A stretch of 64,000 nt of DNA from Hypanus sabinus (lineage: Eukaryota): the NCBI RefSeq assembly GCF_030144855.1, contig NC_082713.1:131006001-131070000 (forward strand), read 5' to 3'. The notes under the pieces are model-generated. The model was not told the DNA's origin, did no database searches, and saw only the letters and a list, made by a program, of their open reading frames with translations. Positions 1 through 64,000 of the stretch are shown in pieces. Each line of letters begins with the position of its first letter. The first letter of the stretch is position 1. The translations under genes and the position numbers were made by a program.

Positions 1-590
1 AACGTGAGGGAGTAAAAAACTTTGCATTATGACTCTGTTGCAATCTACAGACATGTGAATTTATAAGTCTAATGTACAAAGTAGAAAGAAGTTGTCCTGT
101 AGCCTGTTGGTCCTGGTTTTAAAGCTGCCAGACGGAAGCAGCTGAAACTGTTTATGGTTGGGGTGACTGGTGTCCCCAATGATCTTCCAGGCCTTCTTTA
201 TGCACCTGCTGCTTTAAGTGTCCTCAGTGGAGGGAGGTTCACATCCACAGAAGCGCTGGGTTGTCTGTACCACTTTCTGCAGTACCCAGTGATCAAGGTT
301 GGTGCAGTTTCTGTACCAGGAGGTGATACGGCCAGTCAGGATGTTCTCAATGGTGCCCCTGTGAAAGGTCTTAAGGATTTGGGGGCTAATACCGAACTCG
401 TTCAGTCGCCTGAGGTAGAAGAGACGCTGTTGTGCTTTTTTTGCCACAAAGCCAGACTGTACAGCTCAGGTGACATCGTCAGTGATGTGCATACCGAGGA
501 ACTTGAAACTACTCACCCTCTCAATTGCTGACCCATTAATGTTGATTGGACTGAGCCTATCTCCATTCCACCTTTCATCTGCGATCAGCT
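1..590 (-). mobile_element. Rex1/Babar-clade LINE, 3' fragment (RT C-terminal region)
   Basis: ORF 214..447(-) reads AKKAQQRLFYLRRLNEFGISPQILKTFHRGTIENILTGRITSWYRNC. The reverse complement matches the copy at 13300-13910 (window start aacgtgaggg = rc of ccctcacgtt at 13901). Confidence 0.85.
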
Positions 591-1004
591 CTGGTCATAC
601 TCTGATAATAAATCGTACGATGTGCTCTGATAATAAATTTTACTCTGAACTTGGAACCTGTTATAAAACATTACCAGATCTCTCAGTAATGTTTGTCTCT
701 TTACTCCCAAAATGATCAGCCCATCTGAACATTCCTGCAATTTAAAGTTTTCCTGCTCATTGCATGTTGCGTATTATCTGCAGACTTCTTTATCAAGCTC
801 CTGCAATTAGGTCTGAGTTATCAACAAAGTTTGCGTAACGTAAATGGAGAGCCCAAGTACTGAGTCCAGTGGGTGGGATCCCACCGGTAACAGTTGTCCG
901 ATCATGGAAACATCTGTCATTCCTCATTCTTCACTTCCCCCCCATCCCCACTAAGTGAATTGCCTTGTGAATAGTCTTGCTGAAAATGTGTGCCCTTCTG
1001 GTAG

Positions 1005-1470
1005 CCTCATTACTGGAAGGATATGTTAGCTCTGGAAATGATACAGAAGAGATATTCCAGGATTAGAGGGTATAAACTATACTGAGAGTTTGGATAAGCT
1101 TCCATTGTTTTCTCTGGAGCATCAGAGCCTGAGGGAAGACGTGATAAAAGTTTTTGATAATATGAGAAGTGAAGAAAGAGTAGACAGTCAGAATCTTTTT
1201 CCCAGGGTAGAAATGTCAAATGCCAGTGGACATGTGAGTTGAAGAAAGTTTAAAGGAGATGTTTTGGACGAGTTTTTTTTCCACAAAGAAGGACCTGGAA
1301 TGTGTTGCTAGAGGAAGTGGTGGAAACAGACAGAGGCTTTTAGATAGACACATGAGCATGCAGGGAATGGAGGAATATGGAACATATGCAGGCGAAGTGA
1401 TTTAACTTAGCATTGTGTTTAGAACAGACATTATGGGCCAAAATACCTGCGCCTGCATTGTACTGCAATA
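1005..1470 (+). mobile_element. Decayed CR1 LINE 3' end
   Basis: CR1 C-terminal signatures (ttttctctggagcatcagagcctgagggaagac; tttttcccagggtagaaatgtc) followed by a 3' UTR ending tgggccaaa..cctgc..ctgcattgtactg. Confidence 0.7.
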
Positions 1471-1489
1471 AATTAAATCCTAAGGACTC

Positions 1490-2620
1490 CATTAGTTTCA
1501 CTGCCTTCCTGAACTTTCCTTGTGAGGCAAAATATTCACTCAACCTTCCCTGAACAAATACACACCAATATTCATTGATTAATCTGCATATTTCTAAGTC
1601 AAGGTTTATGCTGTCCATTTGGCTGGGCCCAAATAATTTTCCCTTCACTGAAGTTAAACTAATTGGTCTGTAATTTCCTGGTATGTCAATTTCTCCTTTT
1701 TTTTAGTGATTCTCCAGTCCTCTGATTCAACTGGGGGATTAAAAAATGGCTTTTTTCCTGTCCATCTTTGCTACATCACCTCATAGTCTAGAAAAATTGG
1801 CTTTATCCCAATTTGAACATTTTTTACTTTTATTTTCTCTATGTCTGCTACTGTAATTTTATGAAATCTCACTGAATCATGATCACTCCCACAACAATTT
1901 GCTCCCGCTGACACTGCTTCCACCTGCTCTGCCTCATTCTTTAAACTGAACCAGAACTGTCCCTCTCCTCTTACTGGGCTTGCTGAAAAGTGGTAAAATA
2001 ACATTCCTATGAAGGCAATTTAAGAACCTTTTGCACAATTGTATCACAGTTAACCTTAGGCTAAATGAAACCCTCGGTCCTAGTAGTTATGCGCTTGTAG
2101 GAAATTTGCCTGCAAATGGGTGTCTAGAGCAGATTGCCAATTATTTTGCCCTTTAGTTCAAATCATACAATCTCATTTGATGATCTTTCTACTTATCACC
2201 CCTTGTTAGTGCTCTAATCATCTCTTTAACCAGTACAGTATTACCCGCCCACCTTCCTGCACACCTTTTATTTCTCCTATCTCACTCATCTGCAAACATG
2301 TAACTAGGAACATTAAGTTGCCAATCCTGGCCCTACTTAAGTCATTTTTCATTGTCAACAAATATATTATCCTTCTGCGTGTCCATTGGTACTTTCAGTG
2401 CCTCTGCCATATCCACTATGCTCCTTGCATTTAGATACTCATCTGCAAGTAATCGGATTCTTGTTCCGCCAATTTTCTAACTTTTGTTTGCTCTTCTTTC
2501 CAAATACTCTCTCTAGTTTTTTCCCTTCATTTCCTGCCTACTTTTCTCCCTCCCAAATCTATGCTAAGCTTCCCACCCTCTTGCCAAGCTGATTTAAACC
2601 CTCCCCCAACAACATCGGCA
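1490..2620 (-). mobile_element. Old CR1 LINE internal fragments
   Basis: Reverse-strand CR1 motifs (gaagttaaactaattggtctgtaatttcctg; tcatgatcactccc; gatttaaaccctccccc). Heavily deleted. Confidence 0.55.
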
Positions 2621-2844
2621 AACAAGCCAGTGAAAATATTGATCTTGGCCCTGTTGGAACGAACCCATTTGGTCTGTGTGAGTATTACAATGTACAAAGC
2701 AGGAGGAATCACTCTCTCCTGTCACATACTGGTTTACATTTTCCTTCTTCTATCCTCACTGGTGTGTGATCGCCAGGAATTATATGGAAGTCATTACCCT
2801 CAAGATCATGTTTTGTAATCTCTTTTCTTAAAATCTGTTTGCAG

Positions 2845-2942
2845 GGTCCTACTGAAGGGTCTCGGCCCAAACCATTGACTGTAATTTTTCCGTAGATGCT
2901 GCCTGGCCTGCTGACTTCCTCCAGCATTTTGTGTGTGTTGCA
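2845..2942 (+). mobile_element. Penelope-like element terminal (pLTR) fragment
   Basis: ctgaagggtctcggcccaaaccattgactg...agatgctgcctggcctgctgacttcctccagcattttgtgtgtgttg is the same as the 3' end of the GIY-YIG element at 10487-10590. Confidence 0.75.
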
Positions 2943-3847
2943 GGGTCTTACTGCTTTTTCCACCTGTGTTGTTGGTATCTGTGTGGAGCACAACTTCAGG
3001 TTGTTCACCCTCTGCTCACTGATGGCATACCATCATGTGTTTTCTCTTGTTTTGTTTCCTTGGACTGTATTACAGCATAGTAGGAGGCCATTTGGCCACT
3101 TGAGTATATGGTGGCTCACAGAGCAATCCCATTAGTGCGATCCTTTTGCTGTACTTATTTCCCTGTCATGTGCCCATCAAGCAAACACATTCTCCTGCTA
3201 CCCAGCTACGCTAAGGTTAATTGACCGTGGTCAATTAACTTCCTAACATTTTTTATTTTCAGGAAACCAGAGGACAAGGGCAAAGTGCATTAGGAGGAAT
3301 ATAAACCCTGCGCAGACACCATTGGAGGTGAGGTTCAGACTCAGTTTGCTGGGACTGTGTGGAAGCAGTATGGCCTGTTTCACCACTGTGAATTAAAGAG
3401 TGAAAGTACGTTTAATATGAAGGTATGTATAAATTACACAACCCTGAGACTTGTCTGCTTAAAGGCAACCACAAAGCAAGAAACCTGAAAGAACAGAATA
3501 AGATCAACACTAAATGTTGCGAGAAAGAGAAAAGGAAGCACAAATCATGCAAACAATGGAAGCAAGCAAGAGCACTCTGAACCATATTGAGTCCTTAGAT
3601 CCAAATCCCTATCCCTGGAGCAGCCTGGATTCACCCAGTCTGAAGCTGGTAAGATTTATCCACTTTCATACTACTTTGCCTAATTTTCTCCTGAACAGAG
3701 TCAGACTCTCAGGCTAACAATTGGTGAGAACACTCCGTTAGGTTATCAGTGGGTGTTTCCTTAGAAACCATGCATCAAGGCCAAATAGGTGAGGTTTAGG
3801 GATGGATGGAACAACCAAAGAAAACCAACTAGATGTAATTATCAAGA

Positions 3848-3935
3848 TAACAACACACACTAAATGTTGGAGGAACTCAGCAGGTCAGGCAGCATCTACG
3901 GAAATGAATAAACAGGCTGAGACCCTTCTCCAGGT
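3848..3935 (-). mobile_element. Penelope-like element terminal fragment
   Basis: acacacactaaatgttggaggaactcagcaggtcaggcagcatctacggaaatg...ctgagacccttc is the reverse complement of the same pLTR. Confidence 0.75.
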
Positions 3936-5569
3936 CTCATAATTACCTATACATTTAACTGAAAATCCATCCACTTTAGCAGTGCTAGACATGCCTTTTG
4001 CATTGTTTGTAGGTTCCACTGGTGTTTCAGAAGATTGGTACGATTTAGCTAATGGATTTAATTTCAAAAGCAGAATGTCATGTGAAGTAAGCAAAGCGGT
4101 GTTAATGTATCAGGTTATTACTTTCATTAGAAAGGTCCTTCCTGAATGGCCTTAAATATTGACTCTGTTTCTCGCTCCCCTAATGCTGAAATTTCCTGCA
4201 CTCTTTGTTTTAAGTCTAGATGTGTAGAGTCATATCAGTCATATTTTATTTTTGTGGAATTCTAAAGTTGGTGTCCTGAATGTTCTATTCCTCCTTGAAG
4301 ATGGCAGAGGACCCTTTAAACTAGCAACCTAAGGCCTGGCTGGATAAATTTTGCAAATAAACTCAAACAAAATTAATAGTAATTTAGAAAAGTATGGGAG
4401 ACTTAATGGATTTATTCTGTTTCCTCAATGGAATGAAGTTACAGAGATGATTAGTACAATTGACCAGCTTGTACTTTTTATGGAAGCTTTTGGTGAAGTC
4501 ACACAATGAAAAAGTTACCCACCCGTTTTAAGCAACCTCACATTTGGGATATGTCATTAGAAGGTAGCAAGTAATTGTTCTTTTTTTCCAAACTGGAGGG
4601 AAGAACTTAAGTTTTCTAGGTGCTGTACCCAGTACTGGGCATAATTTGAAAGTTTTCAGGTCGCACAGAATTCAGAAACGTACTAACCAGTGAGGAAAAT
4701 AGCAACAAGACTTTAGAAGGATAGACACAGTAACAAGTAGATTCAGGAAGATAATGCATTTTGTGGGGAGGCATGGGGCGAGGCAATATTAAGTAGCACA
4801 ATTTCAATGAAGGGTAGGAACAGGAATGTTTGGAAGTGAATACACTCACATTCATGAAAACAACAGGGCAAGTTGAGAAAGCTGCTGGAAAGAAAATGAG
4901 CTTTTAATGGCTTTATTACTATAAATATGTCAAAGTAAATTTATCTAAGTATGTTACCATAGACTATCTTGAGATTTATTTTGCAGGCATTTACAGAAAA
5001 GTAGAAACACAATAGAACAACTAAACAAAAACAGATAAGGAATGACAAACAGCAATATGCAAAAGATAAATTATGCAAATAAAAATAATACTGAGGACAT
5101 GAGTGGTAAAAAATCTTGTAAGTTGCAGAATCATTTTAGAGTAGAACTGAGTCAAGTTATCCACACCAGTTCAGAAGTCTGTCTATAAGTTAATAACAGT
5201 TCCTGAACCTCAGGACAAAAACAAGGAAGCACTGCTAATGCTCTTAAAATACTGGTTGGACCTCAGTTCAAGGATTCTTTTCATTGGTAAGCAATACTCT
5301 AGTGGTCCATGACAAGCCTACTTGCTCATGTAGATGCATTTTGTTTTCACTCTGGATCTGGCATATGGATATTTTAATTTCAGATGTTTCATTTGTGAGG
5401 AAAATATTTCATGTAAAACTAAGCCTCACAGTAATTAGTATTCAGTGCACGGTAGCGTATGGATTGTTTTTAATCAAATAGAGTTTAATAGTTGAATACT
5501 GTTTCCTAAATCCATTAAATTGGGAGTGAGAGCACAGTGCTGGCACAATTTCTGTAAACGGTAGACTCT

Positions 5570-5800
5570 GGAGTTAGCTCACATGGCAAAGAACAAGAGC
5601 ATTCCTCAGACAATCAAACACACTCATAGCGGCAGACGAACCTGGTCTTCTCTGTTGAGCTCTGTAGATAGAAAACGAATCTGCAAGCTGGAAATGAAAG
5701 GTGTGCCAAAGCAGGCCAAAGAGCAAAACAGTGTCAAGGCAAACTTCAGAAGAGGTACCCCATCTACAAACGTAGCTATTGGGTCATGACTACTGAAACA
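5570..5800 (+). mobile_element. Possible old RTE-clade LINE C-terminal remnant
   Basis: Weak resemblance to the RTE ORF tail (H.ARM...RIP..........GRR..G......D...CK.EMK). Heavily mutated. Confidence 0.35.
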
Positions 5801-6069
5801 GTAGGTGTCTCAATCATGGCGTGGCACTGATGCCAGTCCTGAGGTGAAATAAGATGGTGTACTGCAAGTTCCATAAAAACAGAATTCCATCGAAAAGTTG
5901 CATGGACAGTAATATGATATATGAACACCAGCTCAACAGAATAGATGAGCTGAAAAGATCCTCCACCATGCTTCAGTTAAAGTCCCTCACTTTTCCTATT
6001 TGCCCCCTCCCTCCCCGGTGTAGTCAGTCTCTGACTTGAAGTTCCATTTGGACATCCTGATATTCCACT

Positions 6070-6380
6070 GACTGCACAGTGGTGCAGATTGTAGAGCTGC
6101 TGCCTCACGGTTCCCATGACCGGGGTTCAATCCTGTCCCTGGTGCTGTCTATGGTATTCGCATGTTCTCCTCTTTCAAGTTTGATTTCCTTTGATGTCCC
6201 AAAGACATGCAGATTGGTAAATCAATGGGCCTGAGCAGGTTGCCTCATGTGTGTAGTGTGGTAGAATTTGGGGGCAGTTGATGGGAATAGAAGGAGAATA
6301 AAATGGAATTAGCAAAGGGTAACTGCTTGCTTAGTAGTCAGCATAGGCTTAATGGACCAAAGGGCCTGTTTCCATGCAAT
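6070..6380 (+). mobile_element. tRNA-derived V-SINE (HE1-like)
   Basis: A-box tggtgcagattg, B-box ggttcaatcc, V-domain remnant gcatgttctcc...cccaaagacatgc, CR1-like tail tggaccaaagggcctgtttccatgc. Confidence 0.75.
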
Positions 6381-6479
6381 ATGACTTGATATTTTTGTTG
6401 GAACTTGATATTAAAATATATGGACAATTTACTTTGATGTTCTCACCAAAATTAAGGACAAGCTCATGTCATGATATTC

Positions 6480-7560
6480 TCATATTCAAATTTGCTGATA
6501 TCACCACTGTCGTAGGCCGAGTCAAAGGTGGTGAGGGAGGAAGAATGAAAATTTAGCTGAGTGGTGCCATAACACCAGCCTCTTATTCAGCCCGGTGGTT
6601 TCGGCCCAAAATGTCATCACTACCTCCTCCATTAGATGCTGTCTGGCCTGCTGAGTTCTGCCAGCAATTTGTGTTTTTCTTACTCAATCTCAGCAAGACC
6701 AAGGAGCTGATTATTGATTTCAGGAGGAGGAAACCAAAGGTCCATGAGCCAGTCCTCATTGAAGAATCAGAGGTGAACAGGGTCAGCAACTTTAAATTCC
6801 TCAGTGGGTTTTTTTTGAGGACCTGTCTTGGGCCCACCACATAAGTGCAATTACAAAGAAAGCACGGCAGCACCTGTACTTCCTGAAGAGTTTGCGAAGA
6901 TTCGTTATGACACCTGAAAGTTAGACAAACTTCTATAGATGGGTGGTGGAGAGTATATTGACTGGCTGCATTACAACCTGGTATGGAAACACCAATGCCC
7001 TTGAATGGAAAATCCTACAAAAAGCAATGGATACAGCCCTGTCCATTATGGGTAAAGTCCTCCCCATCATTGAGCACATCTACACAAAATGTTGTCACAG
7101 GAAAGCAGCAACTACCATCAGGGACCTTCACCACCCAGGTCATGCTCTCTTCTTGCTGCTGCCATCAGGACGAAGGTACTGGAGCCTCAGGACTCACAGC
7201 AATTTCAAGAATAGTTATTGCTCCTCAACCATCAGACTCCTGAACTAAAAGGGATAATTTCACTCAACTTCACTTCATGATCAAAATGTTCCCACAACCT
7301 ATGGCTGCACTTTCAAGGACTCATCTCATGTTCTCAATATTTATTGCTTATTTATAATTATCATTATTTCTTTCTTTTTGTATTTGCACAGTTTCTTGTC
7401 TTTTGCACACTAGTTGAACGTCAAGTTGGTGTGGTCTTCCAGTGATTCTATTATGCTTATTATTATATTATGGATTTATTGAGTATGTCTGCAAGAAAAT
7501 TAATTTCAAGGTTGTCATTATGTGTGTGTTCTTTGATAATGAATTTCCTTTGAACTTTGA
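6480..7560 (+). mobile_element. Rex1/Babar LINE 3' part with 3' UTR, interrupted by a Penelope fragment
   Basis: KFADITTVVG, SKTKELIIDFRR and VESILTGCITTWYGN...HPGHALFLLLPSGRRY peptides; tail tttgaactttga. Confidence 0.85.
6588..6677 (+). mobile_element. Penelope pLTR fragment inserted in the Rex1 RT
   Basis: gtttcggcccaaaatgtc...agatgctgtctggcctgctgagttctgccagca, flanked by tcttattca/tcttactca (about 9-bp TSD, 1 mismatch). Confidence 0.65.
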
Positions 7561-7985
7561 TCTTTAAAGGAGCCAATCCTTTAAGCATTTATCTTGATTT
7601 CCCATTGGATTACAAGGTGTAACAATGGAAGCTGATCAGTACAAGAAATGCCTTTGATTCATTAAATTTTCCTTGCACTCTGCAAACAGGGGGAGGGCCA
7701 CTTGATGTGCCACTTGTCGTAAACTTTTCTCAAACAAATGAGAATAATCAGATATAACCATGAATTTAGAACAAACATCCTCAAGCCAGTAGGCACCAAC
7801 ATATTTCACAGGATTCCCTCCAACAATGTAAAGCACATGTCTTTCTTGTGAAGACAGTATTAGAAAGAAGTCCATGTTCTAAATCATCTCAACAGTATCA
7901 TTAAAAACAACAGGGGAGGGGGCTGCCTTAAGTACAATTGACAAATTGGTGGGGATCAGTGCTGGGACCATTATTGGTTGTAATA

Positions 7986-9321
7986 CAGAGTATTCCAGTT
8001 AATTGGGACACATCAGGACCAGTGTATTTTGACCTAATTAAGCAGCTGCCCAGTTTAGTTGGTTTCATGGAAATAGCTTAAAAAGGTATAAAAAAGATAA
8101 ACTACCATTTAACTGAGTACCAAATTATATATTTAAATGAAATTCAGAACAATAACAATGCTGCTATAGTACTATAAAACTGTGTTAGTTCCTAATAGTT
8201 CCTGATGGAAGAATTCATTCAGTGTATGGGGTGTCCAAGGAGGGGCAAGCACCTCTAGTGAAACTGCCTACGTGTCCATTCTGGAGCTGCTCACTCACCT
8301 TTGGTACTCCCAGGACAGCTCTTGCTGTGGCTCCACGTAGCTGTTTGCATGTGACAGCAGCTACACACTGGTACACCACTTTGACAGGTGACCTAAGCAC
8401 ATGTGTATCAGTGGGTTTCATACCCCAGTGGTACAGGGACATGCCTGTCCAAGCGTGTGAAGTCAGCTCCAACCCAGTAGGTTGATGAGATCAACTGTAA
8501 GTTCCAACGGGCAGGAAGGCAGTCCTGCGGTGCTTCATGGAGAACAAAAGGCATGATAAGGCACAGAGGTAGTCATGGTTATCAATTGCAAACAAGGAAG
8601 ACCCCAGTTTGTGACGATGACTCATGCCACTGGACTTCTGAGGTTGAGAGACCAAAGCTGTCCCAGTGCAATGGATTTTCCATTTTAAAAACCCTCCTGC
8701 ACAGCTTTCACTGCCATCATCAGATACGAAGGACAGACAACATGCTGCCATGCTCACTTACTTGACTATAAATGAACAAAATTAGCACCCACCCAGTGCA
8801 GACTGCCTTTATACAATACTCTTGACAATTGCCTCCTCCAAATCTTCACTTCCATTGTAACATTAAAGATGATTGTTGATACCTTCAAATTCTTCATAGT
8901 TCCTAATTCATTTAACGAGTGAAATAATTTTATTTTCACTCCTGGCTATTTCTGGTATTTTTAACCAGGATGTTTGAAACCCCGAGAGCAAAACGATTCT
9001 ATATTATCTTACTGCTTATTTCTTGCCAACTATCAGTGACAAAGATCATTGCTTTTTGAACACGAGCATCTGCAACTGATGCTATTTCAAAACTGTACAA
9101 TCTAAGCACAGTATAGTGTCTAACGGCCACACAACTTTTTGCAACTGATGCCAGTTAGAAACTCTTCGGCAACAGTCTCCTGTCCCGATTAAGTGGTATA
9201 GAGTCCAAAATAAATGGAGGGAATCTGAGCTATTGTCTTGATTAGCTTTTGTTCTTTAAGAGTTGTCCCAAATAAGCATCTGCCCCAATTAACCGATAGA
9301 TCGATTAACTGGAATCCACTG
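7986..9321. mobile_element. Tigger/pogo-type non-autonomous DNA transposon inserted in a CR1
   Basis: TIRs cagagtattccagttaat... / ...attaactggaatccactg, preceded by TA and followed by TG (mutated TA). CR1 RT sequence resumes on both sides (gatcagtgctgggacc / ttagatgagaatg). Confidence 0.75.
8228..8750 (+). mobile_element. RTE-related short non-autonomous retroelement nested in the Tigger-like element
   Basis: GC-richer block interrupting the AT-rich transposon, with RTE-like end motifs (gggtttcataccccagtg...gaagtcagctcc; gaagaccccagtttgtgacgatg). Confidence 0.4.
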
Positions 9322-9324
9322 TGT

Positions 9325-9722
9325 AGATAAGTGTCTTAGATGAGAATGCAGGTAATACAATTAGTTATCTTGTAGGCAACACAGAAATTGACAGTGAAGA
9401 AGGTTCTCTAAGAATACAGCGGGACATAGATCAGCTGGAAAGTTGGGCAGGGCGATGGTGGATAGAATTTAATCTAGATAAGTTGGAGGTATTGCAAATA
9501 GAAAGTTAAATTCTGGTAAGACACGCAGAGTAAATGGCAGGGATTTTAGGGGCAATGGTGTACAGAGAGACATTGGCACGCTAGTTTATATCTCTCTGAA
9601 AGTAGTTCCAGCTGTGGATGAGGCAGTGAAAAATTCATTTGGTATACTTGTCTTCATAGACTGGGTATAAGATCTTGGGCATCATGTTGCTGTTGTACAG
9701 AACTGTGGTTAGACAAGACTTA
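9325..9722 (+). mobile_element. CR1 LINE RT fragment
   Basis: acaggggacatagatcagctggaaagttgggcag...gaatttaatctagataag (QGDIDQLESWA...EFNLDK). Confidence 0.7.
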
Positions 9723-10592
9723 CTCCAAAGGGACCCTACCACTAAACATATCCTTACATCCCCCTCACTCTGCCTTCCACAGGTATTGTGCCCCCCACAA
9801 TTCCCTTGTCCATTCATTTCACCCCACTAATCTCCCCACAGGCACTTACCCCCTGCAAGCAGCCTAAGTGATACACCTGCCCATGCACCTCCTCCCTCAC
9901 ATCTATTCAGGCCCCCTTCCAGTCCTTCCAGGTGAGGCAACACTTCACCTGCGAGTCTGCTGGAGTAGTTTATTGTGTCCCGTGCTCCCAATGTGGCCAT
10001 TGATGAGACCTGTCATAAATTGGGAGACCGCTTCATTGAGCACCTCCACACATTCCGCCGCAAGTGGGACTTCCCAGTGACCAAACATTTTAATTCTGAT
10101 TCCCATTCTCATTCTGACATGTTGATCCAGGGCCCCCTTTAGTGCCAAGATGAGGTCACCCTCATGGTGGAGGAGCAATACCTTATATTCCACCTGTGTA
10201 CCCTCCAATCTGATGATATGAATACCGATTACTCCTGGTGAACAAAATCCCCCCCACCCCACCCCTTTATTCTCTATTTTACTTCTCACCTGCCTATTAC
10301 TTCCCACTGTGTCCCCTCCTCCTTCCCTTTCTCATTGTCCACTCTCCTCTTCTATCAGATTCTTTCTTCTCCGGCCCTTGACCTTTCCCACCCACTTGGC
10401 TTCACCTATCATCTTCCAGCCAGCCTCTTTCTCCTCCCTACCCCCCACATTTTTAATTCAGAGATTTAACACCTCAACACCTGCCCCAGTCCTGAAGAAG
10501 GGTCTCGGTCCAAAAAATCAACTATTTACTCTTTTCTATAGATGCTACCTGACCTGCTGAGTTCCTCTGGCATTTTGTGTGTGTTGCTTTGG
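9723..10592 (+). mobile_element. Penelope-like element (Neptune type), 5'-truncated, decayed GIY-YIG endonuclease plus 3' pLTR
   Basis: Broken frames give GTYPCKQPK*YTCP (Cys linker), FQVRQHFTCESAGVVYCVPCSQCG..IDETCHKLGDRFIEHL and PVTKHFNSDSHS...EEQYLIFHLCTLQSDDMN, then a pyrimidine-rich UTR and cagtcctgaagaagggtctcgg. Confidence 0.85.
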
Positions 10593-11364
10593 AGTATTGC
10601 AGTATGTGCAGTTCTGAGTCAGCACACTGCAGAAAGAACGTGGTAGCAATGCTGTGAATGCGGAAGAGATGTACCAGGATGCTCTCTGGAAATGGCCAAT
10701 ATGTCGACTGATCAGTTGCTTATGACTGCCTGTCTTCGAACACAATGAAAAAATGTTTTAACTGAAGCAGATACTTGCATACACTGACAATTTAACTGTT
10801 TAAAATAGCATTGCTGTAAGGATTTTGTGACCCTGATTGGCTTAATGAGATATGAAATGATCTTTATTGTTATATTAATTAGTTCCATACATAGCAGACA
10901 GAGGACCTCATTATTCAATAGTATTTGTCATACGGACTTTTCTTCCTTGCTTCAAAACCATGAACTGGTGAGGTCATTGAGGCGTTTGGAAAATGCTTAA
11001 GGGATTAGTTTTCTTTCATTATTCTATGGGGAATAAATACAAACAATCTTAAATCTTTATTAAAGATCTTTAAGAGGAATAAAGCAGAGGCACTTTTAAA
11101 AAGTCAAAATGTATGCCCGTAGCAGCATAGGTGACAGTGATGATACAAAGCAGGCCATTTTACCATCCTGTGCACTGGAGGAGACCGTAGACCTGTTTAT
11201 ATAACAACATCAAAGCCTGCGATGTGTTACATCTTTAATGATTTCTGCTGACACTTTGAGGACAATATTATCACACTTGCAATTTTATTCAGGCGTAATC
11301 AAGTAAACCCTCTAAATAGTGACAACACTCTGCATGATTTTCTTGTGCTTGATATGTCAACTGA

Positions 11365-11672
11365 CAGAAATCTGAAGTCCCGTACTACCAGGTTCAGGAA
11401 TAGCGGCCTTCCTACAACCAACAAGTTCTTCACCCATTCTGCACAGCCCTCACCCGATCTCAGCAATGGAATACTACGGTTCAGCCCTTGCGCTTGCCTT
11501 CAATTGAGTTTTTTTAATTGCTTACAGGTCTTATTTCTGCAGTCTTTTTTTTTCCACTGTATGGTATAATTAATATTCCGTGTACCTACTTGCCTTGTGA
11601 CGCTGCAGCAAGCAAGCTTTTCGTTCTATTGTCGTTCACCGTCCTTGTGCACATGACAACCAACTCAACTTG
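11365..11672 (+). mobile_element. Rex1/Babar LINE extreme 3' end
   Basis: RNLKSRTTRFRNS peptide followed by a UTR ending gtgcacatgacaaccaactcaact. Confidence 0.6.
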
Positions 11673-12469
11673 GCTCTTACACCGTTGTTCAGGTTATTGC
11701 TTTTGACGTTGAAGGTTAAGACAGTAAGTTCACAGTCCTGTACATCGGCGTGCGCCAATCTACAGCATCTATATCTGGTGTTAGACAATAACCATGTGGT
11801 GATGTTGCTCTCAGTAGAGTATTAACACTGTGCCAATATGTTCCACAAATTTGTAATTCAGTTTAAGAGTGGAGAGGAGAAAGTGTTCTGTGTTTGGTTT
11901 TAATTACACGCAAATATTCTGTTAATTTAATCCTTAATGCTGCTTGTGCTGAGGGCTTGAATGTGTTTCCTGATGAAATGTTTCTAATCACTGCTGCATC
12001 TTTCCATCTCTTTCTGTGCCAATGGGCACTGTGCCCCAGTCTCTGCCCTTAACCACAAAGAGTATTGCACCAAGTTTATCTCAGCCCCCACAAGGTTTCT
12101 CCACCTTCCAGTGTTCTGGCAAATCAGAGTTTAGAGTTTCTGAACGTCCTCAAGGTCACTTTCACCCTTGCGAAACTTTGTGCAACTTCCTCAGGCCTCC
12201 ATTGGCCGCCTGATCTGTGTTCTTTCATCACAATGATCAATACTTCCCACTTTACCCCCGCTCGGTATAGTTCCATGGGTTCACGACACTTTGAGTCCCT
12301 TTATGGGCAGCAGAACAACAAGGCCAAAATCAAGGGAGGCCTCATTTTTCTAACATTAGAAATAAAGTTAAGAAATGATTTAGGGCAGAAAGACTTTTGA
12401 GAGTAAAGTTTGGAATATGCCAGAAGATACCAAGGGTATCAAAAGTAGTTCAAATGAGTTAAATGTTTT

Positions 12470-13950
12470 TTATGATTGATTCAAGGTTGATAAGACTGAA
12501 CCCCTGAGGAGAGCCACTGGCGAGAGCTGCTCCTTGGTCATCTCCAAGGCTGAGATACTTAAAACACTCCAGCGGGTCAACAGCCACAAGGCAGCGGGGC
12601 CGGACAGCACCCCAGGGCGAGTCCTCAAAGCGTGTGCGGAACAGCTGGCTGGTGTGCTGACGGACATTTTTAATCTCCCTCTCTCTCTCTCTCTCTCTCT
12701 TCCCCAGTGTGTAGTGTCCTCCTGTTTCAAATCATCCATCTTTGTCCCTGTACCGAAAAACACCAAGGTAGCATGCCTGAACTCACCTCAATTATAAGCA
12801 AATGTTTTGGGAGACTGGTGAAGGACTATATCTGCCATATGCTACCGCCCACACTGGGCCAACTACTGAAGGAACTGGTCTACCGATGACGCCATAGCCA
12901 CAGCACTACACACCATCCTCACTCACCTGGAGAAGAGGGATGCTGTTCCTGGACTACAGTTCTGCATTCTAAACATAATTCCCTACAGACTTGACAGGAA
13001 GCTCAGAGACCTCGGACTGCATGCTGCCTTGGATCGTCGACAGGTGGGAAGGATGGGCTCCCTCATCTCTGCCCCTGCCCCTCAACACAGGTGCCCCCCA
13101 GGGTTGTCCCGAGTCCCCTCATCTACTCACCTTACTCCCATGACTGTCCTGCCCCACACAGCTCCAATCTGCAGATCAAATTCGCAGATGACACAACTTT
13201 GATCAGCCTTATTTCCTGTGGTGATGAGACAGCCTACGAAGGAGAGGTTGACACTCTGACACAGTAATACCAGGATAATAACCTCTCCCTCAATGTCCAG
13301 ATAACAAAAGAACTGATTGTGGATTACAGAAGGAACAGAGACAGGCTCACTCCAATCAACACCAATGGGTCTGCAGGTGAGAGGGTGAGCAGTTTCAAGT
13401 TCCTCAGTATGCACATCACCAATGGTCTCACCTGGACTGTACACACCGGCTGTGTGGCAAAAAAAGCACAATGGTGTCTCTTCCATCTCAGGCGACTGAA
13501 GAAGTTCAACATGGGCCCCCAAATCCTCAAGACCTTCTATAGGGGCACAATTGAGAGCATCCTGACTGGCTTTATCACCACCTGGTACAGGAACTGCACC
13601 AACCTTGATCACTGGGTGCTGCAGAGAGTGCTACAGACAGCACATTGCATCTGTGGATGTGAACATCCCCCCATTGAGGATACTTACAGCAACAGGTGCG
13701 TAAAGAAGGCCTGGAAGATCATTGGGGACACCAGTCACCCCAACCATGAACTGTTTCAGTTGCTTCCGTCTGGCAAACAGTACTGCAGCATTAAAGCCAG
13801 GAACAACAGTCTATGGGACAGTTTCTTTCTACAAGCCATAAGACTTATAAATTCACAAGTCTGTACATTGCGACAGAGTCATAACACAAAGATTTTTACT
13901 CCCTCACGTTGTGGGATGGATGTAAGATTTAAATAAATAAATTCAAATTC
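12470..13950 (+). mobile_element. Rex1/Babar LINE, 5'-truncated, frameshifted RT
   Basis: [34 protein letters not shown]; [12 protein letters not shown]; KFADDTT (aaattcgcagatgacaca); ORF 13319..13936 C-terminal region; tail aaataaataaattcaaattc. Confidence 0.9.
12679..12700. repeat. (CT)n microsatellite expanded inside the Rex1 RT
   Basis: ctctctctctctctctctctct where the element normally encodes a short LSL stretch. Confidence 0.85.
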
Positions 13951-14819
13951 ATAGTCCATGGAAAGGTTGACAAGGTTGACTAGGGCAGCTGAAAGTCCTG
14001 TCTCCATTAGAGAGGCAGAACCAGTCTATGCATCACTCACACCTTCTCACTGTTATCACCTGGATAACGCATGCTGTTGACTTGACATGAAAGATCAGAG
14101 TACACTGCCATTTTTGTTCTCATCCCCTTAACAGCAAAAGTGAGGATTAGTGATTCCACCATGAACAAGATCAGTATGGATGACAATTCACCAAGACATG
14201 AGCTGAGAGCTGTTGAGAAACTTAACAGTAAGGAATAAGTAATGACATATGATCTGCAATAGCTCCAGCCAAATAGGTAACCACCTATAAACAGTCCAAT
14301 GGGATTTTTGAGACCAATCTCCAGACATTCATCTGAACTTTAGGATCTAAACATAATTCTGTGTCATGTTTGATGGAGCCCACACTCATCCTCCATCCTA
14401 TAGTCAACTTAAAATAAAGGTAGGTGGAGAAGACCAGTATTTTTATCACTGTTTTCGTCAACTGACATGGACTGAGAAATAGAACAAACAATTCGGTTGT
14501 CAGGGGTTCAGGATCAGGTATAATCTTGGAACTGCAGACTAGGTCACATCACCAAACACCTTTTATCAGCTGGATCATGTGTCTTCTGGTGCTCTTTCAC
14601 CTGCCACTATTAAAAGACCAAGGTAGGCACCATGACTTGCAATGCACTTGCATTTGTAAATGATCTGACAGTGATTCTGGGCTAAACTGAAAGACAACAA
14701 AAGAAATTGCAACTGTCACGCAGTCAGGAGATCACAAGGGATCTTGCCATATTTCCTGTGATTTCTCACTGTTGAAATGTCGGAAAGACAGAAATGGACT
14801 ACGTGATTATTCAATACTG

Positions 14820-15010
14820 GTGTAAAATCAGAAAATGCTGGCAGCACTCAGCAGGTTGGGAACATTTGCAGAGAAAGAAACAGAATTGTTATTTCAGGTT
14901 GGAGACTTTTCAAAAGAACTGTATTTTCCTCTCTCCAAATTCCGTGCCCATCCTGCTGGGTATTGTCAGTAGTTTCTACTTTTATCTCAAATCTGCAGCA
15001 TCTGTGGATT
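14820..15010. mobile_element. Old inverted pair of Penelope pLTR fragments
   Basis: cagaaaatgctggcagcactcagcagg... followed by ...cctgctgggtattgtcagtag...cagcatctg in the opposite orientation. Confidence 0.55.
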
Positions 15011-15059
15011 TTTTTTGTGTATTATTTATGTGCTGCAAAACAACCTGATGGGATGTGCC

Positions 15060-15522
15060 CTCTAAATGGTTGCATCACCTTCTTGTAAGGAAGGGCCACT
15101 CACTGCACAGGATCAGAAAAAAAAAAGCTGCAGAGGGTTGCAAATTCAGCCAGCTCCATCATGGGTACTAGCCTTCCCACCATCAAGGACATCGTCAAAA
15201 GGCTATGCCTCAAAAAGCCATCATCTATCAATAAGAACCCCACCACCCAAAACATGTCCTCTTCGCATTACAGGTAGAAGAGCCTGAAGATACACAGTCA
15301 ATGTTTTAGGAACAGTCAATGGCTTCTTCTCCTCTGCCAACAGACTTCTGAATGGAGAATGAACCCATGAACACTAACTCACTATTTTTGCTCTCATTTA
15401 TTTTTTTACTGTCTAAATTTGTTATTGTAATTTATAGTATATTTAATGGATTGCACTGACTGCTGCCACAAAACAACAGATTTCACGGCACATGTGAGTG
15501 ATAATAAACCTGATTCTGATTT
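15060..15522 (+). mobile_element. Rex1/Babar LINE 3' fragment
   Basis: gcacaggatcagaaaaa..gctgcagagggttg; UTR ending gtgataataaacctgattctgatt, identical to the tail at 36259-36283. Confidence 0.75.
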
Positions 15523-15974
15523 AGTTGAGAGCTAAAAATAGGCGATTGATCCCTGCGTTGTGTTGCATACCCTGAAAGTGGTCTGTCTTGCAATTTTTCA
15601 TAACACAAAGCCACGTCAGCTATGAATACATTTAAAAATGTGAACTTAAAGAAAGTAAATTTTGCATTTATTCATTTACTCCTCTCATCAATTATGTTTC
15701 TTATTAATCTTTCTCTTCATTAATTTTATTCTGTACCTCAAATTTTAGGTAGATATTTGTTAATCCACTAAGCACGTATTTCCATTACTCAATGCCCATA
15801 GCGCATAAGTTGTCTGTATTGCCAAGTAGTAGTAGAGCAAAGCCACTTGCTAATTGCTGTGCTATCTTTTATGGGCATCTAGGTGAAGAATGCAATATTC
15901 AGTTTCAAAGACAAATGTTTCATTTCTAACAGTGACTTTCATTGAACTTAACATTTAGAAAATGGAAGTTAACT

Positions 15975-16425
15975 TTTAGAAAACATAGAAAGCCTACAGC
16001 ACAATACAGACCCTTTGGCCCACAATGCTGTGCCGAACATGTACATACTTTAGAAATTACCTAGGGTTACCCATAGCCTTCTATTTTTCTAAGCTCCATG
16101 TACCTATCCAGGAGTCTCTTATAAGATCCTATCATATCCGCCTCCACCACTGTCGCCAGCAGCCCATTACATGCACTCACCATTCTGCGTATAAAAAAAT
16201 ACTTACCCCTGACATCTCCTCTGTACCTACTCCCCAGCACCTTAGAACTCTGCCCTCTCATGCCAGCCATTTCAGCCCTGGGAAAAAGCCTCTGACTATT
16301 CACATGATCAATGCCTCTCATCATCTTATACACCTCTATCAGGTCACCTCTCATCGTCCGTTGCTCCAAGGATAAAGGCCGAGTTCAGTCAATCTATTCT
16401 CGTAGGGCATGCTCCCCACTCCAGG
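15975..16425 (-). mobile_element. CR1 (HER1-like) LINE 3' end
   Basis: ORF 16067..16369(-) reads LEQRTMRGDLIEVYKMMRGIDHVNSQRLFPRAE...RRMVSACNGL. Confidence 0.85.
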
Positions 16426-16989
16426 CAGCTATGAAGAAAAAGAGGGAAAAGTTTATATGCACAAATTTCGCCATCACCTTTTACATCAGTGTCATGTGTT
16501 TTATCCTCAGAAGTCACTTATATTCAATCCAAAAGGGGTTGCAAAACTGTACTGAATATTTTTGAAAATGGATGCTTTGAATATAACATACTGTAGGCAA
16601 CATAATCACTGCAAGACCTCAACAAAATAATGAAACTTATTCATGGCTTTAACAGTATTTCCATTAAATTAATGAATTGCCCAGCTAATTTACTTCATAT
16701 TGCCAGTGAAGACATATGTTGTAAGTCATGCACTTAACTCATTAGTTTAATACAAACGGCATGTTAATAAATCTTAAAAGTTATGCACTGAGTATAAAAA
16801 TATCCTAGCAATGTAGCTCAATTTATTCTCAACCATTAAGTAGGAGAAATTAAATGTAGTGATGCAGAACTGGGGTGCCTAGAGGATAACATGAAATGGT
16901 TAGTGTCGACTGCTAATCCTGAGATCAGTTTTTACCACATAATGTAGAATACTTTCAGTTTCCCAGAGCCATGGTCCTCAGTCTAAGCA

Positions 16990-17305
16990 GCTTTGGGGCA
17001 GCTGATAAAACTGCTGTCTCAAAGCTCCAGTAACCCAAGTTCAAATCTAACATTTGCTACTGTCCATGTGGAGTGTGCATGCTCTCTGTGTGACCACATG
17101 GGTTTTCTCCAGGTGTTACAGCTTCCTCCACAGTCCAAAGACCTGAATTGGTCAATTAATTGTCCACTGCATGTCGGTGTGTGGTAGAATTGGATGAGGG
17201 GGTGATGATGGGAATGTGGGGAGAATAAAATGAAATTGGTGTGGATCGGTGTTTGATTGTCAGAATGGACTTGTTGGCCAAAGGGCTTGTTTCTGTGATG
17301 TATAA
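16990..17305 (+). mobile_element. V-SINE
   Basis: tgtggagtgtgcatgctctctgtgtgaccacatgggttttctccaggtg..cttcctccacagtccaaagac; tail tggccaaagggcttgtttctgtg. Confidence 0.75.
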
Positions 17306-19080
17306 CAATATGGACAATTGGGGAGAAAATTTGGGATTTTAACAGTGATGATACGAAACCAGCAAGGTGCTGCCTCACACCTCTAGTGTTCTTGACCACC
17401 AACATCTGAGGAGTGAAGAAACCATGAAATGGTAAAAACAGGACAGATCTGGTTGAGGAGAGTAAGGTTGGAATCCGAGGGATGTGAACACAGAGGACTG
17501 GAGAGTCATGGAGAGAAGAATGGTGGAAGCAGAGTACAGAAGAATGCACAACCAGTAATTCTGGTACTTTGAGATCTTCACCCAACATTCATTATCCACA
17601 TGCCTTCACCCCTGCAACTTTACATTTAAGGTAACTGAGCACACATTTCCTTTGTTTTTAGTGTGCGAATGTTCGCCTGTTAAGTTCAAATTGCTAAAAA
17701 AGAATCTTTTTTGCAAAATTGCACAGATTACATGTTTCATTCTGTCTAGTTCGTTGTGCTTCCACCCTGTGCTTGGCTTTAGAAAGTAGCTTCTTTGGAA
17801 TTTGAATCTGTGTTAATGGAGTGTAGTTTCCAGAGTATCTCATTAGCACACAACAGATCATAACTAGGTTCAAGCAAATGTAAACCTGATAAAAAGAACA
17901 TAGTCCAGGACAAGAAGCAAGCTCATGGAATACTTCCTTAAAATTTGTTTCAATTAAAATTTAAATTCATAAAACCAAGATTATAAGCAATAAACAAAAA
18001 CTGAGAAATATACTAAACTCCCTAAGAAAAATTAATTGAACACATTGTGCCATTGGGTTGAGCTGGAAATATAGAACCTGCACAATGTAAAAAAAAGTGC
18101 CTTTCAAAAACCTAATGAGAGCAGTGGATGTTTGCAAAGAGACTCTTGAATTACCAGAGGAAATTTGGGTGGAAGTGGGAGGATGGTGGGTGTTAAGTTT
18201 ATCGACTAGGAAAGTAGAAAGTTTTTTTATACTTTTGGTCAAAAATTGTCAAATGTTCCAAGGAAATTTGCGAAATGTTGAGAGCAAAAATTTGTCTTGG
18301 AATTCAGTGTGTTAATCAAGTTTATAATCCCTTCATTTCTCTGCAATTTACTAATGTAATTGATGTTAGTCTTTTTGGATGCTCTCGACTTCCCTTCTGT
18401 GAACCACCTGGCCAGATAACCCAGATGTGAGTGAACACCTTACTATTATCAAAACTAATCTATTGCAAAATTGTTTACAGATAGCAGTGGATAATAGTGC
18501 TTGGAACCCCACCGGATCCAATTACTGCTTATGTAGCTGTATCCCCCAGATTAGCTGCACCAACTAGTGTGAGCAACACCTTCTGCTCCTTGTGGCCACC
18601 AAGCCATTTTGTAACACTAACACCATCTGATAATTTTCCAATATTGAGTATTAGGTGAACTACCTTTTAGACAAATGGTTAGACCCAAACATCTTGCTGA
18701 CAACCTCTGTAGTCCAGCCTCTGACAATAGCTCTTATATTTATGAAGTCTGTAAATTATTAGCAGAAGATTTGGCACATTGCTTTCCTCCTCACAGTAAG
18801 GATCCAACTGTATTTTCTGCAAGATACCCTGCAGATAATTAATCAATGGAGATTCTTGCTGCAGATGTCTCATTGGCTGCTACATACACAATAGATCCCT
18901 GAGGCATCTTCGATTTACTCATTGTTTTCATTTGAGAAGAATTCATAGAAAACATCTGTTGTCCTCTGATCTTTCTCATGACTTCTATCCTACACATCTC
19001 TGAAAAACAAACACACCCGCACTGGGCGTCTGTTCTTCAACAATTTGTCTTGCTTCTTGCATAATTAATAAGAAATCTAG

Positions 19081-19712
19081 TGTATTGTGTATTTAATACT
19101 TCTGTAACATTTGAGTAACATTGTAAATATATTGTTTGATTAAGCATTTATTGTTTAAATAATTCATTACGTATTATATCTTAAAGCACATGAATGGCAT
19201 ACGTCATTACACCACCAAGTCATAAGTGCATGCTTTACTAAAGTAAAATCAAACTAGACATGTTTATCCTTGGCTTTTTCTTTCAATTAGTTTTTGGAGT
19301 TACAAAACATAACAGTGCCGATGACTAAGTTTTAAAACAAACCCAAGATGATTACCTATCTGTTGAAGTGCAGTGAAGCGATCAAGTACAAAAAAACTCA
19401 TACATTTTTATTTCTTTGCAAAAAGATCAGACAGTTGACTTTTTTAAAAAAAAGCAGGAAACAGACAACCTTCATGGATTCATAAACATTGAGTACCAGG
19501 TGATAATACAAATACATTTAAAAAAGGCAGAAATGACTGGCTGCATTGGAAAGTTAGATGGAGGCTGAAGGATTTCTTTCCAAGGTTGAGTGGTGCCCGT
19601 GGGCAATGGCAGTGATCCCAGTAGCCAAGAAGGATGGGTCTGTCAGGATCTGTAGTGATTTTAAGGTTACCATCAACCCAGTACTATAAGTACTGTAGAT
19701 CAATACCCTCGA
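19081..19712 (+). mobile_element. Internally deleted Gypsy (Mag-like) remnant: 5' LTR, decayed PBS, gag start, RT fragment
   Basis: LTR-like stretch ending cataaca (19314); tgccgatgac resembles a TGGCGACGAG PBS; MTGCIGKLD is joined to EAEG..SKVEWCPWAMAVIPVAKKDGSVRICSDFKVTINPVL...DQYP. Confidence 0.7.
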
Positions 19713-19824
19713 GTGCACATGTCAGAAGCAAACAAGAATACAGCCCATCTGACACCTCCTTCCCTGCATATGGCAGATTCCCTCGGTCATCCCAGGATTC
19801 ACAGAGCTGGAGTCATTCTTCATC

Positions 19825-20390
19825 CACAAAGTTGAGTTTATGGTCATTTATACGTGTACACACAGGTGCAACGAGAAACTTACTTGCAGCAGCATCCCGG
19901 GCACAAAAATGTGAATTAACAGCATAAACTGTACAAAATAATGCTAGAAATAAAACAATTCAGACAAAAACAACGATGTCCAATGCCGTGCAAAGTGGCC
20001 AGAGTATGGCTAGACTGAGTTGGTGATTAGAATGGTTGAAGTGTACTAGTTGTTCTTGAACCTGGTCATGTTGGACTTCAGGCTTCTGAACCTGCATCTG
20101 ATGGTAGCCATGGGGTTCGCATGTCATGGAAGTGGGGGATCTTTGGTGATAAATGGTGCCTTCTTGAGACAGTGCCTCATGTGGATAACACTGAAGGTGG
20201 GGAGGGATATGTTAGTGAAGTACTGGGCTGAGTCGACTGCTCTCTGAAGCTTCTTATGCTTCTGCACCTTCATATTGCCATGAAGCAATCGGTCAGGATT
20301 CTTTCATCTGTAGAAGTTTGTTGGAGTGTTCATTGACGTGCTGAATCTCTTTAAACTTACAACAAAGTAAAGATGCTGAGGCACTTTCCT
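19825..20390 (-). mobile_element. Rex1/Babar LINE 3' fragment
   Basis: gttcttgaacctggtcatgttggacttcaggcttctgaacctg is the reverse complement of the RFRSLKS..TRFKN motif. Confidence 0.65.
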
Positions 20391-21524
20391 GAGGGACTGC
20401 CTAAGAAAAGATGTGGAAAAAAAGACTAGTCAACTCCTTAGGGTGCCAAGGCCCAGTCTAGGAAACAACTGACATCATACAGAGCCTATCTCCTACAGCA
20501 GCAGCAGTGACTGGACAGCATTAGTTGAATTCAGAATCAGTCAAAAGCCAGCAATTTGTTCCATAGGTCATCGTATTCACTGAATTCCTCACAGCTAACT
20601 TTAGCTCTGACCTTACAAAACTTGTGAGTGTGGACCCCCCCCCCCCCGATCTTCCATTTGAAACACTTTGTTATGCAAACATAAATTAATCCCTTCGTCA
20701 TCCAGCTTGAAGCACTTGTAAAGCGACATCTCTCTGAAGTATAGAGACCCGGCTTTTTGAGCTTGCTTGAGTAACCTAGATGCTTTAGATGGGGTATTAA
20801 TCTTGCAGTTCCCCGCTGCATCTGTATCAACTGCTCAGCATCACTCACTGTGTAATGTGATCAAAACTGGATGCAGTGTTCTACAGAGACCTGCAGGAGC
20901 TCATCCTCTCGGCTGAAATAGTAGCTTTAAGTATAATGCTTATTGCTTTGAAAAGATACACCAGAATCTTACTCACTCTAGCTATTCCTTTATATTCTTG
21001 ATGTTCCTGTGACTTACTTTTTACTTATTATTTAGCAAAGTGTTTAATTTACATCAGTTTTGCACCCTGGAGGGACAATTGGATTCCTGCCAGGCACATC
21101 TACAACAGACCTCACAGCAGCTGGGGAGAGTTTACCACAGCAAAGTGCCCCTCATGTGCAGGTGAGTGGTGGAATCTGGGAGAATATGAGAAGAATAAAA
21201 ACCAGTATAAAAGCATAAGACATAGGAGCAGAATTGGGCTATTTGGCCTGCCAACTAGTGTAGATTGGTGCCTAAGGGTCCTGTCCTGCCAAATTGCACT
21301 CTCGATGCTGCCTGGCCTGCTGAGTTCCTCCAGCATTTTGTGGGTGTTGCACGGATTTCCAGCACCTGCTGATCTTCCCTTGTATGTGAGTAGACTGGTG
21401 CTTAGTGGTCAGCATGGTCTTGATGGGGTGTAGGGCCTGTTTCTGTGCTTTCTGGCTGCTTCTGAAATGAGGTGATCAGCAAACCGAGTATTGAAAATCA
21501 AGTGGGCTGGCATGTGGGAAAATA

Positions 21525-21826
21525 AACTCAGTGGTCACTTTATTAGCTATACCTGTACACCTGCTCCTTTATGTAAGTATCTAATCAGCCAATCATGTGG
21601 CAGCGACACAGTGCATAAAAGTATGGAGAGATGGTCAGTTGTTTACACCAAACATTAGAATGGGGAAGAAGTGCAATTTAAGTGACTTTGACTGTGGAAT
21701 GATTGTTGGTGCCAGACAGGGTGGTGTGAGTACCTCAGAAACAGCTGATCTTTAGGGATTTTCACATACGATGGTCTCTAAATTTTACAGAGAACTGTCA
21801 GAAAAACAAAATAAACCATCTAGTGA
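21525..21826 (+). mobile_element. Tc1-like DNA transposon, left TIR and transposase N-terminus only
   Basis: TA + aactcagtggtcactttattagctatacc TIR; ATG at 21660 gives MGKKCNLSDFDCGMIVGARQGGVSTSETADL*GFSHTMVSKFYRE (paired-like HTH). Confidence 0.8.
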
Positions 21827-23609
21827 CAGTGGACACATTTATGGTTGCTGCATTTTTCCAACAGTACAACAGTGAATGCATATAAAAGATTCTATATTTC
21901 CTGTTTGAAAGGTTGTAAATAGTGTTACATAAATCCAAAATGATTTGTTTGATTTTTCTTGTATTTGGTGGGGATCTGCTGCTCTGATCCTCCACCTGAG
22001 TAATTTATTATCAGGATTAAAGACACCATTCAATTGTAATTGATATTATGTGATTTTGATTTTTTTAACTAATAATTTTTAAGCTATTTACAATAAATTT
22101 TACCAGGTTTCAAATAGCAGAGCCATTTCAAGGTGCTAAAATTCCACGCCAGCTTTGCTTTCTATACTGAAGATGGATGTCAGCACTGTAATGACTGAGA
22201 TCTAGTTACGGCAGGCCTGTTATATCCGGGGTTGAGACACCTCTGAAATTCCACATATGGATCGGAACGGTTAACAAATGTGAGGAAAGAGTGCATGTGG
22301 TGAGTTCAGATTGTGGCATGGATCAAAAATGGCTTCCTGGGCATTTTAGATTAGAATTCCTTTTCCCGAATGCTGTTGCAGTATCAGGCTCTTTCATTCA
22401 AAATCCTTCTGTGCATGATACATTCTTGAAAGCTTTTGGACTGATTGGAGCAGAAAATGGAGCATTTTTCTGAGATGACAATTAAGTCAAAGAGTAATTC
22501 CTCCCTTTGTATACCTAACAGGAATATGATTCGTGACTAAATGATTTCAAATAAATGGAGAATATTCCATTCTTTGGGATGTTGCTCTTCATTTTGACCC
22601 AAGTAAAACTCCTCCCCAGAAGTTATTTTGGTCAATACGTGGTTTACCATTAGAACATTGATGTGGTGTTGTCCTTGGCCAATACAGTTGTTTTTCAGAT
22701 GCAAGTGGGGAAAAAAATGTAATGCTCTCCACTGCCCCACACACTGGCCAGAGTCTGCAACTACAACTTCAATGCAAAAAACCGGCAAATTCAAAGTTAA
22801 ATCTTGACAAAAAGAATCCCGAAATTGACAACATGATGTTTGAAAGGAAGTGTGCAGAGCACAGATTTTTAATGGCCTGCAGATTCTGGCATTCTGTGAA
22901 GCTGTTGCTGCACTGACAAATCCATGAGACTTTACAGTTGCTTTCAAGGAAGTATGAATGGGATGAATTGTAAAAACCTGTTTTTAGTTACTGTTGCTTT
23001 CAGAGTGACTGAAAAGCACCAGTTACATTCAGTTGTAGGAAAGAGCTCTTGGCTGTAGTTCAAGATACATTTCCCACTACACTGGTAATTATGGGACACC
23101 ACTAATGAAATGAGGCTCTCTGGTTGGGTTGGTACCTAATGTTGTATAATACGTACTCTCTCAAGCCAACAGCTATGTGACATAACCATTTTCCTGATGG
23201 TGTGCTGCAGTCTTCAGATTAAAACATTGTGATCAACATCATCTGTGCTCTGAATCTATGACAATATAACACACCAAGCAGAGTGCCCAGAAAGAAAGAC
23301 AGGCTTGTACTCTTGGCTGCTCTTATACTCAGATTAAAATACATCCTCTTATGACATTTAATCATTCTTTGTTTCTCTTAATTGATTGAAATGTTATGCT
23401 TAAATTGGCAGAACATTGCCTTGAGATTCCAGGCTCACGAGTTTAAATGACAAATCCCTCTAGTTGCTCTTGTTTATCTCCAGCATGCCATTTTCCAGCT
23501 GGATACTCCAGTCTGAAGCCAGACAGTTCCAGTGTTTGTCTAATTCCCACTACTTCCCAGCATGGACGATTGTGGCCTGTTCCACATAACCTGAGTCTTA
23601 GAGTCAGGC

Positions 23610-23800
23610 TATCCAGTTTAGACACTAATCTCATGTTACCTCCATTTTATTTGTCCCACAATCCCATCAACTCCCCACAGATTCTAACACTCGCTAGCAC
23701 CAATTTACTGTGAACAATTAACTTACCAACCTCCATCTCTTTGGGATGTGGGAGGAAAGTGGGACACACTGGGGAAACCAATGTGGTCACAGGGGAACTG
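23610..23800 (-). mobile_element. V-SINE fragment
   Basis: tctttgggatgtgggaggaaagtgggacacactggggaaaccaatgtggtcacagggg is the reverse complement of the V-domain. Confidence 0.65.
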
Positions 23801-23829
23801 GAGTTGGAGTTGGTTTGTTATTGTCACAT

Positions 23830-24786
23830 GCACTGGAGGACTCTATTTGCAAGTTTATGGAGAACTGAAAGATTGTAAATATCTCTCCGCACTTTAAGAA
23901 GGGAGGGAGGCAGAAGAAAGGAAATCATAGGCTAGTTAGCCTGACATCAGTAGTTGGGAAGATGTTGTCCATTACTAAGGATGAGGTTTAGGGATTCTTG
24001 CAGGAACAAAGCAAAATACAAAGTCAGCATGGTTTCCTTAAGGGGAACACTTGCCTGACAAATCTTGGAATTCTTTGAGGAAACAACAAGCAAGATGTAC
24101 AAAGGAGAGCCAGTGAATGTTGTTTGCTTAGATTTTCAGAAGGCCTTTGATACGGTGCCATTCATGAGGCTGTTTAACAAAAAAAAAGAGAGTCCATGGG
24201 TATTACGGTGAAGATGCTAGTATGGATAGAAGATTGGCTGACTAGCATGAGGTAAAGTGTAGGAATTAAGGGGGCCTTTTCTGGTTGGCTGTCAGTGACT
24301 GGTGGTGTTCAACAGGGGTTGGTGTTGGGACTAATTTAGAAGAATGAAGGAGGACCTCATTGAAATCTTTTGAATATTGAAAGTTCTGGATAGAGTGGAT
24401 GTGGGGGAGATGTGGGTGAGTCCCGAAACAAAAGGGCACAACATCAAACCAAAGGGATGTCCATTTAGAACAGAGAAGAGGAGGAATTTCTTCAGCCAGA
24501 GCCATCAAACGCTCCTCATGTGTTAACTCTTCATTCCCTGAATCATTCTCATGAACCTCTAGCACATCATTTCTTAGATAAGGGACCCAAAACTGCTCAC
24601 AATACTCCAAGTGCAGTTTGACCAATGCCAATACTATATACTGTGAAAAGAAGTAGTCCCAACACCAACCCCTGTTGAACACCACCAGTCACTGACAGCC
24701 AACCAGAAAAGGCCCCCTTAATTCCTACACTTTACCTCATGCTAGTCAGCCAATCTTCTATCCATACTAGCATCTTCACCGTAATA
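23830..24786 (+). mobile_element. Rearranged CR1 RT fragment containing an inverted duplication
   Basis: CR1 RT motifs (ataggctagttagcctgacatcag; cagcatggtttccttaagggg; ttagattttcagaaggcctttgat). Segment 24500-24786 is in the opposite orientation. Confidence 0.85.
24201..24786. repeat. Perfect 133-bp inverted repeat (arms 24201-24333 and 24654-24786, 320-bp spacer)
   Basis: Base-by-base comparison by eye found no mismatch between tattacggtg...gttgggacta and the reverse complement of tagtcccaac...caccgtaata. Confidence 0.95.
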
Positions 24787-24789
24787 GTG

Positions 24790-25355
24790 CGTTGAGGTCA
24801 TACAAGGTAAAGTAACAGAATGCAGAATAAAGTGCAACAGCTACAGAGAGGGTGCAGGACAGGTAGACAATAAGGTGAAAGATCATAATGAGGTAGATTG
24901 TGAGGTCAAGAATCTGTCTTATCATACTGGGGAATTGGTCAGTTTTTTTTTAATAACAGCAGGAGATAAGCTGTCCTTCAGTTTTTGTGTCATTTGCCAG
25001 AAGAGAAGCGGGAGAAGAGAGATTGTTCAGAGAGTGTGGGTTCTTTACTGAGACCATGAAAAGTACAGACAGAGTTTGTGGAGGGAAACTTGGTTCATGT
25101 GATGTGCTGAACTGTGTCCATAACTCTCTGAAATATCTTGCGTTCACGGGCAAAACAGTTACCATACCAAGCCATGATACATCCAGACTGGAAGCTTGCT
25201 GTGGTGCATCAGTAAAATCTGTAAAGGGTCAACAGGGGCATGCCAACATTTTTAGCCTCCTGAGGAAGCAAAGGCAATGGTGAGCTTTCTCAGCTCTGGC
25301 ATCTTTAAGGCTGTTGGTGATATTCACTCCTAGGAGCTTTAAAGCTCTCAACCTG
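24790..25355 (-). mobile_element. Old Rex1/Babar LINE fragments
   Basis: ORF 25229..25462(-) reads LKLLGVNITNSL..AEKAHHCLCFLRRLK. Confidence 0.6.
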
Positions 25356-25814
25356 AGGTAGCGTCTCTGTAGATACATATGCCACTGTACAGACTGAGCA
25401 TTTTTGCAGCTTCTTTGACCGTAATAGAAAATGCTCCGCTTTATATGCACATAATCTTCCACATATTTCTACCCACTGCATTTTGATTTACCGCGAGCAG
25501 TTAAAATTTCACACTTGGGTCTGATAACTGCATGTAATGCCTGTACCTGGTTTATACATCAATAAATGTGACTGGTGTGAACAACATGACTTTGTAATTC
25601 ACTGTTCCTGTTAGGTGTTGAGTGGGTCCACCCCACTACAGGTTTTATCATAAACTTATATCTCTGTTACTGAGCCACTTGCAACATCCTGATTTACTTT
25701 TATGACTGAGCGTTCCAGAAGCATGCCAGATCTTGCTGCCTTGTCAGTCTACTCTTTGTTTCCTGCTTTAAATCAGTGAATAATGACTGCTGGTTTACTG
25801 ACAGTGAAAGAAAG

Positions 25815-26440
25815 ACTGGTGTTTATACATTAGCTTTCACATCATTAAGCACTTTACTAACCAAAGAAGTACTTGTAAAATCAAGCTGCTGATTCACTAT
25901 CAGAAACTTGGCAGCCAGTTCACGGTCAGCAAGCTCCCCCAAACACCAACGTGGTTAAAGTCAAATGATACGGCATGGTTAGCGCAATTGCTTTACAACG
26001 CCAGCAATTGCTGATTGGTGTTCGGTTGTCGCCGTGTGTTCTCTCCGTGACACACATGGATTTCCCCCTGATGTCCCAGCTTCCTCCCACATTCCAAAGA
26101 CGTACATCTAGGTTAGTAAGTTGTGGGCATGCTACGTGTTAAGGTCAGTCAGCTATGGCAATCCTTGCAGGCTGCCCCCAGCACAATATTCATTGACTTG
26201 ATTTGACACTATTCACTGTTTGTTTTGATGTTTCAATCTACATGTGTCAAATAATGTTAATCCTCTTTATTTGGGGCTAAACATCAGTCAGAACACCGTG
26301 TATAACAATACTGCTGTTTTCTGCTATTGTGTCCCGGGAGTGCAGATCGGGCTCTGAGTTAAAGTTTGATCTGAAAGACAATGAGTTCAAAACCCATGCA
26401 CACAATGTCAGAGAAGTAATGCTGGACTGTTGAAATCTGA
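25815..26440 (-). mobile_element. Deu-domain SINE remnant (SacSINE1/AmnSINE1-like) split by a younger SINE at about 25965-26260
   Basis: gcagatcgggctctgagttaaagtttgatctgaaagac resembles the rc of the Deu domain; aagcactttac..aagaagtactt..ggcagccagtt..cagcaagctccc resembles the rc of the 3' tail. The insert carries V-domain ttcctcccacattccaaagacgtac. Confidence 0.5.
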
Positions 26441-26569
26441 CATAACCTGTAATGGGAAGATTTTGAGCACGTTATGCTAAGTGGGATTTAGAATACGTGG
26501 TGATACTTGCAGGTTTCCCCAGTATATCCTTGGGTGTATTGGTTGTTAACATAAATGATGCATTTCATT

Positions 26570-26722
26570 CACAAAATGCTGGAGAAACTCAGTAGGTCAG
26601 GGAGCACCTATGGAAATGAATAAACAGTTGACGTTTCAGGCCAAGACCCTTCCTCAGTAGAGTTCCACTAGCATTTTGTCTATGTTGCTTTGGATTTCCA
26701 TCATCTGCAGACTTTATTGAGT
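26570..26722. mobile_element. Inverted pair of Penelope pLTR fragments
   Basis: Minus-oriented copy to 26657, then plus-oriented gagttccactagcattttg...catctgcagac. Confidence 0.75.
26625..26657 (-). ncRNA. Minimal type-I hammerhead ribozyme core in a Penelope pLTR (5' arm of stem I lost)
   Basis: Minus strand reads CTGAGGA-AGGGTCTTGGCCT-GAAAC-GTC-AACTG, i.e. CUGANGA / stem II / GAAA / GUC cleavage triplet. Confidence 0.6.
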
Positions 26723-27552
26723 TTATGGTGCATTACATTGTATGTTTCGATGTACATGGGATAAATAAATCTGAATTTGAACCTGGTAGCAACAATCCCC
26801 TGAATCTGCTAGAGTGTTTTTCTCCCTAAGGGCTGGTGGCACAAATTGCACACATTGCAGCTATAAACCGTGCAGATGAAATTTCCACATTTTACGTGAC
26901 CAAATAAAAAATAGGGCAGAGCTATTTCTAGGCCAATCAAAACAGTTGCAGACACCTAAATCAAAGCAGCCGGTTAGCCGGTCAGAGAAACTGCTTCTTT
27001 CCTTAGATCTTGCTTCACCTGCAAAGTTTTTTTACAGAATGTTCTATTTGTGTTTTTATATCATTATGGTTCAAATTTTCTTATCCTATAATACCTTTAC
27101 TATTAACAGCACATAACACAAACCCAGAGGCTTAGTGCACTGGTATCTGCCTGTATAAATCCATTTCAATTCATCCTATCACAGACATTTCCTTTTGTTC
27201 TGCACATCCCTCCCATACCTTCTTTTCTACTGAGAAATTAACTTGCATCTCTCTCTTGCTCAATTCTGACGAAGAGTCAGTAAACTCACTTGCTGCAGAT
27301 GCTTTTCCCAGCATCTTCTGTTCCAGTTCTAAAAAGATGTCCCTCCCTCTATCCTCACTGAATATAACTTGAACTCTGTACTATCCAGTGCAAAGACTCC
27401 TCCAATAGCAGCTAAAAGGAAACCAGAATCTGGATGAATTTGCTTGAAGTAGAAAATGTTCATCAAAGGAAATACTGCGCCAGTGGTGTATAGTGAAGAA
27501 CAAAGGAAGCCAGTACTATTTACTTACTTGGGGTGTTGTATGGTTCTTGGTC

Positions 27553-28072
27553 TATAGAGTCAGAGGATCATAGAAAAGTACAGCACAGAAACAGCCCCTT
27601 TGACCAATCTGAACCATGCCAAGCCATTTAAACTGCCTGGTCCCATCGACCTGCCCCCTGGCCCTGCCCTCCATGCCCCTCCCATCTATGTGCCTTTCTA
27701 AATTTCTCTTAAGTGTTGATATCAAGCTTGCATGCACCACTTGTGCTGGCAGCTCATTCCACACTTTCACAAACCTCTGAGTGAAGAAGTTTCCCCTCAT
27801 GGTCTCCTTCAACATTTCACCTTTCACCCTTAACCTGTGGCCTCTAGTTGTCCTACCCAACCTTAGTGGAAAAAGCCTGATTGTATTTACCCTTTCTATA
27901 CCCTTCATAATTTTTTATACCTCTATCAAATCCCTCCTCAATCTTCTATGTTCCAAGGAATAAAGTCCTAAACTATTCAATCTTTCCTTATAACTCAGGC
28001 CCTCCAGTCCCACCAATACCCTTGTAAATTTTCTTTGTATTCTTTCAATCTTATTTACATCTTTCCTGCAGG
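27553..28072 (-). mobile_element. CR1 LINE 3' end
   Basis: ORF 27552..27908(-) reads MKGIERVNTIRLFPLRLGRTTRGHRLRVKG...NFFTQRFVKVWNELP. Confidence 0.85.
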
Positions 28073-28085
28073 TATAGAAAGAGAA

Positions 28086-28349
28086 AGCGTGACCAAGTGG
28101 TTAAGGCACTCGTCTAGTTATATGAAGGTCACTAGTTTGAGCCTTGGCTGAGGCTTGCGTGTGTCTCCTTGAGCAAGGCACTTAACCACTGGTGCCAAGC
28201 TGTATGGGTCCTAATGCCCTTCCCTTGGACAACATCGGTGGCATGGAGAGGAGAGACTTGCAGCTTGTGCAACTGCCGGTCTTCCTTGCTCAGGCTTGCG
28301 CCCTGGAAACTTTCTATGGTCTTTCAAGACTAACAGAGGCCTACGCACC
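28086..28349 (+). mobile_element. tRNA-derived CORE-type SINE
   Basis: A-box gtgaccaagtggtt, B-box agtttgagcc, CORE-like tgtgtctccttgagcaaggcacttaacc; flanked by tatagaaagagaa (28073-28085) and tacagaaagagaa (28350-28362). Confidence 0.7.
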
Positions 28350-29814
28350 TACAGAAAGAGAAGAACACAAAGACTTGGTTAGAAAGCAGAGAAGCCAAGG
28401 CCACGATGCCTGAGCTTTTCCAGCAGGAAATGGGGTGATGGGACTCTGCTGAGGGTTGGTATAGACTCAGTGGGCCAATTGGCCTCCTTCCATGCTATTA
28501 AGAAAATAGGATGATATAAGGGTCATGTGTGTTGGAGTTTATTAGATACAAAGACAGCCAAAGGAACCCCCGATGATCAAACCAATAGAAGTGTTCAGAT
28601 CCATAGCTATACTTCAGAAACTGCAAATTGAAAAATGCTTAATTACAACTTTGTATACAACTGTACAATGAAATGTCAATGACCAATATTTTAAAAACAA
28701 TAAGTAATACAGGGATCTAGTTTAACATAACAGAAGATACATAATTTGGAGCATTATATATATCTTTCTTCATAGTTTAGTACTGTAGTGGCTGAAGAAT
28801 TTCAATGGATTCATCCATCTTGCTGCCCGTTGCTCCATATCACTGTGTGTGCTTGAGACCAAACGTGTATCCTCACATGTAAACTGAACAACTCCCTGAG
28901 AGATCTACCTTTGACTTCTCAGGATTCTGACATACAGGAACATAGAGGCAAGAGGCAATTCTGAGCAAATGAAGTCCTTTACTCTGTGTCTCTTTAGTAA
29001 TATATTGTGAATGCCGATCTTTATTTCTCCACATTTTCAGTGCTTTTCCCTGAAGACTTGTCAAGTACCATTCCCAGGTCCAGAGTATTCAGTGTACAAT
29101 GTGTGCATACTATCCACTTCCAGCCATTATTCAAACACGATGCATTACAATGCATCTGCAGCCCTTGCGCTCACGTTTCCTAGTATCAACAGCAAACCCA
29201 ACTTCTTCATCTGGTTTGCTAATAACGTTAATAAAGAGCAAGTGACCCAATTCATGTTCCTGTGGAGTATCACTGGTGCCTGTCCCAAACTGATCCAAAT
29301 CTGTTCACCAGGCCCCATAACATCAGATCTTCGTAGAATATTGTCCCAGGGACATTTACCTAGTAACAATCACTTCCTCTTGCTTGTTAAAGGGCCAATA
29401 AGTCCATTTGCTTGGTGACGTCAGATAGATTTGTTGAGGTTAACCCCTCAGCCTGAGGGCATCTGCAGCACTACTTTTACACACTAACCCATATGCCTTG
29501 ATTCCCTTAATATCCAAAAATCCATCCCAGACTGTTCCAGCTGTTAAACTTGTTCTAATCTTGAACCACGTTTCACATATTTAATGTAGTTGAAAAGTGT
29601 TGTCATAGCTGCTCTGCGATAATGCTATGAATGATTGACAGACCCACATTGCGGTTAAGGCATATCTTCTAATAACCCTGCTGGAGTTGTGGTGTTGATC
29701 CCTTGGAATGTTGCTTTGTTCAGTGTGTTAACCCCTTGTTGTTTCAAGTTCTAAAGTGCAAAATCTGAGACTGTGCAACCGAAATAAAGGGGCTGTCAGT
29801 GAGTAAACAGAGTA

Positions 29815-30170
29815 CAGGTCCTCCCTGGATTGTGACACCTGACTTACGAATACGCCACACATACCATTGACAGTTTGGGAGATCAGTGAGTCGCAGGCCT
29901 TTTTTTGCCAGTAGCAGGACACTTCTACATGATTTCACTCCCCATCCCCTGCACTCCATCTCTAAGGCCACAACAAATGGAGGGTCGGTAGAGCCGAGCA
30001 GAGCTGGGAATGCTGAGCAGATTCGTTCACCTAACAGGTCCGTGAGGCCAGCCGGTGCCTGATTGCTCTCCCGTTGTTGCTGTTTCTGTGATCCTCTCCC
30101 ACACACTGTTGTGGTTCATTTCTGACTTACGAATAGTTTGTGTTATTAAAAGTTCTCCGGCAGTCTCAGC
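29815..30170. mobile_element. Possible Tigger-type MITE remnant
   Basis: ta-caggtcctccc end and a repeated subterminal ctgacttacgaata (about 29839 and 30122). The right TIR was not resolved. Confidence 0.35.
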
Positions 30171-30384
30171 GACTGTCTACTTCATAACGGCTGCCTTATT
30201 GTCCATGAGAGTGATAAGCAGCCAGAAGACATAACTTCAATGCTGAAGGTACAGAGATCAGTGACATGGAATGTTTTCCCATGTATAATACATTATACAT
30301 ATAATGCAACATGCCTCTAGGAAATAACAAGACTAATAGTGATCTGAGCCACTGAGAGACAGCTTCATAAAGCAAAATAAAACA

Positions 30385-30665
30385 GCAGTTGCTAGAAATA
30401 TGAAATAAAAACAGAAAATCCTGAAAATAATAAACACAAGAGATTATGATGCTGAAAATTTATATCAACTGACACAAAATGCTGGAGGAACTCAACAGGT
30501 CAGGCAGCATCTATGGAAATGAATCAACAGTCGACATTTTCAGTAGAGGCCCTTTCTCAGGACTGGAAAGGAAGGGGAAAGACACTAGAAATCTTGAAAA
30601 TACTCAGTAGGTCAGGCAGCACCTGTGGAAGGAAACAGAGCTAACATTTCAGGTCATTTATCAGA
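30385..30665 (-). mobile_element. Penelope pLTR fragment nested in an older pLTR fragment
   Basis: Inner copy at about 30430-30588 is flanked by aaatcctgaaaata / aaatcttgaaaata. Its minus strand reads CAGTC-CTGAGAA-AGGGCCTCTACT-GAAAAT-GTC-GACTG. Confidence 0.65.
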
Positions 30666-32003
30666 GCATCAGAATTGATACAGCTTCATGTACTTTCGAG
30701 AAGTTGTAAATGAACTTATTACCACTTTTCTGAAGCATTTGGGTTTTTTTTGCTGTCTTTGGGGGAGTCCGCAACTTTAAACTCCTTGGTGTTATCATCT
30801 CAAAGGATCTATCCTGGGTCCAGCACTAAGTAGCATTATAAAGAAGACATGGCAGTGTGAAGGAAACACTCAAGTGACAGCATATTCAGATTCAGATAAG
30901 GATCTGGACCCATTGCAATTTGCCTGTCACCACAATAGGTCAACAGTAGACGCAATCTCAATGGCTCTCCACACGGCTTTAGATCCCCTGGGCAACACAA
31001 ACACCTACATCAGGATGCTGTTCATCAACTATAGCTCAGCATTTAAACCATCATTCCCACAATCCTGATTGAGAAGTTGCAAAACCTGGGCCTCCGTACC
31101 TCCTTCTGCAATTGGATCCTCAACTTCCTAACCGGAAGACCACTTTCTGTGTGGATCGGTGATAACATCTCCTCCTTGCTGATGATCAACACTGGTGCAC
31201 CGCAGGGGTGTGTGCTTAGCCCACTGCTCTACTCTCTATATATACATGACTGTGTGGCTAGGCATAGCTCAAATACCACCTACAAATTTGCTGACGAGAC
31301 AACCACTGTTGGTAGAATCTCAGGTGGTGACGAGAGGGTGTACAGGAAGTGAAATATGCTAACTAGTGGAACGGTGCCGCAGCAACAACCTGGCACTCAA
31401 TGTAAGTAAGACGAAAGAGCTGATTGTGGACTTCAGGAAGGGTAAGACGAAGGAACACATACCAATCCTCGTAGAGGGACCAGAAGTGGAGAGAGGGAGC
31501 AGTCTCAAGTTCCTGGGTGTCAAAATCTCTGAGGATCTAACCTGGTCCCAACATATCGAAGTAGTTATAAAGAAAACAAAACAGCACTATACTTCATTAG
31601 GAGTTTAAAGAGACTTGACATGTCAACAAATACACTCAAAAACTTCTATAGTTGTACAGTGGAGAGCATTCTGACGGGCTGCATCACTGTCTGGTATGGA
31701 GGGGCTACTACACAGGACCGAAAGAAGCAGCGGAAGGTTATAAAGCTAGTCAGCTCCACCTTGGGTACTAGCGTACAAAGTACCCAGGACATCTTTAGGG
31801 AACAGTGTCTCAGAAAGGCAGCATCCATTATTAAGGACATACACCACCCAACGCATGCCCTTTTCTCATTGTTACTATCAGGTAGGAGGTACAGTAGCCT
31901 GAAGGCACCCACTCAGCGATTCAGGAACAGCTTCTTCCCCTCTGTCATCTGATTCCTAAATTTATTCAATATATGTATACTGTAATTGATTTATTTATTT
32001 ATT

Positions 32004-32218
32004 TGTAGCGATGTGCTACACACAGCGCTGAAATAACGACACACAGTTAGTAAGTCGTTTCGAGACTAGTTTATTCAAACTTCGCGGCGCTGGCATTTAA
32101 ATCCTTAAAGCCCGCCCTCTCCGGGCGGAAATGACATTGGAGGTGCATTACCAAAGACTCCCCCCACACGCTGGCTATTTGTGAGCTGGTTCACCTGTGC
32201 AGAAAGTGGTTCGCCACA
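32004..32218 (-). repeat. 3' LTR (215 bp)
   Basis: tgtagcgatg...tcgccaca; AATAAA on the minus strand (gtttattc); adjacent PPT. Confidence 0.95.
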
Positions 32219-32220
32219 TA

Positions 32221-32230
32221 ACCCCCCCCA
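32221..32230 (-). promoter_or_regulatory. Polypurine tract
   Basis: Minus strand reads TGGGGGGGGT-TA immediately before the 3' LTR. Confidence 0.85.
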
Positions 32231-32241
32231 GAACCGGCGAT

Positions 32242-33310
32242 TCACCCCCCAATGTCCACAGTCTGGATCAGCCTCTGTTTGGGAGGTCTGCCTCTGCGGC
32301 GCGGTGTCTGAACCTCGACCGGCTGCGCCAAGTCCACATGGGCTGGTTTGAGTCGGTCCACTGTGAAAACCTCCTCTCTCCCCCCATGTCCAGAACGTAA
32401 GTGGACCCGTTGTTGTTGATCACCTTGAATTGCCCCTTGTACAGCCGCTGTAGCGGCGCCCGGAGTCCGCCCTTTCATACAAACACAAACTTACAGTTTT
32501 GCAGGTCTTTGGGTACATGGGTCGGGGTCCGTCCGTGCTGTGAAGTCGGTACGGGGCTAGGTTGCCGAGCCTTTCATGTAGCCTGTCCAGGACTGCTGCG
32601 GGTTCTTCCTCTTGCCCCCTTGGGGCTGGTATGAACTCTCCCAGGACGGCCAGGGGCGCACGGTATACCAACTCGGCCAACGAGGCGTGCAGATCCTCTT
32701 TGGGCACTGTACGAATTCCAAGCAGGACCCAGGGAAGCTCGTCCACCCGGTTAGGTCCTCTCAGGCGGGCCATGAGAGCCGACTTCAAGTGACGGTGGAA
32801 GCGTTCCACTAGTCCGTTCGACTGTGGATGGTAGGTAGTAGTGTGGTGCAGCTGCGTTCCCAACAGGCTGGCCACAGCTGACCACAGGCTGGAGGTGAAC
32901 TGGGCACCTCTGTCGGAGGTAATGTGGGCCGGTACCCCGAAGCGTGCTACCCAGGTTGCGATCAGTGCTCGGGCGCAGGAATCGGCAGATGTGTCGGTGA
33001 GTGGGACCGCCTCTGGCCACCTCGTGAACTGGTCTACCATAGTTAGGAGCAACTGCGCTCCTTGGGACACTGGTAGGGGGCCCACGATATCCACATGAAT
33101 ATGGTCGAACCTCCGGTAGGTGGGTTCGAACTGCTGCGGCGGGGCTTTAGTGTGCCGCTGCACCTTGGCTGTTTGGCACTGCGCGCACGTTCTGACCCAT
33201 TCACTGACCTGCTTGCGAAGTCCATGCCACGCGAACTTGCTGGAGACCAGCTGGATGGTTGTCCTGATAGATGGGTGCGCCAAACCATGTATGGAGTCGA
33301 AAACTCACCG
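32242..33310 (-). pseudogene. Gypsy integrase (frameshifted near the C-terminus)
   Basis: HGLAHP...CAQC zinc-binding motif; HIHVDIVGPLP, ITSDRGAQFTS, HPQSNGLVERFH (D,D35E); C-terminal VFTVDRLKPAH. Confidence 0.9.
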
Positions 33311-34020
33311 CCTCCAGGCTGCCGGGACGATGGGGCGAGGTTGGCTGGTAGCCACATCGCACAGGAGGGTCCTCTCACCTGGGCCTACGAGAAAGTCCTG
33401 CAGCTGCAAACCCGAGACTGCACTCCTGTAGCTGGGCATCTCGTCGTCTGCCTGCTGCGCCTCCGCCAGTGCTGCATAGTCCACCCCCAGGGACAGGGCC
33501 TGGTCAGCTGGTCTGGAGAGTGTGTCCGCCACGACATTGTCCTTTCCCGAGACATGCTGGATGTCAGTCGTGTACTCGGAGATGTAGGACAGATGTCGCT
33601 GCTGGTGAACCGACCAGGGATCGGACACCTTCGTGAACGCGAAGGTCAACGGTTTGTGGTCTGTGAACACAGTGAACGGCCTGTCTTCTAAGAAGTACCT
33701 GAAATGCCGGATTGCCAGATACAGTGCCAACAGCTCCCGGTCGAAGGCACTGTACTTGAGTTCAGGTGATCGTAGGTGTTTGCTGAAGAATGCCAGGGGT
33801 AGCCAGTGCCCCTCAATGAGCTGCTCCAGCACCCCACTGACTGCTGTGTCGGATGCGTCCACTGTGAGGGCAGTCGGGACATCCGTTCTGGGGTGCACCA
33901 GCATTGCGGCATCTGCCAAGGCTTCCTTAGCTTTAACGAAAGCGGCCGCGGCCTCCTCGTCCCAAGTAATGTCCTTGCCTTTACCCGACATCAGGGTGTA
34001 CAAACGGCGCATGATACAGG
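33305..34020 (-). pseudogene. Gypsy RT connection and RNase H
   Basis: LTVDASDTAVSGVLEQ, FFSKHL, YSAFDRELLALY, FTDHKPL, GKDNVVADTLSR. Confidence 0.9.
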
Positions 34021-35260
34021 CGCTGAGGGGAGGAGACGGTGGTAGAAGTTCACCATACCAATGCACTCCTGCAGGCCTTTGACCACGTTGGGCCGGGCAA
34101 AGTGGCGGATCGAGTCTACCTTGGCGGGCAGAGGTGTTGCCCCATCTTTGGCAATCCTGTGGCCCAGGAAGTCGATGGTATCGAGACCGAACTGGCATTT
34201 AGCCGGGTTGATCGTGAACCCGAAATCACTCAGGCAAGAGTAGAGCTGGCAGAGGTGAGACAGATGCTCCTGACGACAACTGCTGGCTATTAGGATATCG
34301 TCCAAATAGATGAACGCAAAGTCCAGGTCGCGTCTCACCGCGTCCATTAGCCGCTGGAATATCTGTGCGGCATTCTTTAAGCTGAACGGCATTTGGAGGA
34401 ACTCGAACCGGGTGATGAGTGCTGTTTTGTGGATGTCTTCAGTGTGCACCGGGATTTGATGGTATCCCCGGATGAGGTCCACTTTGGAAAAGATTCTTGC
34501 CCTGTGCAGGTTTGCTGCAAAGTCCTGTATGTGCGGCACGGGGTAGCGGTCTGGAGTTGTAGCCTCATTCAGACTGCAGTAGTCGCCGCATGGTCTCCAA
34601 CCCCCGGCTGCTTTGGGCACCATGTGCAGGGGGGAGGCCCATGGGCTGTACGACCTCCATACGATCCCCAGTTCCTCCATCCTCTTGAACTCCTCCTTCG
34701 CCAGGTGGAGCTTTTCCGGGGGGAGCCTTCGTGCGCAGGCATGGAGGGGTGGTCCCTGGGTCGGAATGTGGTGCTGTACCCCGCATCTGGGCACAGCTGC
34801 AGTGAACTGCGGTGCCTGAATCAATGGAAAGTCCACCAAGATTCTGGTGAATTCATTGTCCGACAGCGTGATGGAGTCCAGGTGTGGGGCCAGCAACTTG
34901 ACTTCACCCAGGGGGAATGTCTGGAAAGTCTCGGCATGTACCAGTCTTTTCCCTTGCAAGTCAACCAGCAGGTTGTGAGCTCGCAAGAAGTCTACCCCCA
35001 GGAGTGGTTGGGCCACGGTGGCCAGTGTGAAGTCCCACATGAACCAGCTGGCGCTGAACTGCAGCTGCACTGTGCGGGTGCGTAGGTCTGTATTGTGCTG
35101 CTGTTTGCGGCCCTCAGGGTGGGTCCTGGCGTCCTGTTGTGGGTGTTGTACCCCATCGGGGGCAAGATGCTGATCTCCGCTCCAGTGTCGACCAAGAAGC
35201 AGCGTCCCAACTGTTAGTCCCAGACGTACAAGAGGCTGTCCTGGTGGCCAGCCGCCATAG
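34020..35260 (-). pseudogene. Gypsy protease and reverse transcriptase (with stop and frameshifts)
   Basis: FLVDTGAEISILP, LLGVDFL, SPWASPLHMVPK, WRPCGDY, FSKVDLIRGYHQIPV, MPFSLKNA, YLDDILI. Confidence 0.92.
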
Positions 35261-35284
35261 TCATTAGCGGCAGCTGGCCCTGGC

Positions 35285-35926
35285 CCTTGCAGGGTGGGCG
35301 ACAACGGCGGGCTTTTGTGCCTCACTGCTGGTGGTAGAAACACCACCGTTCGCTGGCCTCCTCACTCCTGCCTCTGTGTTATGTGTGCCCCCCTGCCGGG
35401 CCTGGTCTGGTCCGCTGTTGGCGCGTGGCCTGGTAATCTGACCGACGGACGCCACACTCTCCCTCTTGGCTTTCCACAGCACGTCTGTCCTGGCCGCCAC
35501 CTTCCGGGGGTCGCTGAAATCTGCGTCGGCCAGCAGCAGATGTATGTCCTCGGGCAGTTGCTCTAGGAACGCTTGCTTGAACATGAGGCAGGGCTTGTGT
35601 CTGTCAGCCAGGGACAGCATCTCATTCATCAGTGCTGATGGCAGTCTGCCTCCCAAACCGTCCAGGTGAAGCAGGCGGGCACCAATGAGCAGCGCCTTGA
35701 ATGCTTCATATTTGCCTTCTTCCGTTGGCGACTGTATGAAATCCGCAACCTGGGCAGACGTCTCCTGGTCAAGGGCGCTCACCATGTGGTAGTAATGTGT
35801 GGAATCAGAGGATATCTGCCGAATCTGGAACTGGGCTTCTGCTTGGCTGAACCACACGCGTGGTTGCAGTGTCCAGAAAGTCGGCAGTTTTAGCGAAACT
35901 GCGTGAACAGATGAAGAGTCGGTCAT
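35285..35926 (-). pseudogene. Gag with CHCC knuckle (frameshifted, one TGA)
   Basis: MTDSSSVHAVSLKLPTFWTLQPRVWFSQAEAQF...FLEQLP; a shifted frame at about 35343-35288 gives WCFYHQQ*GTKARRCRPPC = C-X2-H-X9-C-X3-C. Confidence 0.88.
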
Positions 35927-35950
35927 CTTTGGTCCAAATCCCATTTGGAC

Positions 35951-35964
35951 CGTCGGGGTCACCA
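35951..35964 (-). promoter_or_regulatory. Primer-binding site, tRNA-Trp
   Basis: Minus strand TGGTGACCCCGACG, 1 nt after the 5' LTR, equals the first 14 nt of the canonical tRNA-Trp PBS TGGTGACCCCGACGTGAT. Confidence 0.9.
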
Positions 35965-35965
35965 A

Positions 35966-36179
35966 TGTAGCGATGTGCTACACACAGCACTGAAATAACG
36001 ACACGCAGTCGGTAAGTCGTTTCGAGACTAGTTTATTCAAACTTCGTGGCGCTGGCATTTAAATCCCTAGCGCCCGCCCTCTCCGAGTGGAAATGACGTC
36101 GGAGGTGCATTACCAAAGTCTCCTCCCGCACGCTGGCTACTTATGAGCTGGTTTGCCTGCCAGATAGTGGGTCGCCACA
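35966..36179 (-). repeat. 5' LTR (214 bp)
   Basis: About 22 substitutions and 1 indel versus the 3' LTR by manual count (about 10%), many at CpG sites. Confidence 0.95.
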
Positions 36180-36324
36180 TATTATTATTTTTCTCCTCTA
36201 TATTATGTATTGTACTGAACTGCTGCTGCTAAATTAACAAATTTCACGTCACATGCCTGTGATAATAAACCTGATTCTGATTTAAGGATATGTTTAACAA
36301 TCCTTCACTTTTGTTTTCGACTTT

Positions 36325-36355
36325 CTAATGCTTACACTTGTTATTTCAGGTGAGT
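36325..36355 (+). promoter_or_regulatory. Candidate recursive splice site (branch point, pyrimidine tract, CAG|GTGAGT)
   Basis: ttctaatgcttacacttgttatttcag|gtgagt with AG at 36348-36349 and no intervening AG. Confidence 0.4.
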
Positions 36356-38012
36356 TTCATAAATCATCATTAAGTTGGCCTAAGAGAAGTTTAGTGGGCT
36401 AGATTTTTCATGGGTCTGTCACAAACTCATTGTCTAGATGGAAGCAACCACTGCTGTCCCTGAGCTTGCGTCTTAAACCTTGCATCTCTCTCTGATTCAT
36501 GACACCTACAGAATGTTTAATCACCTGGATATAGTGAACCACAGGAATATCATGCATTCCTTTGGTGCTGTACGTGTTGGATCTAATGGAAGAACAGTGA
36601 AATTAGGAAAGGAAAACATGGAGGCTTAGGTACGTTCGTTCGGTGCACGTGCTGTTTGCAAGTGGAAGTCAAAGATATTCTTGTTGTAGAATGGCAAAAT
36701 AGGGACAAAAACATGTTGACTCAAAGAATAACCCTCCTTGCCCATCCTTATCCCTCCACAAAAGAGACAGAAGCTTAAGGAATACCTTTTCATGAGATGT
36801 ACTAAGTCTGTGTGTGTATGTGTCTGCACATACTGTATGTTATGCTGCGTAGACTAGAGGTTTGCTAAGCTTAGGTGGTAATGAAGATATGAATGAGAAA
36901 TGAGGAAGAGGCATTTATTTGGCCTCTCATATCTTCTCTGCAATACTGTATAGTCATGAATAATCTTTTGCTTCACCACCACATTTCTGCAATAATCTCA
37001 AATCTCTTGATTTTCTTAATATCCAAAAATCTGTCAATCTTTATCCGGACTATACTGAGCTAGAGAGCCTTCACAGTCCCTTGGGGAGGAAATTCCAAAG
37101 AGTCACCCCTCAGTTTGGCTGCAGAAATCTCTTCTCATCTCAGCTCTGAGTGATTAGCGGCACTGTGACTCTGATTCTGGGCATGGCAGCCGGGTGAAAC
37201 CAACTCTGCCTCCGTCCTGTTGTGAAATGCGAAAATATGAGGCCGTATCACAGCCAGGTAGGGAGCCAGGGTGTCTGAGGAGGTTGAGGATCTTCAGAAA
37301 AGATTGCAATTTATATTCCCTCGTAAAGTTTCACAATATCACGAGTCTTTCAGATTCAGATTTATTTATCGCCTGTACATCAAAACATAGAGTGAAATGC
37401 GTCATTTGCATTTACAGCCAGCACACCCAAGGATGTGCTGTGTGCGGCCACAAGTGTGTCACACGCTCTACTGCCAAGTTAGCAACCCAACCCACGTACC
37501 CCAACGTCAGTGAAGCTTCTTTTCAATGTATGCGTCTGGAGAAGAATGGGGAAACGCCAGAGAGAGGGGAAGTTGCCTCTTTAAGCAGCCAGTAAATTTG
37601 AGCCAACTTGTTGTTAGCATGGATTACCATGTTCTTTAAATGAAATTAGCTGATTAATCTGCAAAGATACAAATGCAGAAAACCTTTACCAGATGCTGGG
37701 GAAAAAAAAACCTGCAGATGTTTTGATCAGTGACTATGTGATGCGTGACAGCTGTGTTTGAAAGCTCTGCGGCGGTTAATCCTCCACTTCTCCGGTTGCT
37801 CTTGAGAAACTGCAACACACTTTAGAAAGTGTAATACCTTGTTTTCAAAATGCCGCTGACATTATCACATGACCAAAATTTTGAATTGGGCATCTAGAAT
37901 CATATTCTAAGAAATGCAGCAAAGATCTAAATCTGTTCTCTTTTTAGAACTTTAAATAATTTACACAGAAATTCAGCTGGAAAAAGTAATTTTCTTTGTA
38001 TTTTAAATGAAA

Positions 38013-38090
38013 AGTGAAATTGCTATTGACTAGTCAGCTTTATTGACTAGTCAGATTTGTTGTCAGCTGACTAGCCAGTAACAATTTACT
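38013..38090. repeat. Imperfect hairpin with an internal 14-bp tandem duplication
   Basis: agtgaaattgctattgactagtcagct ... agctgactagccagtaacaatttact; tattgactagtcag occurs twice (38024-38037, 38041-38054). Confidence 0.75.
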
Positions 38091-38979
38091 GTCAATTTCA
38101 AATTATGCCCTGTGCATAACAGCATTCTTGAAGGCTTATTTAAAATGCAGAGACTGCTGATATTAAGGTAGAGGCCACAATGTTGTAACTACATGCTGGG
38201 ACCTGGAAGATAAGAAAGGATTCTCCTTCCACTAAAATTGGAACCATTTTTATCAACCTTTCCACATATAATTGAGGTGCTCCATGGATTAGCCACAGGA
38301 GAAAGTAGAAGATCCAGTGAAAAACTGATAAATAGGTGCACAACTTTGTATTTCATATTGACAAACATGTGTGCATAAACATAACGTGTGCACAGTATCT
38401 GCTACCTGCATAGATTAGCAAGAGCCTTGTGCACTTGTGCAGTAAAAGGCTCATTTTTACATTTCTTTCAAGCGTTTTACTCAGATGAATATGGACTTGT
38501 ATGAACCCACTCTCTCTGGGCCCATTAAGTAATCTGAACATTTTCCAGACTTTTCAAAAAATAGAGACTGCAGAGAGTGAAAGAGATTTTGGTATCCAGG
38601 TACACAAATCACTGAATTTCCATTGAGAGTCATAAAAAAAGACAATGGAATCTTGGACATTTCCTCAAGGGAGCTGCAGATGGAAGGTTATAGCTTTGGT
38701 CAGGCAACATCTGTAGTATTGTGGTTAGTACTGAGGATACAGAGGCAGTGACGGAGACTGGAGAATGCTGTGCAAAACTACTTCTGAGCCCATCAGCCGC
38801 AAGTGTGACATGGAGGCTCAAGTGTTGTGCCTGAAATGGTTATCGAGTAATTAGTAGAGCACTCATTTGTTAATTGCAGTTTGAATACAAGAGGGATGTC
38901 ATGCTTTGTAGTTTGTGCTTTATTGCCAAGAACACATGACTGATTGTATCAAAATAAATTATGACCACACAGTATTATA

Positions 38980-39192
38980 AACGCAAACACGAGGGAATCT
39001 GCAGATGCTGGAAATTCAAGCAACATATGCAAAATGCTGGTGGAACGCAGCAGGCCAAGCAGCATCTATAGGGAGAAGTACAGTTGATGTTTCGTGAGAA
39101 CTGACAAAGGGTCTTGGCCCAAAACGTCAACTGTATTTCTTCCTATAGGTGCTGCCTGGCCTGCTGCATTCTACCAGCATTTTGCGTGTGTT
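38980..39192. mobile_element. Fold-back Penelope mini-insertion with 13-bp TSD
   Basis: Inverted pLTR arms of about 75 bp; acacagtattata at 38967-38979 and 39193-39205. Confidence 0.85.
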
Positions 39193-39311
39193 ACACAGTA
39201 TTATAGTGTTTTCATGGTAAAATTCAGCAACCTCTGCTGAGATTTTCTGTGCAACCCCGATTTTGGCATCTCAAATATGTACTTTTTTTTGTTGTTTTGA
39301 TTTATGTTGTA

Positions 39312-39862
39312 GCTTCTTCAAAAAGTACTAGATATAGCCCAGTGCATCGTAGGTAAAGCCCTTCCCACCACTGAGCACATCGACACACCGCACTGATGCA
39401 TGGAAGCGGCATTCATCATCAGGGACCCCAAACCCCTAGGATATGCTCTATTTTTGATGCTCCCATCAGCAAGAAGGTACAGAAGCCTCAGGACTCACAC
39501 CACCAGGCTCAGGAACAGTTATTACCCCTTGAGCATCAGGCTCTTGAACCAACATCTCTTAGCTTCACCTACCCCTTCACTGAACTGATTCCACAACCTA
39601 TGGGCTTACTTTCAAGGACTGTACATCTCATGTTTTCAATGTGTATTGCTTATTTATTTATTATTATTTCTTTTTTTTCTTTCATACTTGCAGTTTGTCA
39701 TCTTTTGCACATTGGTATCTATCTGCCCTGTTAGGTGCAGTCTTTCATTGATTCTATTGGGTTTCTTGGATTTACTGAGTATGCCTGCAAGTAAACAAAT
39801 CCTGGGGTTACATATGGTGACGTATACTGTATGTACTTCAAGAATAAATTTGCTCTGAACTT
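39312..39862 (+). mobile_element. Rex1/Babar LINE 3' end
   Basis: AAFIIRDPKPLGYALFLMLPSARRYRSLRTHTTRLRNSYYP; the UTR is similar to 7250-7560. Confidence 0.8.
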
Positions 39863-41029
39863 CTCTACAAATATGAATTCAGTGTTAAATAATGTAGATT
39901 GTAGAGTCATAGAGACAGACCGCAACCCAATGAATCTGTAGCGACCATTACAAACCCACTAACACTAATGCTACACTAAACCCATTTTGTTCTTCTTGTA
40001 TTCTTAACTCCCTCAGATTCCACCACTCGCACACTAGAAGCAAATTACAGTGGTGAATTATAACCTATCAACACGCACTTCTTTGGGATGTGGTAGTAAA
40101 CTGGAGCATCAAAAGGGAACCCAGTCACAAGGAGTCATAGAGTTATAGATTTGATAAGCACTGAAATGGCCTCTTTCTACACAGCTGCATTTGCACTGAC
40201 ACCTTGCTTATCCTAAATTCACACACCTGTTTCATTAATTCCATATCCTTCTCTGCCTTCCTCATTCAGGCATCTGTCCAGATCCTCCTTAAATGTGAGC
40301 TAATGCTCAGGCGGGTGGTGAGTATATGGAATGAGCTGCCAGAGGACATGGTGCAGTTATGACATTTAAAAGGCATTTGGTTACTTGCATGGATAGGAGG
40401 AATTTAAGTGGTATATGTCAAACATAGTCAAATGGGATTAGCTCAATCAGGCCACTTGGTTGGCTAAAGGGCCTAATTCTGTGTTGTATATTTCTATGCC
40501 TCTAAAGGTACCTTTTAAATTTGAAAATGCTCATTGATGTGAGTTCAGACATGCAGATTAATTATGGTTAATTTGCCACTCTAAATTGCTTCTGTTCTGT
40601 TGGTGAGTGATGGAACAATTGATGGAAATGTAAGGAGGTTAAAATGGGATAGTTTAGAATTGGTGTGACTGGGTGCTTGACTGACATCGCAGAGTCAGGC
40701 TGAAGGTCCTCCTCATGACTCAGTAACTCTTTTCTCATTGGCCTGTACCTGCCGCAGCCGGCTCTATGCAGTAAACTTCTTGTATGGCAGCATTTATACT
40801 TGAAACTTCAAATGCAGCAACTTTGCCTATAATTAACTCCATGCTTTGTGAACTTTGGGATTGAAAAGCTTAAAACAATTTTACGTCATGCAGAATCGGT
40901 CACAGAAATGTTTACTTTGACAGTATTTTCATTTTCCAAACCATCTGTCCTTAAATTCTAGGGTTGGATAACAAGGTGAAATAATCTTATTATAGAATTT
41001 CAGATAAACAGATCCACAAGTAAAATGCA

Positions 41030-41932
41030 GTGTGACATGTGATGAGGATGTTAGGAGAATCCAGGGTGACTTGGATAGGCTGGGTGAGTGGGAAGATACT
41101 TGGCAGATGACGTTTAATGTGAATAAGTGTGAGGTTATCCACTTTGGGAGTAAGAACAGGAAGGCAGATTATTATCTGAACAGTGTAGAGTTAGATAAGG
41201 GAGAAATACAAAGAGATCTAGGAGTCCTTGTTCATCAGTCACTGAAGGTGAATGAGCAAGTGCAGCTGGCAGTGAAGAAGGCTAATAGAATGTTGGCCTT
41301 TATTACAAAGGGAATTGAGTACAAGAGCAAGGAAATCCTCTTGCATTTGTACAGAGCCCTAGTGAGACCACACCTAGAGTATTGTGTACAGTTTTGGTCT
41401 CCAGGGTTAAGGAAGGACATCCTGGCTGTAGAGGAAGTGCAGCATAGATTCACAAGGTTAATTCCTGGGATGTCCGGACTGTCTTACGCAGAGAGGTTAG
41501 AGAGACTGGGCTTGTACACACTGGAATTAAGGAGATTGAGAGGGGATCTGATTGCAACATATAAGATTATTAAGGGATTGGACAAGATAGAGGCAGGAAA
41601 TATGTTCCAGATGCTGGGAGAGTCCAGTACCAGAGGGCATGGTTTGAGAATAAGGGGTAGGTCATTTAGGACAGAGTTAAGGAAAAACTTCTTCTCCCAG
41701 AGAGTTGTGGGGGTCTGGAATGCACTGCCTCAGAAGGCAGTGGAGGCCACTTCTCTGGATGCTTTCAAGAAGGAGCTAGATAGGTATCTTATGAATAGGG
41801 GAATCAAGGGATATGGGGACAAGGCAGGAACCGGGTATTGATAGTAGATGATCAGCCATGATCTCAGAATGGCGGTGCAGGCTCAAAGGGCTGAATGGTC
41901 TACCTCTGCACCTATTGTCTGTTGTCTATTGT
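41030..41932 (+). mobile_element. Young 5'-truncated CR1 (HER1-like) LINE with an uninterrupted 269-codon ORF2 C-terminus
   Basis: IQGDLDRLGEW..WQMTFNVNKCEVIHFG, RDLGVLV, LYRALVRPHLEYCVQFWSP, RLRGDLIATYKI, FFSQRVVGVWNALP; tail ctattgtctgttgtctattgtc. Confidence 0.92.
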
Positions 41933-41934
41933 CC

Positions 41935-43266
41935 TTTCAAAACAATATGTACCCTTGGACATTAAGCTCCCACCTATAATCTTTCAGCCATGATTCAGTG
42001 ATGCCTACAACATCATACCTGCTAATTTGCAACAATGCTGCAAGTTTATCTACCTTATTCTGTGTACTGCACACATTCAAGTATAACACCTTCAGTCCTG
42101 TACTCATCATTTTTGGTTCTGTCCATCTTTTACACTACTACTCGCTCTGTTGGCTGCAATTTTGCCCCATCAACAATCTCTCCTCACTACTCATTGCCTC
42201 TGTTTGTAAACCAGCTTCCTCATCTTCAGCACTATTATCCACCTTTCCTATGACACTTCATGCATCGAAATACACACAGCTCAAGGCACTAGTCGCACAT
42301 GCTCAACCTTTTGATTCCTAACTTTGTTTGAGGTCTTAACAACATCTAACTCCACAACCTCTCTGCTAACTGTTCTGGCACTCTGGTTCCCATTCCCCTG
42401 CAACTCTAGTTTAGTACAGCATTAACAAACCTTCCTGCTAGGATATTAGTCCCATTCCAGTTAAGGTGCAAATCGGTCCTTCTGTACAGATCCCACCTTC
42501 CCTGGGAGCAAGCCTAATGGTCCAATAATCTTATGCCCTCCCTCCTACACCAGCTTCTTAGCCACATATTAAACTGTAGAATCTTCCTAGTTCAAGCCTC
42601 ACTAGCACGTGGCACGTGTAGCAATCCTGAAGGTCCTGCCCTTTAACTTAGCACCTATTTCCCTCTGCAGAACCTCCTCACTTGTCCTTCCCGTGTCATT
42701 GGCACCTGCATGGACCTCGACTTCTGGCTGTTCACCCTCCCACTTAAAAATGGTGAGGACTCAATCTGAGATATAATGGACCCTGGTACCCATGAGACAA
42801 CATACCATTCGGGAATCTTGTTCTCAGCTACAGAACCTCTTGTCCATTCCCTTATCTAATGATTCTCCCGTCACCACATCATGCCTCATCTTCCCCCTTC
42901 CCTTCTGAGTCACAGAGGCAGACTCAGTGCCAGAGACCCGACCACTATGACTTTCTGCTGTTAGGTCATCCTCCCCAACAGTATCCAAAGTGATATATCT
43001 TTTGCTGAGGGGGATGGCCACAGGGATACTCTGCACTGGCTCCGGAACCCCTTTCCCCTTCCTGACTGTCACGCAGTCTCCTGAATCCTGCACCTTGGGT
43101 GTAACTGCCTCTTTTCTATCACCCCCCTCAGCCTCCCAAAGGTTCTGGAGTTCATCTAGTTCCAACTCCATAAGGCAGATCGTTGGAAGCTGCAGCTGGA
43201 TGCACTTCTCGCAGTTGTAGGCGTCAGGGACACTGCACGGCTCTCTGCCTTCTCACATCCCGCCAG
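41935..43266 (-). mobile_element. CR1 LINE 5' half: decayed ORF1 (Zn finger, coiled coil, SGNH esterase) and start of the endonuclease
   Basis: YNCEKCIQLQL, ELELDELQNLWEAEG, VVTGESLDKGMDKRFC (degenerate GDS motif), LKVLYLNVCS..NKVDKL...DVVGITESWL. Confidence 0.8.
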
Positions 43267-43424
43267 AGTTGCTGGCAGAGCTGGCAGAGGAGCTCAACTT
43301 TAAACCACATTTTAATGTGCTTTTAATGTACGTATATAATTGCCAACGCATGCTGCTATTTATGTATTTATGCAAATTTATTCCATATCTGTACTTTAAC
43401 CTCTAACTTTATTTTTTATGTAAT

Positions 43425-44485
43425 GCCCGAGAGCAAGGCCCTCTTAGTGGATGCCCCGGAAGACCAGGAGGAGAATTTGGGATTACCTGCGGGGGTACTG
43501 GTGAGGCCCGAATTGCAGAAGCCCTCAGTTGTACGGGCGAACATGTCAGGAACACTGCAAAGAGGGAGGTCACCTTCAAGCGGGGCATACCCCGGCGCAT
43601 CTTTTTCTCAGTGACAGTAATGTCTCGAGTCCCGGTGAGACAAACCGGGGAGAAACCCTCTGCAAAGGGGGGAAAGTTGACCACTTCGGGGACTCCCCGG
43701 CACCCGCGGGTTGGAAGCAGAGGTCACAGAGAATCAGGAGACCACTGGATAGGCTGGCCTATGTAGCACCGGAGGAACAGACTGTGGCCCCTACCGCTTT
43801 GGGGAGCCCCGTCACTGCCTTTTACACCTGGGTTAGACTTTGTGCTTTGCATGAAGGATTGGCAAGTTATCTCAATGTCATGAGGACAGGACTAAATTTG
43901 GTGGGGGGGGGGGTGGAGAGTGTAACACCCTGGGAAAGGTTTCACTGCTAACGTAATGGTTTTTCTGTAGCAGCAGTGTTTGGGTTATGGCTGGAGATAA
44001 CGGGGGCTTTGGAATGTGAGCCATCCATAGAAGGGAATGTTTTCTCTTGTCGTGTGCCTGAGACTGAGGGGACCTGGGTCTGTTGTTCGGTGGAAGATGA
44101 AGAGAGAAGATGCCGGAAAGGAGAGGTTGTAGACACTAGGACGGAGTGGACTTGGAGTGGAACTGGGAGTCAATGAAACCCAGGGGAACCAATGGACGGG
44201 AAACTGTGAGCTCCAATGTGCACCTTAGACAGTTTCATTAAAATAGGCCCTTTTCTTTTTGTTTTACTTTACTAACCCTCCAGTCAAATTAATAGTTATA
44301 AAGCTAAATTGTTTAATTGCGTATGGTGCACTGTCTGTTATTTTGTGGTATTGATTTGTAACAGGGGAACACATCATGCAGCATCCACACAAACAGGAGG
44401 TTTTGCACCTCAGATTTCACACATTTGGTGGGGCTAGAGACTGTCTTCCATAGACTAATGCCTCTGGCCAAACCTAAGGGTTACA
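43425..44485 (+). mobile_element. 3' end of an LTR retrotransposon: integrase tail, PPT and 565-bp LTR (43921-44485)
   Basis: RSQRIRRPLDRLAY; G-rich PPT ggtggggggggggtggagag directly before tgtaacaccc; LTR ends gggttaca (terminal inverted repeat). Confidence 0.8.
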
Positions 44486-47400
44486 CTTATCATTGTTGAA
44501 TTTTTTTTTGCTGCAAGTTGCGCCCTGACCAACACAGGGCAGAAAAATCCTAATACATGCAAATGTACATGGTGAATAAAGGTGATCCTTGTTGACATTT
44601 GTCCTTGTCACAGGGAAAGCTTGCACACACAGATATCTGTCAGGATCAAGGTTGATCCAAGATCCCTGAAGCTGTGAGGGACAGGACTAAATTGCTGCAG
44701 TTGCACGCTGCCTGTTTCTCTCCTTTGCAACACAAGCAATACTTTAGATGAGAATTTCCTCTTATGACGAAAAAAAGTCTAAAAACTTTGGAAACATTTG
44801 GACAGATATAGTTTGAAGTTTATTTTTGTAACCCTGTGCAGTTACTTGTGAGTCAGGATAGTTTCTGAATTGTGATTTTTTAAAAATATTATCTGTAGTT
44901 GCTCCAATAACGAGCATCAGGCTAGAAATGTCTCTGGAAAAGTGAAATGCCTTCGATACATGATACATTAATAAACAAACAGGTAGAGAATTTCCACGGT
45001 TTCTTCCAATTATGTCATTGCTTTGGCTAAAAGTGTAAAACTTCAGACCAACTCCACAATGGAGTGTTTATGTTGTTCCTCCAGGATACTTTTAATCTTC
45101 CATGGGAAACACATTCCCAACCACAGCCCAAACAAATAGATTATTGAAGGTGCACATAACGGTTGCAGAACTTTTGTAAACTGGGCGTTCAAATAATAAC
45201 AAGGTATTGAGTGGAATGGAGCGAGTTATCTCCTTCTGTTACTGTGTGGGTGTCACCTCCAAGGTTTGAGTTTGAATCCAAACCCAGAGAAATGAAATGA
45301 AAAGATATTTCTTAGAAATTTATCTCAGGCTGGTAGCCCTTAACATGGGAAATTTCACGTTAGATACTTATATTTGGTCTGCATGTTCATTCCACTGAAG
45401 GCAGGCGTCTGACCTTGGCTACTCACATGCTAGCACCAGAAATGTCTGCCACAAACTGTGTGCTGGGAGTCACACAAAGTAAAGAGAGGATGAGTAGTGG
45501 AGGGTATCAGGGGTGACTGATGTAAAGCCCCACCTGCATGATAATGAACTGGGTGTATTTTCCTTCAATCCATCAACATTTTCATGGTCTCTATTAATAA
45601 TTTCAGCTTTTAGCTTCCAGATATTTTAATCATAATTCTAATTTTCAACAAGTTAAAGTCTAGCCCAAAAATAACAGTGATGTTGAACCTCAACAGAATA
45701 TTTGCAAGACCCACTGATTAGTCAATGCTGATTTCTATTCTGGATTCTTAGACACAAGGAGGACCTCATTTGACCTGGTAGCTTTTCTTCAAAAGTTTAT
45801 AGTGAGGAACATATTGGTTTTATTAAAATCTCATCTATATTTCTTAGCAAATTGAATGTGATTGGGCAACTCCTGCACTATTGATTATTATTTGTCTTGC
45901 TTTTACTAAAGTGGAGAAAGTGCAGCCATCCACACAGGCACGGTCTGTGTTGTGTGTTTTGGCAGCTGTACACTGCACTAAAGTTACCGTTAGGAACCGT
46001 TGACAGAGCAGCTGCAACTGTGATTTCAGTTGCAGAATGAAACAGAGCAACTTGCCAAGGCTGTACATCCCATACCTGCTACCTCCCCATAGGGAGAGAC
46101 CAGGACCACAGGAGCTCCAGACTTGTCACCATAGTCTTTCATTGTCCCTGGGTTCTTACTCAACAATGCTGGTAAAATGATGCACTTAGTAGAGCTGCTG
46201 CCTCAATTCAGTGAATAGGGTTCACCCTGACCTCTGGCACCATTGCAGTTCGAAGAACATCAAATTTAAAAGAGACTAGAAAATTAAAATATGTTTTTAT
46301 TGCAGAGGCCTTATAAAGCATTGGTCTAACTGCATTTGGAACATTCTGAGTAACTTGGGCCCTGTATCTAAGAAACGGAGTGTCGATGCTAGAGGGGGTC
46401 TGGAGGAAATCTGCAGGAAATATCTCAGAATTGAAAATCTTAACAGATTCGATGGGCTGAATAACCTAATCCTGCTCTCATAACTGAGTTCTATGGTCTA
46501 TTTATAAAACTTCCAAATGGGATCCCCCAACATCATCTTCTCAAGGACAATTCCACGTCAGTAACAACAGCAGCTTTGCTGTGTTACCCATATCCTCCGA
46601 AACCAAAGGTCACACATCCAACTGACTTCTTTCCTGTTAGTTTCTGAAGTTATTGTTGCAACAATCAGGGAAAGTGTTCCCCCATTAGACTGAAGTCTAA
46701 TGATTAATGTTATGTTTTATTTTTGTATGAACATCACTCTTGTTCACGTCAGCATTTATTAACCATCCATGTTTGCCCCGGAAATGTGAGTGAAGTTTCA
46801 ACAGTTCATTGCTTACTGGGCCTGGTCAAAAAGCAGTTAAGAATCTGCCACAGGATCAAATCAGCTGAACACTGCAAGTTTCATTTCCAAAAGAAATTGA
46901 TGAGCTCGTTTAGGTTTTTTGAAAGTCTGAAAATCTTATAATCTTCACTACAGCTTTGACAGTGCAGAGTACAATAAGCAGAAAGGATTCAGAGGCCTGA
47001 ACTATTAATGAACATGAAGACTCGAAGAATTAACTGTATGTGGTAAGTACCTATCTTTATCCCTACAGGGTGCGGAGTAAACCTGAGAATTCTATAACAA
47101 GGTTGGTTCTGCCTTTTTCTTTCAAGTGGCCATGCAACCAATTTTGTGCCCGATTTGCAGTTGATGAAGGATGGCATTAGATTAAATTTCCACCTTCTCA
47201 GGAGTTGAGCTGGGCTGTGATAGGTTAAGTCAGTTGGCCAGTCACTACGCTTGCTTCTAAAATCTAATTGACTGTAAGCAGCAACTTCTGGTTTGTAAGT
47301 CAGAAATTCCGCAGTATCCAAATGAATTGCTCAGAAATGCGTTTTCCTGAAACTTTAGATAGCGTAAAATATGAATATTTTTTCCCTGCTCTTAGTAAAA

Positions 47401-50400
47401 AGTAAGTTTATTTAAGTTCACATTCCTGCTTTGAAGAGTTCCTTGTGCTGAGTTTGCCTGGCATATATTATTCCTATATTTGCATGTTGTAGCTCAATCT
47501 CTTACCACCCAAGCGTAAAGAGATGCTGGTGCTAATCAGACAAGGGAATTATCTGCTGGTGTTCATCCAACCGTGTCATCCTCCAATTTAGTTGGTGCTC
47601 TGTTTTAAAAACATGGTTATCTCCATTGGATTAGATTTGCAGAGGAGCTCGCAAAGGCTTGCTCTTTTTCAAGAAACTATTTGGACTACTGAGAAAAAGT
47701 TGGCAGCTCCTTAGAGTACAGCTGTTGGTTGAGGAGAGTTAGTTGGCTTCGATACAACAGAAGGATAAGAGCCTTGTGCTTCATTAACTATGTAGAGTGC
47801 AACATATTTAAAGTATGTGGGTCTCTGTCCGTTCAGCCAGAGGAATCTGAACAAACCATTGCAAGGTCAATAACCTTCGGGAAAAGGGAACAGCCTTTCC
47901 TTAGGTAAATACAAGAACCCAATCTCCTGATTATCCTCATCCTGCTTCTCCTTGAAAAGACAAGACTTTAAATTATCAGTGGGAGAATAATGAAACAAGA
48001 TTCTGTAGTATGTGCAATTTCTGTTTGTAGGCTACCTTCCTGGCACTCATTCTACTTTTACTTTCTCTTTAAAATCCAGGAAATGTAAGTTCAAATCCCT
48101 CTGCAGCTGTTTGAAGTTTTTTATTCTTGAAAAATTCTGGGAATAAATAAAAATGGTGTCTGTATAAAGAATTATGAAGCTATGAGATTAAAGTTTTTTA
48201 TAAGCACCTTGAAAGGTCTGTGTACTTATAGATTTTAGTTAGGACATGTTAAGACCTGGTCTTCAAAAGTAAGACCATGTACTCAATTCAGCTGAAACTT
48301 GTGTCTAAAGACTGGACACTTGTGTTAGGACCAGGTACTGTGCACCCTAAAATTGTACTCCTGCTAAGGTTAAAGATTGTTATTGAGCAGGAGAGAGGAG
48401 GAAAACCAAGCACGGAGCATCTTGGAACTGTAACTGAATATAAACATAAAAGAAACACAGTAGTTCAAATAAAAGCTTAATGACTTGACATTGGTAACTG
48501 AAGTTATAGGAACCTTTGCCATGTCAAGATTAATGGTCTGAGAGTATTCTAGCATTTTAATGAAACCATAAACATGTTTATGGGCAAACATATTTCACTA
48601 TTATATCGTCTGCAATATATACAAAGGTTTAAACCATCAGAATGTTTTCTGTGAAATCACCCGACAACTCAGTTGTTGGCATCTTCTCGTGATCATTAAA
48701 ATTAAATGGATGAAACATCTGAAGATGCTTGATCAGCTATTGTATAATTTGTATAACTATAATCTGAAACCTTCAGTAGCCATGTTACATTGCTGGTCCT
48801 TGATTTTGAACTGTATATAATATCTTTTCTGAAGTCTGTCAAAATTTTGGTTTCTCTTCAATATAATTTCAACAAGGGCCTGTTGTTCTCAGGTTTGTTA
48901 TTTTTATCAAAGGTTCAGTCCTTCTCTGCTGCACTACAGGTATGCATTACATACTGGTCTTAAAGCTCATATTTATTCTCTTGTTTGTTCGGAATTCTGC
49001 TGAATTTGATTATTCTGCTGTTCGGGTGTGTCTTCTCTTTTTAAAACTGGATTGCTCCCACAATCACTCACCTTCTACATTTCTCCTCAAAGTTTGTCGG
49101 CTTCAGATGCCAGATTTGCAGCCTCCAAATTAGCCTTTAACTACAGCTGTTAGTATTAACAGCTAATTTACGGGTGACATTCCTAACATGCTGGTTACAC
49201 TTTGTTAATCAGAGGCGAGAGGTAACTTGGCACTGATTGACTTTCCTGTCCTCAACTTATAATTAATGTTCTGGCATGTCTCATTTGATTGGATGTGATT
49301 ATAGTCAAAATCATTGTCCATTTCTGCAGATTTTCTGGCCTTTTAATAGATCTGATTAGATTTAAAACCCAAACTTTCTGCTCAATTTGGGAATCAATTT
49401 CGAAGTCAAAACATTTTGGTTGTCTGTACAATTTGAGCTTTGAAACTACAAGACAAAAGCGAAAACTCAGATGGTGATGTTGGGGTTTGAGGCTCCTGAA
49501 ACTTCAGGATATGACAATTTGTTTCCCAAATCCTGGAAGAGTCACTATTTTTAGTCCGACTCACCCTACCTGATAAGTTGCTTAAGAGAGGAATTTGTCT
49601 AAACCCTGGCAGTGTACAGAAAAGGCGGGGTGTTGCTCACACCTTATGCGATGCTGAAAAGAAGCCAGATCCGCCATATTGCCCTGTGGCAATACAGTTG
49701 ATGCTAAGCATGCATGTGGAAACCAGTGTTAGTAACAGGACAAACTCACTCCCATCCCTGCCCCTGCATTGGTGCACAGTACTGCTGCCATAAATTTCAC
49801 AACTAACGTCGGGAACAATAAATCTGACTCCGATTCTCATAAAAGTTTATGTGGTGGATTGTAGGAGAGTTGGTTGTGGTAGTTTGCCGGATTTTCATCG
49901 TTGCACAATATTGGAGTCTCCTCTGTCATAATGGGGGATATTAGGGCAGCCCAATGGCTGCCCAGTGGCGCCTCTGTTAGAGCTACTGCCTCACAGCTGA
50001 AGGTTCAGTCCTGATTCCAGTGCTGCCACCTTCTACCTGCGACCACGTGGGATTTCTCTGGGTGTTCTGCGACCACAATGCCCTGACCTTTGGAGAGTGA
50101 TAGGAGCAGGTGGCATGGGAAAGTACTCAATTGGGGTAGGGATAATTATGATGCAGGAACTTGGGAATGTAAAATGAGAACAGATCTACTCAAAGTTCAA
50201 AGTGAGCTTATTAACAAAGTACATATTTGTCACCATATACTACCCTGAGATTCATTTCCTTGCAGGCATTCACAGTAGAACAATCAGGGTGGAAAAGTCA
50301 AGGTGGCACATGTCAGGATTACGATGGAACAGAACCCACTTCTCTGGATATGTAGCTGAATAACTCTCAAGAAACTGTTTAGTAAACAGAACGAGAGCTT

Positions 50401-51789
50401 ATTTTTTAGGTATCTATTAAAGTAGTGTGGATATCGTTGCCCATACCGGCATTTGGCGTCCATTGCTGCGGCTTAAAATTAAGCCCCTCACTGTGATTGG
50501 AACTGCATACAGGCCAGACCAGGTAAGGTTCAGACACAGAGTCAGTGGAGGTTGGAATCAGTTCAACTCTACAACTGACAGACTCCCTTTCAAAGTTCAA
50601 AGTAAATTTATTATCAAAGTATGTTAGCCATATCCAACCTTAAGGTTCATTTCACAAAGAAGTGCAAAGGAATCCATGAAATCCATGAACAAGCCACACA
50701 TCACAAAGAATGACAAATATCCAAAGTGCAGAAGAGGACAATTTATGAAAATATTTGTTTAAAAAGTTATCAAATAATGCTGAAAATCTTGAACCGCTCA
50801 GTCTCTGAAAGTGGGTCCACAGGCTACAGAGTTAGTTCAGTGCTGAGGTGAGTGAAGGAATCCACATGACTGCAGGGCAGCAACTTCTCCCGAACCAAGA
50901 CTCCTGCACCTCCCACCCTATGGTAACAGTGAGAAGAGAGGGAGATGGGTTAAAAGCAGGCAGATGCGATGGCCTAAGGTGGCGAATCTTGGCTGGCTGG
51001 ATAAGTGGAGCTGAATGCTAGTTCATTTTCTTCTCTTGGGCCTAAACGCTTTAATCTGTCTTGAGGTTTGCCCCGGCGGTGGCCAACCTTTGTCCACTTC
51101 AAGGTGCTGCACCTGCATTCCTGAGAGTTAAGTTCCTTCAGGAGATCATAAAATCGCCAGGTTGTAGAAGGTTCTAAAGTACATTTCTTAAAGTGAAATT
51201 ACAGGCTGCAGATTACAGTCGTTCAGAAGGGGTATGTCTAGTAGAATATCTGATGGTTTTGTGACCTGCCTGCAAAACGTCACAAGGATTCTGCAATTCA
51301 TGTTCTCAATATTATTTATTTACTTTGTAATTTGTCTTCTTCTGCAAATTGGTTGTATGTCAGTCTTTGTTTATATGTAGCTTTCATAAATTCTATTTTA
51401 TTGCTTTATTTTCCTGTAAGTGCCTGCAAACAAATGCATAGCAATGTAGTAGATGGTGATGGCATACACATACTTTGATAATAAATTTACTTTGATTTTG
51501 ACTTTGATAATGGACTATGGATTCTGCAGTCTGCTGGCTTATATAAAGTGCTGATGGAATTCAACTGGCCAAGCAGCATGTGAGGGGAGAAAGGAATTGT
51601 TGACATTTCGGGTCAAAGCCCTGCATCAGGTAAGGTTAGCAGATCCCCTTCCCTGAAAGACATTGATGAAGCAGATGGATTTTTAAATGGAAAATCAAAA
51701 GTTTTATGGTTCCATTACTGAGAATAGCTTTATGTCTAATTCTTTAAATTTAGATATCTAAACAGATGCTAGTCCTGTAACTTAAGCAC

Positions 51790-52562
51790 TTCAGCAATGA
51801 AGCCTTTGAAAGTATTTGATTGAACTAAAGAGTTGCAAAGTAATGTTGCAGCTCTATCAAACTTAGGTGAGACCATTTTCGAAATATTGTGTTCATTTCT
51901 GGTTGCCTCATTATGGAAAGTTTGTGGAAGCTTCAGAGAGGGTGCAGAAGATGGTGCCTGGAATAGAAAGCACATCTTATGAGGAGCAACACACACAAAA
52001 TGCTGGATGAACTCAGCAGGCCAGGCAGCATCTATGGAAAAGAGTAAACAGATGAAGGGTTTTGGCTCGAAACATCGACTGTTTACCCTTTTCTATGGAT
52101 GCTGCCTGGCCTGCTGAGTTTATCCAGCATTTTGTGCATGTTGCTTTGGATTTCTAGCACCTGCAGATTTTCTTGTGTTTGGGATAACTTATGAGAATAG
52201 ATTTTTTCTCTTTGGAGTGAATAAGGATGAGAGGTGACTTGATAGAGGTGTACGAGATAATAAGAGGCATAGATCGAGTGGACAGCTAGAGATTTTTCCC
52301 AGGGAGAAATGACTAGTACAAAGGGGGATGTCAGAGGCATTTCTTTTTATGAAGAGAGTGGCAGGTGCGTAGAATGCCCTGTCAGGAGTGGTGTAGAGGC
52401 AGATGCATTAGGGACATTTAAGGGACTCTTAGATAAGCGCATGGACGTTAGAAAAATGGATGGCCATGTGGGAAGGAAGGATTGCGTTGATCTTGGTTGG
52501 GATAGGTTAAAGAATTGGCACAACGTTAGAGGCTGAAGGACCTGTACAAGGCTGTACTGTTC
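51790..52562 (+). mobile_element. CR1 LINE 3' end, split by a Penelope insertion
   Basis: aggatgagaggtgacttgatagaggtgtac; tttttcccaggg; tail ggctgaaggacctgtac..gctgtactgttct. Confidence 0.8.
51984..52187. mobile_element. Fold-back Penelope mini-insertion with 8-bp TSD
   Basis: Arms agcaac...gtaaacag / ctgtttac...gttgct; cttatgag on both sides. Confidence 0.85.
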
Positions 52563-54492
52563 TGTGAGAGTCTCAGAGATCTGTGGATTTCCCACTCATG
52601 AGTTGACACCAAACTGACATCAAATTGAGGTGGTGTCACCTCCAGTAATGCACTGTGTTCAGGGCATGTCCTTGGTCTCACTGTTTATATGGGCACCCAA
52701 ATGGAATTTTACCTTCAGAATATACAAACAGGAAAAACAACATGTATTTATGGCAAAGGTTATCCTATCACTCACAAGCATCTCTACACATTTGACCACT
52801 GAACTGACCATTCCAGTCCCATATCCGTGAAAGAGCTATCCATTGTTCCACTCCACTACAGCTCCCTCGTCCTCTACAATTCATTACTTTTGCACTGCCC
52901 TTTCAAAGTTAAAATTGAACCTTTTCCACTGCCATTTCAGGCAGAGTTGTCCAGATCATAACTTGTGTTGACAATGGTCACGCAGGGAGTTTGTAATCTT
53001 TTTCATTCAGCCAGATGCCAAAAACACAAAATGATTAATTACTGGCTGGGACCATTAAGTTTTATTCAGTCAGAATTTTTAAAAAATCTTTTTATTCACA
53101 TTTTTAACATTGACAACAGGGATTCTGTAGCTGGCTTTTTGGTTAATAGCAACTGCATCTATATCAGAGAAACAGTAACACAGGAAGTAGATCAGTCCCT
53201 CTTTGCTATCAATCTATCTTTACATTCTTCTGTAATATGATCCATGGCAAAGCATAATACAAATCACAATATTTTATGGAAAGAAGTAAATAATCTTCAG
53301 GGTTGTACTTTAAGGGTTAGGTATGCACTTTGTAATTATTAACTCTTAAATTTATTACCCGTGGCATGTGCAGTAGTTCAATTAGCTCCAGTCTACTCAT
53401 TTCAGCATTTTATATCTATTACTGTAGGCATCCAACTTCCAATAATAAAGGGATCCTGCTTTCCTTTTGAGAAGAGGCAGGAGAGGTATTTTGAAAGTGA
53501 AATCTTCCCCGAAAGCATAAATGGAAAGGTGAAAGGATTTCAGATATCTTGGAAAGCACTGTCCTTTAAATTGTCCAATTCAATACTCCCTCTGCATATG
53601 ACATTCATTAACTTTCCAGCAACAACATGGTATCATGTTTTAATCCTTCATTTTTGATTAAAATATTTATTATAAGTTTGAAAAAAAATGCACCAAAGTA
53701 ACAACCATACAAAAACCAAACAATAGTCTATGCTCAAGCCCTGTGGTTTTCAATGAATGAATGTTAAAGATATTTTTCATTCCATTAGCTTCCAAGATAT
53801 TTTACAGATGCTCTAACTGTATTTCAATGAGAGCCGCACTGAAGCTTTCTTGCCTCTGCCCTAACATATTGTTGTATCGCTCTGAATATAGCCTGTAGGG
53901 TAGATGAATTTGTTTAGGCCACTTGACCAGATTTGATTGGAAAATCATTCATCTGATTGACTGAATTTCCTGAGGCAAACACTAGAGTTAGTGAACAAAA
54001 TTATTCTCAGTCCTAGGATAATGATATGGCACCCAATGAAAACTTGGTGGGGATGGGGTGCAGAAGGTAATGAAAAGAAATGTGAAATGGTGAAGAATAT
54101 TCCCTTTGGCATTACCATCGTAGAATTCAATAGGTTCAGGCCAGTGTGGTTGAGATCTTGCGAATTGTTGTTGTTGTTGCATGGTACTGTTTAATTTTGA
54201 GTAAAAGCCAAATGGTTGAGGGATACAATGAAAACACTATATACAAGAGAAATATCTTGTTATTTAACTCTAACATCTATAGATTTCTGGTATGTGACAA
54301 CTGCAATATTGCAAATGGCCAGTCATGAGAAATCCTGCCTGTTCTCAAACTCTGTTACTGGTTCAGCCTGCCTTTGAAAGAAAGACACCGCTTCCTGTTA
54401 AAAACTGTGTGTAGCTCCACACTCACCATCTCAACAACATATTTAACAGTTGGCATACTCAGAAATGTTCCTTAGCTCTGGGCTGTGTAAAT

Positions 54493-54870
54493 GGAATCAG
54501 AATCAGCATTATTATTACAGACATATGTCACAAAACTTGTCGACTTGCAATAGCAATACAGTGTAAGAATTTAAATTACTACAAGTTACATGACTAAATA
54601 AATAGAGCAAAAAAAAACAAATGATGATATAGTGTTCATGGATTTATGGACCATTCAGAAATCTCATGGTGGAGGGTAAGAAGCTGTTCCAAAAATATAG
54701 AGTGTGGGTCTTCAGGCTCCTATGCCACCTCCCCAATGGTAGTCACATGAAGAGAGCATGTCCTGGATGGTGAGGGTCCTTAATGATAGATGCTGCCTCC
54801 TTGAGGCTTCACCTCTTGGGGATATCCTTAATGGTGAGGAGGTTTGTCTCCTTGATGGGACTGGCTTCAA
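54493..54870 (-). mobile_element. Rex1/Babar LINE 3' end
   Basis: gaatcagaatcag tail (rc of ctgattctgattc); gcatgtcctggatggtgagggtccttaatgatagatgctgcc. Confidence 0.7.
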
Positions 54871-55109
54871 GTTATCAAGGAAATTGGTATGAAACCCAGC
54901 ATACTCCAGACCAAATGACCCTGCAGCCACTTTCCCTTTCCAATATTCTCAGTACCAAAATTTTTTATGCTAATAGCCTACAATTGGAAATGATTTGCAG
55001 TACATTAACTATTCAAATGTAGTAACTTGCCTTTCTTAACCCTATCCTATTTCTTTAATCCTATCCTTACATAGGATTACATTTAAAAAGCACAGTTAGA
55101 AGTTAAGAG

Positions 55110-55567
55110 CCCAACAATTTACAATGGACAACCCACACCTTCCGCCCCAGCACATCTCACTACACTATTGGTGGTATCTACATTAGGTACTGCCTCATGA
55201 AGGGAAAATCCATCATCAAAGATCTCCACCATCTGGGCTATGCCATCTTCTTGCAGCCACCATCAAGCAAGAGTTACAAAAGCCTGAAGTCCTACAGCAT
55301 CAGGTGCAAGAATATCTAATCCCTTCAGTCATTTGGTTCTTGAACCAACCTGCAAAACTCTAGTCATTGCCTCAGTATAGCAACACCATGATTACTTCGG
55401 ATTACAATGAACTTTGTTGTTTTAGTTCTCAATGTGTTTCTTCATGAAAAACATGTTTTTCTTGTGAATGTTGTGCATCTGATGCTATATGCTTGTGATG
55501 CTGCTACAAGTAGGTTTTTGTTGTACCTTTGCATATTTGTACTTGATCATACTTGACTTTGACTTTG
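55110..55567 (+). mobile_element. Rex1/Babar LINE 3' end
   Basis: tccatcatcaaagatctccaccatctgggctatgccatcttc; tail cttgactttgactttga. Confidence 0.65.
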
Positions 55568-56259
55568 AAGTTGGTGATAAGGAGGTGATGTGAGAGCCAT
55601 AAGAACAATGATTACACCACAGGTGCTGACCAGCTACACTTTAATGCAACAAGTACTGGAGTTTGTACTGAAGATTGGCACACCAAGGATTTGGGTCTGC
55701 ATTGAGCTCGTTGGATGCAAGTAAAATTTTCTCAGGTTGCAGTAACCCTCAGTGGAGAGGATTTGTTCAGATCCCAGTCAATGGTTTGTGAGCTTGCAAT
55801 TTTAACAGAAGTGCACTTAAATTTACAGTTTTGGACGGGGACCATCATGACAGCTTTACGTAGGGCAGGAGTGTGCAAATGGTGTCCATGATTCTTGGCA
55901 GTACTGTCCATGACGCTTTTACAGGTTATACAGGTTGAATATCCTTTATCCAAAAATCCAAGATCTGTAAACCTCCAAAGTCCAAAGATTTTTTGAGCGC
56001 TGACATGACAACATAAAATGGAAAATTCCAGAAGGCACTGGAAATGTTCCCAGGTGGCGCACAGATCTGTACACACCACAGACAGTTTTGAGAAGTGACC
56101 TCATATATGCAATGAATAGAAGTTAATGAAAAATAGAAAAACACTGCACAAAGTGAAAATGATCTTGATTGTGTATTGAAAGAGTGGATTCATCATAAAT
56201 GGAGTGAATATACTGTATGCCGCTTAAAAATATGCTTATCATGAAACAAGATCTATCAG

Positions 56260-57802
56260 AAAAATCCTTGAACCCACCTTCCACACCTCTAAATTAAAAC
56301 ATGTCTACACCAGCCCCTTAGCCCTACCACCATCAGCCTCGCAACCCCTCCCACATAAACCCCACAGCACCCAGGTTTATCAAGGTGAATTATATCTTCA
56401 TGGTGATGTTACGAACGTGCCACAACTCTGAGGGGCCAAAGGGTACAAAGTAGCCCCCTCCTTTTTGAGAATCACAAGATCGCTATTAATTCAGGTCAGG
56501 AGACCCAGGAAATGAGAGAGAGACATGCAGAATCCTCAAGGGGTTTGGAATGTCCTGGCCCCTCAGCGATACAAAGCCACGGGAAACGGCTATTGTCTCT
56601 TGGAGACAGAATTGTGTATTGAGTACTGTGCTATTTATTTGAAGCCCTCAGGGAATGAACAAAGTGGGCTGGTTGAGGGATGGCATCATTCCAACCTGAT
56701 TGACATCTGAGACCCCGTAAGGATAAAAGAAGGTCTGGGGAACAACCCCTTTAGACGCACCAGGAGAAACGCTAGAAATCCCGTGACAGCGTTTAATAGC
56801 GACAGCCGGTGGGGCCCGCAAGCGTCCTTTCCCGTTGTCCGGGATTGGCGGGACTGACCCGGAAGACAGCTTAGCTAAAAGGAAAAGGACACCAACGACA
56901 TTTCGAAGGATCGACATCATAAAAAGGAAAAACTCTGGCAAGTTCCAAAACCTGTCTCTCTCTTGACTCCAACCAAAAGCTGCAGCCTGAATGAACTAAA
57001 GTGACTTTTATATTTCCAACAGACAATACATTATCCCCTAGACAATGACAGAGCTATTTCTTATTGATTATTATTATACCCGCGCTTTTAGATTTAGTAT
57101 TGACAATGTATATTATCTGTATGTTTGCATTGATATTATTTTTGTGTATTTTTATCAATAAATACTGTTAAAAATAGTACCATCAGACTTCAACGGACCT
57201 CTCTATCTTTGCTGGTAAGTGACCCAGTTACGGTGTACATAACAACTTGGGGTTCTCGTCTCGAGGTGAATTATATCTTCATGGTGAGAAGACTTTTGGA
57301 CTTGCGCACTGTTCGAGGTGTTTGGCAATACCTCGTGGACCGGGAATGGTTCAAACCCAAGCCGAGGTGCTGGGTGCCTGAAAGAGCACCCAGACATTTT
57401 GGATCTGGCTCTCATCCACGATTACCATCACCACTTCTCTGAGCAGCCAGGGCCGTCAGGAGTCACCATAGGGAAGGGGGTCCTGTTACAAGATGCTCCC
57501 AATTGTGTCAGCTTCTGGGATTTAGACTCTTGAGCTCTCCAGAGTATGGTTAGTTGGTGCAGCCCCTTTAAGGGTTCAGGACAGTCCTGCTAATTGGTAA
57601 TCATGTTTTGGGTGCTAAGAATCGAGTACTTAAGGAACTCCTGAACTGAAGTTTGGTGCTCATTCGTAAGCATGACTCATGATTTCCTCTAGTGTTTGCT
57701 TTGTGCTCAGTTCATGATCCAGTTTGATTCCATGTCTTGATCTGTAGTTCGGATACTCCAGCATTTGGGTCCAAGCCAATCTAGTTGAGGACTCTCGTCA
57801 CA
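56260..57802 (+). mobile_element. Chromovirus (Sushi-like Gypsy) 3' remnant: integrase tail, chromodomain, PPT and 3' LTR (57484-57802)
   Basis: PTFHTSKLKHV..SPLALPP (about 56275); YIFMVRRLLDLRTVRGVWQYLVDREWFKPKPRCWVP / DILDLALIHDYH; PPT agggaaggggg at 57470-57480; LTR tgttaca...cgtcaca. Confidence 0.8.
56407..57263 (+). mobile_element. Single 838-bp LTR (56407-57244) plus a 19-nt PBS-like stub, flanked by a 24-bp direct duplication
   Basis: tgttacg...cataaca ends; ggataaaag TATA-like box and AATAAA in + orientation; stub act-tggggttctcgtctcg; aggtgaattatatcttcatggtga at 56383-56406 and 57264-57287. Confidence 0.85.
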
Positions 57803-58714
57803 TGCCAAGCTTGTCGCTGATGAAAATCTAGCTCCAGAATGAGTCTTCAATGCTGTTTGTTTTTATTCCTTATGCAAAACCTAAAATAAAACTTAAAATA
57901 CAAATACAGTGTACTGTAACTTTTAATCAAAACATGGCATCAAAAGTGGAGACTGAATGACTGCTGTAGTTTGTTGTTGTTCAACATCTGATTCAGGTAG
58001 CCTCCTGATGCTGCTGCACTGCTTTTGTTACCCTTCACACATTATACAGTAATGGTATGTAAAAACTGCTACTGTTAAGCACACGCGTGTGATGAACAAG
58101 TGTAAGACAAAGACTGCTTACCTGTAGCACATGAATTTCGAGTCGGAAATGTTGGCGATTCCCAAATTATATACAGTATATTATATGGTATATAAAAGTA
58201 CATAATATATATTATTCATGTATATTATATTTTAAATAAAAATAATATTCCAAAATCCAAAATTCAGAACATTCTATCCCCGAGCATTTCGGATAAAGGG
58301 TACTCAACCTGTAAACCACATTAGTATTGTTAGACTGCTTTTTTAATCTTCATTCTTCATCGACTGTAGTGTCCAGCTGAGTACTGGGAACAACAAATCA
58401 TCATCTCCCATCATTGCCACTGACCATAACCACATCCCTGGTAACTGTCTCAGATTGTTTACAATCTCTACTTACAACTTAGCCTGAACATGGTTCACAA
58501 ATCCATATGTTCACCATCACATAAGTTATCTGCTTCCTCCTGTGTAACAGTACCCACCTGCAATCTGACAGGTAAAAAAGGATCCTGTGCTTTCCCAGCA
58601 AATATGATACATAAACTCTTCTTGTTCTTCCACCCGGGTCCAGGTGTCAATTTTAACCAACGCTTCAATGACAGCCTCCGCCATATTTATCAGGATGAAT
58701 GCCTAGACATGCCT

Positions 58715-58945
58715 TATCACAACACCAGCGACTCGGGCTCTGTTCCGCTGCTGTCTGTAAGGAATTTGTAAGTTCTCCCCATGACCATGTAGGTTTCCTC
58801 CAAGTATTCTGGTTTTCTCTCACATGCCAAAGATATACGAGTTAGTAGGTTAATTGGTCACATGAGTGGAACTGGGCAGTGCAGGCTCATTGGGCTGGAA
58901 GGGTCTGTTACCTTACTGTATCTCTAAATAAAATGAATAAAGTAA
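58715..58945 (+). mobile_element. V-SINE
   Basis: gctgtctgtaaggaatttgtaagttctccccatgaccatgtaggtttcctcc...ccaaagatatac; tail gggctggaagggtctgttacc..ctgtatctctaaataaaa. Confidence 0.75.
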
Positions 58946-61900
58946 GTTAAGTTAAAAGATTTGGAAATTTTGGGGGATTGAGGGCCATGGAGATCTGGCA
59001 CAGAAAAGGAGTTGATGCCTGGGGTAGATCACATTGGACAGCAGGGGGAAACTTGAGAGACCAGCTGGCCTACTCCTGCTCTTACTTACAGCATCCTGTG
59101 ATTGCTGACCCCATTTGCCCTCTAAGCCCACTGCCTCTTAGGTTTAATGTGTCGAAGCAGATTTAGTTCACCTCATTGACTTGATGGTACAGTGAATACA
59201 AAGAAAAGTGCATGTTAATTCTATTATATTTCCTATATATGATTTTATGAATAAAGCATATTTTTAAATCGAAAAGGAAAAATGTGATGAAGTGTTTACA
59301 AAGGTTTAATCTTCACCCTACACTATTTTCACCACTTTCTCCTCCCACCTAAACTCTCAAATATCCCCAATCTAACTTTTATGCAGCATAACGTGAGGCC
59401 ACTCTTCCTTTGTCAGTGTGGCTGACTGCCTCATCTTGGAATTCCCCACCTAAACGTCTCGTCATTGCAAAATAGATCATTGTTTTGTACTGTGATGAAT
59501 AGGTCTTATGTCAGTGCAGCAACTGGTTAATATCATTGCCTCGGAAGTTATGTGAATCAGTGCAAACAAAAGCTAAGTCTGCACTATGGAATTGATATCA
59601 GCTTGATGCAATGCTCCCAAGGGACCATTTTTTAGTGTGAATATAGTGAAAAACATTGTGCATGAATGCAACACGATTTATGGTCTTTTGTACAGTTGCA
59701 CACGTTAACCAGTCATGTGCGAACTGCAAACTAATCTGCACTGTATCTCGACATGACTGGAGCTCCTTAAGCAGCTGTTCTTAATAGGACCTACTGCTGA
59801 AATAACTTCCAAAATTCACAGTGCCAAATTTCAACTTTAAGCTCCATGTGTTCATTTAATCTCTAAGATTTCAGTCCAGTTCTACAGGACTGCTACACTC
59901 CGGAAACTCTGCCCTGTCAGCTGATGATGACAATTATTGCAATGCTTTAGATGTGTATTAAAATTTATGTAAGTTTTATGTAACATTTATGTAAGTTGTA
60001 AATACATATAATGTATATTTAGATGTACATTAAATGACATTATTTAGTCTCTCATTATCCAAGTCAATATTCCTCTTAGAAGAAGTGACCTGGTTGTTTA
60101 TACGTCACCATAACTAAAATGGTTTCATCAACTGTAGCTACAGTTCTAAGCAAATTAGTTTGCAGAATTAAATTGATTCATCTCAAAGATTTGATGACAC
60201 GATGAATGTATAATAAGACAGACACTGGTTGCATTATATTTATATATATTTTAAGTAAAGTATATTTTTAAAACTATAAGAAGATAAATGTAATAATAGT
60301 TATATAATGGTCAACTAAACTGCATGACTGCAACTTATCACTCATTACTGCCTTAGACACACAGTGAGCAACAACTTGTCTCAGGATGAAGAGTTAAATG
60401 TATATTGTGGAAATGTTTCCCCCACCTTCAGTCAGCTCTCCAAATCTGCAATCAAATCTAAGTTGCTTAAGTATAAACTGGCGTCACAGGCAAAACATTT
60501 GCCAGAATGATTCTGAAATGATTGCAACGACTTGCAGAGGGGAGTCAGTGTGTCAGCAGATTAAAAAGGGGTTCTGTAGTTCTCCTCAGGCTAATGCAGA
60601 ATTATGGCTTTTGTTGACCTGATAAACATACTTGACAATATTTGCAGAGCATTTTTGTTCCAGGTCCTTGCAAGGACTGGATGGTCCATGGTATGACTCA
60701 ATGTGGCATACTGCTTCCATGGAAACATGCAGGCCGCAATCCACTGCACCAGCAAGTGGTGCAATATCTTAAAGACCCCTGAGTTGAATGAAGGAAGGCT
60801 GGGTTGGGGATAGAGCCGACAGAGACAGAGATAGAAAGAGCAGGGAGTGGTTAATGCCTGAAATGTACTGCCAGAGGGAATGGTGGAAGCAGAATTGTTG
60901 ACAGTATTTGAAAGGTGTCCAGGCAATCAAAGAAAAACTACTGGAGGAACTTAGCAGGATCTGCGGAGGCAAAGGGATGTGTCACAACCACAGATTTGGC
61001 AGCGCAGCAGATACAACAATTGCGCTTATGAATATGCACCTGTCAGCTAATTATTATTTCATTGTGATAGTATTTAACTCCATTCATTCCATTGTAGTGC
61101 TTGTCAAAACTTGGGACACAGCACAGCAATGCTTTGTTTGCCTGTTTGCATTTGGCCTCGCCTGAGAAATTGGACCGTTGAGTCAACTAACTCTGAAGGC
61201 TAGCAATAATCATTTTATACTTAATGGTTCCTTTTAGCCACAGTGTAGGCTTCGTTTTCCATTTGAGAGTTTTAATTAATGGCTCTGTTCAACCTAGCAT
61301 TTATTGTTTTCTTTTCCCTTTAACAATGCTCGCATTAAAGACTGTGAACGATCAACCCACTTCAGTATCTCTCGCATTTGGGCCGTATCCAAACCCGGTG
61401 ACAGGGTGGTTGATGTTGTGGGTTGAAACCCTGTGACTTGCTCTTGAATCACCTAGGAATAGAAGGCTATGGGCAAAGTGACAGACGATGGAATTAGGAA
61501 TGAATGTACATGGATGCTCCTTGGTCATTCTGTACAGTATGTGGTGGGCTGAATAGGGTGTCTAGGTGCTGTTTGAGCCTATGACAATATCACACAGGTA
61601 ATGATAAGGGGATGACAGATATGCGAAATCATTATTTCACAGGAATAAGTGGAGTGGCATTGCGTGATGAGGTGATTAATGGGGTTAATGCTTCTAACAT
61701 GGAGAATGGGGGCAATAAGGAAAAATAGCTAACTGGCTCAAAAGAGAACAAGCACTGGTTTGGATGCATTGCATCCACAGATTTTTAAAGAATCTGGATA
61801 TGAGAGAACAGATCCAGTATTACACACTTCTTAATAATTCATTTGATATGGATGTGCTGCCAAAGGAAAACATAGCAATTTAAAAAGGGACAGAATATGT

Positions 61901-62959
61901 ACACTCAGACCCTGAAGCCTGCTCTACCTTCTATAGTTGATGTGATTATTAATGCAGTTCAGCTTTCTTGTAACCTCTTATCCTCTTGCTTGTCAAGAAT
62001 CTGCCTTAAAATTTTCAAAGATTCTGCCTTTTGAGAGTTCAAAAGACTAATGACCCATATGAGAATATGTTGCGCCTCTTACTGTTCTTAAATGGGTGAC
62101 CCCTTGTCCCTGGTTCTGGATTTTCTTCTAAATGGAAACATCCTCTCCACATAACCCTTCAAGACCCCTCATGTTAAAAATCAAGATCTCTCTCAATTTC
62201 CTGTACTCCAGCAGAAACAAGCTTAGGTTTGGTATTGGTCTAGTAAACCTTACATCCTTATATACCAGGTTAGGTTCTTCTTTAACTAAGGAGACTGGTA
62301 CCTTACGTTGTACACCAGATGGGGTCTCACTCTGGCCTGATATAAGTGAAACTCACATCCGTACCTGTTTGTTCAGATCTCTTGGCATTAAGCAGTAACA
62401 TTCTGCTCGCTTTCCTCATTGTCTGCCATGCTTGCCAGCTATCCTTTTGTGAATGATGCACTAGGACATTGTGATCAATCTGCAACTCAGCCCTACAATC
62501 TCTCACCATTAAGGTAACGTACTTCTTTTCACTCTTCCTGCCGAAATTGACAACTTCACATTTTCCCCACTGCACTCCATTTGCCAAATCTATGTCTACT
62601 CCTTTAACCTATCCACATTCCTTTCTCATCTTTACAACTTCCTTTATTACATACTGTATCTTTGTGCTACTGACCAACTCAGCAACCAGAACTTCAGTGC
62701 TTTCATCAAGTCCTAGAGTGATATTGCATAAAAACATTCCCTTTGGCTCAAATCATCCACGGTGCACAACCAAACTCGTCCCAATTGGCCACATTTGGCC
62801 CATCTCTCTCTAAAACTTTCTTACCTATATGCTTATCTGAATGCCTCTAAAATGTAGTTAAAGCACCTGCCTCAGCTAATTTCACTGGCAGCTCATTCCA
62901 TGCATGGAATCAATTGCTCCTCAGTGTCCTTTTAAATCTTTCTCTTCTTACCTTTTTCC

Positions 62960-63203
62960 ACAGTGTCTAAGGAGTTTTTACATTCTACCTGTGACCACAT
63001 GGGTTTCCTCCAGGTGCTCCAGTTTCCTCCCACAGTCCAAAGACTTACTAGTTGGTAGGTTAATTGTTCATTATAAATTGTTCTGTGATGAGGCTAGAGT
63101 TAAATCGGGGGTCGCTGGGTAGTATGCCTCAAAAAGCCAAAAGGGCCAGCTCCACACTGTATCTCACTAAATAAATAAACAAACAAACAAACAAATAAAT
63201 AAA
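62960..63203 (+). mobile_element. V-SINE with (AAAT/AAAC)n tail
   Basis: gtgaccacatgggtttcctccaggtgctccagtttcctcccacagtccaaagac; tail taaataaataaacaaacaaacaaacaaataaataaa. Confidence 0.8.
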
Positions 63204-63295
63204 GCTAAGTCCTCTGGCTTTTCCTTCCCTTTCCCAGGAAAAGAGACTGCTTGTGTTCACCCTACGTATGTCCTATCGTGATTTTATCTTCCACC

Positions 63296-63657
63296 TGTGA
63301 CAAAAGGCCTAAATGAAGATGGTAAGGACCCAAGTACTGGAGTATCCAAGACTAGAATCGAGACATGATTTCAAGACTGACTAGGTGCTAGATGAAAGCC
63401 TGACAAGACTAGATGAGAATCTAAACGGGGCGGAAATCCTAACCGCAATCACTGACTGAACCAAAGATCAGCTGATGATTGAGCATCAAACCCGGGTTCA
63501 GGTGCTTTTCAAATTTCCAAATCTCAGCACCAAAACATGGCTGCCAGTTAGAGGAGCAGGCCAGAATCTTTAAAGGGACCTGGCCAGCTATCCATAGTCT
63601 GAAGAATCAGAGCGTCTGAACCCCAGAGGGTGGTGTGGTCAGCTGCGTGTCGTAACA
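63296..63657 (-). mobile_element. Solo LTR (362 bp), related to the chromovirus LTR at 57484-57802
   Basis: tgtgaca...cgtaaca with TSD CCACC (63291-63295 / 63658-63662); ggacccaagtactggagtatcc matches ggacccaaatgctggagtatcc in the reverse complement of the 57484 LTR. Confidence 0.85.
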
Positions 63658-64000
63658 CCACCTCAAGGTCACACCTTAATATTCTAAGCTCCAGGAAATT
63701 ATTTCTCTCTCTGACCAAGCACTCTCCGTAACTCAGCCCTCAATATCCATATAAATCTTTTCTGCACTCTTTTTAGCTTGATGATGTCTTTCCTTTTAGA
63801 GGGTGGCTGAAACTGTCCAGAGTACTCCAAGTGCGTTCTCACCGACATTGTGCATACCTGATCCATTTCATCCCAGCTGTTGTTCTCAATGCCTTTTCAA
63901 CGTTACTGATGTGAAATGTGATCAGGATTTTCAAAAGGCTTTTGTCAGGGTTCCCCCACGATAAAAGGTCAGAGAATGTAGAGTCAGGGTCAAGTGGCAG

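Follow-up and report, generated by a model that had tools for sequence, protein, structure and literature searches.

The closest described counterparts of an LTR followed by only part of a PBS are plus-strand strong-stop DNA and the products of one-ended integration. In the account of PMC13191261, the end of retroviral plus-strand strong-stop DNA is copied from the 3′ 18 nt of the primer tRNA; according to PMC5371799, the end in Ty3 is copied from 12 nt of the tRNA, and the PBS of both Ty1 and Ty3 is not inherited from the tRNA. In one-ended integrations, as characterized in PMC5041404, one end is a normal integrase product and the far end is truncated, usually with short homology, and host DNA is either duplicated or deleted; a 273-bp duplication with one defective end has been described in an XMRV clone (PMC2857682). 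In the open-access literature, supplements excluded, we found no report of a natural endogenous LTR-plus-PBS stub with a long duplication, nor of switching between bulged and tRNA-perfect PBS forms.

Here we describe a locus in a stretch of 64,000 nt of the Hypanus sabinus genome (the window, whose coordinates are used throughout), which a preliminary description had read as a possible capture of plus-strand strong-stop cDNA. Our preferred reading, to which we give a probability of roughly one half, is that a cDNA already past second-strand transfer was integrated by one end, with host repair finishing at the mismatched PBS; so read, the locus is one event of a class already known, unusual in where the break lies.

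Structure of the locus

The structure of the locus is real: an LTR plus 19 nt stands between exact 24-mers. As first described, a complete TG..CA LTR at 56407-57244 (838 nt; first letters TGTTACG, last letters CATAACA) is followed by a 19-nt stub, and the exact 24-bp repeats that bracket the unit are host chromovirus sequence. By direct comparison within the window, the 24-mers at 56383-56406 and 57264-57287 are identical with no extension either way, and the window holds no further exact direct repeat of at least 20 nt within 3 kb, save a period-2 simple repeat at 12679. The count of N in the window is 0. The insert at 56407-57263 has no predicted function, the locus being one inert event. 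Its features, all on the plus strand, are as follows.

56273..56406, plus strand: left host piece, decayed chromovirus integrase C-terminal region, 5′-truncated at 56273; paralogues match from about 56273
56383..56406, plus strand: left copy of the 24-bp host duplication, identical to 57264-57287; single in 12 of 14 paralogues
56407, plus strand: integrase-type U3 junction of the LTR; TG start in register with family LTRs
56407..57244, plus strand: complete 838-bp LTR of a probable gag-pro-only SCAN-Gag Gypsy family; ends in register with 29 other loci
57157..57162, plus strand: AATAAA as read from the letters, likely the LTR polyadenylation signal
57245..57247, plus strand: 3-nt spacer from LTR end to PBS; same in 93 bulged-PBS places and many tRNA-perfect copies
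57248..57263, plus strand: first 16 nt of the 20-nt bulged tRNA-Pro PBS, in the genomic and not the tRNA-copied form
57264..57265, plus strand: AG, possible 2-nt junction microhomology, within a stretch where PBS end and host match imperfectly, at 4 of 5 letters
57264..57287, plus strand: right copy of the 24-bp host duplication, identical to 56383-56406
57264..57802, plus strand: right host piece, chromodomain remnant; paralogues 71-78% alike to about 57802
57471..57480, plus strand: host purine tract within the right host piece
from 57484, plus strand: host LTR; one paralogue (L207) matches 57484-57800 alone

The AG at 57264-57265 can be assigned to insert or host, 46 of 92 family copies reading AG there, and the stub therefore reaches 16 nt into the PBS, or 18 nt if the shared AG is counted. 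A parent of the AG form would give 2 nt of junction homology; AG follows the stub in only 5 of 26 copies of the window's own LTR clade. Across the family, the position of 57264, which is not a CpG site, is dimorphic (46 AG, 41 GG and 5 other among 92), and this A/G dimorphism recurs across clades and spacer types.

The host chromovirus

For the repeat family of the right flank, the best 40 of 703 candidates were scored and 14 paralogues fetched, 12 of which are colinear through the site with one 24-mer region; the other two diverge upstream. Among four stop-free paralogue frames, Pfam Chromo was matched above the cut-off in one (L033, E 1e-8) and below it in L043 and L036, while an upstream frame of paralogue L038 matched SH3_Tf2-1 (E 6e-15) and the window's own decayed host frame gave no Pfam match. 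The arrangement typical of a chromovirus, an integrase C-terminal chromodomain ahead of the PPT and LTR, is present in the host paralogues. Because the paralogues are colinear and carry these domains, the 24-mer is duplicated host DNA within the 3′ end of an old chromovirus, and not sequence internal to the LTR family, the alternative that the preliminary description had raised against itself. Its argument that a plain deletion of a full element would not yield the 24-bp repeat is likewise supported.

The site letters in the 12 paralogues are CG in five, CA in five and TG in two, so that the site was ancestrally a CpG. The derived letters with which the 24-mer begins recur at only one other place (L032/L179; G000:C26, ~132546412), 1.48 Mb away on the same sequence; as a segmental-duplicate empty site it was rejected, there being no colinear flank in 20 kb.

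Two further features of the window were noted. On the minus strand at 32004-36159 is another LTR retrotransposon, which has frames for RT, RNase H and integrase and whose terminal repeats, about 200 bp long, are 90% alike; at the DNA level it matches neither the host fragment nor the LTR at 56407-57244, and it was rejected on that ground as the source of the host fragment. At 24201-24786 is an inverted repeat with 136-nt arms, 99% complementary and 314 nt apart, possibly a young MITE.

Sequencing reads

Could the locus be an artefact, in which a filled and an empty allele were joined by haplotype merging or assembly? None of the 14 sequencing runs listed contains half of the left-flank words, and when contig pieces of four runs were compared over 56200-57900, none of those listed, beyond which lie 7448 more, crossed either junction, as an artefact would predict. 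Contigs of one run (X14) are about 98% alike to the window's right flank. Against an artefact, the LTR is a distinct copy (the next best is 94% alike), the sequence is 174 Mb long and without N in the window, and at the odd junction the overlap does not exceed 2 nt, presumably too short for an assembler to join. We regard an artefact as very unlikely.

Run X14 has both the LTR and the host repeat, and the LTR subfamily may be lineage-restricted. In three other organisms holding the host repeat (runs X6, X2 and X10), no LTR depth at 88% likeness was seen over 56428-57225.

The donor LTR family

The LTR family is high-copy. The best 40 of 7772 genome candidates were scored, and 39 of these 40 matches are other copies, 90-94% alike to the window LTR. 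Of twenty-nine other LTR loci, seven are 5′ LTRs with the stub sequence, or a close variant of it, behind them, three are 3′ LTRs and 19 are solo LTRs, 16 of the last having an exact 4-bp TSD as judged by eye. The first seven two-LTR copies all have exact 4-bp TSDs, with LTR pairs 93.6-97.0% alike and interiors of 1.8-3.8 kb. Gag of the family has a SCAN domain (35.4 bits against a cut-off of 27, in L053) and a CCHC knuckle, a protease-like motif was seen by eye in the interior, and no RT or integrase family match was obtained in the two donor-family copies scanned. Judged by sequence, the donor would be a gag-pro-only SCAN-Gag Gypsy family, and its SCAN-related capsid, of a kind known from Gmr1-like Gypsy elements in the account of PMC4592553, points to that group.

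A plain solo LTR formed by recombination was ruled out at the window locus: a PBS is present and the TSD is not the family's normal one, the duplication being 24 bp versus 4 bp.

The stub PBS and the primer tRNA

At 93 places genome-wide, the window included, the 5′ LTR is followed by the same 19 nt as in the stub (a control pattern gave 0), so 57245-57263 does contain the family's own PBS sequence. This bulged form follows a single spacer at these 93 places and 4-nt spacers at another 109, at least 202 in all (L063-L177, L209-L248). Genes for tRNA-Pro gave 92 pattern matches in the genome, with 8 of 8 fetched loci confirmed, and tRNA-Pro matches the PBS of 142 places with a TAACA end, the tRNA-perfect form. 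Compared with the genomic tRNA-Pro form, the stub has two extra T and one G-to-T change (ungapped identity 8/18), which bears out the imperfect tRNA-Pro match first noticed.

A variant primer tRNA for the bulged PBS was sought by exact searches and found in neither register. In the first, no tRNA gene ends in the bulged form (0 matches). In the second, 12 matches against 11 for the control were the window, four family copies and seven in one minisatellite, and no tRNA was present in the four second-register loci scanned. Being exact, these searches would pass over organelle genes and any gene lacking its final encoded base.

As the stub carries the bulged genomic PBS, it was probably templated by the element's own genome, that is, by the minus strand or by chromosomal DNA. 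This bears directly on the initial proposal that free plus-strand strong-stop DNA was captured whole. The locus does have U3-R-U5 from the first base of the LTR and does stop within the approximately 18 nt of PBS that such DNA would contain; with the shared AG, the stub even takes in exactly 18 nt of the PBS, as long as a tRNA copy would be. The PBS of strong-stop DNA is a copy of the tRNA, however, and the stub differs from the tRNA-Pro complement, with no variant primer gene in either register by exact search. Further, no copy consisting of an LTR plus a perfect PBS alone was found, since the one match in the 142 tRNA-perfect places (L206) is a normal 5′ end, although that search has about half sensitivity. 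A primer RNA that has escaped notice and ends in the bulged sequence would rescue the proposal, which is now unsupported and largely refuted, and to which we give hardly any credence. The broader idea behind it, an abortive product of reverse transcription, is still plausible, at a stage later than was supposed, past second-strand transfer.

Directly beyond the PBS, the leader reads TTGA, four more letters that match tRNA-Pro past the 18-nt PBS and resemble the primer over-extension sequence described for lentiviruses in PMC13191261.

Rarity of the stub

Among the 93 copies, only that of the window stops inside the PBS, and all 92 others run at least 95 nt into the leader, which answers the earlier question of how many other copies consist of LTR and PBS alone. 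Both ends could be traced in 50 of the 92; their TSD, 4 bp as elsewhere in the family, is exact in 37 and has one mismatch in nine, two in three and four in one, with no exact duplication longer than 4 bp in these 50. Twenty-five of the 92 have no complete 3′ end in the 5.6 kb fetched, nine of them belonging to one amplified unit and several being interrupted by insertions. Seven truncated copies break off within the fetched DNA and have a 5′ flank that could be traced; in none of them was a long flank duplication present.

Pattern searches, which catch about half of random breaks, gave a similar picture. The first, for other stops in the PBS region, matched the window alone, and the second gave 14 matches against 8 for its control, of which nine continue, one has an insertion in the PBS, three lack an LTR and one is the window. 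Two candidates were rejected. L206, taken as an 18-nt perfect stub, runs on into the gag of another family, and the eight letters that L191, a sister copy, shares with the 24-mer after its PBS belong to an unrelated insertion of about 680 nt, beyond which the interior resumes. That insertion lies within the PBS of L191 and may be a 5′-truncated CR1-type LINE.

Two other short stubs are known to us. A further sample of 40 copies contained L249 (G000:C24, ~104159140), a sister-subfamily LTR with a perfect PBS and 16 nt of leader, which ends 37 nt past the LTR in unrelated DNA and has no flank duplication in 6.7 kb downstream. The amplified unit (L156-L164), nine near-identical copies on 8 small contigs, consists of half an LTR with some 104 nt of interior; tRNA-Pro matches are present on two of the contigs as well, and the unit may be part of an amplified array.

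A tandem layout, in which a second LTR is again followed by a PBS, was seen directly at L090 and L095, and paired positions suggest the same layout at L094/L095, L075/L076 and L225/L226.

Switching of the PBS across the family

How are the two PBS forms related? An LTR tree was built from the last 330 nt (113 rows, with eight of the nine near-identical amplified copies omitted), a leader tree from 400 nt past the PBS (98 rows, omitting nine amplified and 13 too-short perfect copies) and a combined LTR-plus-leader tree with 79 rows and a midpoint root, which omits two long-branch perfect rows, nine amplified and six damaged copies, and two-thirds of the remaining ACT copies. Sampling was by design and took in 44 of the 142 perfect places and 30 of the 109 four-nt-spacer places. 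In the LTR tree, tRNA-perfect copies are nested among bulged ones in supported clades, and the window, its tip length 0.037, falls in a 27-row clade (support 100/99) in which the remaining 26 rows all have the bulged form. The PBS-form label changes 9 times on the leader tree, with at least 7 changes forced, and again 9 times, at least 7 of them forced, on the combined tree, in which perfect copies are basal and appear again within the bulged lineage.

The simplest reading of these trees is that the bulge arose once and was followed by repeated return to the tRNA form via primer copying, although recombination could add to the mixture of forms. Since perfect PBSs reappear at least seven times inside the bulged lineage, the tRNA is likely the template for the PBS of the family's plus strand. 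Copies with the AAGT spacer fall within the AAAT clade, which fits one bulge origin with a later spacer change; the idea that an unknown primer pasted the bulged PBS behind many spacers was dropped. An imperfect PBS persists in the family despite the repeated reappearance of the tRNA-perfect form.

Proposed mechanism and its rivals

One-ended integration, as we propose it, would begin with a plus strand that supplies the tRNA-perfect PBS and a minus strand that supplies the bulged one, so that fresh cDNA would be mismatched at the PBS, where the plus strand might stall or the duplex be nicked. Integrase would then act at U3, where by established chemistry it joins the minus strand by its 3′ end; it is this strand that has the genomic, bulged PBS. 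Host repair would trim whatever was left unjoined and, primed by a short match lying 24 nt upstream of the initial cut, copy host DNA, giving the long duplication. Second-strand transfer depends on PBS pairing, as set out in PMC6088434, and a mismatch there, if the plus strand carries the tRNA form, would be a reason for a stall or break at this point. Such a heteroduplex is not guaranteed in a Gypsy element, because the PBS of Ty1 and Ty3 is not inherited from the tRNA. The fuller interpretation, in which every new cDNA is mismatched at the PBS and the locus is a germline fossil of one arrested at second-strand transfer, its PBS heteroduplex broken and inserted by one end, is tentative, and we lean towards doubting it.

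Several observations argue for one-ended integration of such a cDNA. A random break would fall within the first 21 of about 3450 interior bases with a computed chance of 0.6%, the stub contains the genomic PBS, and the nested perfect PBSs are as expected of strands that differ in their PBS. The family's usual TSD is 4 bp, and the seven informative truncated copies are all free of a long flank duplication. The one-ended integrase action invoked by the preliminary description also agrees with known anatomy, an integrase-like U3 end with an abnormal far end (PMC5041404). Against our reading, this is a single case chosen by a scan for oddities, and the position in the PBS may be chance; two other short stubs exist in the family (37 nt and about 104 nt); and the microhomology is weak.

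The main rival, which would give the same product, is that a full-length element inserted first with a 4-bp TSD and that a later break was mended by template switching or templated end joining. The switch would go to the empty homologue and resume 24 nt upstream of the insertion point, so that the interior and 3′ LTR were lost and the 24-mer duplicated in one step. The last 4 nt of the 24-mer could then be the old TSD, truncated copies are common in the family (the 25 of 92 above), and the ancestral CpG at the host site could have supplied 3-5 nt of microhomology, although the sole paralogue with the derived 24-mer letters likewise reads CA, a hint that loss of the CpG came earlier. Given the LTR tip length of 0.037, the 24-mers would have remained identical with a chance of about 0.16 if they were equally old, and their exact identity slightly favours a younger rearrangement such as this one. 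Template switching leaves the break position in the PBS unexplained, however, and none of the seven informative truncated copies has a long duplication. We consider it unlikely, if less so than the remaining alternatives.

Alternatively, an ordinary full-length cDNA whose U5 end had failed could have integrated by one end and been resected by about 4.3 kb, stopping in the PBS by chance. The pathway would be the same published one, in which the far end is often truncated (PMC5041404), but it needs the loss of about 85% of the element in addition to the chance stop, and a long duplication combined with an interior break is found in none of the 92 copies (42 of them without a traceable end). This we judge decidedly improbable.

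Implications

One-ended integration is known from cell culture, and a natural germline case that ends at the PBS would mark the point at which reverse transcription failed. The switching of PBS forms may outweigh the locus itself, as it offers a natural route to ask how vertebrate Gypsy elements inherit their PBS. If the fuller, tentative interpretation is true, this Gypsy lineage inherits its PBS from the tRNA as retroviruses do, unlike Ty1 and Ty3, and something selects for an imperfect PBS, perhaps escape from silencing by tRNA fragments or PBS-binding factors. The comparison of tRNA-copied and genomic PBS forms is applicable to any LTR-plus-PBS stub, in other genomes as well.

Comparison with known systems

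The Gmr1-like clade is defined by integrase lying ahead of RT in pol, frames of which the donor copies seen have neither. The donor family does resemble Gmr1-like Gypsy elements, as portrayed in PMC4592553, in its SCAN Gag, CCHC knuckle, tRNA-Pro PBS and 4-bp TSD. With solo LTRs made by LTR-LTR recombination, which are common in the family (19 of 29 loci), the locus shares one complete LTR, but it retains the spacer and PBS and has a duplication of 24 bp, not 4 bp. It is like the plus-strand strong-stop DNA of retroviruses and Ty1/Ty3, in the form described in PMC13191261 and PMC5371799, in that U3-R-U5 is followed by about 18 nt of PBS, yet that PBS is the bulged genomic form and no tRNA copy. 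The anatomy is shared with one-ended retroviral integrations, as reported for ASLV one-bad-end vectors, for HIV-1 under suboptimal strand-transfer inhibitors and for XMRV (PMC5041404, PMC2857682): a precise integrase-type end, a truncated far end, possible short junction homology and a duplication much longer than the TSD. The locus differs from them in being a natural germline Gypsy copy, with nearly all of the element missing and the break in the PBS.
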